Below are positions 1 through 64,000 of a stretch of 64,000 nt of DNA, one piece after another; positions within the stretch are counted from its first letter, which is position 1; the number at the start of each line of letters is the position of its first letter. The translations under genes were made by a program, and so were the position numbers. Origin of the DNA: Chloroflexota bacterium (GTDB lineage: Bacteria; Chloroflexota; Limnocylindria; QHBO01); contig JAILWI010000001.1 in the NCBI GenBank assembly GCA_025699005.1, positions 894,486 through 958,485 of the forward strand, written 5' to 3'. The notes below the pieces were generated by a model, which was not told the origin of the DNA, ran no database searches, and was given only the letters and a program-made list of their open reading frames with translations.

Positions 1-168
1 CGGGAGATGCAGCGCATCCTCGTCGAGGATGTGCCGTACATCATCCCGTACTACCAGGTCACCATCGAGGCCTGGCGGACGGACACCTTCACCGGCTGGA
101 TCGAGAACGATCCGACGCTCGGTCTCACCGACTCGGCGTCGCTCATCAACCTGCGACCGGCCGAGTAG
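1..168 (+). CDS. Peptide/nickel ABC transporter substrate-binding protein, C-terminal fragment (5' truncated by window)
   Basis: Frame 1 reads REMQRILVEDVPYIIPYYQ...WRTDTFTGW...RPAE*, a typical SBP family 5 C-terminus; directly upstream of permease genes. Confidence 0.8.
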   Translation, partial: REMQRILVEDVPYIIPYYQVTIEAWRTDTFTGWIENDPTLGLTDSASLINLRPAE

Positions 169-183
169 GAACCGAACACCGAT

Positions 184-216
184 TGCGGGGCCGGGCGTGA
201 AGCGCTCGGCCCCGCA
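184..216 (+). terminator. Intercistronic stem-loop after SBP gene
   Basis: tgcggggccgggcg-tgaag-cgctcggccccgca inverted repeat; no U-tract, so probably an mRNA stabiliser or partial terminator. Confidence 0.55.
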
Positions 217-258
217 TCGCGCATCCCCATGGACACGGCACGTGCTGGCTGACGGACG

Positions 259-1266
259 ATGAGCGGGCGGGGCGGCTACCTGCTGCGCAAGATCGGGTGG
301 GCGCTCCTCACGATCTTCGTCGTCATCACGTTCAACTTCCTTCTCTTCCGGGTTCTCCCCGGCGACCCCGCGAAATCGGGCCTCCGTGACCCGCGGCTGA
401 ACCCGGCAGCCGTCGAGTCGCTGCGCGAGCGCTTCGGGCTGGACAAGCCGGTCTTCCTGAACTTCGACGGCGGCAACCCGTTCGACTCGCAGTACGTCGC
501 GTACTTCGGGGCGCTGAGCCGGGGCGATCTCGGCACGAGCTACGCGTTCCGCGACCAGCCGGTGAGCGACCTGATCGGCCAGGCGCTCGGCAACACGCTG
601 TGGCTCATCCTGCCGTCACAGTTCCTCGCGATCATCTTCGGCGCGGGACTCGGCCTCTTCGCCGCGTGGCGTCGCGGGAGGCCGCTCGACGTCACGGCGC
701 TCACCTTCAGCCTCTTCATGTGGTCGCTCCCGACGTTCTTCCTCGGGATCATCCTGCTCGTGATCGGCGCGAACTGGTTCGGCCTGCCCACCTCCGGAAG
801 GATCACGATCGGCGCCAACTTCGCGTCGTTCTGGGACGTGGCGTATGACGTCGGGCGGCACCTCATCCTGCCGACATTGACGCTGACCCTCGTGCTCCTC
901 GGCGAGTACATGCTGATCATGCGATCCAGCGTTCTCGACGTCTTCGGAGAGGATTACATCCTCACGGCGCGCGCCAAGGGACTCTCGACCTATCGGATCA
1001 TCCGGCATCACGCGCTCCGCAACGCGATCCTGCCGATGGTGACGCTCATCGCGCTCAACCTCGGCTTCACCGTCTCCGGGGCGATCCAGGTCGAAGCCGT
1101 GTACTCGTGGCCCGGGCTCGGCGCGTTGACGGTCAACGCGGTCGGGGATCGCGACTTCCCGGTCCTCCAGGGTGCGTTCCTGCTCATCGCGGTGGCGGTC
1201 GTCATCGCGAACCTCATCGCGGAGCTCGTGTACGGCTGGCTCGACCCGCGGGTGAGCGAGGCATGA
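259..1266 (+). CDS. dppB: Peptide ABC transporter permease (DppB/OppB family)
   Basis: LPGDP N-terminal motif, GDLGTS, EAA loop DYILTARAKGLS, WPGLG, RDFPVLQG. Confidence 0.92.
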   Translation: MSGRGGYLLRKIGWALLTIFVVITFNFLLFRVLPGDPAKSGLRDPRLNPAAVESLRERFGLDKPVFLNFDGGNPFDSQYVAYFGALSRGDLGTSYAFRDQPVSDLIGQALGNTLWLILPSQFLAIIFGAGLGLFAAWRRGRPLDVTALTFSLFMWSLPTFFLGIILLVIGANWFGLPTSGRITIGANFASFWDVAYDVGRHLILPTLTLTLVLLGEYMLIMRSSVLDVFGEDYILTARAKGLSTYRIIRHHALRNAILPMVTLIALNLGFTVSGAIQVEAVYSWPGLGALTVNAVGDRDFPVLQGAFLLIAVAVVIANLIAELVYGWLDPRVSEA

Positions 1267-1270
1267 ACCG

Positions 1271-3310
1271 ATGAGCGTCCTCATGGAGGCGACCGCCCCG
1301 CCGACCGTCGAGCCGCGCGGAGCGCTGCGCTCGTTCCTGCATCACCGAATGGGCGTGATCGGCGCGGTGATGCTCCTCATCGCGGTGCTCGTGGCCATCG
1401 CTGCGCCGATCCTGGCGCCGTACGACCCGTACGCCAACGTGCGCGTGAACATCCTCGACATCTACCAGGCGCCGTCCGGCGAGCATCTCCTAGGGACCGA
1501 TGACGGCGGCAAGGACGTGCTCTCGTCACTCATCTACGGGGCGCGCGTTTCGCTCATCGTCGGGTTCGCGGCGGCGGCCATCGCCCTGCTCATCGGCGGC
1601 CTGGTCGGGATCGTGGCCGGCTACCGCGGGGGATGGGTCGGCTCGCTCCTCATGCGGATCACCGACTTCTTCCTCGTCATCCCGGACCTCGCGCTCCAGA
1701 TCGTGCTCGTGGCGATCATCGGACCGTCACTCGGGACGATCATCCTCGTCATCGGCGCGCTCGGCTGGACGACGACGGCGCGTCTCGTGCGATCTCAGGC
1801 GCTCACCGTTCGTGAGCGGAAGTACGTCATGCGGGCGCGGGCCATCGGTGCCGGTGATGCGCACATCCTGCGCCGGCACATCCTCCCCGCGGTCCTGCCG
1901 CTCATGCTCGCGAACATGGTGCTCGTCATCAGCCTGGCGATCCTGTCGGAGTCGACGCTCGCGTTCCTCGGCCTCGGAGACCCCACGGTCATCAGCTGGG
2001 GCCAGATGCTGAACTTCGCGTTCGGGCGCGGCGCGGTGAGCGCGGGTGCATGGTGGGCCCTCCTGCCGCCGGGCTTCGCGATCGTCTGGGTGGTGCTCGG
2101 GACGACCCTGCTCGGCACCGCGCTCGAGGACGCGCTCAACCCGCGGCTGAAGCGGCATCACCTCGAGTCTCCGGGGTCCGACGTCGCGCGCGATCGCCGC
2201 GTCGAGGAGCTGGAGCCGCGAGAGCTCACGACGCCGAGCGCCGGGGCCGTTGCCGCACCGCGCGACCCGGCCGCACCGGCCGCACAGGAGGAGAGCGCGC
2301 GACGGGACGAGGGCCCGATCCTCCGGGTCCGCGACCTCTCGATCGAGTTCGACACTCCGTCCGGCAAGCACCTGGCGGTCGAAGGCGTGAGCTTCGACCT
2401 CAACCGCGGCGAGACGCTCGGCCTCGTCGGCGAGTCGGGCTGCGGCAAGACCACGACCGTGCTCGGGATCATGCGGCTCCTGCCGCCCGGCGGCCGCGTG
2501 GTGTCGGGCAGCGTCTGGTTCGAGGGCGACGATCTCCTGAGTCTCGACGGGCCGGCACTGCGATCGTTCCGGTGGACGCGCCTGTCCCTCGTCTTCCAGG
2601 GCGCGATGAATGCGCTCAACCCGGTCCGAACGGTGGGCGATCAGATCGCCGAGGCGGTACGGCTCCACGCCCCGGGGACCGGCCAGCGCGAGGCCCTCGA
2701 CCAGTCCGCGGAGCTTCTCGAGCGGGTGGGGATCGGGCGGCGACGCCTCAACGAGTACCCGCACACCTACTCGGGCGGAATGCGGCAGCGCGCCATGATC
2801 GCGCTGGCGCTCGCCTGCGACCCGGACGTCATCGTCGCCGACGAGCCGACGACCGCGCTCGACGTGATGATCCAGGCCCAGATCCTCGAGCTGCTGGGCG
2901 GGATCGCTCGCGACCTCGGGACCGGGATCATCCTCGTCACCCACGACCTCGGCGTCGTGGCGCAGGTGTGCGACCGGGTCGTGGTGATGTACGGCGGGGC
3001 GGTGGCGGAGGAGAACGACGCGGCCACGGTGTTCCGGGAGCCCCAGCACCCGTACACCCAGGAGCTGCTCCAGTCGTTCCCCGACCTGGCGCATCCGGAT
3101 CGCCCGTTGCGCGGCATCCCCGGCGCTCCGCCGCGGCTCGACGACATGCCACCGGGCTGCCGATTCGCGCCGCGCTGCCCGCACGCGTTCGATCGATGCC
3201 GCGAGGAGCGACCGCCCGAGTACGCCGCGGCCGGTGGACGGGCCGCCTGCTTCCTCCTCGATCCCACCGGGCCGCGTGAGGCCGTTCCATCCGCGGAGCC
3301 GCGGCCATGA
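1271..3310 (+). CDS. Fused peptide ABC permease (DppC) + ATPase (DppD)
   Basis: N-half HLLGTDDGGKDV, ARAIGA, LAFLGLG; C-half Walker A GESGCGKT, SGGMRQR, ADEPTTALD, PPGCRFAPRC. Confidence 0.9.
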   Translation: MSVLMEATAPPTVEPRGALRSFLHHRMGVIGAVMLLIAVLVAIAAPILAPYDPYANVRVNILDIYQAPSGEHLLGTDDGGKDVLSSLIYGARVSLIVGFAAAAIALLIGGLVGIVAGYRGGWVGSLLMRITDFFLVIPDLALQIVLVAIIGPSLGTIILVIGALGWTTTARLVRSQALTVRERKYVMRARAIGAGDAHILRRHILPAVLPLMLANMVLVISLAILSESTLAFLGLGDPTVISWGQMLNFAFGRGAVSAGAWWALLPPGFAIVWVVLGTTLLGTALEDALNPRLKRHHLESPGSDVARDRRVEELEPRELTTPSAGAVAAPRDPAAPAAQEESARRDEGPILRVRDLSIEFDTPSGKHLAVEGVSFDLNRGETLGLVGESGCGKTTTVLGIMRLLPPGGRVVSGSVWFEGDDLLSLDGPALRSFRWTRLSLVFQGAMNALNPVRTVGDQIAEAVRLHAPGTGQREALDQSAELLERVGIGRRRLNEYPHTYSGGMRQRAMIALALACDPDVIVADEPTTALDVMIQAQILELLGGIARDLGTGIILVTHDLGVVAQVCDRVVVMYGGAVAEENDAATVFREPQHPYTQELLQSFPDLAHPDRPLRGIPGAPPRLDDMPPGCRFAPRCPHAFDRCREERPPEYAAAGGRAACFLLDPTGPREAVPSAEPRP

Positions 3311-4356
3311 GCGACGCCACGCTGCTCAGCGTCGAGGGCCTGGTCAAGGAGTTTCCGGGACACACCTCGTTGGCCGACTGGGTGCGCCGGCGTCCCGCGC
3401 CACCCGTCCGCGCCGTCGACGGGATTTCGTTCGAGCTGCGCCCGGGCGAGGTCCTCGCTCTCGTCGGTGAGTCCGGCTGCGGGAAGACGACCACCGGAAA
3501 CCTGCTCATGGGACTCCTGCCGCCCACGGCCGGCCGGGTGATGCTCGACGGGCAGGAGGTGGGAGAGCTCTCCGGCCGCGGGCTTCAGCGGCTCCGGCGT
3601 CGCGTGCAGATGGTCTTCCAGGACCCGTACGAGTCGCTCAACCCGCGGATGCGGGTCGGCGACATCGTCGCGGAGCCGCTCCGCGTGCACCGGGTCGCCT
3701 CTTCGCCCGCCGATCTGCGGGATCGCGTGGCCAGGGCCCTGACGTCTGCCGGCCTCGCCCCGCCCGAGGCCTACGTCCACCGCTTCCCGTTCGAGATGTC
3801 GGGCGGACAGCGGCAGCGCGTGGTCATCGCGGCGGCGCTCGCCCTCGAGCCATCCCTCCTCGTCGCCGACGAGCCGGTGAGCATGCTCGACGTCAGCATC
3901 CGGGCCGAGATCCTCAACCTCCTGTCGGCGCTCGCGAAGGAGCAGGGGATCGGCGTCGTCATGATCACCCACGACCTGTCCACGATCGCCGCCTATGCCG
4001 ACCGCATCGCCGTCATGTACCTCGGCCGCATCGTCGAGCACGGACCGACGCGCCAGGTGCTCACCGATCCGCAGCACCCGTACGCGCGAGCGCTGCTGTC
4101 CGTCGTGCCGGTGCCCGATCCGTCGGTGCGTCGCACGCCGGTGATCCTGAGTGGCGAGACGCCCGATCCGTCGCGCATCCCTCCCGGATGCCGATTCCAC
4201 CCCCGCTGCCCGGTCGCCTTCGACCGCTGCCCGCACGTCGACCCGCAGCTCGTCGAGGTCGGGGAGGACCACCAGGCCGCCTGCCTCCTGCTCGGCGACG
4301 GCACCGGACGGGCGACACCGAATTCCGAAGGCGAGGTCCCGGAGTCAGCCGGGTAG
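3307..4356 (+). CDS. dppF: Peptide ABC transporter ATP-binding protein (DppF/OppF family)
   Basis: GESGCGKT, QMVFQDPYESLNPR, SGGQRQR, ADEPVSMLD, PPGCRFHPRC. Confidence 0.92.
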   Translation: MSDATLLSVEGLVKEFPGHTSLADWVRRRPAPPVRAVDGISFELRPGEVLALVGESGCGKTTTGNLLMGLLPPTAGRVMLDGQEVGELSGRGLQRLRRRVQMVFQDPYESLNPRMRVGDIVAEPLRVHRVASSPADLRDRVARALTSAGLAPPEAYVHRFPFEMSGGQRQRVVIAAALALEPSLLVADEPVSMLDVSIRAEILNLLSALAKEQGIGVVMITHDLSTIAAYADRIAVMYLGRIVEHGPTRQVLTDPQHPYARALLSVVPVPDPSVRRTPVILSGETPDPSRIPPGCRFHPRCPVAFDRCPHVDPQLVEVGEDHQAACLLLGDGTGRATPNSEGEVPESAG

Positions 4357-4887
4357 CAGGCCGGCGACGACGCTGACCGCGCCGATGAGCCCGACGGCGA
4401 GTGCCGGCGCGAAGCGCACGGCCCGCGACTGCAGGCGACCCACGATCCCGGCCACGACCGCCGCAAGCGCCGCGCCGGCCACGCCGCCGAGCGCCGCGGC
4501 GACCCCGTGCGCCAGGGTCGGCGATGCCGTCCCGACCTGTCGCTCGCCGGCCATCACCACGCCGATGACCACGACGACCAGCCCGCCGAACAGTGCGGAT
4601 CCGAGCGTCGCGGTCGCGGCCCTCGCGGAGCCGAGCTGGCTGGCGCCCGTGGCGGCGGCGCCGCCGGCAAGGACGGCCGCCACGAGGTAGGTCGCCGGGA
4701 GAGCCGCGGAGCTGTCGACCGGCGGGGCAGCCATGAACCACGCGAGAGTCGCAATCGGCCCCGCGAGCATCCCGAGCGCCGCGACCCAGGTCAGCGGGCG
4801 GGTCCAGTCCTCGGGGTCCTCCGGCGGCACGACCTCGCCCAGGCGGACGCTGACGGGGACGAGATCGTCGTCGGCTTCGGTGGTCAC
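4345..4887 (-). CDS. Hypothetical membrane protein
   Basis: Several hydrophobic helices; 4 bp downstream of the MshC-like gene on the same strand. Confidence 0.65.
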   Translation of the reverse strand: MTTEADDDLVPVSVRLGEVVPPEDPEDWTRPLTWVAALGMLAGPIATLAWFMAAPPVDSSAALPATYLVAAVLAGGAAATGASQLGSARAATATLGSALFGGLVVVVIGVVMAGERQVGTASPTLAHGVAAALGGVAGAALAAVVAGIVGRLQSRAVRFAPALAVGLIGAVSVVAGLLPG

Positions 4888-4891
4888 CGGA

Positions 4892-6154
4892 TCAGGCGGC
4901 GTTGCTCGCGCTCACGGCCTCGGCATGGGGCGCGAGCCGGAGTCCCAGGATCCGCCCGCCGAGCTCCACGACGGCCTGACCGGCCTCGACGGCAACAGCC
5001 GGGAGCTCGGACTCGAGCGCCAGCCGGGCCAGCGCCGCCAGCTCGGGCATGGCCCGCGGCGTGTCGAGGTCATCGTCCATGGCAGCCAGGAACGCGCGAC
5101 GATGTGCCGCCACCTCCTCCGACTGCGCGGCCGTCACGCCGGATTCGGCGAGCTCGTCGGCGCGCAGGCAGGCCTGTCGCAGCAGGGCTGCCGCGTCGGC
5201 CGCGGCATCGAGGTCATCGGCCTTGAACTCGACCTCGGAGCGATAGTGGTGCGAGACGAGGTAGTGGCGGATCGCGTCACCGGGATACGTGCACAGGAGG
5301 TCGCGGACGAGCACGAGGTTGCCGAGCGACTTGCTCATCTTGTGCCCCTCGTAGCTCAGCATCCCCGCGTGCGTCCACCAGCCGACCGCGGGTCGGTCGC
5401 CCGTCGCGTGCTCCGACTGTGCGAGCTCCGATTCGTGGTGCGGGAAGAGCAGGTCGCCGCCCCCGCCGTGGATCTCGAACCGCGTCCCGAGATAGGCCAT
5501 CGCCATGGCCGAGCACTCGATGTGCCATCCGGGGCGTCCCGGGCCCCACGGAGACGGCCAGGCCGGCTCGTCGGGAAGCGATCGCTGCCACAGCACGAAG
5601 TCGAGCGGATCGCGCTTGCCGGCCATGGTGGGATCGTTGCCGCGCTCGTTCGCGATCGGCAGCATCTCGTCCGGCGACAGCTTCGAGAGCTGCCCGTAGT
5701 CCGGATCGGCGGCGATGCTGAAGAAGACGTTGCCCTCGGCGGCGTAGGCAAGGCCCTTGTCGACCAGCGCGCCGATGAGCTCGAGCATCTGGGGGATGTG
5801 CTCGGTGGCCCTCGGGTAGTGGTTCGGCGGCAGCCAGTTGAGCGCCGCCATCTCGGTGAGGAACGTCGTGACGTGGCGGTTGCCGAGCTCCAGGTAGTTC
5901 TCGCCCGTCTCACGCGCCTTGCGCAGCATGTCGTCGTCGACGTCGGTCAGGTTCTGAACGTACGTGACCTCGTGGCCGAGGTACTCGAGATAGCGGTGCA
6001 GCACGTCGAAGCTCACGTACGTGAACGCGTGCCCGATGTGGCCGGTGTCGTACGGCGTGACGCCGCAGACGTAGAGGCCGACCGACGGGCGCTCGCCGAT
6101 GGGGGTGAAGGGGTGCAGCCCGCCGCGGCGGGCGTCGTGGAGTCGAAGGGTCAC
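4892..6154 (-). CDS. Cysteine--tRNA ligase-like protein of MshC type (no anticodon-binding domain)
   Basis: CGVTPYDTGHIGH, QNLTDVDD, ERGNDP, GRPGWHIECSAM, HHESE, KMSKS, AMDDDLDTP; 420 aa, ends shortly after the DALR-like helices. Confidence 0.85.
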   Translation of the reverse strand: MTLRLHDARRGGLHPFTPIGERPSVGLYVCGVTPYDTGHIGHAFTYVSFDVLHRYLEYLGHEVTYVQNLTDVDDDMLRKARETGENYLELGNRHVTTFLTEMAALNWLPPNHYPRATEHIPQMLELIGALVDKGLAYAAEGNVFFSIAADPDYGQLSKLSPDEMLPIANERGNDPTMAGKRDPLDFVLWQRSLPDEPAWPSPWGPGRPGWHIECSAMAMAYLGTRFEIHGGGGDLLFPHHESELAQSEHATGDRPAVGWWTHAGMLSYEGHKMSKSLGNLVLVRDLLCTYPGDAIRHYLVSHHYRSEVEFKADDLDAAADAAALLRQACLRADELAESGVTAAQSEEVAAHRRAFLAAMDDDLDTPRAMPELAALARLALESELPAVAVEAGQAVVELGGRILGLRLAPHAEAVSASNAA

Positions 6155-6271
6155 GCTGCGAATTCTAAAGCGGTCGGCGGATTTCGCCCGGAGGGCTGGA
6201 CGGGGCCGATAGAATCGGCCGACAGGCGGGGGTCTGCTGCCGACCGATCCACCCGATGGGAGCCTCGAACC

Positions 6272-6376
6272 ATGGAAGTCCTGCGCTGGCTGCTCTTCTT
6301 CGCGATCGCGATGTTCCTGATCGTGGCGGGAATCTTCTTCGTGATGGGCCGGCCGCTCCCGCTGCCACGCTTCTGA
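6272..6376 (+). CDS. 34-aa single-TM small protein MEVLRWLLFFAIAMFLIVAGIFFVMGRPLPLPRF
   Basis: GGGAG RBS at 6258-6262, TAGAAT -10 at 6210-6215, fills an intergenic gap, GC3-biased codons. Confidence 0.65.
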   Translation: MEVLRWLLFFAIAMFLIVAGIFFVMGRPLPLPRF

Positions 6377-6386
6377 GGGCCCACGC

Positions 6387-6836
6387 CTACCACAGGTCGG
6401 GCTTCGCGCTCATCAGGAAGCCGATGACGCCGATGACGCCCGCCATCCCGTAGGCCACCAGCCGCTGACGCCGCGCGCGGCGCGCCCACGTCTCGTCGCT
6501 GCTCTCACCGCGCAAACCGATCATGCGGCGCAGGTTCGGACGGCTGATGAACGCGGCGACGACGAGGTTGAGCGCGTAGAGCACCAGCGCCGTCATCAGC
6601 CACGGCTGGGTCAGCAGCTCGGGGCCGAGGATCCAGAGCATCGCGGCCCCGGTCAATGCCAGGCCGCCGGCGATGATCAGCGTGCCGGTTCCCTGGACCG
6701 CCATGAGGGCGCGCGTCACCGTGGAGGGCTCGCCGCCGCGCCGGCGTAGCAGGAACGGCAACAGCACGCTTGGCAGGAGCAGCCCCACGGCGAGCGTGAT
6801 GTGCGTGAGCAGGAGGACCGGAAAGAGGCTGGTCAT
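6387..6836 (-). CDS. DUF2269-like four-TM membrane protein
   Basis: LLLTHITLAVG N-terminus, TGAAM, PWL, C-terminal FLMSAKP. Confidence 0.7.
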   Translation of the reverse strand: MTSLFPVLLLTHITLAVGLLLPSVLLPFLLRRRGGEPSTVTRALMAVQGTGTLIIAGGLALTGAAMLWILGPELLTQPWLMTALVLYALNLVVAAFISRPNLRRMIGLRGESSDETWARRARRQRLVAYGMAGVIGVIGFLMSAKPDLW

Positions 6837-6863
6837 GCCGCTCCGATCCTAGCGCAGCCGCCG

Positions 6864-7211
6864 TCAGCGCCCCTTCGTGAACCCCTGGTGCACGCCCAGG
6901 CGACGCAGGAGCGTGGGGATGTTGACTGCCCAGCCGACGCCGAGCGGCCGCGGGCTGAAGATCTTCGGGGACTTCGGGTTCCAGTACGCGGTCCGCACCG
7001 ACTCGATGGACGGCATGCGGAAGTCGTACGGGACGAACCCCAGCAGCTTGCCGTTCCAGGTGCGCTCGCCGCGCGGCTTGCGCAGCTCCGTGTAGAGCGC
7101 TCCGGCCACGGCACCGAAGACGGCCATCTTGAGCAGGGATCTGAGCGCGTCGAACTCCTCCCGAGCGGTGCTCGCCTTGCGAGCCACGTCGTCGCGAACG
7201 TTATCGATCAT
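6864..7211 (-). CDS. DUF5808-like small membrane-associated protein
   Basis: GGAGG RBS before ATG 7211; one TM helix, then VPYDFRMP and YWNPKSPKIFSPRPLGVGWAVN. Confidence 0.7.
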   Translation of the reverse strand: MIDNVRDDVARKASTAREEFDALRSLLKMAVFGAVAGALYTELRKPRGERTWNGKLLGFVPYDFRMPSIESVRTAYWNPKSPKIFSPRPLGVGWAVNIPTLLRRLGVHQGFTKGR

Positions 7212-7235
7212 GGGTCCTCCTTGGGCGTGCCTCAC

Positions 7236-7250
7236 GCAAGCGTCGTGCCG
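7236..7250 (-). promoter_or_regulatory. Sigma-54 -24/-12 promoter
   Basis: Minus strand CGGCACGACGCTTGC = GG-N10-GC with GGCACG and TTGC, 25 bp upstream of ATG 7211. Confidence 0.7.
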
Positions 7251-7282
7251 CCGCGCGTGCTGCGTACACTCTACCCCGCGAC

Positions 7283-8254
7283 ATGACGACCCCCGAATCT
7301 CTGCCCTTCCTGTCCGCCGAACGCATCCGCGAAGCCGTGCCGATGCCGAGGCTGCTCGACGCCGTCGAGGCGGCCTATCGCGACGTCGTCGCCGGTCGCG
7401 ACCGTTCGCCGCTTCGCTCACACGTGGAGCTCGGCGACGGCTCGCTGCTCCTCATGCCCGGCATTCGGGAGGGAGGGGATGGGGCCACCGTCAAGCTCGT
7501 GACAGTCATGCCGAACAACGCCCGACGCGGCCTGCCGACCATCCACGCCCTCGTCGTCTGGTTCGAGTCCGAGACCGGCCGGGCCCTTGCGCTGCTCGAC
7601 GGCGCGACCGTCACCGCCATGCGCACGGGCGCCGCGTCGGGTGTCGGTACGCGGCTGCTGGCGCGCCAGGATTCCGAGACATTGACGGTGATCGGCGCGG
7701 GGGTCCAGGCCGAGTGGCAGATCCGCGCCGTGCTCGCCGCGCGGCCCATCCGCCGGGTCCTCGTGGTCGGACGTGACGCCACGCGACGAGACGCTTTCGC
7801 ATCCCGAATGGCCGATGCGCTGGGCATTGACGTCGCTGCAGCCGCCGATGCGGAACGCGCGGTGCGTGACGCCGACGTCATCTGCTGCGCCACCACCTCG
7901 TCCACGCCGGTGTTCGATGCGGAGTGGCTGGCGCCCGGCGCGCACGTGAACGGCATCGGCGCATTCCAGCTGTCGATGGTCGAGATCCCGCCCGAGGCCC
8001 TGGGGCGGGCTTCGCTCGTGGCGGTCGACTCGCGCGATGCTGCCCTGGCCGAGGCGGGCGACGTCGTCGCAGCCATCGAGGCTGGCCTCGTCGGCGTTGA
8101 TGCGCTCGTGGAGATCGGGTCCGTGGAACCATCGTGGGCCGCGAACCGGCCCCCCGACGCGATCACGATCTTCAAGTCGGTCGGCCTGGCGATCCAGGAC
8201 GTCGCCGCCGCCGAGCTGATCGTCGCGAGCCTGGGTGGAGCGCCCTCGAGCTAG
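7283..8254 (+). CDS. Ornithine cyclodeaminase/mu-crystallin family protein
   Basis: LLLMPG, TAMRTGAASG, IGAGVQA, CATTS, FKSVGLAIQD. Confidence 0.9.
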   Translation: MTTPESLPFLSAERIREAVPMPRLLDAVEAAYRDVVAGRDRSPLRSHVELGDGSLLLMPGIREGGDGATVKLVTVMPNNARRGLPTIHALVVWFESETGRALALLDGATVTAMRTGAASGVGTRLLARQDSETLTVIGAGVQAEWQIRAVLAARPIRRVLVVGRDATRRDAFASRMADALGIDVAAAADAERAVRDADVICCATTSSTPVFDAEWLAPGAHVNGIGAFQLSMVEIPPEALGRASLVAVDSRDAALAEAGDVVAAIEAGLVGVDALVEIGSVEPSWAANRPPDAITIFKSVGLAIQDVAAAELIVASLGGAPSS

Positions 8255-9411
8255 CGGCCGAGCGCGATCGTCGCGGGCAGGGTTCGCATCACGCGTTCGA
8301 CGACGAGGCGCGACACAAGCACGCGCAGCGCCATCGACATCGCGGGCCGCGTCGGCCAGGCGGCCGCGACCCGCGCGTCTGTCCTGCGTTCGAACATCAC
8401 GGCGGCGTGATGCGCCATGTCGGCGATGTCGACGGTCGCCGCCACCGGGGTCGGGTTGGCCGCCGCCGTCACCTGGAGGCTCGTGGTGCCGGCGTCAGCC
8501 ACCGATACGACGATCGGCTTCGGGTTTGCCGGCGGCGGGGGCGGCGGAGCGGCAAGCCCGACCTGGCCACCGCCGGGCGCGGGGCCGATCGGCGCGGCGG
8601 GCGGCGCCGTTGGCGCTGCCGTGGGGACCGGGGTCGGAGCCGGTGTCGCCGGTGCCGGAGCGGGCGTGGACGTCGGTGAGCCGGACGGCGGTGCCGTGGT
8701 CGAAGCCGGGGTTGGAGCTGGCGTCGGCTTCGGGGTTGGCGCCTGCGTCGGCATCGGCGTCGGCGTCGGGGTCGCCGGCGGGGGAGCCGCCGGCGGAGCA
8801 GCGCTGACGATGACTCCGGGGTAGTAGATCGCCATGATCTGGGCCGCGCTCTTGCCGGCGAGCCCGCAGGTCTGCGTGCCCCACTGGAACATCTGCCAGC
8901 CATTGGCGTTCGCGCCGCATGCCTCGCCCGGTGCGCCGGCGTTGTAGTACGTGGCGAAGATCCGGCCACCCTTGTGGGCGAGCGTGCCCCACGTGGCGTC
9001 GACGGCCGCGGCCATCGAGGAGTACGTCGGCCGGGACGGATCGTAGTGCTGGTCGCGCGTCGAGTCGAAGACGTCGAAGCACTGCCCGGCGGCATTCACG
9101 TAGCCGCGCCAGTGGATGACCTGGTACCAGGCGTAGTTCTTCACCGCCAGGGCACCCGAGCGGATGGATTCGGTCGTCCACGAGCTGATCCACTCGCGCG
9201 ACAGGACGTTCTTCACATAGGTCCGAAAGTCGACGGTGTCCACCGCGCCGGTCGCCGTGCGGTAGACGCGGATCGTGGGCGGCGGGACCGTCTCGGATGC
9301 ATAGGTGCCGCAGGGGCCGGCCGCCACGGCGGGTCGTGGACCGGCCGGCAGAGCCGCAAGACAGAGGAGGATCGCGGCGAGGGCGCTCGCCACGCGGGGT
9401 GATCGCTGCAT
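8251..9411 (-). CDS. Secreted SpoIID/LytB-domain protein with Pro/Thr-rich tail
   Basis: Signal peptide; YVKNVLSREW, ALAVKNYA, DSTRDQHY, QWG, IMAIYYPG; PT-rich linker. Confidence 0.75.
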   Translation of the reverse strand: MQRSPRVASALAAILLCLAALPAGPRPAVAAGPCGTYASETVPPPTIRVYRTATGAVDTVDFRTYVKNVLSREWISSWTTESIRSGALAVKNYAWYQVIHWRGYVNAAGQCFDVFDSTRDQHYDPSRPTYSSMAAAVDATWGTLAHKGGRIFATYYNAGAPGEACGANANGWQMFQWGTQTCGLAGKSAAQIMAIYYPGVIVSAAPPAAPPPATPTPTPMPTQAPTPKPTPAPTPASTTAPPSGSPTSTPAPAPATPAPTPVPTAAPTAPPAAPIGPAPGGGQVGLAAPPPPPPANPKPIVVSVADAGTTSLQVTAAANPTPVAATVDIADMAHHAAVMFERRTDARVAAAWPTRPAMSMALRVLVSRLVVERVMRTLPATIALGR

Positions 9412-9473
9412 GGAGTCCGCACCCTATCGGCCTCCAAACCGCACCGCACCCGACCGAAAGTACCGGTCGAGGG

Positions 9474-10355
9474 TCACTCGGCCCAGTGGTGAACCCGTTC
9501 GCGAACCGTGTCGAAGCCGAGCTCATCGCACAGCGCCACGAACTCGTCGCGAGGCACTCCGCGCCATTCGAGCGAGTCGAGCGCCGGGGTGTTGGAGATA
9601 TCGGCGTCCCGGTTCAGGATCGCGAGGCGCCGATACAGGAGCGCATCGGCCCGCTGCTGATCGAGCGTCGCGGCCAGGCGGGAGGCGTTTCGCAATGGCA
9701 CCTCCCAGTCGAGGGCCGATGGCGGGATGTCCTCGAGGTGCTTCCACTTCGCGAGCACTGCCGATGCGCTCTTCGCGCCCCAGCCCGGCAGACCGGGGAA
9801 GCCGTCGCTGCTGTCGCCGACGAGAGCGAGGTAGTCGGGGATGCTCCCGGGTTCGACGCCGAACTTCTCGATGATGCCGGCCTCGTCGTACGTGATCTGC
9901 CGCATCCGGTCACGCAGCACGATCCGATCGCTGGCGACGAGCTGCCCGAGGTCCTTGTCGACCGAGCAGATGACGATCTGCTCGATCCTCGGGTCGCTGC
10001 CGAACCGGTCGATCGCGGCGGCGATCGCGTCATCCGCCTCGTCGGCGACCATCGGCCAGACGGCCATGCCCAGGGCTTCCAGCGCGCGCTCGGCGTCGCG
10101 GAACTGGGCCAACAGATCGGGATCCATGCCGGCGCTCGACTTGTAGCCGGGGAAGAGGTCGTTGCGCCACGACTCGATGACGTAGTCGGTCGCCGCGCCG
10201 ATGTGGGTCACGTCCGGCTCGCGGAGGAGCGACAGCATCGAATCCACGATGCCCTGGACGGCGTTCACCGGCCGTCCATCCGGCGCGCGGCGAGGCGGGC
10301 GGGAGTAGAAGGCGCGGAACAGCTCGAACGTGGCGTCGACGAGGTGGAGCTTCAT
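9474..10355 (-). CDS. Standalone 5'-3' exonuclease / flap endonuclease
   Basis: LHLVDA, RNDLFPGYK, EADDAIA, SVDKDL, LVGDSSDGFPGLPGWGAKSA (H3TH). Confidence 0.92.
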   Translation of the reverse strand: MKLHLVDATFELFRAFYSRPPRRAPDGRPVNAVQGIVDSMLSLLREPDVTHIGAATDYVIESWRNDLFPGYKSSAGMDPDLLAQFRDAERALEALGMAVWPMVADEADDAIAAAIDRFGSDPRIEQIVICSVDKDLGQLVASDRIVLRDRMRQITYDEAGIIEKFGVEPGSIPDYLALVGDSSDGFPGLPGWGAKSASAVLAKWKHLEDIPPSALDWEVPLRNASRLAATLDQQRADALLYRRLAILNRDADISNTPALDSLEWRGVPRDEFVALCDELGFDTVRERVHHWAE

Positions 10356-10466
10356 CGGCTCCGGAGCATACAGGGGGGCATATGACCCGCCGCGGGCTGG
10401 TCCCCCCCCTGGCCACGGAATCCGGCGGTAAGCGGCTGGTAAGCGGGGCTTCGCATGATCAGCGCA

Positions 10467-10534
10467 GCGGTGTGGGACGCGTGCCCTGCGTCGCCGGCCC
10501 GGAGTTTCCGGTCCGGGTCGGCGACCCACACCGC
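10467..10534 (-). terminator. Long nested stem-loop immediately downstream of the mutase stop codon
   Basis: gcggtgtggg/cccacaccgc outer stem, gtcgccggcccgga/tccgggtcggcgac inner stem. Confidence 0.55.
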
Positions 10535-10538
10535 AGCG

Positions 10539-12293
10539 TCAGACGAGGAGCGGCTCGCGGTACTCCCCGTAGACGCCACGCAGGACGCCGCACATCTCGC
10601 CGATCGTGGCGTATGCCTCCACGGCCGCGACAATGGCCGGCATGAGGTTGACGTCGCCGGCCCGGGCCTCGTCCTCGAGCCGTCGCATGGCCGCGCCATG
10701 GGCATCGGCGTCCCGCTCGGCTCGGACGCGTGCCAGCCGATCGAGGTGCCGCTGCTCCTGCTCCTTCGAGATCTCGAGGAGCGGGATCTTCAGCTCCTCG
10801 TCAGGATCGGCGAACTTCGTGACGCCGATGATCTCGCGCTCCTTGGCCTCGAGCTCGCGCTGCTGCTCGTAGGCGGCATCGGCGATCTCGGCCTGCGGGA
10901 AGCCGGCCTCGAGCGCCTTGACCATCCCACCCATGTCGTCGATCTGCCGGATGTACGCCCAGGCGCGCTGCTCGGTCTGGTTCGTCAGCGTCTCGACGAA
11001 GTACGAGCCGCCGAGCGGGTCGACGGTGTTCGCGACGCCCGACTCCTCGGCGAGGATCTGCTGCTGTCGCAGCGCGAGCATGGCGGCATCCTCCGACGGC
11101 ACCGCCCACGCCTCGTCGTACGCGTCGGTGTGGAGCGACTGGGTGCCGCCGAGCACCCCGGCCAGCGCCTGGATCGCGACGCGGGTGAGGTTGTTCAACG
11201 GCTGCTGGGCGGTCAGGGAGACGCCGGCGGTCTGGGTGTGGAAGCGCATCCACGTGGAGCGCTCGTTTTCGGCGCCGAAGCGCTCGCGGCACAGCTTGTA
11301 CCAGATGCGGCGGGCGGCGCGGAACTTGGCGATCTCCTCGAAGAAGTCGTTGTGGCTGTTGAAGAAGAACGAGAGCCGAGGAGCGAAGTCGTCGAAGCGC
11401 AGGCCGCGGGCGATGGCATCCTCGGCGTAGGCGATCCCATCGGCGATCGTGAAGGCCAGCTCCTGGACGGCCGTCGAGCCGGCCTCACGGATGTGATAGC
11501 CGGAGATCGAGATCGTGTTCCAGCGCGGCATCTCGCGCGTGCCCCACTCGACGGTGTCGGTCACGAGCTTGAGCGACGGCGCAGGCGGGAAGATGTACTC
11601 CTTCTGGGCGATGAACTCCTTGAGGATGTCGTTCTGGAGCGTGCCGGCCAGCTGGGCGCGCGGCACGCCCATCTTCTCGGCCGCAACCACGTACATCGCC
11701 CAGATCATCGGCGCCGGGGAGTTGATCGTCATCGAGGTGGAGATGTCGCCGACGGGCAGGCCGTCGAGCAGGATCTCCATGTCGGCCAGCGAGCTGACGG
11801 CGACGCCGCAGGTGCCGAACTCGCCCTCGGCCATCGGGTCGTCGTGGTCGTAGCCGTAGAGGGTCGGCATGTCGTACGCAATGCTCAACCCGGTGCCGCC
11901 GGCGGCGATGAGCTTCTTGAAGCGGTCGTTCGTGTCCTCGGCCGTGCCGAAGCCGGCGAACATCCGCATGGTCCACAGGCGTCCGCGATGGCCGGTCGGA
12001 TGGATGCCGCGCGTGAAGGGCGGCTCACCCGGCAGGCCAAGGTCGTCGATCTCGTCCCAGCCCGACGCGTCGCCGGAACCCAGGGCAGGCTTCCCGAAGG
12101 CGTACTGCGGGCGGTCACGGTCCGGATCGTTCGCCGGATCGCGGAGGTCGGTGGGGGTGTAGACCCGATCGATCTCGACGCCGGACTGGGTGATGAAGCG
12201 TGGGCGGCGCTCCGGCCCCTTCTCGAGGGCGGGACCGAGCCGCTCCTGCTCCCACTGGTCCTGGTGCTCGCTCCACCGCTTCTCGTCGCTCAT
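10539..12293 (-). CDS. B12-dependent acyl-CoA mutase large (substrate-binding) subunit, isobutyryl-CoA mutase-like
   Basis: [61 protein letters not shown]; no B12-binding domain. Confidence 0.93.
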
Positions 12294-12361
12294 GGCGGGC
12301 AGTGTGGAGGCAAGACCGATGCCGCCGCAAGCGAACCCGGCGACGTGGCACGATTCGCGGC

Positions 12362-14386
12362 ATGACCGACGCCTTCGATTTCGATGCCTATCTCCGCCTG
12401 CCGCGGCTGTCCGGCCTGCGCGTGTCACCGGCCGGCGACCGCGTGATCGTCAGCGTCGGGCGGCCCGCGCCGGATGCCAAGAAGATGCACTCCTCGCTGT
12501 GGGAGCTCGATCCGAGCGGCGACGAGCGTCCGCGGCGCCTCACTCGCTCGGCGCCCGGCGAGAGCTCGGCCGCCTTCGCGCGCGACGGCTCGATCCTGTT
12601 CACCAGCTCGCGCCCGGACCCGGATCGAAAGCCCGACGAGACGGAGGACGACGAGCCGGCGGGGCTGTGGCTGCTCCCGGCGCAGGGCGGCGAGGCACGC
12701 CTCCTGGTCGCCCCGTCGGGCGGCGTGGACGCCGTCGTGGCGGCGCGCGACGCGGACGTGGTCGTCTATGCCGCCTCGGTCTACCCCGGGTCTGCGGACG
12801 CGGCGGCCGACCGAGAACGGCACGAGGCCCGCAAGAAGGCCGGCGTCGAGGCGCTGCTGTTCGAGTCGTGGCCGATCCGGCACTGGGACGCGTTCCACGG
12901 GCCACGCGAGCGGCACCTGTTCGCGGCGCCGATTCCCGGCGGCGAGGAACGCATCGGCGAGCCGGTCGACCTCACGCCGCAGGCGGGAACCAGGCTGACC
13001 GAGATGGACTTCGACGTGACGCCCGACGGCGCGACCATCGTCAGCGGCTGGATGACGAGCGACGAGATCGGCCGCACCGATTTCGGACTGGTGGCCATCG
13101 ATCGAGCGTCCGGCTCGCATCGTCAGCTGACTCCCGACGACGCGTGGTACGAGGGGCCCGCCTGCTCACCGGACGGTCGGTGGGTGGCCTGCGTCCGCGC
13201 CGAGAAGGACGAGCCGGAACGGATCGGCGACCAGACCCTGTGGCTCATCGACCTGGCGACGGGGGAGGGACGCGACCTCACGCCCGACCTCGACGCGTGG
13301 CCGCAGCACCCGACCTGGTCGCGCGACGGCGCAAGCATCTTCTTCACGACCGATCATCATGGAGCAGGTGCCTTGTACCGGCTGGATCTCGCGACCGGTG
13401 TCACGACGCTGCTCGCCGATGACGGTGCCATCAGCGACGTGGCGCCCGACGCCGTCACCGGCCCGCTCGCGCTGCGCGCGTCGTACGCCGAGCCGCCGGT
13501 CCCGGTTCGGCTGCCGGCCGAGCCCGGTGGTGCGAGCCAGCGCATTCGCAGCTTCGCCGAGCTCGACGCCGATGTGCTGAACCTCCCCGGCCGCCTGGAG
13601 CGCCTGTCGGCGACGGCATCGGACGGCCAGGAGATCGGCTCGTGGCTGTGCCTGCCGAAGGATGCGTCAGCCGATGCGCCGGTCCCGCTCGTCGTCTTCG
13701 TCCACGGCGGACCGGTCGGCACGTGGAACACGTGGAGCTGGCGCTGGAATCCCCAGCTCCTGGCCGCGAGAGGCTACGCGGTGCTCATGCCCGACCCGGC
13801 GATCTCGACCGGCTACGGTCATGCCTTCGTCCAGCGTGGGTGGGGCCGCTGGGGTGCCGAGCCCTACACCGATGTGATCGCCGCGGTGGACGGGGCGCTC
13901 GAGCGCCCGGAGCTCGACAGCGACCGCACGGCACTCATGGGCGGCTCGTTCGGCGGCTACATGGCGAACTGGGTGGCCGGCAGCACGGACCGCTTCCGGG
14001 CGATCGTGACGCACGCCAGCCTCTGGGAGCTGCGTGGCTTCCATGGAACGACCGACTACGGGCCGGATTGGGAGCGCGAGTTCGGGGATCCGTACGCCGA
14101 TCCGTCGGCCTACGAGCAGTGGTCGCCGCATCGCCTGCTTGCGAACATCCGCACGCCGATGCTCGTCGTCCACGGAGAACGTGACCTGCGGGTGCCGATC
14201 AGCGAGGCGCTGCGCCTCTGGACCGACCTGCGCCGGCACGGGGTGCCGGGGCGCTTCCTCTACTTCCCCGATGAGAATCACTGGATCCTCAAGCCGCAGA
14301 ACGCGCGCCTGTGGTACGAGACCGTGTGGGCCTTCCTGGACGAGCATCTGCGCGGGGCGGAGTGGAGACGTCCCGCGCTCCTCTGA
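12362..14386 (+). CDS. S9 family (acylaminoacyl/dipeptidyl) peptidase
   Basis: Beta-propeller N-half; VHGGP, GGSFGG nucleophile, [15 protein letters not shown]. Confidence 0.92.
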
Positions 14387-14392
14387 CCGGCG

Positions 14393-14407
14393 CGGCATGC
14401 GAGGTGC
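14393..14407 (+). promoter_or_regulatory. Sigma-54 -24/-12 promoter
   Basis: CGGCATGCGAGGTGC = GG-N10-GC; predicted +1 near 14419. Confidence 0.5.
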
Positions 14408-14420
14408 ATGAGGCCCGGAC

Positions 14421-14519
14421 ATGTTCACCCTGATTCGCCGGTTCCTCGTGGGCTGGTTGCTCGTGCGGCTGCTCCGCCGCTTCGCTCAGCGATCGACCCG
14501 CGGCAGCTCCCGGCGCTGA
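14421..14519 (+). CDS. 32-aa basic amphipathic peptide MFTLIRRFLVGWLLVRLLRRFAQRSTRGSSRR
   Basis: ATG..TGA fills the gap between the convergent peptidase and desaturase genes; preceded by a sigma-54-like promoter. Confidence 0.5.
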   Translation: MFTLIRRFLVGWLLVRLLRRFAQRSTRGSSRR

Positions 14520-14551
14520 CCCCCGGGCGTGAGCGTCGCGCGTGACGCTCG

Positions 14552-15490
14552 TCAGCCCGCTCGAGCGGCCTCGCGCTCCAGGATCAGGGCCCGCTTGGCC
14601 TCGAAGCGTGATGCCTGCGCGTCGAGGTCGGTGAGGAACGCTCGCAGCTCGTTCCGGCGGACCTCGGCCGAGGGATCGAGATTCTCGAGCTCGAACACGC
14701 CCCAATGCGTGAGGAGCGGCCACACGACGTCGTCGTGATGGACGCGAAGGTCGTAGATTCCGGCCTTCGCCATCTGCGCCGCCTTGCGGGTGAAGTTCAC
14801 CATGCCGTAGCCGGGCATCTCGAAGTCCATGATCTCGTCGGCGATCGCGTGGACCGCGGCCGAGGGATCGACCTTCATCGCCTCGGAGAGCATGTCGCGG
14901 TAGAAGACCATGTGGAGGTTCTCGTCCGCCGCGATCCGGGCCATGATCTTGTCGGCGACCGGGTCCGACGAATAGCGACCGGTGTTTCGGTGGCTGATGC
15001 GCGTCGCGAGCTCCTGGAAGGCAACGTAGGCGAGGCCGCGGAGGACATTGCCGCCGTCATCGTGGTTGTAGGCGGTCTGGAGCTGGTTCATGCGGCCGCG
15101 CTCGAGGGCCACCGGGTCGATGTTGCGGGTCACGACGAGGTAGTCGCGCAGCACGATGCCGTGGCGCCCCTCCTCGGCGGTCCAGCGATTGACCCAGTTG
15201 ATCCACGCCCCGTCGCCCTTGCCGAACATCCGGTGGATCTCGCGGTGGTAGCTCGGCAGGTTGTCCTCGGTCAGCAGGTTGACCTCGAAGGCGATCTGCG
15301 CGACGCCGCTGATCCTCGGCTGGTCGGGCGTCCATGGCTCCTTGTCGAAGTCACGGCCGAGCGAGTAGGGGATGTAGTCGTGCGGGAACCATTCCTTGGC
15401 CATGCCGAGGTGACGGTTGAGGAAGGCCTCCGCGGCAGGCTCGAGCTCGGTGAGGAGATCGCGGGGCGGAGAGAAGGTCGGTGTCGCCAT
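14552..15490 (-). CDS. Acyl-ACP desaturase (soluble di-iron, DesA-like)
   Basis: WFPHDYIP, LLTEDNLPSYH, WTAEEGRH, FQELATRISH, DENLH (two ExxH motifs), FEMPG. Confidence 0.92.
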   Translation of the reverse strand: MATPTFSPPRDLLTELEPAAEAFLNRHLGMAKEWFPHDYIPYSLGRDFDKEPWTPDQPRISGVAQIAFEVNLLTEDNLPSYHREIHRMFGKGDGAWINWVNRWTAEEGRHGIVLRDYLVVTRNIDPVALERGRMNQLQTAYNHDDGGNVLRGLAYVAFQELATRISHRNTGRYSSDPVADKIMARIAADENLHMVFYRDMLSEAMKVDPSAAVHAIADEIMDFEMPGYGMVNFTRKAAQMAKAGIYDLRVHHDDVVWPLLTHWGVFELENLDPSAEVRRNELRAFLTDLDAQASRFEAKRALILEREAARAG

Positions 15491-15540
15491 GGGTGCTCCG
15501 GTTACAAGGGGAGCGCACCGCACGGAGACGACGCGCCAGT

Positions 15541-15573
15541 ATTCATACGTTGAATCCCAATGTTCGCATGAAT
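15541..15573. promoter_or_regulatory. AT-rich palindromic operator candidate upstream of the desaturase
   Basis: ATTCA-TACGT-TGAAT at 15541-15555 plus a further ATGAAT at 15568-15573, in an otherwise GC-rich genome. Confidence 0.45.
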
Positions 15574-15596
15574 CGGGCCAATCGGCCGATCACGGC

Positions 15597-16025
15597 TCAG
15601 GCCCGTCGCTCGTCCTCGCCTTCGATGCCTCGCGCCTCGAGCGCGCGTGCCAGTCCGTCGACGTTGTCGACGGTGACGGTCAGCGACTCCAGCTTCCCGC
15701 CCCGGACGTAGCGAGCCGGCGGCCATTCGCGAAAGCAGACGCACACCCCGCCGTGCGGGCTCGTGCCGAATGTGAAGCCCCGGTCGGCGCCCGAGCCGCG
15801 CGGACCGATGGCGCGCCAGAAGCGGTACGGCCCGGTGAGCCGGTAGCCGGAGATGTTCGCGATCGACGTCTCGACCGTGAATGGGCCGAATCGCGCCAGG
15901 AATCGGTCATCGGGGGTCAGCTCGACCTCGGCGGCGCCGGGACGCACGCCGATGAGCCGCAGAAGCCAGCGCCACGGTCGGGTTGCTCGCAGCGGGAAGG
16001 TTTCGGCCGACGAGGCCGGGGACAT
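15597..16025 (-). CDS. Hypothetical protein (PH-like beta fold suspected)
   Basis: Translationally coupled to the upstream GDH-like gene (TGATG overlap); ARFGPF, IGPRGSGADRGFTFGT. Confidence 0.7.
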   Translation of the reverse strand: MSPASSAETFPLRATRPWRWLLRLIGVRPGAAEVELTPDDRFLARFGPFTVETSIANISGYRLTGPYRFWRAIGPRGSGADRGFTFGTSPHGGVCVCFREWPPARYVRGGKLESLTVTVDNVDGLARALEARGIEGEDERRA

Positions 16026-17284
16026 CAGGGGTAGAGGCCGCGGAGGGAGGTCGCCTCCGCAACGCGGGCCACGGCGACCATCATCGCCGCCGATCGCAGG
16101 TCGACCTTCTCGCTGTCGGCCATGGCGCGGACGCCGGCCATGGCCTCGTCCATGACCCGATCGAGCTGTGCCGTGATCTCCTCGTCCGACCAGAAGAACG
16201 CCTGCATGTCCTGGACCCACTCGAAGTAGCCGAGGACCGTGCCGCCGGACGTGCAGATGATGTCGGGGATCACCGTGACGCCACGGTCCGCGAGGACGTC
16301 ATCGGCGGCCGGCGTCACCCCGCCGTTCGCTACCTCCGCCACCAGGCGGGCGCCGAGAGCCGGCGCCCGGGTTTCCGTGATCTGTCCCTGGAGGCCGGCC
16401 AGGGCGAGAACGTCGCACTCGATGGCGAACAGCTCGTCCATCGTGATCGACTCGGTCTCGGGAAGCTCGCGGATCGCATCCCGCTCCCGCATCCAGCGGA
16501 TGGCGGCCCGGACGTCGATCCCGCTCGGGTTGTGGACCGCGTCCTCGTCGTCGCCGATGCCCACCACGATCGCGCCGGCCGCGCCGAGCTCCTCGGCGAG
16601 CGTCATCCCCACCCGGCCGAAGCCCTGGATGACGACGCGAGCTCCGTCGAGCGATTCGTTCGCCGATGCGATGCATCGCATCGCGCCGCGGGCCGTGGCG
16701 CTGCGACGGCCACGCGTCCCGCCGACCGCCATCGGCTTGCCGATGACCGATGCAGCCACGGTGTGACCGCGATGCATCGAGAGGGTGTCCATGAGCCACG
16801 CCATCGTCTGGGAGCCCGTGTTCACGTCGGGCGACGGGATGTCGCTGGCGGGGCCGAGGAGGGGAGCGATCTCGGTCGCGTATCGACGCGTCAGACCCTG
16901 GCGCTCGAGCTCGCTCAGTCGGCGTGGGTTGACCCGCACCCCGCCCGCCGCGCCGCCGAATGGAATCTGGACGAGCGCGGCCTTCCAGGAGTTGAGCATG
17001 GCGAGCGCGCGGACCTCGTCGAGGTCCAGGTTCGGAACGTACCGAACGCCGCCGGAGACCGGACCGCGGTTCACGTTGTGATGGACCCGGTAGCCGGTGT
17101 ACACCTCGACCCGGCCGTCCTCGTGGGTGACTGGGAAGTTCACGGTCAGCTCGCGCTTCGGCACGCGAAGCACCCGATGCATTCCCTCGTCGAGGTGGAG
17201 CCGTTCCGCCGCCGCGTCGAGCTCCGCCTGCGTGCTCGTCCAGATGCTGCTGGCGCGTGGAGCGCCGGGCTTCGAGGTCGCCAT
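16025..17284 (-). CDS. Glu/Leu/Phe/Val dehydrogenase homolog lacking catalytic lysines (regulatory GDH subunit-like)
   Basis: Full-length GDH fold, but GPVSGG and FGGAAGG replace GPxKGG and GGAKGG. Confidence 0.88.
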   Translation of the reverse strand: MATSKPGAPRASSIWTSTQAELDAAAERLHLDEGMHRVLRVPKRELTVNFPVTHEDGRVEVYTGYRVHHNVNRGPVSGGVRYVPNLDLDEVRALAMLNSWKAALVQIPFGGAAGGVRVNPRRLSELERQGLTRRYATEIAPLLGPASDIPSPDVNTGSQTMAWLMDTLSMHRGHTVAASVIGKPMAVGGTRGRRSATARGAMRCIASANESLDGARVVIQGFGRVGMTLAEELGAAGAIVVGIGDDEDAVHNPSGIDVRAAIRWMRERDAIRELPETESITMDELFAIECDVLALAGLQGQITETRAPALGARLVAEVANGGVTPAADDVLADRGVTVIPDIICTSGGTVLGYFEWVQDMQAFFWSDEEITAQLDRVMDEAMAGVRAMADSEKVDLRSAAMMVAVARVAEATSLRGLYP

Positions 17285-17407
17285 CGGTCCAGCCTAGCGT
17301 GCGCCGACAACCCGCGCGGTGGCACCATGCACGCCACACCCACCCGGGTGCGCCGGCGGTCCATCACCCCACCGATCGGCGCACGACATCCGAGAGGAGG
17401 AACGCCG

Positions 17408-18346
17408 ATGGCGCCCCGCGTCATGACCGTCTCCGGACCGATCCCGCCCGACAAGCTCGGCTTCACCCTGCCGCACGAGCACCTCGGCATCAGCCTGTGG
17501 CACATCGCCAACCGCTGGGACTACTGGGAGCTCACCCCCGATGACGAGATCATCGGCGAGGAGCTCCGCGAGTTCCGGCGCCGCGGCGGCGGAACGCTGG
17601 TGGATCTGACCCTTCCCGGAGTCGGGCGCGACCCGGATCGGCTGCGACGCCTGGCGAGCACCTCGGGGCTGAACATCGTGATGGGCAGCGGCTGGTACCG
17701 GGAGGCGTATTACCCCGCGGAGCTCCTCGTGGATCGGCGCAGCGTTGACGACCTGGCGGCGGAGATCGTCTCCGAGTTCGAGCACGGCGTCGCCGGCAGC
17801 GGCATCCGGCCCGGAATCATCGGCGAGATCGGCACCGACAAGCCGTGGGTCAGCGCGCGCGAGGAGCGCGTCCATCGGGCCGCGGCGCGTGCCTCGAAGG
17901 CGACCGGCATGGCCATCACGACGCACGGCGTGCAGTCCGATGTCGGGCTGGCTCAGCTCCGGATCTTCACCGAGGAGGGCGTCGATCCGGCCCGCGTCGT
18001 CATCGGCCATGCCGATTCGCACCACGACATCGACTTCTACCTCGAGGTCCTCGACGCCGGGGCCAACCTTCAGTTCGACTTCCTGGGGCACCGGTTCGCG
18101 ACGGAGGAGGCGCTCGAGCCGCGGCTGGTCGAGACCATCGTCGAGCTGCTCGAGCGCGGCTACGGACCGCAGATCCTGCTGAGCCAGGACGTGTGCCACA
18201 ACCGGCAGCTGAAGGCGAACGGCGGGTTCGGGTACGTCTACCTCCAGCAGCACTTCCTGCCGACGCTTCGAACGGCGGCCGTCGGAGAGGGCGAGATCCA
18301 CCAGATGACGTTCGAGAACCCGGCGCGGATCCTGACGATTCCCTAG
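17408..18346 (+). CDS. Phosphotriesterase-family amidohydrolase
   Basis: LGFTLPHEH, VDLT, GIIGEIG, ITTH, IGHAD, LLSQD, ENPARIL; GAGGAG RBS. Confidence 0.92.
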   Translation: MAPRVMTVSGPIPPDKLGFTLPHEHLGISLWHIANRWDYWELTPDDEIIGEELREFRRRGGGTLVDLTLPGVGRDPDRLRRLASTSGLNIVMGSGWYREAYYPAELLVDRRSVDDLAAEIVSEFEHGVAGSGIRPGIIGEIGTDKPWVSAREERVHRAAARASKATGMAITTHGVQSDVGLAQLRIFTEEGVDPARVVIGHADSHHDIDFYLEVLDAGANLQFDFLGHRFATEEALEPRLVETIVELLERGYGPQILLSQDVCHNRQLKANGGFGYVYLQQHFLPTLRTAAVGEGEIHQMTFENPARILTIP

Positions 18347-19378
18347 ATGCGCGACCCGATCGCCGATCTCCAGCGGATCGCGTTCCTGCTCGAGTCGGCT
18401 CAGGAGCCGAGCTACCGGGTGCGGGCCTTCCGCAGCGCCGCCTCCACCCTCGGCAGGATGGAATCGGGCGAGCTCGCCCGTCGGGCGGGTGCGGGGACCC
18501 TGCGCGAGCTGCCCGGGATCGGTGAGGTGACGGAGCGGACGATCCTCGAGAGCCTGCGCGGCGAGGAGCCCGTCTACCTGCGCCGGCTCGAGTCCACCGA
18601 GGGGCGGCCGATGGCGGAGGGTGCCGCCGAGCTTCGCGCCGCGCTCCGCGGTGACTGCCACGTCCACACCGAAGCGTCGGATGGCAGCGCCCCCATCCGG
18701 GAGATGGCCGAGGTGGCCATCGAGCTCGGCCATGCGTACGCGGTCATCACCGACCACTCGCCGCGGTTGACGGTCGCCAACGGGCTCTCGCCCCAGCGTC
18801 TGCTGGCCCAGCTGGACGAGATCGAGCGGCTCAACGCCGAGCTGGCGCCCTTCCGAATCCTCACGGGCGTCGAGGTCGACATCAACGAGGACGGCTCGCT
18901 CGACCAGGAGCCGGAGCTCCTCTCTCGGCTGGACGTCGTCGTCGGCAGCGTGCACTCCGCGCTGCGTTCCGAGGCTCGGGCGATGACCGTGCGGATGGTC
19001 ACCGCGCTCGCGAACCCGCATCTCGACATCCTCGGGCACTGCACCGGGCGCATGGTGACCGGCAAGCGCAAGCGCCCGGAGTCCGCGTTCGATCCCGAGA
19101 TCGTCTTCGCCGCCGCGGCCCGCTTCGACAAGGCAATCGAGATCAACTCGCGCCCGGAGCGTCTGGACCCGCCGAAGCGCCTGCTGCGCATGGCGATCGA
19201 GAGCGGCTGCAGGGTGGCGATCGATTCCGACGCCCATGCGCCGGGCCAGATGGCGTGGCTCGTGAACGGCTGCGAACGGGCGTTCCTCACCGGCGCGACC
19301 GCGCCGATGATCGTCAACACCCTCGACGTCGACGCGCTCCTCGAGTGGACGGCATCGCACGAGCGTCCGGCGAGCTAG
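18347..19378 (+). CDS. PHP-domain protein with PolX-type N-terminal HhH domain
   Basis: YRVRAFRSAA, LPGIG; GDCHVHT, ITDHS, GSVHS, LGHCTGR, EINS, DSDAH. Confidence 0.88.
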   Translation: MRDPIADLQRIAFLLESAQEPSYRVRAFRSAASTLGRMESGELARRAGAGTLRELPGIGEVTERTILESLRGEEPVYLRRLESTEGRPMAEGAAELRAALRGDCHVHTEASDGSAPIREMAEVAIELGHAYAVITDHSPRLTVANGLSPQRLLAQLDEIERLNAELAPFRILTGVEVDINEDGSLDQEPELLSRLDVVVGSVHSALRSEARAMTVRMVTALANPHLDILGHCTGRMVTGKRKRPESAFDPEIVFAAAARFDKAIEINSRPERLDPPKRLLRMAIESGCRVAIDSDAHAPGQMAWLVNGCERAFLTGATAPMIVNTLDVDALLEWTASHERPAS

Positions 19379-19416
19379 GGGAGCGTCGCGCTCGGGCAGG
19401 GTGCACCTGACGTGGT

Positions 19417-19432
19417 TGGCGCGGGACCTGCA
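19417..19432 (+). promoter_or_regulatory. Sigma-54 -24/-12 promoter
   Basis: TGGCGCGGGACCTGCA = GG-N10-GC upstream of dodecin. Confidence 0.6.
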
Positions 19433-19488
19433 TCGGCGAGGTCGGGCGCATACTGGTCGCCCACCCACCGCAAGGAGAACGCACCGAT

Positions 19489-19689
19489 ATGTCCGTCGCC
19501 AAGGTCACCGAACTGTCCTGCACGTCCACCGAGAGCTTCGAGGACGCCATCCGCCAGGGCGTCGAGCGAGCGAGCAAGACGCTCCGGGGCGTCACGAGCG
19601 CCTGGGTCAAGGAGCAGCGCGTGAACGTCCGAGATGGCGCGATCGAGTTCCAGGCCAACATCCTCGTGACGTTCGTCCTCGACGACTGA
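19489..19689 (+). CDS. Dodecin family protein
   Basis: SVAKVTEL, SFEDAIRQGVERASKTLRGV, AWVKEQ, VTFVLD; AAGGAG RBS. Confidence 0.92.
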   Translation: MSVAKVTELSCTSTESFEDAIRQGVERASKTLRGVTSAWVKEQRVNVRDGAIEFQANILVTFVLDD

Positions 19690-19729
19690 CCAAACTCAAG
19701 GAGGGCTCGCCGACCTCGGCGGGTGGTGC

Positions 19730-20710
19730 TCAGCCCTCGGCGAGGCCGATGAGCCCCTCGTTGCGGACGAAGCGTGAGCGGTACGTCGGGTTGCTGACGC
19801 GCTGGCTCACGGTCTTTCCGTCGAGAGGCTTGCCGCTGCGCGGCACCTCGTAGCGGCCGCGCTCGACGATCGCCTCGGCGAGGTCGGCGGCGCGCATCGG
19901 CCCGCGCTCGCGCAGGACCTCGATCATCTCGTCGTGGAGGGCGACGCGCTCCTTTGTCGGCGCGGCTGAGGCTCGCTTCCGCGCGCGCTTCGGCGCCGCG
20001 GTCTCCGCAGGCTCCCCATCGACTGGCGCGTCCTCGCCGGCTGCGGGTTCCGCCGCCGCCGATCCACCGGCATCCGCATCGGCCGATGCGGCAGCGCCCT
20101 TCTTCGGCTTGCGCTGGGAACCACCGCTCTCGAGCGCGTCGATGCGGGCTTCCAGCGCCTCGATCCGCGCAGCCAGGCCCGGGCCGGCGGGGGAGTCAGG
20201 GCCCGGGGCGGCGTCCGCGCCGGGGCGGGAGGCGTCGATCCGCTCCTCGACCCACTGGCGAACGAGGTCCCCCGGCCGGACGCCGGCCTCGCCGGCGAGG
20301 TGCTTCAGCGCATTGACGCGTCGAGGATCAAGCCGAATCGACATGCCGCCCTCATCGGGCGGGCGATCGAATCGCGGACGCTGCTGGTACGGCCGGTCGC
20401 CGCCGGGCCGCGGCGTGAACGGGCGATCGCCCTGTGGTCGACCCTGGTACGGCCGGTCGCCGCCGGGCCGCGGCGTGAACGGGCGATCGCCCTGTTGTCG
20501 ACCCTGGTACGGCCGGTCGCCGCCGGGTCGCGGCTGATACGGCCGGTCGGCGCCAGGTCGCGGCTGGTATGGCCGGTCCCCGCCGGGGCGGCCGCGCGGC
20601 TGCCAATCGCCCCCGCGCTGCGGTGGTCGATCGGGTCGGTCTGGTCGGTCCCGATCGGATCGATCCGGTCGATCGGGACGGCGGTCAGGGCCGCGTCGGT
20701 TGAAGCTCAT
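19730..20710 (-). CDS. Putative nucleic-acid-binding protein: RPGGDRPYQ repeat IDR + RHH-like domain + C-terminal winged helix
   Basis: TATCGT -10 8 nt before ATG; MSIRLDPRRVNALKHLAGEAGVRPGDLVRQWVEERI; LHDEMIEVLRERGPMRAADLAEAIVERG. Confidence 0.75.
   Translation of the reverse strand: MSFNRRGPDRRPDRPDRSDRDRPDRPDRPPQRGGDWQPRGRPGGDRPYQPRPGADRPYQPRPGGDRPYQGRQQGDRPFTPRPGGDRPYQGRPQGDRPFTPRPGGDRPYQQRPRFDRPPDEGGMSIRLDPRRVNALKHLAGEAGVRPGDLVRQWVEERIDASRPGADAAPGPDSPAGPGLAARIEALEARIDALESGGSQRKPKKGAAASADADAGGSAAAEPAAGEDAPVDGEPAETAAPKRARKRASAAPTKERVALHDEMIEVLRERGPMRAADLAEAIVERGRYEVPRSGKPLDGKTVSQRVSNPTYRSRFVRNEGLIGLAEG
20384..20590. repeat. Coding tandem repeat, 30-bp unit with 60-bp higher-order period
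   Basis: Lines 20401-20460 and 20461-20520 differ at one base; unit ctggtacggccggtcgccgccggg recurs. Confidence 0.9.
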
Positions 20711-20757
20711 CGCGGCGAACGATAGACCCTGACCCCGAACGGCGCCAGCGCCCGACC

Positions 20758-22485
20758 TCAGAACGAGCCGGATCCGCCCCCTCCGCCCGAGCTCCCGCCG
20801 CCGGAGAACCCACCACCGCCGCCGCTCGACGACGAGGAGGAGGGAGGCGTGGAGCCGACGCTGCCGAGCGCGTCGAACATGCCGCCGATGTCCGGGATGG
20901 CGGAGCCGGAGAAGATGCTGCCCGAGCCGTGGCTCACGCCTCCCGCAACGTCCGCCACGGATGCCCCGGACCACGCCGACCCGGGCGTCGACCCCATCCA
21001 GTGCGGGTAGTAGGCGCCGGCCGGCGATCCCGTCGCCGCCCGCTGCTCCTCGAGGCCGCGCGCCAGCAAGGCCGCGACCTCATCGTGGAGGCCGAGTGCC
21101 AGGCCCCACACCACGGCCTTGTCCGGCGTATCGGCCAGCGTGGCGACCTCGGGCTCGTCGGTGACCTCGCGCATCGAGCGCGCCTGCTCCATCGTCTTCT
21201 GAAGCGTCCGCCGATACGCCTTGAGCATCGCGTCGACGTAGGCGCCCTGGGTCGTCCGCTTGCTCATCGCGCGGCCGAAGCCGATGGTGCCCAGCCCGCC
21301 CAGCACGACCGCACCGCCGAGCATCACGGCGCCGCTCATCGGCAGCAGGATCCCCAGACCCAGGACGGCGCCGCCGATCACGGTTGTCCACACGCCGGCG
21401 GCCGTGCCGCGACCGATGGCCGCGGATGGCAGCTCGGTGAACCAGCCGAGGCGGAGGGCCTCCTTCTCCAGCAGCTTCTGCACCGAGCTCATCCGGTCAT
21501 TGACCTTCCACAGCTTCGTGCGGGTCAGCCGTCCGGAGCCGCCGGCCAGGGATCGCAGCGCCTCCCAGGCCTTGCGCTCGGGGAGTGGGAGGAGGCCGTC
21601 ATCCGGCTGTTCGTGCCCGACCTCGATGGCCGGGTCGGTCAGCGGATCCGGATCGGCGTCGCTGCGGGCGTCCGCAACCTGGTCGAGGTTCTGGAAGGCG
21701 AGCCGGCCGGTCATCGCCAGCTCGGCGAGGATCGTGTTCGTCGCATGGCGCGTCGCGCGCCCCTCGCGAACGACGACCGCCAGCGGCGGCGTCATCTCGG
21801 CCGGCGGGCCCGCCATGAGGATGGAGGGCGAGTCCGTGAGCTCAGGGTCGTCGCCCTCGCGGCGCCAGCGGCGCCAGGCGAGCCCCAGGATGGCGACGAG
21901 CGCCAGCGGTGCGCCGATGAGCCCGAGCGCCGCATTCACGACCCGACCCACCGTCAGCGGGATGGTGTCGGGCGCCATCCGCTCCTGGACCGCGTCGATC
22001 GTGTCGAGCGCCGCGGCGTTGAGGTCGCCCTCGGCTGCGCGGGGCACGAAGTCGCTGTCGACGATCGAGGTCAGCGTGTCCTCATCGATGTGCTGGTTGA
22101 TGAAGCCCGATCCGCCGAACAGGCTGACCTTCCCGTTCACGAGGTTGGGCTGGAGCCCGACGAGCAGGACGAGTCCGTCGTCGAAGCCGGAACGACCGAT
22201 GCCCCACTGGTCGATGAGGGCCGCCGCCTTGCCGAGGTTCTCGTCCTCGGTCACGTCGGGGTCGACCTGGATGTACACGACGATCTCGGCACCCGTCTCG
22301 GCCTCGACGGCGTCGATCCGCTGCTCGAGCTCGGCCACCGTCTCGGGACGGAGGACGCCGGGCTCGTCGTACACCGCGCGCTCGTCGACCGGGTCGGGGA
22401 ACGGTGGGCCGGCCGCCGCGACCGCGGTGGTCGCCATCAGGCTCACGGGGAGCGCGGCCACCAGGGCCCGGCGCCAGCGGTGCAT
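20758..22485 (-). CDS. TPM domain + DUF2207-like membrane protein
   Basis: Signal peptide, [24 protein letters not shown]; TM helices; Gly/Ser tail [19 protein letters not shown]. Confidence 0.85.
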
Positions 22486-22503
22486 GACGCGCAGGATACT
22501 GTG

Positions 22504-22518
22504 TGGCACCCTTCTTGC
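22504..22518 (+). promoter_or_regulatory. Sigma-54 -24/-12 promoter (consensus)
   Basis: TGGCACCCTTCTTGC = TGGCAC-N5-TTGC. Confidence 0.75.
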
Positions 22519-22648
22519 GACCTCGTGGTCGCATCGGGCGGTTTCCTCGACCGCGCCGGCTCGAGCCGTGCGCCCCCGTCCCCATCGGCGCCGCACCCCT
22601 GCGGTGACCCGCGCGCCGGTGTCGAACCTTTCCTGGAGCACCATCAAC

Positions 22649-23200
22649 GTGAATATTCGACTCGGGGCGTTCGCCGCCCTGCTCATTGCTGCGGCCGTCA
22701 CGGTCGTGGCCACCGCCGGCGTGGCGGCCATGACGATCGCCGACGAGCCGCTGCGGCTCGGACGCGTCATCGATGGCTGGAGCGCCCGTGCCGAGGCCGG
22801 CACACTGCACATCCCCAACCCCGAGCGCGGCGCCGTGCTCGGCGGTATCCCGACCTCAACCCCCGAGCCTGCGCCGGCCGAACCGACCATGGCCCCGGAG
22901 CCGCCGGCCACCACCGTGACCGGCATCGGCAGCAACTATCCCGGGACCGCCGGGTGGATGGGTCAGCCCACCGTTGCCCTTCCGGGCGACCTCGGTGGCC
23001 GGTACGACGGCACGGTGAGCGGATACGTCACCGTCTGCGCCGACCGCTGTGCGCGGCTGCCGGTCGTCGACTGGTGCCAGTGCTACTGGGGCACCGCCGA
23101 CCAGCGAATCGTCGATCTCTCACACGCGGCGTGGCCGCTCGTGAGCGACGCGCCGCTGGCCGAGGGCCTCATCGACGTCCGCGTGATCCTGGAGCGCTGA
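22649..23200 (+). CDS. Membrane-anchored/secreted RlpA-like double-psi beta-barrel protein
   Basis: GGAG RBS + GTG; N-terminal hydrophobic helix, PT linker, [28 protein letters not shown]. Confidence 0.65.
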
Positions 23201-23212
23201 CGGCGCGCTCCC

Positions 23213-23680
23213 TCAGGAGCAGCGGATCGTGACAGTGGCCGGCTCGACCTCGAGCCCCGGCACGGTGGCCGACAGCTCCGCGCTCTCGCCGCCCGGGATC
23301 TGGCTCGTGACGGTCCCGTGCGTTCGCAGCCGGCGCCCGCCGTCGTCCAGGGCGACGAGCTGGCACTTCGCGCGGCCCGGCTGCGTCCCCTCGTTCGTCA
23401 CGGCATAGGTGATCGTGTAGCCGACCGGATCCGCCGGCGCGACTCCCACCACCGAGCCCTCGTACGGGCCCACGCCTCGCAGCGAGAGGCTGGCCGCGAA
23501 CGCGAGGGCGGCGACCGCAAGGACGATCGCGACCGCCACCGTGCCGTGGTACTGCGATGCCGACGGGGCCGTCATGCCGGCGCGGTTGCAGACCGCGCAG
23601 ATCGACTCCTCGGGTCCCACCTCGCGTCCGCACTTGATGCAGTGCCGGACGTCTGCCGCGGACGCGGCGCTCCCCGTCAT
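23213..23680 (-). CDS. Zinc-ribbon + TM + small Ig-like domain hypothetical protein
   Basis: CIKC..CAVC, TM helix, VTNEG; 4-bp overlap with the upstream gene. Confidence 0.7.
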   Translation of the reverse strand: MTGSAASAADVRHCIKCGREVGPEESICAVCNRAGMTAPSASQYHGTVAVAIVLAVAALAFAASLSLRGVGPYEGSVVGVAPADPVGYTITYAVTNEGTQPGRAKCQLVALDDGGRRLRTHGTVTSQIPGGESAELSATVPGLEVEPATVTIRCS

Positions 23681-24318
23681 GTGCGCTTCGACTCCGGGAG
23701 CCGCTCGCCAGCCTCGATCGGCACCTCGAGCCAGTTCTCGCGCGGCGCCAGCGGGCACGACCAGATCGGATCGTGCACGCACGAGGGGTGGTAGGCGTAG
23801 TTGAAGTCGAGCACGAGCTCGTCGCCGTCCGAGCCCAGGTCCGCGCCCTTGGCCGAGTCCCACAGATAGCGTCCGCCGCCGTACGTCGCGCTGCCGCTCG
23901 TCCCGTCGCGGAACGGGATGAAGATGCCACCCGAGTACTCGTTGAGCCAGAAGACGCCGAGCCGGCAGGCGGTGCCGGCCACCTCGAAGCTCACCCAGCC
24001 GATGCGCACGATCGGGATCTGCGGCCCCTCGCCTGAACGGGGGACGTCGAGTGGCGGAGCGTCGGGATCGGGCTCGAACGCCGCCCGAAGGTCGAGCGCC
24101 GGATCGTGGCGGTAGTAGGCCAGCCCCAGGAAGTCGCGGCGCTCCTGCTCCGGTATCGCCGATGACGGATGGCTGCCGAACAGGCGGTCGCGGGCGCTCC
24201 GGAAGGCGACCGCCCGCATCGCTCCCGGTCGGGTGTCGGCGCGCAGCGCGGCGTACAGCTCGGCCACGCGGCGACGGTAGTCGGCGAGGGCGAGGTGGGA
24301 CGAGGTCGAGTCGGTCAT
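23677..24318 (-). CDS. DUF1684 family protein
   Basis: LFGSHPSSAI, FIPFRDGTSGSATYGGGRYL, LDFNYAYHPSC, CPLAPREN. Confidence 0.9.
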   Translation of the reverse strand: MTDSTSSHLALADYRRRVAELYAALRADTRPGAMRAVAFRSARDRLFGSHPSSAIPEQERRDFLGLAYYRHDPALDLRAAFEPDPDAPPLDVPRSGEGPQIPIVRIGWVSFEVAGTACRLGVFWLNEYSGGIFIPFRDGTSGSATYGGGRYLWDSAKGADLGSDGDELVLDFNYAYHPSCVHDPIWSCPLAPRENWLEVPIEAGERLPESKRT

Positions 24319-24341
24319 CGGCGCATCCATGATGCACGAGA

Positions 24342-24371
24342 CGGGGCGGACCGGCGAACCGGCCCGCCCCG
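24342..24371 (-). terminator. Stem-loop downstream of the osmoprotectant SBP gene
   Basis: cggggcggaccgg-cgaa-ccggcccgccccg. Confidence 0.5.
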
Positions 24372-24394
24372 CGGATTCTGCCGGGAGCGACGAC

Positions 24395-25339
24395 CTAGTT
24401 CAGGCCGTTGTCACTCAGCCACGACGCCGCGACGTCCTCGATCGACTCCTGGTCGACCGCGACGCGAACGCCGAGGCTCGTGAGCGTCTCGGTGTCCATC
24501 GCCGCGCTCACCGCGTTGAGGATCTCGGCGAAGTCGGCGGGCGCCGCGTCGAGCCACTCGTTGCGGACGATCGGCGCGATGTTCTCGGACGGCTGCGTCT
24601 GCAGGTCGTCCTCGAGGACCACGAAGTTGAAGCGCTCGATGTCCGGCTGGGTGCTGCACAGCTCGGCGACGTCGACGACGCCGTCGTTCAGCGCCTGGGC
24701 CACCGGGGCGTCGCACGCGGCGTACTGCTCGATGTTCAGGTCGCCGTACGTGAAGCCGTACTGCTCGAGCGCTCCCGAGCACAGCACGTTCGTCTCGCAC
24801 TCGGGGGGCAGGCCCCAGACGAGGTCCGACGCGCCTTCGGCATCGGCCAGCTCGCTCATCGTGCTGACGCCCAGCTCACTGGCCGTCTCCTGCCGGACCA
24901 CGAACGCGTTCTGGTCCTGCGCCGGCGCGTAGTCGAGGGCGGTCAGGCCCACCTCGTCGAGCGCCGCCTGGAGATTCGTGAACGTCTCTTCGGGATCGCC
25001 GGCCGCCTCGCCACCGAGGTAGGTCAGCAGGCTGCCGATGTACTCCGGCTCGAGGTCGAAGTCGCCGCTCTCGAGGGCGGGCTGCACGGTGTCGCGCGGT
25101 CCGATCCCGAGCTTGCGCTCGACGGTGTAGCCGTTGGCCTCCAGGGCCTGGGCATAGATCTCGGCCATGAGCTGTGCTTCGTAGAAGCCGGCCGATCCGA
25201 TCACGATCGATCGCTCGCCCTCGCCTCCCGTGGCGCCTGCGCTCGCCGACGGCGAGCTGCCGCCCTCACCCGGCGCGCACGCGCTGAGAACCAGCGCCAG
25301 CGTCGCCGCCCCGAGGGCAAGCTTGCGGTGCATCCGCAT
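24395..25339 (-). CDS. Glycine betaine/osmoprotectant ABC substrate-binding lipoprotein
   Basis: Lipobox LSAC, IGSAGFYE, PEYIGS, QDQNAFVV, VLEDD; GGAGGAG RBS. Confidence 0.9.
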   Translation of the reverse strand: MRMHRKLALGAATLALVLSACAPGEGGSSPSASAGATGGEGERSIVIGSAGFYEAQLMAEIYAQALEANGYTVERKLGIGPRDTVQPALESGDFDLEPEYIGSLLTYLGGEAAGDPEETFTNLQAALDEVGLTALDYAPAQDQNAFVVRQETASELGVSTMSELADAEGASDLVWGLPPECETNVLCSGALEQYGFTYGDLNIEQYAACDAPVAQALNDGVVDVAELCSTQPDIERFNFVVLEDDLQTQPSENIAPIVRNEWLDAAPADFAEILNAVSAAMDTETLTSLGVRVAVDQESIEDVAASWLSDNGLN

Positions 25340-25425
25340 CTGGGTATCTCCTCCAGTTTCGACAAGTGGGACGTCGGAGATGCAGCAGATGCGCCCCCGA
25401 CCCGCGAAGTGTAGAGCAGGTCCGG

Positions 25426-25441
25426 TGTGAGCCAGATCACG
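25426..25441. promoter_or_regulatory. CRP/FNR-family-like operator in the internal promoter of the SBP gene
   Basis: TGTGA-GCCAGA-TCACG; minus-strand TACACT -10 at 25408-25413. Confidence 0.45.
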
Positions 25442-25488
25442 CCCTCGTCAGATGTACGACGCCTCGCCCGAATTGGATCAGACCCCGA

Positions 25489-26235
25489 TCAGATCCCGCC
25501 GGGACGTCCGGCCTGGGCAAGCTCGCGCGGGGCCGTGTCGCGTCCACGCAGCCCCGGGGAGGTCGCACGGCGCTCGATGAAGCTGAAGCCGAGCTCGGTG
25601 GCGATCGAGAGGGCCGCCACGATGAGCGCCCCGGCGAACACCTCGTCGAACCGGCGCTGGGCGATGCCGTCGATGATGTAGCGGCCCAGGCCACCGGTGG
25701 CGACGACCGCGCCGAGCGTCGCCGTGGCCACGACCTGCACGGCGGCGGTGCGGACGCCGACGAGGATCACGGGCAGACCCACGGGAATCTCCACCCGGCG
25801 CAGGATCTCGAGGTCGCGCATCCCCATCCCGCGACCCGCCTCCACGATCTGGTCGTCGACCTCGTTGATGCCGACGTAGGCGTTCGTGAGGATCGGGGGG
25901 ATGGCCAGGAAGAAGAGGGCGATCATCGTGACGATCTCGGACGCCGAGTCGCGCAGGCCGATGTCGACGATGGTCCGCTGGAGCAGCATCGCGGCCAGGG
26001 CCAGGATGGCCAGCGACGGGATGGCGCGGCCGACGTTCGCGATGTTGATGACGAGATTCGAGAAGCGCCCGGTGTGCCCGATCCAGGCGCCGACGGGAAG
26101 CGCCACCGCAACCGCCGCGGCGAGCGGGACGATCGAAAGGACGAGGTGCTCGCCGATCCGCGCGGGGATGCCATCGGGTCCGTTCCAGTTCGCCGGATCA
26201 GCGAACCAGGCCGCGACCTCGCCGAAGAACTCCAT
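25489..26235 (-). CDS. Osmoprotectant ABC permease
   Basis: RAIPSLA, PPILTNAYVG, EAGRGMGM, GGLGRYI. Confidence 0.9.
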   Translation of the reverse strand: MEFFGEVAAWFADPANWNGPDGIPARIGEHLVLSIVPLAAAVAVALPVGAWIGHTGRFSNLVINIANVGRAIPSLAILALAAMLLQRTIVDIGLRDSASEIVTMIALFFLAIPPILTNAYVGINEVDDQIVEAGRGMGMRDLEILRRVEIPVGLPVILVGVRTAAVQVVATATLGAVVATGGLGRYIIDGIAQRRFDEVFAGALIVAALSIATELGFSFIERRATSPGLRGRDTAPRELAQAGRPGGI

Positions 26236-26238
26236 CGG

Positions 26239-26886
26239 TCAGGTCCCGCGCGCTCGCTGCGCCCACGGCGTGAGCGCCGCCTGGAGCAGGACGAAGCCCC
26301 GGTCTGCGAGCACGGCAAGCAGGATGGCGCCGGCCGAACCGACGAGGGTCGCCGTCAGGAAGAACCGCCGATACCCGACGTCCACGATGAGGTAGCCCAG
26401 TCCGCCGAGTCCGATGAGGGCCGTGACCGTCACGAGCCCGATGATCGTCACGGTCGCGATGCGCAGTCCGGCGACGATGACCGGCAGGGCCACCGGCAGC
26501 TCGACGCGCCACAGCCGCTGCCAGGCGGTGAAGCCCATCCCCTTCGCGGCCTCGACGACCTCGGCGGGAACGCTGTCGAGCCCGGCGAGGATGTTCCGCA
26601 GCAGGATGAGGATCGTGTAGCTGACGAGGGCGATCTCGGCGGTGAGCGGATTCTGGATCCCGGTGAACGGCACGAGGATTGCGAAGAGCGCGAGGCTCGG
26701 GATCGAGTAGAGGACGCCGCTCACGCCGATCACGGGCCCCTGGAGCCACGGGACGCGACGGACCAGGAGGGCCAGTGCGAAGCTGAGGACGAACCCGATG
26801 ACGATGGCGACCACGGTGAGCATCACGTGCTCGAGCGTCCGCCGGCCGATCTCGTCCGCCTCCCGGACGATCCAGGCGAAGTCCAT
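26239..26886 (-). CDS. Osmoprotectant ABC permease
   Basis: YSIPSLALF, EAAKGMG, RVELPVALP, GGLG. Confidence 0.9.
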   Translation of the reverse strand: MDFAWIVREADEIGRRTLEHVMLTVVAIVIGFVLSFALALLVRRVPWLQGPVIGVSGVLYSIPSLALFAILVPFTGIQNPLTAEIALVSYTILILLRNILAGLDSVPAEVVEAAKGMGFTAWQRLWRVELPVALPVIVAGLRIATVTIIGLVTVTALIGLGGLGYLIVDVGYRRFFLTATLVGSAGAILLAVLADRGFVLLQAALTPWAQRARGT

Positions 26887-28061
26887 CAGCTGGCGGCCTC
26901 GCCGACGGGATGGAGTCCGCCGTCGGCGGCCCGGACCGGCGCACGAAGGCGTTCCCCGATGGCGTCGACGCTGACCAGGCCCAGCACCCGCTCGCGCTCG
27001 TCGACCACGACGCCGAGCTGGACGCTCGAACCGAGCATGCCCGACAGGGCATCGCGCAGCGTCGTCTCCCGCTCGACGGTCGGAGCACCGGGCGATGCTG
27101 CCTCCGGGTTGATCGGGCCGCTGCCGCGCAGGTCCTGCTGGTCGATCCAGCCGAGCGGCCGGTCCTGGTCGTCCACGAGCAGCGCGTAGTCGAGCTCGTC
27201 CACCCGGTCGAGCCGGGCGCGGATTGCCGTGCGATCCTCACCGGCCCGCACGGTGATGGCCTCGATCATCTCGAGGTCGCCGACGCGGCCCAGCGACAGG
27301 CGCTTGAGGCCCCGATCGGCCCCGACGAAGCGCTCCACGAACTCGGAGGCCGGGTTCGCAAGGATGGCAGCCGGGGTGTCGAACTGGGCCAGGATGCCGC
27401 CCTTCTGGAGGATCGCGATGCGGTCGGCCATCTTGATCGCCTCGTCGACGTCGTGGGTCACGAAGACGATCGTCTTGCGCACCTTCTCCTGGAGGCGGAG
27501 GAACTCGTTCTGAAGCCGATCGCGACGGATCGGGTCCACCGCGCCGAACGGCTCGTCCATGAGCATCACGGGCGGATCGGCGGCCAGGGCTCGTGCCACG
27601 CCGACGCGCTGCCGCTCCCCGCCGGAGAGCTCGGTCGGGTAGCGCTTCGCATACGCGGCGGGGTCGAGGCCCACGATCTCGAGCAGCTCCTCGACCCGCT
27701 CGCGGATGCGCTGATCCTTCCAGCGCAGGAGCTTGGGGACGACGGCGACGTTGTCGCCGATGGTGAGGTGGGGGAAGAGGCCGATCTGCTGGATGACGTA
27801 CCCGATCCGCCGCCGCAGCTCGACCGCCGGGAGGCTCATCACGTCCTCGCCATCGATCGTGATCCGGCCGCTCGTCGGCTCGATCAGCCGGTTCACCATC
27901 TTCATGCTCGTGGTCTTGCCGCATCCCGACGGACCGACGAGGACGCAGATCTCGCCGGCCGGCACGGTGAGCGAGAGGTTGTCGACGGCGGGGCTGTCGC
28001 TGCCGGGATAGCGCTTCGTGACGTTCTCGAACGAGACGACGGCGCCGGTGGCGTCCTGCAT
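26886..28061 (-). CDS. Osmoprotectant ABC ATP-binding protein with CBS pair (OpuCA/OsmV-like)
   Basis: GPSGCGKTT, GYVIQQIGLFPH, LSGGERQR, MDEPFGAVD; TATCAT -10 7 nt before ATG 28061. Confidence 0.92.
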   Translation of the reverse strand: MQDATGAVVSFENVTKRYPGSDSPAVDNLSLTVPAGEICVLVGPSGCGKTTSMKMVNRLIEPTSGRITIDGEDVMSLPAVELRRRIGYVIQQIGLFPHLTIGDNVAVVPKLLRWKDQRIRERVEELLEIVGLDPAAYAKRYPTELSGGERQRVGVARALAADPPVMLMDEPFGAVDPIRRDRLQNEFLRLQEKVRKTIVFVTHDVDEAIKMADRIAILQKGGILAQFDTPAAILANPASEFVERFVGADRGLKRLSLGRVGDLEMIEAITVRAGEDRTAIRARLDRVDELDYALLVDDQDRPLGWIDQQDLRGSGPINPEAASPGAPTVERETTLRDALSGMLGSSVQLGVVVDERERVLGLVSVDAIGERLRAPVRAADGGLHPVGEAAS

Positions 28062-28090
28062 GGCGCCCATGATAGGGCCGGCCGGCGGGC

Positions 28091-29269
28091 TCACCCCACG
28101 AAGTCTCCCTGGACGAACCACGTGACCATCACTCCGAGGAGCAGGAGCGAGATTGCGATCCAGGCGGCCCGCAGGCGCGGTCGACCCTCGGTCAGCAGCG
28201 CCGCCACCAGGAACACCGGGAACAGCACGAGCACGAAGCGCGTGGTCGACGTCAACGGAGTCGGCTGCAGCCGGGTGGCGACGAGGAGCAGTGGCGGCCA
28301 CGCGTAGAGCGAGTACGTGAGCGGCATGCGGCGCGCGCCGGCCGCCAGCAGCGCGGCGGCACCCAGCAGGGCGACGAGGTTGAGCGCCTGGAGTCCGTCG
28401 CCACGCTCGACGATCCAGGTGGCGCTGGCGGCGATGACGACCCATGGCGGCCGGAACTCGGTTCCGCCCCACAGGGCCTGGGCATCGAACGTCGTCTCAC
28501 CGGTGACGGCACGCCCGGCCGCCGCGAATGCCACGAACGCGACGGCCGGCGCCACGGCTGCGGCGGCCGGGATGAGCGCTTCCCGAAGCCGCCCGCTCCG
28601 CCGCTCCCGAACGGTCGACCACGCCTCCCACGCCAACGGGATGGCGAGGAGCATCCCCTGCGGTCGCGCGAGGCCCGCCAGGAACGCCGCCAGCAGGGCC
28701 AGCGGCCAGCGACGCTCGCGTGCCAGCAGCAGGCTCCAGACGGCCGTCGCCAGGAACATCGCCTCCGTGAAGGGGGCGAACAGGAACAGCGCTGCGGGGA
28801 AGGCGCCGAGCAGGATCGCCGTCCAGGTGCCGATCGAGATCCCGTGGCTGGCCTCGACCAGCCGGACGAGGCCGGCCGTCGCGACGACGAACGCCACGAA
28901 GGAGACGGCGAGGCCGGCGGTCGCGTGGGGAAGGCCGGGCACCAGTCCCAGGAATCCGACGGCGCTCGGGTAGAGGGGGAAAAACGCGACCGCGTGCTCG
29001 CCCGGCTCGTAGCCGTACGTCGCGATCTTGAGATACCAGCATGCGTCCCAGCGCTCCCAGACGCCGACGAGCGCGAACGCGGGTCCGTCGGCGAGGAGCT
29101 CGGGCAGCGTCCGCCAGCCGTTGCGCGCCACCTCGAAATGGCATGGTGAGGGCACGCCGGTCGTTGCGACCGCGGCGCCCAGCAGCGATAGTCCGAACCG
29201 CAGCGCGACGGCGAGGCCGATGGCGACGACCCAGGGCGTCATCGCCATCCGTCGTGCGATGTTCGTCAT
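28091..29269 (-). CDS. GT-C mannosyltransferase (PIG-V/Mannosyl_trans2-like)
   Basis: RWDACWYLKIATYGY, AFFPLYP, FPAALFLFAPFTEAMFL, RPQG; multi-TM; start may be a few codons later. Confidence 0.85.
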   Translation of the reverse strand: MTNIARRMAMTPWVVAIGLAVALRFGLSLLGAAVATTGVPSPCHFEVARNGWRTLPELLADGPAFALVGVWERWDACWYLKIATYGYEPGEHAVAFFPLYPSAVGFLGLVPGLPHATAGLAVSFVAFVVATAGLVRLVEASHGISIGTWTAILLGAFPAALFLFAPFTEAMFLATAVWSLLLARERRWPLALLAAFLAGLARPQGMLLAIPLAWEAWSTVRERRSGRLREALIPAAAAVAPAVAFVAFAAAGRAVTGETTFDAQALWGGTEFRPPWVVIAASATWIVERGDGLQALNLVALLGAAALLAAGARRMPLTYSLYAWPPLLLVATRLQPTPLTSTTRFVLVLFPVFLVAALLTEGRPRLRAAWIAISLLLLGVMVTWFVQGDFVG

Positions 29270-29313
29270 GCGACGTGCAGCAGGCTCATTCCATCGGCAG
29301 CGAAGGGAGGCTC

Positions 29314-30546
29314 ATGGTAGCGAACGCCGCGGGGCCCGCCGTGACCGCCCCGGCGAGCCCGGATGGCCGCCGCTCGGCGCTCGTCGCGCTCGCGATCGCC
29401 GTCGCTTCCGCGATCCTCTACCACGTCACGGTGATCGAGCGCGTCACGCTCGACAGCTTCGTGCCGCTCGCCGCGAGCTTCCTCGAGGGGCGTCTCCACA
29501 TCGCCGAGCCGATGCCCTGGCTGGAACTCGTGCCGCGGCCGGAAGGCGGCTGGTACTCACCATTCCCACCGATGCCGGCGATCGTGCTTCTCCCGTTCGT
29601 GGCGCTCTTCGGCCCCGGCTTCGACCAGGGCATCGCGACCGCACTCTTCGGCGGACTCAACGTGGGGCTCGTCTGGGTGCTGCTCGGCCGGATCGGCGTG
29701 GCGCGTGCGCCGGCGGCGTGGCTCACGGCGGCGTTCGGCATCGGCAGCGTGCACTGGTGGGTCGCCGGGACCGGCACCGTGTGGCTCCACGCGCAGGTGG
29801 TGGCCGTCTTCTTCATGCTGCTCGCGCTGCTCCTCGCGTCGTCGCGCCGCTGGCCGCTGGTCGGAGGGCTCATGCTCGGCTGCGCCGCGGCATCGCGCCT
29901 GCCGATGGGACTGACGCTTCCCCTGTTCGCGGCGCTCTACCTCGGCGTGGCCGGTTGGCCCGGACTTCGGCGCCCCTCGATGCGTGACGTGCGCGCCGTC
30001 GCCCTGTTCCTCGTTGGCGTCGGCGTGCCGGCGCTCCTCGTCGCGGGGTACAACCTGGCGCGGTATGGCACGCCGTTCGAGTTCGGGTACGGGTTGATCC
30101 CCGGTGTGCTCGAGGAGCCGTGGTACGCGCAGGGCCTGCTCTCACTGGACTACATCCCGCGGCACCTCCACCTCATCGTCATGCGCGGCTTCGACTATGT
30201 CGACCAGGCCCCGTGGTTCCGCCCGAACTGGAACGGGACCTCCCTCCTCCTCACGACGCCGATCCTGCTGTGGCTCGTGAAGGCCCGGGCGGCGACCCCG
30301 CTCGTCGCAGTCGCGTGGCTCTCCGTCGCGCTCGGCCTGCTGCCGGACCTGCTCCACGGCGCGCCGGGCTTCGCGCAGTTCGGATACCGCTTCATCCTCG
30401 ACGTCATGCCGATCCTGCTGGTCATGCTCGGATGGGTCTTTCGCGATCGCATGTCCATCGAGGCGCGGATCGCCATCGGGCTCGGCATCGTGGCGAATGC
30501 CTACGGCGTCTGGGCCGTCACGGTCGCAGGCTTCGTGAGCTACTGA
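29314..30546 (+). CDS. GT-C-like polytopic membrane protein (putative glycosyltransferase)
   Basis: YSPFPPMPAI, YNLARYGTPFEFGY, QFGYRFILD; GGGAGG RBS. Confidence 0.7.
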   Translation: MVANAAGPAVTAPASPDGRRSALVALAIAVASAILYHVTVIERVTLDSFVPLAASFLEGRLHIAEPMPWLELVPRPEGGWYSPFPPMPAIVLLPFVALFGPGFDQGIATALFGGLNVGLVWVLLGRIGVARAPAAWLTAAFGIGSVHWWVAGTGTVWLHAQVVAVFFMLLALLLASSRRWPLVGGLMLGCAAASRLPMGLTLPLFAALYLGVAGWPGLRRPSMRDVRAVALFLVGVGVPALLVAGYNLARYGTPFEFGYGLIPGVLEEPWYAQGLLSLDYIPRHLHLIVMRGFDYVDQAPWFRPNWNGTSLLLTTPILLWLVKARAATPLVAVAWLSVALGLLPDLLHGAPGFAQFGYRFILDVMPILLVMLGWVFRDRMSIEARIAIGLGIVANAYGVWAVTVAGFVSY

Positions 30547-31235
30547 TGGGGTGGTCACGCGCGACGGCTCCCGCGGCCGCGCTCCTCGGGGTCGTCATCG
30601 TGGTGCTCCTCGGGGTGGCGGTGAGCCTGGACCTGACCGACGCGCTCGACCGCTCGATCATCCGCGCCGTTCGAGCCGATGCCCTCGATGCGATTCTCTG
30701 GCCGCTGCGGTGGATCACGGAGCTCGGCTCGACCCGGGCGATCATCGGGGTGGCGGTGATCACGCTCGTGGTCGGGATCGGCGTCGGGCCGTGGCGGCAC
30801 GGCGCGATCGGCGCGATCGTCATCGGCCTGAGCTCGCTCGGGGTCGAGCTCATCAAGCGATTCGTGGCCCGTGAGCGGCCGGACTTCCTCGAGCCGGTCC
30901 TCGTCGAGCGCGGCTTCAGCTTCCCCTCGGGCCACGCGACGCTGTCGATGGTGGCCTACGGCATCCTCGGGATTCTCCTGTCACGGACCCCCATGCCGCG
31001 CCGCCTGCGACTCGTTCTGCTCGCGATCCTCGCCGTGGTCATCCTCGCCGTCGGACTGTCGCGCGTGTGGCTCGGCGTGCATTACCCCTCGGACGTCGTC
31101 GCCGGATGGACGACCGGAGCGGTCGTCGTCCTCGTGTTCGCCTGGGTCACCCGTTCGGTGTCGCCTGAGCCAATCGAGGCAGCGGTTGACGAGGATCCAG
31201 CAGCGCCACGATCCGATCCACCTGGCCGCGGCTGA
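30546..31235 (+). CDS. PAP2 family phosphatase
   Basis: KRFVARERP, SFPSGHA, SRVWLGVHYPSDV; TGATG coupling. Confidence 0.92.
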   Translation: MGWSRATAPAAALLGVVIVVLLGVAVSLDLTDALDRSIIRAVRADALDAILWPLRWITELGSTRAIIGVAVITLVVGIGVGPWRHGAIGAIVIGLSSLGVELIKRFVARERPDFLEPVLVERGFSFPSGHATLSMVAYGILGILLSRTPMPRRLRLVLLAILAVVILAVGLSRVWLGVHYPSDVVAGWTTGAVVVLVFAWVTRSVSPEPIEAAVDEDPAAPRSDPPGRG

Positions 31236-31713
31236 GGCGGCTGTCCGCGCTCACGAGGTCGGCGACGCGATCGTGGGATCGCTCCACCACGAGGCCGATC
31301 GGCTCTCCCGGATGCGGGACGACCTCCATGTCGGTGGCCGGGAGCAGCACCGGGTCGACCTGGGGAGGGAGCCCGGCCCGCTCGAGGTAGAGGCTGAGCC
31401 GTCGCCCGGCCAGCCGCGCCGCCGTCAACGGCGCCGCGTCCCATGGGATCCACGAGTCGGTGTCCCGGTTCCAGCGGTACCAGTGGCCGTTGCGACGGGT
31501 GAAGCGCCCGCGCTCACCGGCCATCGTGATCGTCCATGTCCCGCCGGGACCGACGATCACCGCGTCGATCGGCTCGATCCCGCCCGGCGACACCGTGCGG
31601 AACCAGTGGTAGTCGTCGTCGAGACGGCGCGCGAGCGCGGTAGCGACCCGGTCACCGGTGCTCAGGCCGGGGAGGCCCAGGCGTCGCGTGCGCGAGGCCG
31701 GGTGGTGGATCAT
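31147..31713 (-). CDS. NERD-like protein with degenerate nuclease motif
   Basis: [33 protein letters not shown]; GAGGAGG RBS; 3' end overlaps PAP2 by 89 bp. Confidence 0.65.
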
Positions 31714-31823
31714 GGCAGCGTCCAACCTCCTCTCCCTGCGGGCGTCGGATGGGCACGTCGAGTGTACCGCGGGTCCCGGTCAGCGGACAGGGCTTCTCGT
31801 CGATTGCCCGTATCATTCGGCCC

Positions 31824-32396
31824 ATGACCGACTCGCACGCCTCGCTCGAGGACGCCGTCCGCACCCTCCTCGAGGAGATCGGAGAGGATCCCGGCCGTGA
31901 GGGGCTGGCTCGCACGCCCGAGCGCGTGCGGCGCATGTACGACGAGCTGACATCGGGATACCACGTCGACCCGGACGCATTGCTCAACGGGGCGCGTTTC
32001 ACGGTGGACTACGACGAGATGGTCGTCGTGCGCGACATCGAGTTCTTCAGCCTGTGCGAGCACCACCTGCTGCCCTTCATCGGGAAGGCGCATGTCGGCT
32101 ACCTGCCGGAGGGCCAGGTCATCGGCCTGTCGAAGATCCCGCGCATCGTCGACATGTACGCGAAGCGGCTCCAGGTCCAGGAGCGGCTCACCGTCCAGGT
32201 GGCCGACTTCCTCATGGAGCGGCTCGAGCCGAAGGGCGTGGCGTGCGTGATCGAGGCGACCCATCTGTGCACGATGATGCGTGGCGTGAAGAAGCAGGAG
32301 GCGACGATGGTCACCTCGAGCATGGTCGGAACGTTCCGTCGCGACGCCAGGACCCGGGCCGAGTTCATGGGGCTCATCGGCAAGGGCGGCGCCTAG
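31824..32396 (+). CDS. folE: GTP cyclohydrolase I
   Basis: [41 protein letters not shown]. Confidence 0.96.
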
Positions 32397-32453
32397 GTCC
32401 CCGCGATTTCGGCACAATAGGCGGCCGACGATCACCCCCACCATGAGGTTCGC

Positions 32454-32756
32454 GTGCCGTACGCCGATCCACTGACCGAGGCCGAGCTGCCGGCCGCGCT
32501 GCGAGAGATCCCCGACTGGGAGCTCGACGGCACCGTCATCCGACGCTCGACGACCACCCACGACTTCGCCGGCGCGGTCGCGCTCGTCGACGCCGTGGCG
32601 GCCGCGGCGGAGGCGGTGAACCACCACCCGGACATCCACCTGACCGGCTACCGGCGCGTGTCGTTCGAGCTGACCACGCACGCCGTCAAGGCGGTCACCC
32701 GGCGCGACATCGATCTCGCGAAGCAGATCGATCGGCTCATACTGGGCGACCGATGA
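32454..32756 (+). CDS. phhB: Pterin-4-alpha-carbinolamine dehydratase
   Basis: [23 protein letters not shown]. Confidence 0.9.
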
Positions 32757-33157
32757 CCGATACGCCGATTCGCATCCTCATCGCCAAGCCGGGCCTCGAC
32801 GGGCACGACCGCGGCGCCAAGGTCCTGGCGCGCGGCCTGCGCGACGAGGGCTTCGAGGTGATCTACACGGGCCTGCGCCAGACGCCGGAGATGATCGCCG
32901 ATGCCGCCGAGCAGGAGGACGTCGACGTCGTCGGCCTCTCGATCCTGTCCGGCGCCCACATGGCGCTCCTGCCGCGAACGGTGGAGCTGCTGCGGGAGCG
33001 CGGCATGGAGGACGTCCTCGTCGCGGCCGGCGGGATCATCCCGGACGCCGATGTGACGAAGCTGAAGGCGGCGGGCGTCGCCGAGATCTTCGGGCCAGGA
33101 ACGTCGATCGGCCAGATCGCCCGCTACTTCCGCGAGCACGTCCGCCGCGAGGCGTGA
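32753..33157 (+). CDS. Acyl-CoA mutase small (cobalamin-binding) subunit
   Basis: [30 protein letters not shown]. Confidence 0.95.
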
Positions 33158-34071
33158 GCGAGCTCGTCGCCGAACTGGCATCCGGTGAGCGCCGGCCGCT
33201 CGCGCGGCTCCTGACGCGGATCGAGAACGGCGACGCGGCGCTCCGGCCCCAGCTCCAGGAGCTCTTCGGTGCCGGACGCGGGGCGCACGTGGTCGGGATC
33301 ACCGGGCCCCCGGGAAGCGGCAAGTCGACGCTCGTCAACGCGCTGATCGGGGAGTGGCGGCGCCGCGGGAGACGCGTCGGGATCCTGGCGGTCGACCCGT
33401 CCTCGCCCTACACCCGTGGAGCGATCCTGGGTGACCGGATCCGGATGATGGAGCATGCCGCCGACCGCGATGTCTTCATGCGCTCGATGGCGTCACGCGG
33501 AGAGCTCGGTGGGCTGGCGGCCACGACCTGGATCGCCGCCGCCGCCCTGGACGCCGCCGGCTACGACCCGGTGCTCATCGAGACGGTCGGTGCGGGGCAG
33601 TCGGAGGTGGAGATCGCGCGACTTGCGGAGACGACCGTCGTCGTCGAGGTGCCCGAGATGGGGGACGAGGTCCAGGCCATCAAGGCCGGGCTGCTCGAGG
33701 TCGCCGACATCGTGGCCGTGAACAAGGGAGATCGGCCGGGCGCCGATCGCGCCGCCCGGCAGCTGCGGGCGATGATGTCGACCGCCGGCGGCCGGGTCGA
33801 GCGAACGCCGCCGAAGATCATGGTCACGACGGCGACGAGCGGTGACGGGGTCGCCGAGCTCGCCGATGCGGTCGAGGCCCATCGCGAGCAGGCGCGGTCG
33901 CCGGTGGCAGCCCGCGGACGTGCCGCGAACCAGGTGCGTCGTGCCCTCGCGGACCTCGCCGCTACGAGAGCGCGCGAGCATCCCGCGTGGGACCAGACGG
34001 TCCAGGAGGTCGCGGATCGGGAGCTCGATCCGTTCACCGCCGCCGAGCGTCTCATGGAGGGCGTAGGCTGA
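33154..34071 (+). CDS. meaB: MeaB/ArgK mutase chaperone GTPase
   Basis: [36 protein letters not shown]. Confidence 0.95.
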
Positions 34072-34075
34072 CCCC

Positions 34076-34993
34076 ATGGACTCCCTGCTGAGCGACCACA
34101 CGCCCGGACCCACGATCCCGCTGCCGCCCGCGATCATCAACGCGCGGGCCGCATTGGCGGAGATCACTCCCACCCTGCTGCGCGTCTCCGACGGGCCCGC
34201 CCTCGAGCGTCGGTGGGCCTGGCGGCCGGCCGAGCGCGGCGCGACCGAGGCGCGCTACGGCTTCTACCGCTGCGCCGAGGCGCTCGATCGGGCGGGAATC
34301 GATGCGGAGCGAGCCCTCGCCGAGGCGGGCGTCGACCGTCCGCCGTCCTCGAGGATCGTGGCGCGCGCGACCGTCGCCCGGTGGGAGCTTCACGGTGTCC
34401 TCGCGGCGCTCGACGACGAGGACCTCGACCGAGACCCCGGCGGCGGGGAGTGGACGATCCGCCAGACCCTGGCCCACATCGTGAACGTGCAGCGCGCCTA
34501 CGCCAGCTTCACGGCCTGGTGGCTCGCGCGGCGGCACGAGCCGGACTTTCCGGCCGAGGTTCCCGATGGCGTGGGCGGCGACTTCCCCGACGAGGCATCC
34601 GAGGGCGTCGGCTCCCTCGCCGAGATCCGCGCCAGGCTGGACGACGCGATGGACACCGCGGCCGGCCGGCTCGGGTCGCTCGGGATCGAGGAGCTGGCGG
34701 CCAACGCGCGCTGGTCGGGCTACGCGGTCGACGTCGGATTCCGGCTCGGGCGATGGGCGTCGCACCTTCGTGAGCACACGATCCAGGTCGACAAGACGCT
34801 CGTCATGCTCGAGCGTCCGACGCGGGAGGTCGAGCGGCTCGTGCGCCACATCCATGCGGCGCACGGGCGAATGGAGTCGGTGGTGTTCGCGCTCCCGCCG
34901 TCCGACCTAGGTCCGGCGGCGCCGGTCATCGAGGCCGCGGCCGCGGAGATCCGGGAGGTCGCCCGGGGCGCGGCCTCGGCCGCATCGGGGTGA
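34076..34993 (+). CDS. DinB-family protein
   Basis: GEWTIRQTLAHI and SHLREHTIQ DinB His motifs. Confidence 0.75.
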   Translation: MDSLLSDHTPGPTIPLPPAIINARAALAEITPTLLRVSDGPALERRWAWRPAERGATEARYGFYRCAEALDRAGIDAERALAEAGVDRPPSSRIVARATVARWELHGVLAALDDEDLDRDPGGGEWTIRQTLAHIVNVQRAYASFTAWWLARRHEPDFPAEVPDGVGGDFPDEASEGVGSLAEIRARLDDAMDTAAGRLGSLGIEELAANARWSGYAVDVGFRLGRWASHLREHTIQVDKTLVMLERPTREVERLVRHIHAAHGRMESVVFALPPSDLGPAAPVIEAAAAEIREVARGAASAASG

Positions 34994-35048
34994 CTCCGGC
35001 GCCTCGGGGCACGCGAATCGCAACCCGCGCTGCTAGGCTCTCGTATCC

Positions 35049-35921
35049 ATGAGCATCGAACGCATCTACGTCATCGGCGCGGGGCTGATGGGTCACGGCA
35101 TCGCGCAGGTGAGCGCGGCCGCCGGCAAGCAGGTCACGCTGGCCGATCGGACGATGGAGATGGCCGAGAAGGGCAAGGCCCGCATCGGCGCCAACCTTGC
35201 GCGCCAGGTCGAGAAGGGCAAGCTCGAGGCCTCCGACGCCGACGAGCTGCTCGCCAGGATCACCCCGGCCCAGGGAGCGGACGGCGCCGCCGGCCACGGC
35301 ATCGTCATCGAGGCGGTCTTCGAGGACGAGGCGGTGAAGCGCGAGACCTGGGAGGCCCTCACCCGGAGCGCCGACCCTGACGCGATCTTCGCCAGCAATA
35401 CGAGCAGCATCAGCATCACCGGACTGGCCACCTCGACCGATCGCCCGGCGAAGTTCATCGGCCTCCACTTCTTCTCGCCGGTGCCGGTCATGGGTCTCAT
35501 CGAGATCATCCGCGGTCTGGAGACCGATGACGCGACCTACGACGCGTGTCGGAATCTCGCCGAGGAGCTCGGGAAGACGGTGATCGAGTCGAAGGACATG
35601 CCCGGCTTCCTCGTGAACCGCATGCTCGGCCCCTTCATCAACGAGGCCGTCTTCGCACTCATGGAGTCGACCGGCACGGCCGAGGACATCGACACCGGTG
35701 CGAAACTGGGGCTCAACCACCCGATGGGACCGCTCGAGCTGAGTGACTTCATCGGCAATGACGTGATGTTGAACGTGATGGACGTCCTCTACCGCGGCTT
35801 CGGCGATCCGAAGTTCCGGGCTGCGCCGCTCCTGCGACAGATGGTCACCGCGGGGCACCTGGGACGGAAGGCGGGACGCGGCTTCTACACGTACGACGAA
35901 TCCGGCAAGAAGGTGGGTTGA
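35049..35921 (+). CDS. hbd: 3-hydroxybutyryl/3-hydroxyacyl-CoA dehydrogenase
   Basis: IGAGLMGHGIA, IEAVFE, ASNTSS, GLHFFSP, PMGPLEL, GRKAGRGFY. Confidence 0.93.
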   Translation: MSIERIYVIGAGLMGHGIAQVSAAAGKQVTLADRTMEMAEKGKARIGANLARQVEKGKLEASDADELLARITPAQGADGAAGHGIVIEAVFEDEAVKRETWEALTRSADPDAIFASNTSSISITGLATSTDRPAKFIGLHFFSPVPVMGLIEIIRGLETDDATYDACRNLAEELGKTVIESKDMPGFLVNRMLGPFINEAVFALMESTGTAEDIDTGAKLGLNHPMGPLELSDFIGNDVMLNVMDVLYRGFGDPKFRAAPLLRQMVTAGHLGRKAGRGFYTYDESGKKVG

Positions 35922-37105
35922 TGGCGGTCGAAGCCGCACCGGCACGCGACCCCCTCGCCCTGAGCGAGGAGGAGCGGACGGTTCGCGACACCGTGCGCGA
36001 CTGGGCGCAGCGCTCGGTGGCGCCGGGCGCCGCCTCCCGCGACGAGGAAGAGCGGTACGACCGTCACCTCGTGGAGGAGGCGGGCGAGCTGGGCCTGACC
36101 GGGCTGCCGTACCCCGAGAAGTACGGTGGGGCGGGGATGGGCACGTTCGCGTGGGCCCTGGCCGTCGAGGAGATCGCCGCCGCCGACATGGGCCTGGCGG
36201 TCAGCCTCAGCGTCCACATCCTGAGCCAGCTCTGCATCTTCTCCCACGGAACCGACGAGCAGCGGGATCGCTTCCTGCCGTCGATGACCGCGGGCCGCGA
36301 CCTCGGCGCCTTCGCGCTCACCGAGCCGGAGGCGGGCTCGGATGCCGGGTCGATCAGCCTCACGGCCCGGAGGGATGACGATGCCTACCTCCTGTCCGGC
36401 ACGAAGATCTGGATCACGAACGCGGGTGAGGCCAGCCGGTACGTCGTCTTCGGCACGGTCGACCGTTCGCTCGGCAAGAACGGCATCACCGCCTTCGTCG
36501 TCGAGGGCGACACGCCCGGGTTCCGGCTCGGGAGCAAGGAACGGAAGATGGGGATCCGCGGCACGACGGCCCGCGAGCTCGTGTTCGAGGATGCGCGGGT
36601 TCCGGCCGCGAACCGTCTCGGCGAGGAAGGGCAGGGCCTGAAGGTCGCGCTCTCCGCCCTTGGCCCGGGCCGGATCAGCATCGCCGCCGCGTGCACCGGC
36701 CTCGCCCGCAATGCCCTCGAGCTCGCCACGCGCTACGCCCTCGAGCGACGGCAGTTCGGGCGCGCCATCGCCGACCAGGAAATGATCCAGGGCATGCTGG
36801 CCGAGATGGCAGTGCGGGTCGATGCGGCGCGGCTCCTCACGTGGCGGGCCGCACGGATGCGCGACGCGGGTCAGCCGATCAACTCGCCGTCGAGCATGGC
36901 GAAGTGGTACGCCTCGGACGTCGCGATGGCCGTGGCCACCGACGCGGTCCAGATCTACGGCGGCGCCGGCTACTCGCGTGACAATCCGGTCGAACGGCTC
37001 ATGCGTGACGCCAAGGGCGCGCAGATCTACGAGGGGACGAACCAGATCCATCGGCTGATCGTGGCGCAGCACCTCATTGAGACCACTCGGAGGTCCGAAC
37101 GATGA
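35921..37105 (+). CDS. Acyl-CoA dehydrogenase (butyryl/short-chain type)
   Basis: FALTEPEAGSDA, GTKIWITN, GRISIAA, RRQFG, QIYEGTNQI. Confidence 0.93.
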   Translation: MAVEAAPARDPLALSEEERTVRDTVRDWAQRSVAPGAASRDEEERYDRHLVEEAGELGLTGLPYPEKYGGAGMGTFAWALAVEEIAAADMGLAVSLSVHILSQLCIFSHGTDEQRDRFLPSMTAGRDLGAFALTEPEAGSDAGSISLTARRDDDAYLLSGTKIWITNAGEASRYVVFGTVDRSLGKNGITAFVVEGDTPGFRLGSKERKMGIRGTTARELVFEDARVPAANRLGEEGQGLKVALSALGPGRISIAAACTGLARNALELATRYALERRQFGRAIADQEMIQGMLAEMAVRVDAARLLTWRAARMRDAGQPINSPSSMAKWYASDVAMAVATDAVQIYGGAGYSRDNPVERLMRDAKGAQIYEGTNQIHRLIVAQHLIETTRRSER

Positions 37106-39060
37106 CCCGCGATTCCTCTGACGACCCCGGATCTTCTGCCGCGAAGGGGAAGACCACCGCAGCGTTCGAGCCGCTCACGCTTCCGGTGGAGCAGCGCGCG
37201 TCGAGCGTCGTCGACCTGATCCATCGGGCCGTGGTGGAGCACGGACCGAAGGAGGCGCTGCGCTGGAAGCTGCCGCGCACCCGCCGCCAGGCACGCGACG
37301 GCGTCGCCGAAGCCGATGAGCAGGCGATCTGGCGCTCGACGACGTACGCCGAGACCTGGCGCTGGATCCGGGACGTGGCCCTGGCGCTCCGCCAGCTCGG
37401 CATCCGGCGAGGCGACCACGTGTGCATCGTCAGCCGCACCCGGCCCGCCTGGCTCGTCGCCGACCTCGCCAGCATGTCGCTCGGGGCCGTCAGCTGTCCG
37501 ATCTACCCGTCCTCGGAGGCGAGCCAGGCGGCGTTCATCATCAACAACGTCGGCGCCAAGCTCATCTTCGTCGAGAATGCCCAGCAGGCTGCCAAGATCG
37601 AGTCGATCCGAGCCGAGTGCCCCACGATCGAGACGATCGTCGCGTTCGACGACCGAGAGAAGCTCGCCGACGGCGTCGTGAGCTTCGACGACATGTTCGA
37701 GAACGCCGCCGAGTCGCGCCCGGACGAAGAGGCGGAGTGGGACCGCGAGTGGCGCAGCCTGAGCCGCGATGACGTCGCCACCATCATCCATACCTCGGGC
37801 ACCACCGCCAACCCGAAGGGCGCGATCCTCACGCACGGCAACCTCGTGTTCAACTACGAGGCGGTCACCCAGGTCGTCGACTTCACGCCGGACGACCTCT
37901 TCCTGTCCTGGCTGCCCCTCAGCCACATCTACGAGCGGGTTGCCGGCATGGTGGTGCCCCTCGGCCGCGGATGCGGCATCGCCTACGCCGAGCCGATCGT
38001 CGAGCGCCTGCCGGCCAACATGGCGGAGGTCCGCCCGACCGTTATGGTGGCGGTGCCGCGCCTCTACGAGCGTGTCTACGCGCGGGTCCTCGCCGCGGTC
38101 GAGAGCGGTCCGCCGATCCGACAGCGGATCTTCCACTGGGCGGCCGGCCTGGGAGCCAAGAAGTACGCGAACCATCTCGCCGGGCGCGGCAACTCGCCGT
38201 GGCTGAGCCTGCAGCTGAAGATCGCGGACCGCCTCGTCTACGAGAAGATCCGGGCTCGGACCGGCGGGCGAGTGCGCTACTTCGTGTCCGGCTCGGCGCC
38301 GCTGTCGGGGGAGATCGGCGAGTTCTTCTACGGCCTGGGAATGCTCGTGCTCGAGGGCTACGGCCTGACCGAGACCTCCCCGTTCGTCTCGATCAACCGA
38401 CCCGAGACCTTCAAGTTCGGCACGGTCGGGCAGCCCGCGCCGGACACCGAGGTGAAGATCAATCCGGCGACCGGCGAGATCATGGTCCGCGGCCCGCAGA
38501 TCATGCGGGGCTACCTCAACGCCCCGGAGGACACCGCGGCAGCGATCGAGCCGGACGGCTGGTTCCACACCGGCGACATCGGGGAGCTGGACGAGGCAGG
38601 ACGCATCCGCATCACGGACCGGCTGAAGAACATCATCGTGCTCGGCAACGGCAAGAACGTCTCGCCGGCGCCGATGGAGGCAGCGCTCTACACCTCGCCG
38701 CTCATCTCCCAGGCCGTCGTCCTCGGGGATCGCCAGAACTACACCGGCGTTCTCATCGCCCCGGACTTCGAGGAGCTCGAGCGTTGGGCGGCGGCGAACG
38801 GCATCACGGAGATGCCCCCGGAGCAGCTGGTGGAGCAGAAGGCCGTCCAGAAGCTGTACGACGGAGAGGTGAAGCGCGCGCTGGCGAACTTCGGTGCACA
38901 CGAGCGGCCGCGGCGGACCGCGCTGCTGCCGCGCCTGCTCTCCGAGGAGGAGGGGGAGCTGACGCCGTCGCTGAAGACGAAGAAGCGGATCGTCATCGAG
39001 AAGTGGCCGGACAAGGTCGCCTACCTCTTCGACGAAAAGGGCGGCGACGCCGCGGGCTGA
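37102..39060 (+). CDS. fadD: Long-chain fatty acid--CoA ligase
   Basis: HTSGTTANPKG, LPLSHIYE, EGYGLTET, WFHTGDIG, ELTPSLK. Confidence 0.92.
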   Translation: MTRDSSDDPGSSAAKGKTTAAFEPLTLPVEQRASSVVDLIHRAVVEHGPKEALRWKLPRTRRQARDGVAEADEQAIWRSTTYAETWRWIRDVALALRQLGIRRGDHVCIVSRTRPAWLVADLASMSLGAVSCPIYPSSEASQAAFIINNVGAKLIFVENAQQAAKIESIRAECPTIETIVAFDDREKLADGVVSFDDMFENAAESRPDEEAEWDREWRSLSRDDVATIIHTSGTTANPKGAILTHGNLVFNYEAVTQVVDFTPDDLFLSWLPLSHIYERVAGMVVPLGRGCGIAYAEPIVERLPANMAEVRPTVMVAVPRLYERVYARVLAAVESGPPIRQRIFHWAAGLGAKKYANHLAGRGNSPWLSLQLKIADRLVYEKIRARTGGRVRYFVSGSAPLSGEIGEFFYGLGMLVLEGYGLTETSPFVSINRPETFKFGTVGQPAPDTEVKINPATGEIMVRGPQIMRGYLNAPEDTAAAIEPDGWFHTGDIGELDEAGRIRITDRLKNIIVLGNGKNVSPAPMEAALYTSPLISQAVVLGDRQNYTGVLIAPDFEELERWAAANGITEMPPEQLVEQKAVQKLYDGEVKRALANFGAHERPRRTALLPRLLSEEEGELTPSLKTKKRIVIEKWPDKVAYLFDEKGGDAAG

Positions 39061-39109
39061 CCGGCCACGGAATCCTGCGCTCACGTCGCCGCGGAGTACC
39101 ATGGCCGGC

Positions 39110-40285
39110 ATGAGTGACGTCTACATCCTCTCCGCCGCGCGCACCCCCATCGGCAAGTTCGGCGGAGCCCTTTCCACCACCCCGGCAACCGAGCTGGGCG
39201 CGGTCGCCATCCGCGCGGCCGTCGAGCGTGCGGGCGTGGCCCCGGAGCACATCGACGAGGCGATCATCGGCCAGGTGCTCCAGGCGGGTGCAGGCCAGGC
39301 ACCGGCGCGGCAGGCGGCCCTCAAGGCGGGATTGCCGGAGGGCGTGAGCGCGACCACGATCAACAAGGTCTGCGGCTCCGGCCTCAAGGCGGTGATGATG
39401 GGCGCATCGGCGATTCGTGCCGGCGACGCGAGCGTGATCGTGGCGGGCGGGATGGAGAGCATGAACATGGCACCGTATCTCCTGCCGCAGGCACGAACCG
39501 GGTACCGGCTGGGCGACGGCAAGGTCGTCGACGCCACCGTCCACGACGGCCTGTGGTGCTCGACCTGCAACGTGCACATGGGCATGCACGCCGAGCGCGT
39601 GGCGGCCAAGCACGACGTCAGCCGCGAGGCACAGGACGAGTTCGCGCTCCGCTCGCATCGCAACGCGATCGCGGCCCAGGAGGCCGGCCGCTTCGACGAC
39701 GAGATGGTCTCCGTGACGGTCCGCGGCAAGAAGGGCGACACCGTCGTCAGCGCCGACGAGGCGCCACGCTCCGACACGACGCTCGAGGCTCTTGCGAAGC
39801 TGAACCCCGCCTTTCAGCCCGATGGTGGCTCGGTCACCGCCGGCAATGCACCGGGTATCACCGACGGCGCGGCCGCGCTCGTGATCGCGGGCGAGGATGC
39901 GCTCGACGGCGCCACGCCGATGGCTCGCATCACCGGCTACGCCCAGGCCGATGTCGCGCCGGAGTGGCTGTTCGAGGCGCCGATCCACGGCGTCCGCCGC
40001 CTGATCGAGCGGGTCGGCGGCAGCGTGGACGACTTCGACCTCATCGAGATCAACGAGGCGTTCGCGGCACAGGTCCTCGCCGACGGCAACGAGCTGGGAT
40101 TCGACTGGGACAAGGTGAACGTCAACGGCGGGGCGATCGCGCTCGGTCATCCGATCGGCGCATCCGGTGCGCGGGTCTTGACGACGCTCCTCCACGAGCT
40201 CCGGCGCCGCGGCGGTGGCAGGGGTCTCGCAACCCTCTGCCTCGGCGGCGGGGGAGCGGTGGCGATGGCGGTCGAAACCGTCTGA
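39110..40285 (+). CDS. Acetyl-CoA C-acetyltransferase (thiolase)
   Basis: [31 protein letters not shown]; TACCAT -10 favours ATG 39110 over 39101. Confidence 0.95.
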
Positions 40286-40294
40286 CCTGGGCGG

Positions 40295-42634
40295 TCAGCG
40301 ACCCGCGTCCGTCAGGGCCGCGTCCAGCGCCTCGACGATGAGGGTCGCCTCCGCGGGCCGGATGGCAAGCGGTGGGCGGATCTTCAGGGTGTTTCCCGCG
40401 CGGCCGGTCGTTCCGATCAGCACCCCTCGCTCCCGCATCGCCTCTCGCACGCGGCTCGCGAGCTCACGGTCCGCCTCCCGTGACTCGACATCGCCGATGA
40501 GCTCGACGCCGGTCATCAGCCCGCGACCACGGACGTCGCCGATCGCCGGATGCCGATCGACGAGGCGCTCGAGCTCGGACCGCAGCCGGGTGCCGACGGT
40601 GCCGGCGTGCGCCACGAGCCCCTCGTCCTCGATGACGTCGAGCACCGCGAGAGCGGCAGCGCAGGCGACCGGGTTGCCGCCGAAGGTCGAGAAGAACGTC
40701 GTTGTCGCTCCGAAGCGATCGACGATCTCCGAGCGGGTCACGACCGCGGCGATCGGATGGCCATTGCCCATCGGCTTGCCGAGCGTCACGATGTCGGGCG
40801 TCACGCCCCAGCGGCTGAAGCCCCACAGCTCTCCGGTCCGGCCGTATCCGGACTGGACCTCGTCGGCGATGAGCAGGGCGCCGGCGTCCCGGGCCGTGCC
40901 GATGAGGGCGGCCACGACCCCCGGCGCCGGTACGAAGATCCCGTCGGCCGTGAAGGTCGAGTCGACGAAGAGCGCCGCGGGACGGCGGCCCCGTTCGGTC
41001 AGGCGCTCCACCGCCCTGAGCATCTCGTTCCGGCCCACGGACTCGGCGTCCGCTGCATCGGCGTAGGGCCCGCGGTAGGTGTTCGGCGCGGGGTAGGGCT
41101 CGGCAGCGTCCGGCTGGGATCCGTTCGGCCATTCGGACGGAGAGAAGTCGGCGATGGCGTGGGTGACGCCGTGATACCCCCAGTCGCTCACGATCCCCGT
41201 GTCGCCACCGGTGACCGTCGTTGCGAGGCGCCAGGCGAGGTCGTTCGCCTCCGACCCCGAGTTCACGAACAGCACCGTGTCGAGCCCGTCCGGCATCGTC
41301 GCCACCAGGCGCTCGGCAAGGGTCACGACGTGCTCGTGGAGGTAGCGCGTGTTCGTGTTGAGGGTGGCCGCCTGGCGGGCGATGGCGTCGACGACTCGCG
41401 GGTGTGCATGCCCGACCACCGGCACGTTGTTGTAGGCGTCCAGGTACCCGCGGCCGGCGGTGTCGTACATCCACGCGCCTTCGCCACGCACGAGGTGGAG
41501 CGGACGCCGATAGGTGAGCGGTTCGAGCGCGCTGCCGAGCACGCGCGTGCGCCGCGCGATGAGCTCGTCCTCTCCGGGGGCCGCCACGGGCGTCGACCTC
41601 ATCACCGGCACGGACCGCGCGGCTCCGGCCAGGCGCCGGCTCGCCACGTCCCATCCGACCTCCTCCAGCTGGCGGAGCAGCTGCCAGGCCGGCTCGGACC
41701 AGCCGCGGATGTAGGCGTTGTCGGGGTACTGGCGGGTCCGCACCTCGGAGATGAGGATGGTCTGGGCCATCCGACCCGCAAGGAGGTCGCCGAGCAGCTC
41801 TCGCTCGGCCTCCTCGAGCGGCAGGAGCGCGGTGTACCCGGACAGGAACGCGGCAGCGACCTCGAAGATGTCCCGGCGATCGCGGACCAGGGACTGGATC
41901 GTGGCCGGCACGTCGAGCACGAGGGCCGTGTGGGCCATGTCGCCGAAGTCGATGATGCCGCTGACGGAGCCGTCCGCGTCGAGGAGGAGGTTGTCCAGGG
42001 TCACGTCGTTGTGGATCACCTGCGCCCGGAGGGTGGGGAGCGCGGGCACGACGGACGCGCGGAAACGGTCGAGCACCGTCTCGAGCAGCCGGCGTCGGTC
42101 CGGATCGGCAACGAGCTCCGCGTGGGGCATCAGTGCCGGCAGCTCCTTCTGGTCCCACCAGATCGATCGGCCGGCGGCGGGGTGGAAGAAGCCGCGCAGC
42201 GCGAGGGCAAGGCGCGCCACCGCCTCGCCGATGCCACGGAGCCCGGCCGGATCCAGCCCGGTGGGGTCCGCCGTGCGGCCCGGGAGCAGTGGAATCAGCC
42301 GCACGAGGTGCTCGGTCCCGCTCACGTCGACCCGCGTGATCGGCGCTCCATCGGCCGATCGGCGGGCGAGGGGAACCGGCAGCGACGGATCGATCCTCGC
42401 GACATGCTCGACCGCGCGCACCTCCATGTCGATGACGGCCGGGTCCTCCGCACGATTGGAGACCTTGAGCACCCACGCACTTCCGTCGTCGGCCGCGATG
42501 GCGAAGTTCTGATCCCGCTCGCTGACCAGCGGGCGAGCCGACCCGTCCACGCCGAAACGGTCATGCGCGATCCGCTCCGCGTCGGCCGTCGTCAGGTCCG
42601 GGGGCTGGGCGTCGAGGACATGGGTGGTGGCCAT
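40295..42634 (-). CDS. APH-type kinase fused to class III aminotransferase/phospho-lyase (hydroxylysine kinase + phospho-lyase-like)
   Basis: [11 protein letters not shown] and IIDFGD kinase motifs; [40 protein letters not shown]. Confidence 0.9.
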
Positions 42635-42696
42635 CGGCGCGATCGTACGCCGACGAGCACGTGCGGAGTCAGTCGAGACGCCGCAATTGGCCCCGG

Positions 42697-43125
42697 CTAC
42701 GGCTCGACGGTTACGGCGCCTCGCATGCCGGCTTCGTAGTGCCCGTCAACGTGGCACGCGATCTCCAGCTCACCCGCTTCGGCGAACGTGTAGACGAGCT
42801 CCTTGCTCTCGCCCGGCGCGAGACCGATTGCTCCCTCTTCGTCGTGCATGATCCCCTCACCCGACATCATCTCCTCGGCGTGATGTGCCTGCTCATCTGA
42901 GTCGCCGATAACGAACTCGTGATCAAGTGCGGTCGGATTTGAGACCGTGAACCGCACGGTCTCACCCTCTCGGACCGCGATGCTGTCCGGATCGAAGCGC
43001 AGATCGTCGGTCATGACGACGTCAACCCGACGCGGGGCGTCGACGGTACCGGCTTCGGAGGCGCAGGCGCTCATGATCAGCGCACCCGCCGCCAGGAACA
43101 GGAGGAGGCGGCTCATGGTTCTCAT
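42697..43125 (-). CDS. Cupredoxin/plastocyanin-like lipoprotein (CopI-like)
   Basis: Lipobox MSAC; HEFVIG, His/Met-rich loop, CHVDGHYEAGM type-1 Cu ligands. Confidence 0.88.
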   Translation of the reverse strand: MRTMSRLLLFLAAGALIMSACASEAGTVDAPRRVDVVMTDDLRFDPDSIAVREGETVRFTVSNPTALDHEFVIGDSDEQAHHAEEMMSGEGIMHDEEGAIGLAPGESKELVYTFAEAGELEIACHVDGHYEAGMRGAVTVEP

Positions 43126-43376
43126 GCATCCATTGTGAGTTGTGCGGCGAGGCCGAAACCTGCCATCGGTCCTGAAATCCGCAGGCCGTTGTACCTCGCG
43201 TCCCCGCCGCGCGCCCGAGACTGCGAACTCCAACGGCGGATCAGCTCCGGCCTTCTGGCAGCGCTCGTGCGCTAGAATCGGCAACCGTCACCCCGTGGCC
43301 GGCCTGCTTCCGCTTTCGAACCATGCGTGCAGAGGCGCCGGCCGCGACTGCATACAGGAGGCACTCAGCGCACCTG

Positions 43377-44645
43377 ATGGCCAGCCAGAACCCGGTGGCG
43401 GAGGCTCCGAACATCTGGGCCGTCGCCCAGTCCCAGTTCGACCACGCCGCCGACAAGCTCTCCCTCGACGACGGCATGCGGCGCGTCCTGCGAGTCCCCC
43501 AGCGCGAGCTCACCGTGAACTTCCCCGTGACCATGGACGATGGCAGCGTCGCCGTCTTCACCGGTCACCGCGTCCAGCACAACGTGAGCCGCGGTCCCGG
43601 CAAGGGCGGCATCCGCTACCACCAGGACGTGACCCTGGACGAGGTGCGGGCGCTGGCCATGTGGATGAGCTGGAAGTGCGCCTGCGTGAACATCCCGTAC
43701 GGTGGTGCCAAGGGCGGCGTCGTGGTCGACCCGAAGAAGCTGTCGATCCGCGAGGTGGAGGGCCTGACTCGGCGCTTCACGACCGAGATCAGCCCGCTCA
43801 TCGGTCCCGACCGGGACATTCCGGCGCCGGACGTGAATACGAACGCCCAGACGATGGCTTGGATCATGGACACCTACTCCATGCATCACGGCTACACGAT
43901 CGCCGGGGTGGTCACCGGGAAGCCGATCTCCATCGGCGGCTCACTCGGCCGCAACGAGGCGACCGCCCGCGGTGCCGTGTTCACCCTGCTGCAGGCTTCG
44001 AAGGCGCTCGATGTCCCGCTCGTCGGCGCACGGGTGGCGATCCAGGGCTACGGCAACGCCGGCAGCATCGCCGCCACGCTCCTCGCCGACGAGGGCGCGA
44101 AGATCGTGGCCGTCAGCGACTCGACCGGCGGAATCCACAACGCGGCCGGCCTGGATCCGGCGAAGGTCAGCTCCTGGAAGCAGGAGCACGGGACCGTCGT
44201 CGGCTTCCCGGGCTCGGACGAGATCTCGAACCGCGAGATTCTCGAGGTCGACTGCGACATCCTCGTCCCGGCGGCGCTCGAGAACCAGATCACGAAGCAG
44301 AACGCGCCGAACATCAAGGCGAAGATCATCGCGGAGGCGGCGAACGGTCCGACCACGCCCGAGGCCGACGAGATCCTCTACGACCGGGGCGTGTTCCTCA
44401 TCCCGGACATCCTCTGCAATGCCGGCGGCGTGACCGTCTCCTACTTCGAGTGGGTGCAGGACATGCAGAGCTTCTTCTGGACCGAGGAGCGTATCAACGA
44501 GAGCCTCAAGGAGATCATGGACCGCGCCTTCGAGTCGGTGCACGCCATGAGCGAGCGGCACGAGGTCGACATGCGGACCGCCGCTTACATGGTGGCCGTG
44601 GCCCGTGTGGCCGAGGCGACCACCTTGCGCGGGCTCTATCCGTAG
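43377..44645 (+). CDS. gdh: Glutamate dehydrogenase, catalytic
   Basis: GPGKGGIRY, WKCA, YGGAKGG, PAPDVNT, TGKP, GYGNAG, NAGGVTVSYFEW; AGGAGG RBS. Confidence 0.95.
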   Translation: MASQNPVAEAPNIWAVAQSQFDHAADKLSLDDGMRRVLRVPQRELTVNFPVTMDDGSVAVFTGHRVQHNVSRGPGKGGIRYHQDVTLDEVRALAMWMSWKCACVNIPYGGAKGGVVVDPKKLSIREVEGLTRRFTTEISPLIGPDRDIPAPDVNTNAQTMAWIMDTYSMHHGYTIAGVVTGKPISIGGSLGRNEATARGAVFTLLQASKALDVPLVGARVAIQGYGNAGSIAATLLADEGAKIVAVSDSTGGIHNAAGLDPAKVSSWKQEHGTVVGFPGSDEISNREILEVDCDILVPAALENQITKQNAPNIKAKIIAEAANGPTTPEADEILYDRGVFLIPDILCNAGGVTVSYFEWVQDMQSFFWTEERINESLKEIMDRAFESVHAMSERHEVDMRTAAYMVAVARVAEATTLRGLYP

Positions 44646-44656
44646 GACCACCATGG

Positions 44657-44703
44657 GCCGATGCCGGCGCCGCGCAGCCGCGCGGCGCCGGGTTCGCATC
44701 GGC
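44657..44703 (+). terminator. GC-rich stem-loop after gdh
   Basis: ccggcgccgcgc-agcc-gcgcggcgccgg nested in gccgatgc/gcatcggc. Confidence 0.55.
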
Positions 44704-44725
44704 GCAGCCAGGAGAGGACCATCCC

Positions 44726-45331
44726 ATGCTCGATCACGAAGAGCGATTCCTGTTCCGGGAGGAGATCCACAACCTGGCGAACGCCCTCGCCGATCCGGGC
44801 CAGCTCGACAACGTCGAGGACCTGCTCGCCGAGGTCACCACCAGTCCGCGTTTCGATGCGGACGTCTTCACACTCGAGCGCTCGCTGCAGGTCATGCTCG
44901 GTGGGCGCGCGGGCTCGACCCTGGTCGGGCTGCTGACCGTCGATCGGGCCGTGTTCGACGAGCTCGGTGAGATGGGCCTGCCGCCCGAGGTCCACGAGCG
45001 GCTCGTCAGCTGGCGGGCGCGCTTCGGGCTCGTCATCGACAACGCCCTGAACTTCCTCAACAACCCCGACGGCATCCAGGGCCACAACTTCGGCACGCAG
45101 CTCATGCACACCGAGTCCGGCCTCACGCTCCAGGGACGCCTGACGCTGGTGCGCTACAACAACGAGCCACAGTTCTTCATAGCCGATGCGGACGTCCTGT
45201 TGAGCGTCGCCGCCGACATGCTCGAGCGTCTCGGCGAGCATCTCGAGCCGGACATGGTGGACGCGGAGCTCGTCGGCCGGCTCCGCGAGGGTGTCGAGCT
45301 CGTCGAGCGGCGATCGAAGAGCCGCTCGTAG
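44726..45331 (+). CDS. Hypothetical protein
   Basis: AGGAGAGG RBS, strong GC3 bias, globular acidic sequence. Confidence 0.8.
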   Translation: MLDHEERFLFREEIHNLANALADPGQLDNVEDLLAEVTTSPRFDADVFTLERSLQVMLGGRAGSTLVGLLTVDRAVFDELGEMGLPPEVHERLVSWRARFGLVIDNALNFLNNPDGIQGHNFGTQLMHTESGLTLQGRLTLVRYNNEPQFFIADADVLLSVAADMLERLGEHLEPDMVDAELVGRLREGVELVERRSKSRS

Positions 45332-45356
45332 CCGCGTCCCCGATCGGGAGCGTGCC

Positions 45357-46466
45357 ATGACCGCACGCGTCTTCCTGGCCGCCACCGGTCAGAACCGGGG
45401 CAAGACGACGACGAGCCTCGGGCTCATCGCCGCCATCCGCGAGCGAGGGCTGGCCCTGGGCTTCCTCAAGCCGGTCGGGCAGCGCTACCTCGTCGTGGAG
45501 GGGACGCGCGCGGACGAGGACGCCGTCCTCATGAAGGAGGTCTACCGGCTGCCCGACGCGCTGAACGACATGTCGCCGGTGACGCTGCCGCGCCGGTTCA
45601 CCACCGACTTCATTCTCGGGCGCGTCACCGACGACCTCGAGGCACAGGTGAGGCACGCCTATGACCGCGTCGCCCATGACAAGGACCTCGTCGTCATCGA
45701 GGGCACCGGACACGCCGGGGTCGGCGCCGTCGTCGGCCTGTCCAATGCCCGCGCCGCGGCCATGCTCGATGCGCCGGTCATCATCGTGAGCGAGGGCGGC
45801 GTGGGCCGGCCGATCGACGAGATCGTGCTGAATCGGGCGCTCTTCGCGTCGCACGGCGTGACGGTCCTCGGGGCCGTCGTGAACAAGGTGGACGTCGTCT
45901 CCCATCCGCAGCTGCCCGAGGTCCTGCGTCGCGGGCTCGCGCAGCACGGGATCGACCTGCTCGGCTGCATCCCGTACTCGGAGTTCCTGGCCAACCCCTC
46001 GCTCGAGCTCATCGCGACCCACCTCGATGGCGAGCTGCTGTCCGGCCGTGCCGAGCCCGGTCGGACGATCGGCCACGTCGCGATCGGGGCCATGCAGTCC
46101 GAGCACGCCGTGGAGCACCTGGAGGACCGGACCCTCCTTATCACACCGGGAGACCGCGAGGATCTCCTGCGCGCCGCTCTCGAGGCGAATGCCGAGGCGG
46201 TTGGCCTCCCGCTCGTCAGCGGCATCGTGCTGACCGGCGGCTACCGACCGTCGGACGGCCTGCTCGCCACGCTCCGATCGGAGGACATGTTCGCGTACCT
46301 CGTCCCGACCGACACCTACCGCACGGCACAGGCGGTGGACGAGATCCTCGTCAAGACGCACGCCACCGACCGGGAGAAGATCGCGACGATCATCGACCTC
46401 GTCGGTGGCGCCCTGGACGTCGATGGGCTGCTCGAGCGGCTCGGGTCGCGAGCGCCCCGGACATGA
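45357..46466 (+). CDS. Phosphotransacetylase N-terminal-like protein (BioD-like P-loop + DRTGG)
   Basis: ATGQNRGKTT, FLKPVG, VIEGTGH, VVNKV, ITPGDRED, VLTGG; no Pta catalytic domain. Confidence 0.88.
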   Translation: MTARVFLAATGQNRGKTTTSLGLIAAIRERGLALGFLKPVGQRYLVVEGTRADEDAVLMKEVYRLPDALNDMSPVTLPRRFTTDFILGRVTDDLEAQVRHAYDRVAHDKDLVVIEGTGHAGVGAVVGLSNARAAAMLDAPVIIVSEGGVGRPIDEIVLNRALFASHGVTVLGAVVNKVDVVSHPQLPEVLRRGLAQHGIDLLGCIPYSEFLANPSLELIATHLDGELLSGRAEPGRTIGHVAIGAMQSEHAVEHLEDRTLLITPGDREDLLRAALEANAEAVGLPLVSGIVLTGGYRPSDGLLATLRSEDMFAYLVPTDTYRTAQAVDEILVKTHATDREKIATIIDLVGGALDVDGLLERLGSRAPRT

Positions 46467-46470
46467 CGAA

Positions 46471-46503
46471 GGGAGGCCGGACGTGGGCACCCGCCGGCCT
46501 CCC
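46471..46503. terminator. Stem-loop between convergent genes
   Basis: gggaggccgg...ccggcctccc perfect 10-bp stem. Confidence 0.65.
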
Positions 46504-46625
46504 ATGCACCGGCGTCGCAACACGGCCGTGGGGCCAGGCGTCGCTGGTGACGAGCCTCATGTTACGGTCGGGGCCGAGGACCGCACTAGTACTTCCGTCG
46601 GGGCTCGACCAGCGTCGAACCCGCC

Positions 46626-47480
46626 TCAGGCGACATCCCACGCGAGCGGCATGTTGTCGGTGAGCCGCGTGCGCCCGATGCCGACCGCGATGAGGGCCAG
46701 CGCCGGTCCGGTGACCCGCTGGAGCTCGGCCAGCGTCAGCGCATCGGCCACGCTCACGTAGTCGATCCGGGCTCGTGGCTCGTTCGAGAGCACGTCGGTC
46801 ATGCGCCAACGCAGGACCTCCGCCGAGCGCTCCCCTGCGTCGTACGCATCCTTGGCCGCGGTCAGGGCGTTGAACAGGCAGGCGGCAGCGTGTCGCTCCT
46901 CGATGCCGAGCTGTGCATTCGCGCTCGACAGCGCAAGGCCGTCGTCCTCCCGGATGGTCGGGCAGATGACGAGGTCGACGTTGAGGAACAGGTCGCGGAC
47001 CATGCGGCGCACGATCACCACCTGCTGGGCGTGGCGCTGGCCGAGGTAGAGGCGCGCCGGCCCCACGAGGTGGAGCAGCTTGAGCATGATCGTCGTGAGT
47101 CCGTCGAGGTGTCCGGGTCGCGAGGCTCCCTCGAGCTGGCGCGTCAGGCCCTCGACGGTGACGCGCGTCGTGTCGTTCGGCGGGTAGAGGGTGCCAACGT
47201 CCGGGACGAAGGCGATGTCCACCCTGGCGTGCTCGAGCAGGGCGAGGTCGCGCGCCGTGTCGCGCCGTCCGGGAGACGCCTCGTCGAGCGTCGTGAACGA
47301 GCCGGGGTTCGTGAAGCTCGACACGACCACCGAACCATTCTCTTCTCGGGCGCGCCGCACGAGCGAAAGCTGGCCATCGTGGAGCATGCCCATGGTCGGG
47401 ACGAATCCGATGCTGTCCCCGGCGACGCGCCGCTCGAGGATCGCGTCGCGCAGCTCATTCGCCGTCCGAACGACGATCAC
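46626..47480 (-). CDS. panC: Pantoate--beta-alanine ligase homolog with altered active-site motifs
   Basis: FVPTMG, LEGASRPGH, REDDGLALSS, TRLTDN; GTG start overlapping the coaBC stop. Confidence 0.85.
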   Translation of the reverse strand: MIVVRTANELRDAILERRVAGDSIGFVPTMGMLHDGQLSLVRRAREENGSVVVSSFTNPGSFTTLDEASPGRRDTARDLALLEHARVDIAFVPDVGTLYPPNDTTRVTVEGLTRQLEGASRPGHLDGLTTIMLKLLHLVGPARLYLGQRHAQQVVIVRRMVRDLFLNVDLVICPTIREDDGLALSSANAQLGIEERHAAACLFNALTAAKDAYDAGERSAEVLRWRMTDVLSNEPRARIDYVSVADALTLAELQRVTGPALALIAVGIGRTRLTDNMPLAWDVA

Positions 47481-48748
47481 GACCGACGGCGACGCCGGTT
47501 CCCGGTCGTTGCTCCGTCCTTCGAGCGGGCCGTCCGGTAGCGGTCGCCGATGAGGTCCCACAGCCGTTCCGCGACCTGCCGCTTCGGCAGCATCGGCCAG
47601 TCGGTGAGCGCACCCTCGGCGCCGAACACCGTGACCTTGTTCTCGTCCGACCCGATCGCGTCGAACGGCCCGCCGACCACGTTGCCGACGATGAGGTCCA
47701 GGCCCTTGTCCCGCAGCTTGGCGGCCGCGTTGGCCTCGAGGTCGTCGCTCTCGGCGGCGAAGCCGATGAGGAACGGCCGCACGTCGTCCGGCATCTCACC
47801 GACCTCGGCCACGATGTCGGGGTTCGGCACGAGCTCGATCTGCAGGTTCTCGCCGGAGCGCTTGATCTTCCGCTGGCTGGCTCGAGCGGGCGCGAAGTCG
47901 GCCACGGCCGCCGCCATGACGAGCACGTCCGCGTTCGCCGCGGCGCGCAGGACCGCCTCGCGCATGGACTGGGCCGTCGTGGCGTCGACGACGGTCACGC
48001 CGCGCGGTGGCGTCACGCCCATGGCGCCGGCGATGAGCGTCACGTTCGCGCCGCGATCACGGGCCGCCTCGGCGATGGCCGCGCCCATCTTGCCCGACGA
48101 CCGGTTGCCGATGAACCGGACCGGGTCGAGCGGCTCGCGGGTCCCCCCCGCGCTGACGACCACGTGGAGGCCCTCGAGGTCGCCGGATCGCTCGAAGAGG
48201 CGCTCGACGGCCTCGACCACCGACGCCGGCTCGGCCAGCCGTCCGATCCCGGTGAGGCCCGATGCCAGCTCGCCGACCTCCGGCTCGACGACGAGATAGC
48301 CGAAGTCGCGCAGGGTGGCGACGTTGCGCTGCGTTGCGGGGTGAGTCCACATCCCCGCGTCCATGGCGGGGGCGACGATCACCGGGGCGCGGCTGGCGCA
48401 GGCGATGGCGGTGATCGCGTCGTTGACGAGGCCGGCGGCCAGCTCGCCGAGGAGGTTGGCCGTGGCAGGTGCGAGCACGATCGCATCCGCCGCCTCGGCC
48501 AGCTCGATGTGCGCGATCTGCTGGTCGGCGTCGAGCTCGAACACGTCGTCGAGGACCGGGCGGTGGGTGAGGCTGGCGAAGGTCAGCGGCCCGACGAAGC
48601 GGGTCGCCGCCGGCGTCATCGCCACGTCGACGACCGCACCCCGGTCCTGGAGCAGCCGGACGAGGCTGACCGCCTTGTAGGCGGCGATGCTGCCCGAGAC
48701 CCCGACCACCACGCGACGTCCGGCGAGCTGGCCGGGTCCCTCGCTCAT
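47477..48748 (-). CDS. coaBC: Bifunctional phosphopantothenoylcysteine decarboxylase/ligase
   Basis: SGSIAAYK, HIEL, APATAN, PAM, GGTREPLDPVRFIGNRSSGKMG, AAVADF, GFAAE. Confidence 0.96.
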   Translation of the reverse strand: MSEGPGQLAGRRVVVGVSGSIAAYKAVSLVRLLQDRGAVVDVAMTPAATRFVGPLTFASLTHRPVLDDVFELDADQQIAHIELAEAADAIVLAPATANLLGELAAGLVNDAITAIACASRAPVIVAPAMDAGMWTHPATQRNVATLRDFGYLVVEPEVGELASGLTGIGRLAEPASVVEAVERLFERSGDLEGLHVVVSAGGTREPLDPVRFIGNRSSGKMGAAIAEAARDRGANVTLIAGAMGVTPPRGVTVVDATTAQSMREAVLRAAANADVLVMAAAVADFAPARASQRKIKRSGENLQIELVPNPDIVAEVGEMPDDVRPFLIGFAAESDDLEANAAAKLRDKGLDLIVGNVVGGPFDAIGSDENKVTVFGAEGALTDWPMLPKRQVAERLWDLIGDRYRTARSKDGATTGNRRRRRS

Positions 48749-49569
48749 CGATCGGCCTTCGGCGCGCTCTGCACGCGGTCGCGTGCCGCCTGCCAGGCGT
48801 AGCGGATCCCGCGCAGCGTGAGGTCCGGCTCCACGGCGTCGATGCCCGGCACCTCGCCGAGCCACGGCTGGTAGGTATGGCCGCCGGTGGCGATGACCGT
48901 CACGCGGGCGGCATCAGGGGAGCGTTCGAGGAGCTCGCCACGCAGCGCCGTGAGCAGCCCGCTCACCAGGCCGATGTACCCGAGCACGGCGCCCGATTGC
49001 ATGGCGTGCACGGTGTTGGCGCCGATCGCCGAGGGCGGGCGTCGCAGCTCGATGCGTGGCAGCTTGCTCGCTCGCCCCACCAGCGCCTCGAGGCTGAGGC
49101 CCATGCCCGGCGCGATCGCCCCGCCGATGTAGGCGCCGCCGGCGTCCACGAGATCGAAGTTCGTGGACGTCCCGAGGTCGATGACGATCGCGGGGCCGCC
49201 GAACTCGACCCGCGCCGCGAGCGCGTTGGCCAGCCGATCCGCGCCGGCCTCGCCGGGGCGGTCGATCCGGATGTCGAGCGTGCCCTCGAGCGACGCGGCG
49301 TCGATGATCGCGGGCTCGACGCCGATCCGCTGCGTGACCAGCCGCTCCCACGTCTCGGTCAGCGGCGGCACGACGCTGGCGATGGCGACGGCGTCGAGCT
49401 CGTCCAGGCGGTGCGCGTCGAGCGCGAGCAGGCCGGTCAGCGCGGCGGCCACCTCGTCGGTCGTCGCGTTTGCGCGGGTGATGGCGCGCCACGAGCGCGC
49501 CAGCCGATCGTCCTCGAACAGGCCGATCGTCACGTTCGTGTTGCCGATATCGGCCGCCAGCAGCTTCAC
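48745..49569 (-). CDS. coaX: Type III pantothenate kinase
   Basis: DIGNTN, ASVVP, GADRLAN, IDLGTST, GGAIAPG, IATGG. Confidence 0.95.
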   Translation of the reverse strand: MKLLAADIGNTNVTIGLFEDDRLARSWRAITRANATTDEVAAALTGLLALDAHRLDELDAVAIASVVPPLTETWERLVTQRIGVEPAIIDAASLEGTLDIRIDRPGEAGADRLANALAARVEFGGPAIVIDLGTSTNFDLVDAGGAYIGGAIAPGMGLSLEALVGRASKLPRIELRRPPSAIGANTVHAMQSGAVLGYIGLVSGLLTALRGELLERSPDAARVTVIATGGHTYQPWLGEVPGIDAVEPDLTLRGIRYAWQAARDRVQSAPKADR

Positions 49570-49643
49570 GGGCCGTATCCTAGCAGCCGATTCCGGCGGG
49601 GCCGCCGGTGCTAGACTCGCCGACGATCCGTATCTTCGAGCCG

Positions 49644-50144
49644 ATGTCCGACGAGCGCGCCAAGCTCTACATCAACACCGGGGTCGTCACCGGCAAGAGC
49701 GACATCTACAACATCCTGCGGCCGCTGCTGAAGCAGACGGTCAGCTACACCTATCACCGTGGCTCCCGGGTCGAATCGAGCGGCACCGGGTGGGTCGAGC
49801 GCATCGTGATCGACCACCCCGAGGTCGCCTCGTACTTCACGCCGCTGGCCATCTGCCTGAACCTGGACTCGTTCGACTACCTCCAGTTCGACACGACGAG
49901 CGACCAGCTGCTCGTCTACACGCTCGTCATCGGCAACGAGCGGGTCGTGATCGAGTTCGCAGCGAGCGGTGCACAGCGCCTTGCCGAGCTCACCGAGACG
50001 GAGGTCGCGGCCGACGGGCGGCCGCTGCCTCGCAACGCCGAGGAGCTGGCGCGCGACCTGCGCTTCATCCAGATGGAGCTCCTCATGTCCGCCGAGGCGG
50101 ACTCCGACGGCGACCGGGTCGACGAGGACGAGGACGGGGCGTGA
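49644..50144 (+). CDS. Hypothetical protein
   Basis: TATCTT -10 7 nt before ATG; strong codon bias; GTGA overlap with the next gene. Confidence 0.8.
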   Translation: MSDERAKLYINTGVVTGKSDIYNILRPLLKQTVSYTYHRGSRVESSGTGWVERIVIDHPEVASYFTPLAICLNLDSFDYLQFDTTSDQLLVYTLVIGNERVVIEFAASGAQRLAELTETEVAADGRPLPRNAEELARDLRFIQMELLMSAEADSDGDRVDEDEDGA

Positions 50145-51472
50145 CCGCCTCCCCGGCGCCGGCTCGGCTGCGCGCCGCGGCCACGCATCCCCACCGGCGC
50201 ACGGTGCTGCCCGGCGGGCTGCGGGTGGTGACCCAGGCGCTGCCGGGGGCTCGATCGGCGAGCATGGTGCTCATCGTTCCCGTCGGCTCGCGTCACGAGG
50301 ATGAGGCGCACGCCGGGCTGAGCCACCTGCTCGAGCACCTCGTCTTCAAGGGCACGCGCGGCTACCCGGAGGCGGGGACGCTGTCGCACGCGGTCGAGGG
50401 CATCGGCGGCAGCATCAACGCCAGCACCGACCGGGAGCTGACGGCGTACAGCGCCAAGGTGCCGGCCGAGCACGCCGCGGTCGGGCTCGAGGCCATCCGC
50501 GAGCTGGCGCTCCGTCCGCTGCTGCGCCGTCGCGACCTCGGGGCGGAGAAGCCGATCATCGTCGACGAGATCCGGATGTACGTGGACTCGCCGTCCGACC
50601 ACGTGTTCACGCTCTTCGACGAGATGCTCTACCCCGGCCACCCGCTTGGTCGGGAGATCGCGGGAACCATCGGCGCCGTTCGTCGGGCGACGCACCGCTC
50701 GGTCGTCGAGCATTGGCGCGGCGCCTATCGCAGCGGCGCCATGGTGCTCGCCGTGGCCGGGGCCATCGATCACGACGCGGTGGAGGCCGCGGCCGCCGAA
50801 TGGAGTTCCGAGGGGCCGGACGATCATCCCGGAAAGGTCGCGCCGCTGGCCGCCACGACGATGCCGCCGGTCGCCGCCGATGCCGGGACCGTGCGGATCG
50901 GCCGCCGCCGCCTGAGCCAGGCCAACCTGTGCCTGGGCATGCCGGGCGTGTCGCGCTCGGATCCGGACCGCTGGGCCCTCGACCTGCTCGGCGCGGTGCT
51001 CGGTGACGGGATGGGAAGCCGGCTCTTCCTCGACCTGCGGGAGCGGCGGTCCCTGGTCTACGACGTCTCCACCTTCAGCGCCACCTACGCGGACGTCGGG
51101 ACGTTCGGCGTCCATGCCGGCTTCGATCCCGAGGATGTCCAGCGCGTCGTGTCGGCCATCCTCGATCAGCTCGACCGCATCTGCAGCGAGCCGGTGACCA
51201 GCGCCGAGCTCGAGCGTGCCCGCGCGTACACCCGCGGCCGGCTGGAGCTTCGAATGGAGGACACGGGCGCCGTCGCCGGATGGCTGGGAATGGGGGAGAC
51301 GCTCCTGCCGCACATCCTCACCGTCGAGGAGGTCGTCGAGCGCCTCGAGGCGGTCTCGGTCGACGATCTCCAGCGGGTCGCGCAGCGCTACCTTGCCCCG
51401 GACGGCGCGCGGATGGCGCTGCTCGGTCCGTTCGGGCCGCGCTCCCGCATCGAGCGCCTCCTGCGCCGATGA
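50141..51472 (+). CDS. M16 family zinc metallopeptidase
   Basis: VGSRHE, HLLEHLVFKGT (HxxEH), NAST, GMGSRLF, LVYDV. Confidence 0.92.
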   Translation: MTASPAPARLRAAATHPHRRTVLPGGLRVVTQALPGARSASMVLIVPVGSRHEDEAHAGLSHLLEHLVFKGTRGYPEAGTLSHAVEGIGGSINASTDRELTAYSAKVPAEHAAVGLEAIRELALRPLLRRRDLGAEKPIIVDEIRMYVDSPSDHVFTLFDEMLYPGHPLGREIAGTIGAVRRATHRSVVEHWRGAYRSGAMVLAVAGAIDHDAVEAAAAEWSSEGPDDHPGKVAPLAATTMPPVAADAGTVRIGRRRLSQANLCLGMPGVSRSDPDRWALDLLGAVLGDGMGSRLFLDLRERRSLVYDVSTFSATYADVGTFGVHAGFDPEDVQRVVSAILDQLDRICSEPVTSAELERARAYTRGRLELRMEDTGAVAGWLGMGETLLPHILTVEEVVERLEAVSVDDLQRVAQRYLAPDGARMALLGPFGPRSRIERLLRR

Positions 51473-52437
51473 AGCGTCGGCGGACCCGAAAGCCAGCGCC
51501 CGAGTCGGGCCCGCCGGATCGCGACGATGGCGCGGCCGATGAACCGCAGCGCCCCGAGCCGGAGGTGGACGAGCCGCAAGCGGACGAGCCGGCTGCCGCC
51601 GAGCCCGTCGGCGAGCCGATCGCCGAGGACCAGCCCCCGGCCGAGCCGGCCGATGAGCCCGATGAGCATGTCATCGATCTGCTCGTGGACGAGATGGTGC
51701 TTGCCCGGGCGCAGATGGACGCCGGCCTGGCGAGCATGGCCGAAGGCACGCTCCGCCAGCGCATCGCGGTCCGCGAGGCCGACGAGCCGGGCGCCGACGA
51801 TGAGCTCGACGCGCTCCGCACGCTGCTCGCGGAGGCGCTGTGGCGCCAGGGCCGCGTCGCATCGGCACGCGCCGCGCTCGATGCGGTGCGTGCTGGAAGC
51901 CCGCAGCGACGCCTCCCGATCGCGGCGCTCATCGAGGCGGAGGCGTTGGCCGCGGCCGGCGAGCCCGACCGGGCGGCCGGTGCCGTGGAGCGCGTGGTGT
52001 CGGCGATCGGGGTCGACCAGGCTCACGAGCTGCGGACCGGCGTCGGTGGACGGGTGACGTGGCCGCTGCCGTCGGAGCTTCAGCCGGCGGTCGCACCCGC
52101 GCCGCGTCCGCCGTGGTCGAACCGGGGGGCCGCGCGCGTCGAGCCCGACGCCGCCTCACCATTGGGAGGCGAACGGACGGCGGCGGCGCGCCGCCTGTTG
52201 GAGGAGGCACGCGTCGCGTACGTGAGCGGTGACCTGGCGCGCGGTGACAGCGAGATGTCGATCGCGGTGCGTCTCGACCCGGCCCTCGCCACGGACGGCG
52301 TCGCGATCCTCGAGCCGACCCTCGGCGGTCAGCCCTCGCACGAGCGTCTGCTACTCTACGGCGACCTGCTGCGCGCCGCGGGGCGCCGGGTCGAGGCCAG
52401 CCAAGCCTACGATCGCGCCGCCGATCGCCGCAGCTGA
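51469..52437 (+). CDS. Hypothetical TPR-like helical protein with acidic N-terminal IDR
   Basis: LLAEALWRQGR, LYGDLLRAAGRRVEASQAY; ATGA overlap. Confidence 0.7.
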   Translation: MKRRRTRKPAPESGPPDRDDGAADEPQRPEPEVDEPQADEPAAAEPVGEPIAEDQPPAEPADEPDEHVIDLLVDEMVLARAQMDAGLASMAEGTLRQRIAVREADEPGADDELDALRTLLAEALWRQGRVASARAALDAVRAGSPQRRLPIAALIEAEALAAAGEPDRAAGAVERVVSAIGVDQAHELRTGVGGRVTWPLPSELQPAVAPAPRPPWSNRGAARVEPDAASPLGGERTAAARRLLEEARVAYVSGDLARGDSEMSIAVRLDPALATDGVAILEPTLGGQPSHERLLLYGDLLRAAGRRVEASQAYDRAADRRS

Positions 52438-52507
52438 GCTCTGAACCCCAGTCTGCCGTCGCATCGCGGCGGCCGCCGCCTCATCAGCAACAGGAGCCAC
52501 GCTCGCC

Positions 52508-52975
52508 ATGCAGCGCACCCTCGTCCTCGCCAAGCCCGACGCCGTCCAGCGCGGTCTGATCGGCGAGATCATCGGCCGGTTCGAGCGCAAGGGCCTCAAG
52601 GTCGTCGGCCTGCGTCTGCTGTCGGTCCCACGGCCGATGGCGGAGGAGCACTACGCCGTGCACGCCGGCAAGCACTTCTACGACGGACTCGTCGAGTTCA
52701 TCACCTCCGGCCCGGTGGCCGCCTTCGCGCTCGAGGGACCGGATGCCATCGCCGTGGTGCGGAAGATGGTCGGCAAGACGATGCCGAACGAGGCCGAGCC
52801 GGGAACCATCCGCGGTGACCTCGGCATCAGCGGCCTCCGCAACCTCATCCATGCCTCCGACGCGCCGGAGACGGCCGAGGCGGAGCTCAAGCTGTGGTTC
52901 GGCGAGGACGTGCTCGTGGACTACGAGCGCGAGATCGATGCCTGGATCGTCGCCGAGGAGCCGGCGCGCGCCTGA
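52508..52975 (+). CDS. ndk: Nucleoside diphosphate kinase
   Basis: KPDAVQRGLIGEII, PGTIRGD, NLIHASD. Confidence 0.97.
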   Translation: MQRTLVLAKPDAVQRGLIGEIIGRFERKGLKVVGLRLLSVPRPMAEEHYAVHAGKHFYDGLVEFITSGPVAAFALEGPDAIAVVRKMVGKTMPNEAEPGTIRGDLGISGLRNLIHASDAPETAEAELKLWFGEDVLVDYEREIDAWIVAEEPARA

Positions 52976-52978
52976 CCG

Positions 52979-53665
52979 CTAGGGGCCGGTGGCGGTCCCG
53001 GTCCCGAGCGCCGGGTAGGCCGGTCGCTCGATGAGGCCGATGCGCTCGAGCGGGAAGTAGCGCAGCCACGCCCGGCCGAGGATCGTGTCCTCCTCGATCG
53101 GCCCGAAGACGCGTGAGTCCTGGCTCGATGGCCGGTTGTCGCCCATCACGAAGTACTCGCCCTCGGCCACGATCCAGGTCAGCGGACAGTCCTGCCGCGG
53201 GCAGAGCGTCGCGGCGGTCGATCCATCGCCCTCGGTCACGACGTACGGTTCCTCGATGCGGACCGGGTTCTCGTCGGGCCGCGTGATGAACACCCGGCCG
53301 TTCTCGAGGCTCACGGTGTCACCCGGCATGCCGACGATGCGCTTGATGAACGGGATGCCCTGCGCGTCGAGGCCCGAGCCCGACGGCGGGTTGAAGACGA
53401 CCACGTCGCCGTACTCGTAGCCGCCGAAGCGGGGCGTCAGCTTGTCGATGAGGATGTACTCGCCGTCCACGATCGTCGGGAACATCGACCGCTGCTGGAC
53501 CTCGAACGGTTGCGCCACGAAGTTGTGGATCACGAGGTAGATGAGCAGCGTGAGGACGAGCGTCTCGACGACCTCGAAGGCGCAGCCGAGGGCACGACGC
53601 GAACCGGCGCGCTCGCTCTGCGCGGGCGCGCCGTCGGAATCGGATTCGTCGGGGAGGTAGGTCAT
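52979..53665 (-). CDS. lepB: Signal peptidase I
   Basis: SMFPT, GDVVVF, FIKRIVGMPGD, GDNRPSSQDSR. Confidence 0.95.
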   Translation of the reverse strand: MTYLPDESDSDGAPAQSERAGSRRALGCAFEVVETLVLTLLIYLVIHNFVAQPFEVQQRSMFPTIVDGEYILIDKLTPRFGGYEYGDVVVFNPPSGSGLDAQGIPFIKRIVGMPGDTVSLENGRVFITRPDENPVRIEEPYVVTEGDGSTAATLCPRQDCPLTWIVAEGEYFVMGDNRPSSQDSRVFGPIEEDTILGRAWLRYFPLERIGLIERPAYPALGTGTATGP

Positions 53666-53731
53666 CGGGCCTGGCTGCGGGTGGCGGCCGGCACAGGATA
53701 GCGCACCCGAGGGGCTAGACTCAGGGGGCCC

Positions 53732-54373
53732 ATGGGCAGCCTCATCCTCGTCCGACACGCCACCACCGAAGCCTCCGCCGCGGGTCGAAACCTCGGCCAG
53801 GCGAGCGATCCGCCGCTGGCCGATGCCGGCCACGAGCTCGCCGCGTCGCTCGGGCGCACGCTGGCCATGGAGCTCGCCGAGCTGCCGCACGACGAGATCC
53901 GCCTGCTCACCAGCCCCGCGCTCCGCTGCCGCCAGACGATGGCCTCCATCGTGGCCGGGCTCGAGCGCGATCCCGAGACGGTCGAGATCGAGCCGGGCCT
54001 GCTCGAGATCGAGTACGGCGCGTGGGAGGGCCTCACGCCCGACGAGGCGACCGCGCGCGACCCCGAGCTGCGTGCGGAGTGGGAGGACGACCCCTACACG
54101 ACGGCATGTCCGGGCGGCGAGAGCGGCGCCGACGTGGCGAAACGGGCGGCCGCGGTGCTCGATCCCGTCGAATCGTGGCTGGCCGAGGATCGCGCACGCT
54201 GCGCGGTGGCGGTGGCCCACAACCACGTCAACCGGGTCCGCATGTGCCGGTTGCTCGGCTGGCCGATGCGCGACTACCGGCGCCGGCTGGTCGCGGATCC
54301 GGGGGGCTACAGCCTCGTGACGTTCGGGCCGGGCGGACTCGTGGTTCGACGCTACAACGCGCCCGGAGCCTGA
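53732..54373 (+). CDS. Histidine phosphatase family protein
   Basis: LVRHA, SPALRCRQT, EIEYGAWEG, GGES, VAH. Confidence 0.9.
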   Translation: MGSLILVRHATTEASAAGRNLGQASDPPLADAGHELAASLGRTLAMELAELPHDEIRLLTSPALRCRQTMASIVAGLERDPETVEIEPGLLEIEYGAWEGLTPDEATARDPELRAEWEDDPYTTACPGGESGADVAKRAAAVLDPVESWLAEDRARCAVAVAHNHVNRVRMCRLLGWPMRDYRRRLVADPGGYSLVTFGPGGLVVRRYNAPGA

Positions 54374-54382
54374 CCGCGGGAC

Positions 54383-54449
54383 TGGCATGCCTCATGCGTA
54401 GGAGCGCTCGGACGCTCGCTTCTGCGGATCGGCGTCCGCTGCCTATACT
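54383..54449 (+). promoter_or_regulatory. Tandem rpoN promoters: sigma-54 -24/-12 and sigma-70 -10
   Basis: TGGCATGCCTCATGC at 54383-54397 (GG-N10-GC); TATACT at 54444-54449. Confidence 0.65.
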
Positions 54450-54487
54450 CTGAGGGCTCCCGAGCCACCGTCCCTGCGCGAGGTTCC

Positions 54488-55906
54488 ATGTCGATCGAGA
54501 TCAGCCAGCAGCTCCAGCCGACCCTGCAGGCCAAGGTCACTCCCAAGCAGATCGCGGCCAACTACATCCTCCAGATGAGCTCCGTCGAGCTCCAGGAAGC
54601 GATCGCGCAGGAGCTGGACGAGAACCCGGCCCTCGAGATGGAAGAGCTCCCCAGCTGCCCGATCTGCGGTCGGCCGGTGTCCGGCAACTACTGCACCGAC
54701 TGCATGCCGCGCAAGGGCGAGGGCGACAAGGACGACGGCCCGGGCCTCACGGCCGACGACCTGCCGGGCGATGGTCAGACCCGCCTCCGTGACGAGGCCG
54801 ACGAGTTCGACCCGATCGCGCGCGCCGAGGCCGATTTCACCCTCGAGGATCACCTCACCTGGAACCTCCACGCGCTCCTGCCCACGCGGCTTCATCCGGT
54901 CGCCGATCACGTGATCGGCGCGCTCGATTCGAACGGGTTCCTCACCGAGACCGATGCCGAGATTGCCGCCGAGACGGGCACGTCGATCGACGACGTCGAC
55001 CAGGTGCTGGCCGCCATGAAGGGCCTCGACCCGATCGGCATCGGCTCGCGCTCGATCACCGAGTCCCTGCTGGCACAGGTCGAATACCTCCGCGAGCAGT
55101 CCCACATCGAGGTACCGCCGTACGCCGAGGAGGTCATCGGCGAGCACCTGGCCGAGCTGGGCGAGCGACGCTTCCGCGAGGTCGCCGCCGCCGTGGGAGC
55201 CACGCAGCGCCAGGTGACCACCGTCTGGGAGTTCGTGAAGGCGAACCTCAATCCCTACCCGACGGCCGCCTTCACGGCAGCGGTGAGCGGCGACTCGTCG
55301 CGCTCGATCGTTCGGCCCGACGTCCTGATCCGCGATACCGATGGGGAGCTGACGGTCGAGGTCGTGGAGTCGCGACGCTTCAGCCTCCATGTCGCACCGA
55401 TCTACTCGAGCCTCTCGTCGAAGCTGCGCAGCGCCGAGACGACGGAGGACGAGAAGCAGCACGTCCGCCAGTACGTCGGACGCGCGAAGTTCTTCATCGA
55501 CAACATCAACCGTCGCCGCGCGACGATCCAGCGCATCGCGGAGTGCCTGGTCGAGCGCCAGCGCGACTACCTCCTCCACGGCGTGCAGCACCTCGTGCCG
55601 CTGACGCGCGCCGAGGTCGGGGAGATCATCGGCATGCACGAGTCGACGGTCAGCCGGGCGACCGCCGAGAAGTACGTCATGCTCCCGCGCGGCGAGGTCG
55701 TGCCGTTCAGCCACTTCTTCACGGCCTCACTCGGGATCAAGGACCAGATCAAGCGCATGATCGAGGCGGAGGACCCGCGACACCCGTACTCGGACCAGGA
55801 AATCGCCGATGCCCTGGCGGAGGAGGGAATCGCGCTGGCACGCCGGACCGTCGCGAAGTACCGGGACGAGCTCCAGATCCTTCCCGCCCGCCTGCGGCAT
55901 CGCTGA
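54488..55906 (+). CDS. rpoN: RNA polymerase sigma-54 factor with Cys4 insert
   Basis: ELDENPALE, LDSNGFL, LDPIGIG, PDV, GMHESTVSRAT, SDQEIA, RpoN box ARRTVAKYRD. Confidence 0.96.
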   Translation: MSIEISQQLQPTLQAKVTPKQIAANYILQMSSVELQEAIAQELDENPALEMEELPSCPICGRPVSGNYCTDCMPRKGEGDKDDGPGLTADDLPGDGQTRLRDEADEFDPIARAEADFTLEDHLTWNLHALLPTRLHPVADHVIGALDSNGFLTETDAEIAAETGTSIDDVDQVLAAMKGLDPIGIGSRSITESLLAQVEYLREQSHIEVPPYAEEVIGEHLAELGERRFREVAAAVGATQRQVTTVWEFVKANLNPYPTAAFTAAVSGDSSRSIVRPDVLIRDTDGELTVEVVESRRFSLHVAPIYSSLSSKLRSAETTEDEKQHVRQYVGRAKFFIDNINRRRATIQRIAECLVERQRDYLLHGVQHLVPLTRAEVGEIIGMHESTVSRATAEKYVMLPRGEVVPFSHFFTASLGIKDQIKRMIEAEDPRHPYSDQEIADALAEEGIALARRTVAKYRDELQILPARLRHR

Positions 55907-55925
55907 GCCGGGAGGTCGCCGCGCA

Positions 55926-57956
55926 ATGCGCGCCGTCGTCCTTCGCAGCCTTGCGGTCGTCGGCATCGGCGCGCTGATCCTGGCCGGCGTCCTCTATCTC
56001 GCGAGCACGGTCGACGGACGTGCACCGTCCGTCCTCGCCATCACGCTCACCCAGCCGCTCCCGGACGACCCCGAGGTCGGTCTGCCCACGACGAGCATCG
56101 AGATCGCCTTCACCGAGCCCGTCGACGAAGCCAGCGCCGAGGCCGCTCTCCGTATCGAGCCCGACGTCGCCGGCAGCGTGAGCTGGGGTGGGAGCGTCAT
56201 GCTCTTCACGCCGCGCGAGCCGCTCGAGCTCGCCTCGACGTACACCGTCACGATGCTCGAAGGGGTGCGCGATCCGGCCGGCAATCGCATGAGCGAGCTG
56301 CCCCCGCCGTTCACCTTCGCCACCACCGGCCCCCCGACCCTGGTCGAGTCGCTTCCCGAGGATGGTGCCGCCGGGGTCGCGCTCGACGAGCCGATCGCGC
56401 TTCGATTCTCCGGCCTCATGGACACCGCCTCGGTCGAGGCCGCGCTCGAGCTCCGGCCGTTCTTCCCGCACACGCTGCGGTGGTCGGGGCAGGTGCTCGA
56501 GATCCAGCCGACCGAGCCGCTGCGGGCGGACGCCGGGTACCGGGTCATGGTGAGGGCCGACGCCTTCGACGCCTCCGGAGTGTCGCTTGATGCCCCGATC
56601 CGGATCGCGTTCACCACCCTGGCTCCGGGACTCGATCCGGTCACCCTCGTGCCCGCCGACGGAACGGACGGGATCGCACGCACCACGCCGATTGCCGTGT
56701 TCTTCGAGCAGCCGATCGATCCGGACAGCGTGTCGCTCGACCTGATCTCGGTGACGCCCAACGTCTCGGGGTCGCTGGAGCTGCTCGACGAGCTCGGAGA
56801 GCCCGCGGCCACGGCCGACGACGGCGTGATCCTGCGCTTCACTCCGTCCGGTCCGCTGCCGGCGAACACGACCTTCGAGGTGCGGCTCGAGGGAGCGATC
56901 GCGGGCATCGACGGGGGAGGGCTGGCCGAACCGCTGACCTGGACCTTCACCACCGGCGCGCCCCAGACGGCGCTCACGAATCGCATCGCGTTCCTGTCCG
57001 AGCGGGGTGGCGTTGCGAACCTGTGGGCCATGAACGCCGATGGCACCGCCGCGCATCAGCTGTCCACCGAGCTCACCCCGGTCCTCGACTACGCGGTCGC
57101 GCCCGACGGCAGCTCGTTCGTGGTCGGCGACGGGCGCCGCCTCGTCATGCAGCAGGCCGACGGCTCGGACCGACGGGTACTGACCGACGACGGGTTCCTG
57201 GAGTTCGACCCGGCCTATGCGCCGAACGGCCAGGCGCTTGCGTTCGCCCGCGCCGATGCGACCGACGGGTCGGGACTCGGCATCTGGGAGCGGACGCTGC
57301 CCGGGGACTCGACGGTCGCGCTCGAGGTGCCGGAAGCGTGGGTCGCCGGCTCCGATGATGATCGGTCATTCCGCGCGCCCCGCTACGCCCCGGATGGCAG
57401 CGCGCTGGCATTCGTCGACCTCGCCGGATGGGTCGCGATCGTCCCGACCGACGGAGACGACGCCCTTCGGGTTCGCTACGCCGGCGAGACCCCGCCGCTG
57501 TGGCTGCCCGATTCCTCGGGCTTCCTGCTGGCGGGACGCCCCGTCGTGGGCAGCACCGGCTCCGGCGCGTTCTCCGCCCCGATCGACCCGCTGGCTCCCC
57601 GCCGCGGGGCGGCCGTGGTCGCACTGTCGGTCGACGGCGGGGAACCGGTGCCCGCGTCGTTCGGCGATGGCTCGGTGGCCCTCGCGGTCGGGCCCGCGGG
57701 CCGCATCGTGTTCCGCGATGCCGACGGAATCCTTCGCATCGCCGATGACACCGAGGATTCCGGCCGGCCGGTGGCACCAGCGACCGACGCCGTGAGCGAC
57801 GCCAGCTTCGCGCCTGCCGAGAACGCGCTCGTGGCCGTCGTCCCCGGCGGAACCGGCGCGTCCGAGATGGAGGGGGCACTGGTGAGAATCGACCTCGGCA
57901 CGGGCCGCCGCAACGTGCTCGCCAACGATGGCTGGCACCCACGCTGGCTGCCCTGA
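55926..57956 (+). CDS. Membrane-anchored protein with three SbsA/Big_5 Ig-like domains and a TolB-like propeller
   Basis: Repeated IxxxFxEP(V/M)D...FTPxxPL...YxV...FTT; IAFLSERGGVANLWAMNADG, APDG repeats. Confidence 0.82.
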   Translation: MRAVVLRSLAVVGIGALILAGVLYLASTVDGRAPSVLAITLTQPLPDDPEVGLPTTSIEIAFTEPVDEASAEAALRIEPDVAGSVSWGGSVMLFTPREPLELASTYTVTMLEGVRDPAGNRMSELPPPFTFATTGPPTLVESLPEDGAAGVALDEPIALRFSGLMDTASVEAALELRPFFPHTLRWSGQVLEIQPTEPLRADAGYRVMVRADAFDASGVSLDAPIRIAFTTLAPGLDPVTLVPADGTDGIARTTPIAVFFEQPIDPDSVSLDLISVTPNVSGSLELLDELGEPAATADDGVILRFTPSGPLPANTTFEVRLEGAIAGIDGGGLAEPLTWTFTTGAPQTALTNRIAFLSERGGVANLWAMNADGTAAHQLSTELTPVLDYAVAPDGSSFVVGDGRRLVMQQADGSDRRVLTDDGFLEFDPAYAPNGQALAFARADATDGSGLGIWERTLPGDSTVALEVPEAWVAGSDDDRSFRAPRYAPDGSALAFVDLAGWVAIVPTDGDDALRVRYAGETPPLWLPDSSGFLLAGRPVVGSTGSGAFSAPIDPLAPRRGAAVVALSVDGGEPVPASFGDGSVALAVGPAGRIVFRDADGILRIADDTEDSGRPVAPATDAVSDASFAPAENALVAVVPGGTGASEMEGALVRIDLGTGRRNVLANDGWHPRWLP

Positions 57957-58103
57957 TCGACAACGCTCGCGCCATGCTAGAATCCGGCCGCCGTCGCTGG
58001 CGGGGTACGTGACTGTGTCCTCCCGCCGGCGTTTCGTGTGCGTCTAGAAAACGGTCTGAGCGAGCCCGATTGAGCGTGGCCGCCGGCCATGCTCGGAGGA
58101 TTC

Positions 58104-60326
<2,223 letters not shown>

Positions 60327-60381
60327 AACTGCTGCCGGGCGTCGAGGATCGGCTATCCTCGGCGCCCCAGCGGAGCCTCCC

Positions 60382-61227
60382 GTGGACATCGTCATCCAGG
60401 CCGCCCTGGTCGGCCTTCTTCAGGGGCTGACCGAGTTCATCCCGATCAGCTCATCGGCGCACCTCGAGCTTGCTCCGTGGATCGCCGGCTGGGAGTCCGA
60501 CGGCCTCATCGGCAGCCTGGCGTTCGACGTCTTCCTCCACCTCGGGACGCTCGTCGCGCTGCTCGTCTATTTCGCCCGCGACTGGGTTCGCTTCGGGCGC
60601 GCCTGGTTCGCGAGCGTTCGCGAGCGGCGCATCGGCGACGACCCGGACCGCCGGCTGGCGTGGCTGCTCATCCTCGCCACGATCCCGGCCGCCATCATCG
60701 GCTTCGCGCTCGAAGGATTCATCGAGGAGGCGTTCCACGGTGACAACGACGGCGCGCGCCTGGCCATCGCCGGTTTCCTCGTGGTCGGCGCGGTCGCGCT
60801 CTACCTGGCCGATCGGTTCGGCGGACAGGAGCGGACGCTCGCCGACGTCCGCGCTCCCACGGCGCTCACCATCGGGCTGACTCAGGCGCTGGCCCTCTTC
60901 CCCGGCATCAGCCGCTCCGGGGCCACGATCACGGCTGGCCGCGCGCTGGGCCTCGGTCGCGAGGCAGCGGCGCGGTTCAGCTTCCTCCTCGCGACGCCGA
61001 TCACGCTGGGTGCCGGCCTCTACGGGTCCCGCAGGTTGCTGACGGAAACGCATACCGGCACCGAATGGCTGGCCATCGGCGTCGGATTCGCCGTCGCCGT
61101 CCTGTCGGGGCTGCTCGCCATCGGCTTCCTCCTGGCGTGGCTGCGTCGGCGTTCCCTGGCCGTATTCAGCCTGTACCGGGTGGCGTTCGCGGCGGTGATC
61201 GTGATCCTGGTGGTCGTCGGTCGCTGA
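60382..61227 (+). CDS. uppP: Undecaprenyl-diphosphate phosphatase
   Basis: QGLTEFIPISSSAH, LHLGT, PGISRSGATI, ARFSFLL. Confidence 0.96.
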   Translation: MDIVIQAALVGLLQGLTEFIPISSSAHLELAPWIAGWESDGLIGSLAFDVFLHLGTLVALLVYFARDWVRFGRAWFASVRERRIGDDPDRRLAWLLILATIPAAIIGFALEGFIEEAFHGDNDGARLAIAGFLVVGAVALYLADRFGGQERTLADVRAPTALTIGLTQALALFPGISRSGATITAGRALGLGREAAARFSFLLATPITLGAGLYGSRRLLTETHTGTEWLAIGVGFAVAVLSGLLAIGFLLAWLRRRSLAVFSLYRVAFAAVIVILVVVGR

Positions 61228-61261
61228 GGCCGCCCGGGCCAGTGGGGAAGGCGGGGCTCCT

Positions 61262-61290
61262 TTGACTTCGCAAGCTCGCGGACCTACAAT
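61262..61290 (+). promoter_or_regulatory. Near-consensus sigma-70 promoter of greA
   Basis: TTGACT-N17-TACAAT. Confidence 0.8.
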
Positions 61291-61341
61291 CTGGCCCGCC
61301 GCGGGCAGCGCCGGCGGCGCCTGGCCCATCGGGTACGGCCA

Positions 61342-61392
61342 GCTTCAGGAGACGCCGCCAACGCAGGGGCGGGGCCTGGAGCGTTTTTTGTT
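61342..61392 (+). terminator. Intrinsic terminator/attenuator in the greA leader
   Basis: gcttcagg...cctggagc stem followed by gttttttgtt. Confidence 0.7.
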
Positions 61393-61479
61393 ATCGGAGC
61401 AGCGGAACCTCGGCGGATCGAACCCAGATCCGGACGAGCCTCTCCCGGAGGGTCCGCAGGAGGACGAGGGGGCATCAGC

Positions 61480-61941
61480 ATGAACACCAAGCCTGTCTAC
61501 CTCACAGCGGAGGGTCTCGAGAAGCTCAAGGCTGAGCTCCACGAGCTCATCACCGTGGATCGGCCGCGCGTCGCCGCGCGCATCCACGAGGCGAAGCTCG
61601 ACGGCGATCTCTCCGAGAACGCCGAGTACGAGGACGCCAAGCAGGAGCAGTCGTTCCTCGAGGGACGCATCGCGACCCTCGAGCTCCAGCTTCGCAACGC
61701 CGCGGTCATCGAGAAGGCCAACGGCGACAGCGTCGGCATCGGTTCGAAGGTGGTGATCAAGGGCGCCGATGGCGAGGAGACCTTCACGATCGTCGGCTCC
61801 GCCGAGGCCGCCCCCCGTGATGGCCGCATCAGCAACGAGTCGCCGGTCGGTGCAGCCCTCATGGGCCACAAGAAGGGCGACACGGTCACCGTCCAGGCTC
61901 CGTCAGGGCCGATCGAGTACACGCTCGTTCGCATCGGCTGA
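61480..61941 (+). CDS. greA: Transcription elongation factor GreA
   Basis: LTAEG, GDLSENAEY, ISNESPVGAAL. Confidence 0.97.
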   Translation: MNTKPVYLTAEGLEKLKAELHELITVDRPRVAARIHEAKLDGDLSENAEYEDAKQEQSFLEGRIATLELQLRNAAVIEKANGDSVGIGSKVVIKGADGEETFTIVGSAEAAPRDGRISNESPVGAALMGHKKGDTVTVQAPSGPIEYTLVRIG

Positions 61942-61944
61942 CGC

Positions 61945-63543
61945 GTGTTCTGGGCTGACGAGCTCGCCGCGGCGGCTACCGGCCCGCAGGTCGTCAACGA
62001 CTCGAAGACGCCATCGGGGACCGTCCACGTCGGGAGCCTCCGCGGGCCGGTCGTGGTCGACACGATCGCGCGAGCGCTGCGGGGAGCCGGCGTTCCGGTG
62101 GAGCTGCGCTACGGCGTCGACGACCTCGACCCGATGGACGCCCAGGCCCTCCTCACGCCGGACGCCATCGAGCGCTCGATGGGCGTGCCGCTGGCCCACG
62201 TCCCCGATCCCGCCGGGGACTGCCACGACTCCTATGCGCGCCACTTCGCCGGCGTCTTCATCGACACGTTCGACGGGTTGGGCATTCGCCCCGACACCTA
62301 TTACTGGATGAGCGAGGTCTATGCGTCGGGGGCCATGGATCCGTTCATCCGTCGCGCGCTCGACGGAGCGGCGGTCATCCGCGACATCTATCGGCGCGTG
62401 GCGAAGGTCAACCACCCCGACGAGTGGCATCCCCTCTTCGTGATCTGCGAGTCGTGCGGCCGGATCGGCACGACGATCGTCACCGGCTGGGACGGCGAGC
62501 ACGTGCGCTACGAGTGCCGCGCCGACCTCGTGACCTGGGCGAGCGGCTGCGGCCATTCCGGCGAGACATCCCCGTTCGGGGGGCGCGCGAAGCTTCCGTA
62601 CAACGTCGACTGGGCCGCGAAGTGGGAGCTCTTCGGCGTGACGATCGAGCCGGCGGGCAAGGACCTTTCCACGGCGGGCGGCTCGCGTGATCGTTCGGAC
62701 GCGATCAGCCGCGAGGTGTTCGGGAACGAGCCGCCGCTCAACGTCCCCTACGAGTTCCTCAACATCGGGGGGAAGAAGATGTCGACCTCGAAGGGGCTCG
62801 GCGCGTCCGCGGCCCAGGTGGCCGACGTCGTCCCGCCGGAGCAGCTGCGGCTCCTCTTCCTGCGGCCGAAGCCGAACACCGCCATCGAGTTCGATCCCCA
62901 CGGCACCGATGCCATTCCGCGCCTGTTCGACGAGTCCGACCGCCTGGCGGCGGCCACCGACGGGCGTGAGGTCCGGGGCGAGCTGCCGGCCGACCACGAG
63001 CGGCTCTTCCGCTACAGCCTGGTCGAGCCCGATGCCGATGTCGCGGCCGAAGCGGCCGCGTTTCGCCCCGCCTTCAGCCACCTCGCGCTGCTCGAGCAGA
63101 TCCCCGGCGTCGACGTTCTCGAGCGGGTCACGGCGGAGCACGGTGCTCCGCTCTCGGAGCGCGAGTCCGGCATCGTGGAGGAGCGGCGCGCCGCCGCCCG
63201 GGCGTGGCTGGCCTCGTTCGCGCCGGATTCGGCGCGGATCGCGGTGCGCGAAGAATTGCCCGACGAGGCCGCGGCGCTGACCGACCCGCAGCGCGGGTAC
63301 CTTCGCGCCCTGGCCGAAGCGACCGCCGAGTCGACGCCCGATTCGGGCGAGGCGTGGCAGGCGCTCATCTTCACGATTGCCAAGTCCAGCGGCCTGCCAG
63401 CCGGTGACGCCTTCCGGGCCGTCTACCTCGCGTTTCTTGGCCGTCCCAACGGGCCGCGGGCCGGATGGCTGGTCGCGTCCCTCGAGGCCTCCTTCGTTCG
63501 GCAGCGGCTCGTCGAGGCGAGCGCCGTGGCGGCGCCGTCATGA
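61945..63543 (+). CDS. lysK: Lysine--tRNA ligase, class I
   Basis: FWAD, TPSGTVHVG, DDLDPMD, CESCG, AGKD, KMSTSKG, GPRAG. Confidence 0.95.
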   Translation: MFWADELAAAATGPQVVNDSKTPSGTVHVGSLRGPVVVDTIARALRGAGVPVELRYGVDDLDPMDAQALLTPDAIERSMGVPLAHVPDPAGDCHDSYARHFAGVFIDTFDGLGIRPDTYYWMSEVYASGAMDPFIRRALDGAAVIRDIYRRVAKVNHPDEWHPLFVICESCGRIGTTIVTGWDGEHVRYECRADLVTWASGCGHSGETSPFGGRAKLPYNVDWAAKWELFGVTIEPAGKDLSTAGGSRDRSDAISREVFGNEPPLNVPYEFLNIGGKKMSTSKGLGASAAQVADVVPPEQLRLLFLRPKPNTAIEFDPHGTDAIPRLFDESDRLAAATDGREVRGELPADHERLFRYSLVEPDADVAAEAAAFRPAFSHLALLEQIPGVDVLERVTAEHGAPLSERESGIVEERRAAARAWLASFAPDSARIAVREELPDEAAALTDPQRGYLRALAEATAESTPDSGEAWQALIFTIAKSSGLPAGDAFRAVYLAFLGRPNGPRAGWLVASLEASFVRQRLVEASAVAAPS

Positions 63544-64000
63544 GCGTCGGGGTTCAGCGCCTGCGCGACGACCCCGAGACGCTCCGTCGCGGGGCTGCCG
63601 ACAAGGGCGAGGATCCTTCGATCGTCGATCGCGCCATCGACCTCGACGAACGCCGCCGCGCGCTCGTCGCGGAGGCGGATGCGCTGAAGGCCGAGCGCAA
63701 TGCGTCGAGCAAGCGCATCGGCGAGGCGATCCGCGGCGGCGCGGATCCGAACGGGCCCGAGGTGGCCGACCTCAAGTCCGCGTCGACGGCGGCGGGGGAG
63801 CGGATCGACGCGATGGATACCGAGCTGGCAGCGATCGAAGCCGACCTCGAGGACGCGATGCTCCGCATCCCGAACCCCGCCGATCCCGATGTGCCGGTGG
63901 GCGGCGAGGAGGCGAACGTCACCGTCCGCACCTGGGGCGAGCCGCTGCCCGTCGACGGCAGGCGACCGCATTGGGACCTGGCCGACGAGCTCGGACTCAT
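63540..64000 (+). CDS. serS: Serine--tRNA ligase, N-terminal part (runs off window)
   Basis: Own translation: MSVGVQRLRDDP...LDERRR...LKAERNASSKRIG...RIPNPADPDVPVGGEEAN...HWDL. Confidence 0.93.
   Translation, partial: MSVGVQRLRDDPETLRRGAADKGEDPSIVDRAIDLDERRRALVAEADALKAERNASSKRIGEAIRGGADPNGPEVADLKSASTAAGERIDAMDTELAAIEADLEDAMLRIPNPADPDVPVGGEEANVTVRTWGEPLPVDGRRPHWDLADELGL

Follow-up and report, generated by a model that had tools for sequence, protein, structure and literature searches.

Does a sigma-54 that carries four cysteines at the start of its Region II still work as an ordinary enhancer-dependent sigma factor, and what might the cysteines do? The question is raised by the rpoN gene in a 64-kb stretch of DNA (C1:894486-958485, hereafter the window) from a genome of the phylum Chloroflexota (2.57 Mb, GC 70%). 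The names attached to its homologs suggest Candidatus Limnocylindria. Structures of sigma-54 put Region II in the downstream-DNA channel, the template path, and the RNA exit path. Two accounts, in their available text, call Region II the least conserved part of the protein and a largely dispensable one (PMC5095919, PMC10786286). A first-pass annotation, made from the letters of the window, had proposed a metal- or redox-responsive, autoregulated subtype that may use a non-canonical activation route. Its statements on the sequence hold, while its overall interpretation is supported in part.

The window encodes a canonical sigma-54

The rpoN coding sequence (54488..55906, + strand), identified by ORF reading and translation, specifies 472 residues. 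A profile search of the genome gave a single PF04552 match and hence one sigma-54 copy. Its neighbours are ndk and the genes for a signal peptidase, a histidine phosphatase, and a Big_5/PD40 protein. The protein scores 311.6 bits against the full-length equivalog model TIGR02395, above the cut-off of 277.35. Region I, the activator-interacting domain, comprises residues 6-51 (54503..54640, +; PF00309), and its last residues are ENPALE. Its sequence, VTPKQIAANYILQM, follows the pattern xPxLIxxxxxLxLS in contrast to TPQLQQAIxLLQLS in Klebsiella pneumoniae and Escherichia coli. It thereby departs from the proteobacterial consensus, in agreement with the earlier remark that it diverges from the usual sequence. 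Nevertheless, it is still recognized as Sigma54_AID (E 2e-11, 43.9 bits versus a cut-off of 23.8), and AlphaFold2 predicts two helices, residues 19-29 and 32-45, at pLDDT 91-98.

The protein beyond Region II follows the familiar plan, with a core-binding domain (residues 113-306; 54824..55405, +; PF04963, E 2.1e-36) and a DNA-binding domain containing the HTH and the RpoN box ARRTVAKYR (residues 325-472; 55460..55903, +; PF04552, E 1.2e-42). Within the RpoN box, our alignment shows little or no variation at R452, R453, T454, V455, K457, Y458, and R459. The order of Region I, Region II, core-binding domain, ELH-HTH, and RpoN box is the same as in K. pneumoniae and E. coli sigma-54 (5BYH, 5NWT, 7QV9, 9Q91), which the window protein matches end to end with E about 1e-50. 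Further shared features are ARRTVAKYR itself, the acidic second half of Region II, an NtrC-type partner, and TGGCAC-N5-TGC promoters. By these features, the window rpoN is an ordinary, canonical sigma-54, and it is predicted to be enhancer-dependent. Because activator, promoters, and domain plan are all canonical, the sigma-54 paradigm is unchanged.

A Cys4 knuckle pair takes the place of RII.1

RII.1 of the K. pneumoniae and E. coli proteins is acidic and cysteine-free; in the window protein, in contrast, it is a Cys4 knuckle. The stretch QELDENPALEMEELPSCPICGRPVSGNYCTDC bears C57, C60, C69, and C72 in the pattern CPxCG-x8-CxxC over 16 residues, and the only other cysteine of the protein is residue 353. 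Conservation and alignment assign this zinc-ribbon-like knuckle pair, CPICGRPVSGNYCTDC (residues 57-72; 54656..54703, +), to the Region II.1 position. The first-pass annotation had described the CxxC-x8-CxxC unit as an insert directly after ENPALE. The unit is real, and its placement is approximately right, with the first cysteine six residues further on. The term insert does not apply: the unit aligns to residues about 54-75 of K. pneumoniae sigma-54, at the start of RII, and replaces RII.1 with no length gained (472 residues versus 475-477 in the solved enterobacterial chains).

The remainder of Region II (residues 73-115; 54704..54832, +) is acidic, with 13 D+E versus 6 K+R among 43 residues, and is predicted to be disordered from its composition and pLDDT. 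It ends with DEADEFDP, of which the DP motif is kept in the consensus of the RpoN alignment. In the AlphaFold2 model of the whole protein (mean pLDDT 90.3), residues 51-70 form short beta bridges at pLDDT 85-88, and residues 71-110 follow at pLDDT 46-65. The Cys4 unit most often spans 16 residues, as in 83 of 119 Cys4-bearing representatives. In an alignment selected for Cys4 presence, P58 is kept in 63% and G61 in 73% of sequences and position 64 is hydrophobic in at least 55%, with the remaining positions variable.

Like zinc-ribbon and rubredoxin-type modules (DZR_2, zinc_ribbon), the unit combines two CxxC knuckles, the first of them CPxCG, with a short hairpin of predicted ordered beta structure. 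Unlike these modules, it spans only 16 residues, stays below the Pfam cut-offs, and has no significant structural match. Among curated zinc-ribbon profiles, no Pfam match above cut-off was obtained for the 35-residue knuckle segment, the best sub-threshold match being DZR_2 (E 0.0045, 17.2 bits, cut-off 27). Likewise, a Foldseek search of the PDB with a single-sequence model of this segment (pLDDT 75.5) returned nothing at E <= 0.001. The best E value was 4.4, and a rubredoxin, several RING domains, and one ribosome entry made up the top rows (E 4.4 to 9.4). The four cysteines would hold one structural metal ion, zinc most likely. A literature search that covered mostly open-access journals found no paper on zinc or a Cys motif in sigma-54 Region II, and within that search the Cys4 form of Region II was not found described in print.

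The Cys4 form extends nearly throughout the sampled Chloroflexota

The Cys4 form of sigma-54 occurs nearly throughout the sampled Chloroflexota and is not a quirk of one genome. It is present in 27 of 27 relatives with the N-terminus read, including a second family at 52-57% identity. In a survey of 87 sigma-54 copies from 72 sampled genomes with 20 family codes, 85 copies carry it (80 strict, 5 loose, 2 none). The cysteines are thus conserved in orthologs, and because of this conservation the motif is far beyond chance. The first-pass annotation had named unconserved cysteines as grounds for refutation, and its proposal withstands this check. Among the nearest 150 representatives, taken as 50%-identity clusters, Cys4 is found in 119 (111 strict, 8 loose) and is lacking in 18, while 13 have no N-terminus.

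Eight of the 80 all-phyla sigma-54 loci listed have Cys4: six bear the name Chloroflexia or Anaerolineae, another is labelled "uncultured bacterium", and the last is labelled Udaeobacter and resembles the Limnocylindria type. Among the matches listed, none of about 67 sigma-54s from other phyla (Pseudomonadota, Nitrospirota, Verrucomicrobiota, Gemmatimonadota, Acidobacteriota, Myxococcota, Bacillota, and Phycisphaerae) carries the motif. Cys4 provides a simple sequence marker for Chloroflexota-type sigma-54, and an ordered Cys4 RII.1 in nearly all sampled sigma-54s of this phylum, as predicted here, represents a natural experiment on RII.1 function. In the tree, knuckle-free forms turn up at scattered points within the Cys4 clade, and in two copies of one family (f15) Region II is almost absent. 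Such repeated loss means that the knuckle is not indispensable. Two distant Cys4 proteins in a protein atlas have Chloroflexota as the commonest phylum of their nearest clusters, which we note as a lead only.

A single NtrC-type activator accompanies sigma-54

As stated in the first-pass annotation, the window encodes no activator, and PF00158 has no match inside its 64 kb. Across the genome, four PF00158 matches were found, two on contig C30, one on C26, and one at C1:717864. One of them is a full-length protein of 498 residues (G000:C30:29639-31135), whose match to the profile covers positions 1-168 with E 2.4e-73 (242.7 bits). Its domain order is REC (PF00072), Sigma54_activat (PF00158), AAA_lid (PF25601), and HTH_8 (PF02954), and all four match. 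The other three comprise two proteins of the ClpB/ClpC type and an AAA_5 protein. The usual form of the activator loop is GAFTGA; the protein on C30 has GSFTGA, one residue away, and GSFTGA is also found in the activators of 20 of 20 relatives. Families f1, f2, and f5 have sigma-54 together with the activator, whereas nearly all of f3 and f4 have neither. Exceptions are one relative (G029, 95% completeness) with sigma-54 and no activator match at E <= 1e-20, and another (G026) with an activator fragment and no sigma-54. Sigma-54 of this genome is probably activator-dependent, with one NtrC-type activator that co-occurs with it across the class.

These results bear directly on the non-canonical route put forward in the first-pass annotation, by which this sigma-54 would act independently of an activator or be activated in an alternative way. 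The proposal drew on a Region I that is divergent, being unlike TPQLQQAIKLLQLS, and on the lack of an activator gene in the window, and the near-complete relative G029 would fit it as well. Against it stand a Region I that exceeds the Pfam AID cut-off and the full-length GSFTGA activator encoded on contig C30, which is kept in all 20 relatives examined, co-occurs with sigma-54, and is adjoined by a conserved -24/-12 promoter. We consider such a route extremely improbable and, on this evidence, largely refuted already.

The conserved predicted promoter near the activator lies upstream of the same gene, for a small membrane protein, in five of five genomes. It reads TGGCAC(G/A/T)-N4-GTGCA and is located downstream of the activator-PCMT genes in all five genomes that retain the small membrane-protein gene there. 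Genome-wide, TGGCAYG-N5-TGC has 18 matches, of which 9-10 are intergenic, compared to an intergenic fraction of the genome of 23%. The corresponding binomial P values, 0.013 to 0.003, overstate the evidence because relatives are kin. The candidate regulon is made up of small proteins, either membrane-bound or hydrophilic, that are stress-like. One site of this type precedes a small gene that has groES and groEL behind it.

The rpoN promoter region

Two candidate promoter elements precede rpoN. The proximal one is a sigma-70/SigA-type -10 box, CCTATACT (54442..54449, +), which contains TATACT at 54444-54449 as the first-pass annotation had noted. Judged by its conservation, it is the likely primary rpoN promoter: a TATAAT-like box (TATAAT, TATACT, TATCAT, or TATACA) aligns at this position in all 22 genus loci compared. 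A two-hexamer sigma-70 scan of 54200-54600 gave no -35/-10 pairs. Further downstream, a GAGG ribosome-binding site (54480..54483, +; sequence reading) lies 4 nt before the ATG, and CGAGG(T/A)T ahead of the start codon is conserved in the genus alignment.

The distal element (54383..54398, +) reads TGGCATG-CCTC-ATGCG with GG-N10-GC spacing. Within it, TGGCATGCCTCATGC is matched exactly at 54383-54397 (+), 10 nt past the stop codon at which His_Phos_1, the preceding gene, ends. This is the site reported in the first-pass annotation and one of the 18 genome matches to TGGCAYG-N5-TGC, and we regard it as a candidate secondary, sigma-54-dependent promoter. It is weak, scoring 9/12 versus TGGCACG-N4-TTGCW, and by itself it is not beyond chance: TGGCAYG-N5-TGC has one match in the window versus 0.25 expected, and at least one match arises in 22 of 100 shuffles. 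Similar sites recur upstream of rpoN in relatives. Sense-strand sites scoring at least 9 were found at 9 of 28 loci, about a third of the relatives examined, and antisense sites at 0 of 28, the base rate being 3.6% per 170-nt window. A strict regular expression with [TA]TGC matched upstream of rpoN in the window's genome only and understated this recurrence compared to the looser scoring.

Alternatively, the element may have arisen by chance or represent a small palindrome or hairpin (GCATG-CCT-CATGC) left in a variable spacer, with the SigA-type promoter alone driving rpoN. We take this possibility seriously while leaning somewhat toward a promoter. Beyond the chance expectation for the window, 1212 genome sites score at least 9/12, equal to or better than this one. 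Moreover, the site sits in an indel-rich stretch, and most members of the genus lack it, although every one of them has the -10 box. It is also the only TGGCATG among nine intergenic matches, carrying T where the other eight, all TGGCACG, have C. Two relatives (L007 and L011) have GCACG-N3-CGTGC, likewise palindromic, at the same place. On the other hand, the hairpin is unexceptional (-11.9 kcal/mol, z -0.15; 77 of 200 shuffles fold as well), and a third relative (L025) has no palindrome yet retains TGGCACG with GG-N10-GC spacing. The excess on the sense strand and the GTGCA-type -12 element shared with the conserved promoter near the activator also argue for a promoter. A terminator reading of the palindrome was rejected, as no terminator-like site was found and the hairpin z was -0.15.

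For the promoter reading, the earlier proposal of basal sigma-70 expression plus positive feedback is plausible, the activity of the upstream site being conjectural. Its basal half agrees with the conserved -10 box and its feedback half with the sites in relatives; the site of this genome, weak and missing from most genus members, counts against the latter. The design itself is already known from Rhodobacter capsulatus. As described in the available text of PMC6925177, which cites Cullen et al. 1994, a weak constitutive primary promoter adjoins rpoN in the nifU2-rpoN superoperon, and an upstream secondary promoter that depends on sigma-54 and its activator gives positive feedback. The secondary promoter of R. 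capsulatus is NifA-dependent and located ahead of an upstream gene according to the same text; here, in contrast, the candidate site lies 46 nt upstream of the -10 box and in some relatives only.

Possible role of the knuckle

Taken together, we think it probable that the window encodes a canonical enhancer-dependent RpoN with a structural Cys4 knuckle, served by a single activator and transcribed from a SigA-type promoter with possible feedback. In the Chloroflexota form, the first ~20 residues of Region II are a 16-residue CPxCG-x8-CxxC knuckle pair, which would bind one structural metal ion, most likely zinc, and thereby fold into a small rigid beta-hairpin. This hairpin may stand in for the floppy acidic RII.1, either as a plug or as a tether from the Region I helix to the acidic Region II finger. 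In the Klebsiella holoenzyme, RII.1 is a secondary inhibitory plug of the downstream-DNA channel. The knuckle could be placed in this channel as well, judging from an alignment to the Klebsiella protein in a poorly conserved region. The basic mechanism would remain unchanged: the holoenzyme is expected to form a closed complex at TGGCAC-N5-xTGC promoters, and the one NtrC-type activator of the genome (REC, AAA+, HTH; GSFTGA) would have to hydrolyse ATP to open it. The rpoN gene itself would be transcribed from the conserved SigA-type -10 promoter, and positive feedback that depends on the activator may come from the -24/-12-like element ~45 nt upstream of it.

A sensory rather than structural knuckle would have thiol oxidation, or loss or exchange of the metal (zinc, or iron as in rubredoxin), shift Region I and Region II on RNA polymerase, so that sigma-54 follows the redox or metal status. 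Two CxxC pairs of conserved cysteines are chemically capable of this, and they provide four of only five cysteines in the protein. The small membrane or hydrophilic, stress-like candidate regulon, with one site ahead of a small gene, groES, and groEL, would suit a sensor, and rubredoxins are among the top, non-significant Foldseek rows (E 4.4 to 9.4). However, structural zinc knuckles are usually recognized by CPxCG ... C(P)xC(G) with variable surface residues, a pattern that the unit fits. Nearly every Chloroflexota family sampled that has sigma-54 shows the trait, across widely different genome sizes, and this breadth together with sporadic loss suits a structural module better than a dedicated sensor. 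Nor does a redox partner gene occur among the rpoN neighbours. We therefore judge sensing unlikely. Less likely again is a built-in regulatory gate in most Chloroflexota, in which the Cys4 unit would be a metal- or redox-dependent channel plug that sets the holoenzyme lock. The need for the activator would be tuned, or in part bypassed, when the unit is oxidized or loses its metal, and -24/-12 feedback on rpoN would make the response switch-like.

The knuckle has partial counterparts elsewhere. In the available text of PMC3372290, FlgZ (HP0958) of Helicobacter pylori is a zinc-ribbon protein that guards RpoN from turnover, and it resembles the unit described here in tying a CXXC...CXXC zinc ribbon functionally to sigma-54. 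Unlike FlgZ, which is a separate protein and acts in trans, the knuckle lies inside sigma-54 itself, and the likeness is one of description. According to the available text of PMC5095919, the downstream-DNA channel is where RII.1 lies, as does region 1.1 of sigma-70, and RII.3 is similar to the TFIIB linker as well as to the sigma finger. With a zinc ribbon ahead of a cleft-entering finger, the window RpoN would be similar in topology to TFIIB (zinc ribbon plus B-reader/linker); this is a resemblance and not homology. The TFIIB ribbon binds near the RNA exit, the site of the sigma-54 core-binding domain.

The Cys4 unit of the sigma-54 replaces the first segment of Region II

Shortly after Region I (VTPKQIAANYILQM), the sigma-54 of the window carries the four-cysteine motif that the first-pass annotation had described there (C57, C60, C69, and C72 within ENPALEMEELPSCPICGRPVSGNYCTDC); the only other cysteine of the protein is C353. 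CPxCG knuckles are a signature of structural zinc sites. In an alignment selected for the Cys4 unit, P58 (63%), G61 (73%), and a hydrophobic residue at position 64 are conserved besides the cysteines, while the other positions vary. The unit scores 17.2 bits against the Pfam zinc-ribbon family DZR_2 (cut-off 27), and a Foldseek search with the knuckle returned no significant structural match. Therefore, we call it only zinc-ribbon-like; it would probably bind metal.

In the AlphaFold2 model (107 sequences; mean pLDDT 90.3, pTM 0.80), residues 51-70 form short beta bridges with pLDDT of 85-88, while pLDDT drops to 46-65 at residues 71-110. Thus, Region II, which is acidic (D+E 13 versus K+R 6), is predicted to be disordered except at its start, where the knuckle is ordered. 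By phmmer, the unit aligns to residues ~54-75 of the sigma-54 chains solved from Klebsiella and E. coli and thus corresponds in position to RII.1, the first segment of Region II. Since the total lengths are equal (472 aa versus 475-477 aa), the proposed “Cys4 insert” is real as a motif but takes over RII.1 without net insertion. In the holoenzyme, RII.1 is described as a secondary inhibitory element in the downstream-DNA channel, comparable to sigma-70 region 1.1 (PMC5095919).

In the main texts of openly accessible articles, we found no account of cysteines or a zinc motif within Region II of sigma-54. Reviews describe Region II as acidic, poorly conserved, and without clear predicted structural features (PMC5095919; PMC10786286), and Francke et al. 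mention only sigma-54 in “some Chloroflexi” (PMC3162934). The nearest published link is FlgZ of Helicobacter (PMC3372290), where the zinc ribbon stabilising RpoN resides in a separate protein, whereas here the zinc-ribbon-like unit is part of sigma-54 itself.

The rpoN gene and its neighbourhood

The rpoN open reading frame (window 54488-55906, + strand; 472 aa) is preceded by a GAGG ribosome-binding site, and its start codon aligns at the same position in relatives. Its product matches Sigma54_AID (residues 6-51, 43.9 bits), Sigma54_CBD (113-306), and Sigma54_DBD (325-472) in Pfam as well as NCBIfam TIGR02395 (311.6 bits, cut-off 277.35), and is the single Sigma54_DBD match of the genome (2.57 Mb, 30 contigs, 69.9% GC, 94.5% complete). 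The source names of close homologs are Chloroflexota or Candidatus Limnocylindria. The neighbourhood comprises ndk, a gene for signal peptidase I on the opposite strand, a His_Phos_1 phosphatase gene immediately upstream (window 53732-54373), and a Big_5/PD40 protein gene downstream. Synteny with His_Phos_1 is kept in nearly all aligned genus members (L021 differs), and the spacer to rpoN varies by tens of bases. In two genus members with genomes 56-70% complete, rpoN is interrupted, by two in-frame TGA codons in L028 (G014:C11) and by a split into two ORFs in L029 (G008:C20). The interruptions reflect either pseudogenisation or errors of assembly.

The Cys4 unit as a clade trait

The first-pass annotation had set conservation of the cysteines in orthologs beforehand as a test of its reading, and they are conserved. 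CPxCG-x6/8-CxxC occurs in 27/27 relatives whose rpoN N-terminus was examined (21 congeners and 6 from a different family, 52-57% identical; L019 from G006, a genome flagged unpublished, is included, L028 and L029 are not). Sigma-54 is present in 73/201 Chloroflexota species genomes drawn evenly, and among 87 copies from 72 of these genomes (20 family codes) the motif is strict in 80, loose in 5, and missing in 2, that is, strict or loose in 85/87, or in 82/84 without three copies from unpublished genomes (G167, G078). Both copies without it belong to family f15, and their Region II is almost entirely absent. Some larger Chloroflexota genomes hold three sigma-54 paralogs (G082, G161, G194; loci L161/L177/L198, L159/L171/L196, and L172/L173/L199), with Cys4 in every copy.

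Searching 1.84 billion cluster representatives exhaustively with HMMER yielded 13,696 sigma-54 relatives. Among the best 150, 111 have a strict CxxC-x4-20-CxxC just past the NPALE end of Region I; 8 show a looser form, 13 are fragments lacking the N-terminus, and 18 have none. The motif most often spans 16 residues (83 cases). In a tree of 135 full-length members of this nearest set, with Region II columns masked, Cys-less forms are dispersed within the Cys4 clade, which points to repeated loss of the knuckle.

Across all phyla, 8 of 80 sigma-54 loci among the matches listed contain Cys4, labelled Chloroflexia or Anaerolineae (6), Udaeobacter (1), and “uncultured bacterium” (1). It is found in 0 of ~67 listed sigma-54s from Pseudomonadota, Nitrospirota, Verrucomicrobiota, Gemmatimonadota, Acidobacteriota, Myxococcota, Bacillota, and Phycisphaerae, which carry the classical Region I TPQLQQAIKLLQLS. 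Cys4 proteins share xPxLIxxxxxLxLS instead; the divergence of Region I from the usual consensus, already noted in the first pass, thus goes together with the knuckle. These comparisons, in which taxa are named after record titles and source names, mark the Cys4 unit as a trait of the clade. The locus labelled Candidatus Udaeobacter (Verrucomicrobiota), L038 (DATLPP010000109.1, a 4.3-kb contig), encodes a sigma-54 54% identical to the query with Limnocylindria-type Region I and Cys4, while the classical form is found in the other Verrucomicrobiota sampled. The contig has probably been misbinned.

Activator partner and proposed function of the Cys4 unit

PF00158 has no match inside the window, as reported before, and four in the genome, only one of which is a true enhancer-binding protein (G000:C30:29639-31135, 498 aa). 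It comprises Response_reg, a full-length Sigma54_activat (242.7 bits), AAA_lid_14, and HTH_8, and its activator loop reads GHEKGSFTGA. The other three matches, two ClpB/ClpC-type proteins and one AAA_5 protein, were rejected as activators. Among 40 relatives, sigma-54 and activator go together: 23/24 and 19/24 in family f1, 7/7 and 6/7 in f2, 1/1 and 1/1 in f5, 0/7 and 1/7 in f3, and 0/1 and 0/1 in f4. The f1 misses fall in genomes 56-82% complete; G029 (95% complete) has sigma-54 and no activator match, and G026 an activator fragment and no sigma-54. The GSFTGA loop is present in 20/20 of the relatives' activators. A later sample of f3 again lacked sigma-54 (0/8), and both components are missing from genera g14 (0/4) and g16 (0/2) of the window's own family (94-99% complete). 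The class seems to include lineages that have lost the entire system.

An activator-independent route, suggested by the lack of an activator gene in the window, is highly improbable given the full NtrC-type partner on C30 and its co-occurrence with sigma-54. Our preferred reading is instead a sigma-54 that depends on enhancers in the ordinary way and whose flexible acidic RII.1 is replaced by a hairpin stabilised by metal. This hairpin would serve as the plug or tether that links the Region I helix to the finger of Region II. The cysteines could alternatively form a redox or metal switch; we regard this as unlikely, as the knuckle is lost sporadically and its surface positions are variable. 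Both features speak for a module that is structural and dispensable, and against a dedicated sensor.

The promoter of rpoN

A TATAAT-like -10 box (CCTATACT, window 54442-54449, + strand), containing the sigma-70-type TATACT read earlier (54444-54449, + strand), lies ~40 nt before the start codon and is kept in 22/22 aligned genus loci, not counting L016 and L019 (too little upstream DNA) and L030-L035 (other family). The GG-N10-GC element of the first pass (TGGCATGCCTCATGC, window 54383-54397, + strand) is an exact match, 46 nt upstream of the -10 box in an indel-rich stretch that most relatives lack. By itself it is unremarkable: the window has 1 match versus 0.25 expected, 1212 genome sites score equally or higher, and it differs from the other 8 intergenic sites in having T instead of C.

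Similar -24/-12-like sites nevertheless recur. In the 170 nt before rpoN, the best sense-strand site scores at least 9 of 12 in 9/28 loci (L006, L007, L011, L017, L021, L025, L027, L030, and L031; score 10 in four of them) versus 0/28 on the antisense strand, and random 170-nt windows of the genome reach at least 9 in 3.6% and at least 10 in 0.44% of cases. The binomial P of ~4e-7 makes the case look too strong because the genomes are kin. Spacers differ among these loci, however, and L025 has the GG/GC spacing but no palindrome. That the palindrome is a hairpin rather than a promoter is a weak alternative, given an unexceptional stability (z -0.15) and no terminator-like site found upstream of rpoN. 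Of the proposed basal promoter with sigma-54 feedback, the basal part is supported by the conserved -10 box, and we consider the chances about even that the upstream site is a working sigma-54 promoter adding feedback to a constitutive SigA promoter, a design with a precedent in the nifU2-rpoN superoperon of Rhodobacter capsulatus (PMC6925177).

Predicted sigma-54 promoters elsewhere in the genome

The predicted promoter TGGCACGGAGCGTGCA (L037:6280-6295; G000:C30:32279) lies ~1.1 kb downstream of the activator gene, beyond a PCMT gene and ~45 nt upstream of a gene for a 164-aa membrane protein. TGGCAC(G/A/T)-N4-GTGCA is kept, with variable spacer, in 4/4 relatives retaining this gene at the activator-PCMT locus. 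Of 18 TGGCAYG-N5-TGC sites genome-wide, 9 or 10 are intergenic, compared with 23% of the genome (P 0.013 to 0.003, with rough gene calls from a GC3 heuristic), mostly 13-90 nt upstream of genes for small membrane or hydrophilic proteins. The system thus looks canonical, pairing a single sigma-54 and a single NtrC-type activator with a small predicted regulon.

The sole perfect match to the 12-position consensus, TGGCACGCCGGTTGCT (L036:3083-3098; G000:C25:14082), is located ~60 nt ahead of a gene for a small membrane protein, with groES and groEL next in line, so that the chaperonin genes may belong to the regulon. The small protein at C25:14104 and the 164-aa membrane protein on C30 both contain a QVNVN motif. 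Three kb further on, TGGCACGCGGCGTGCA (L036:6272-6287; G000:C25:17271) precedes a tiny ORF and a UvrD/PcrA-like helicase gene. This site and that at G000:C25:49915 end 13-15 nt before an ATG; transcription starting 11-13 nt downstream would give leaderless or near-leaderless small-protein mRNAs.
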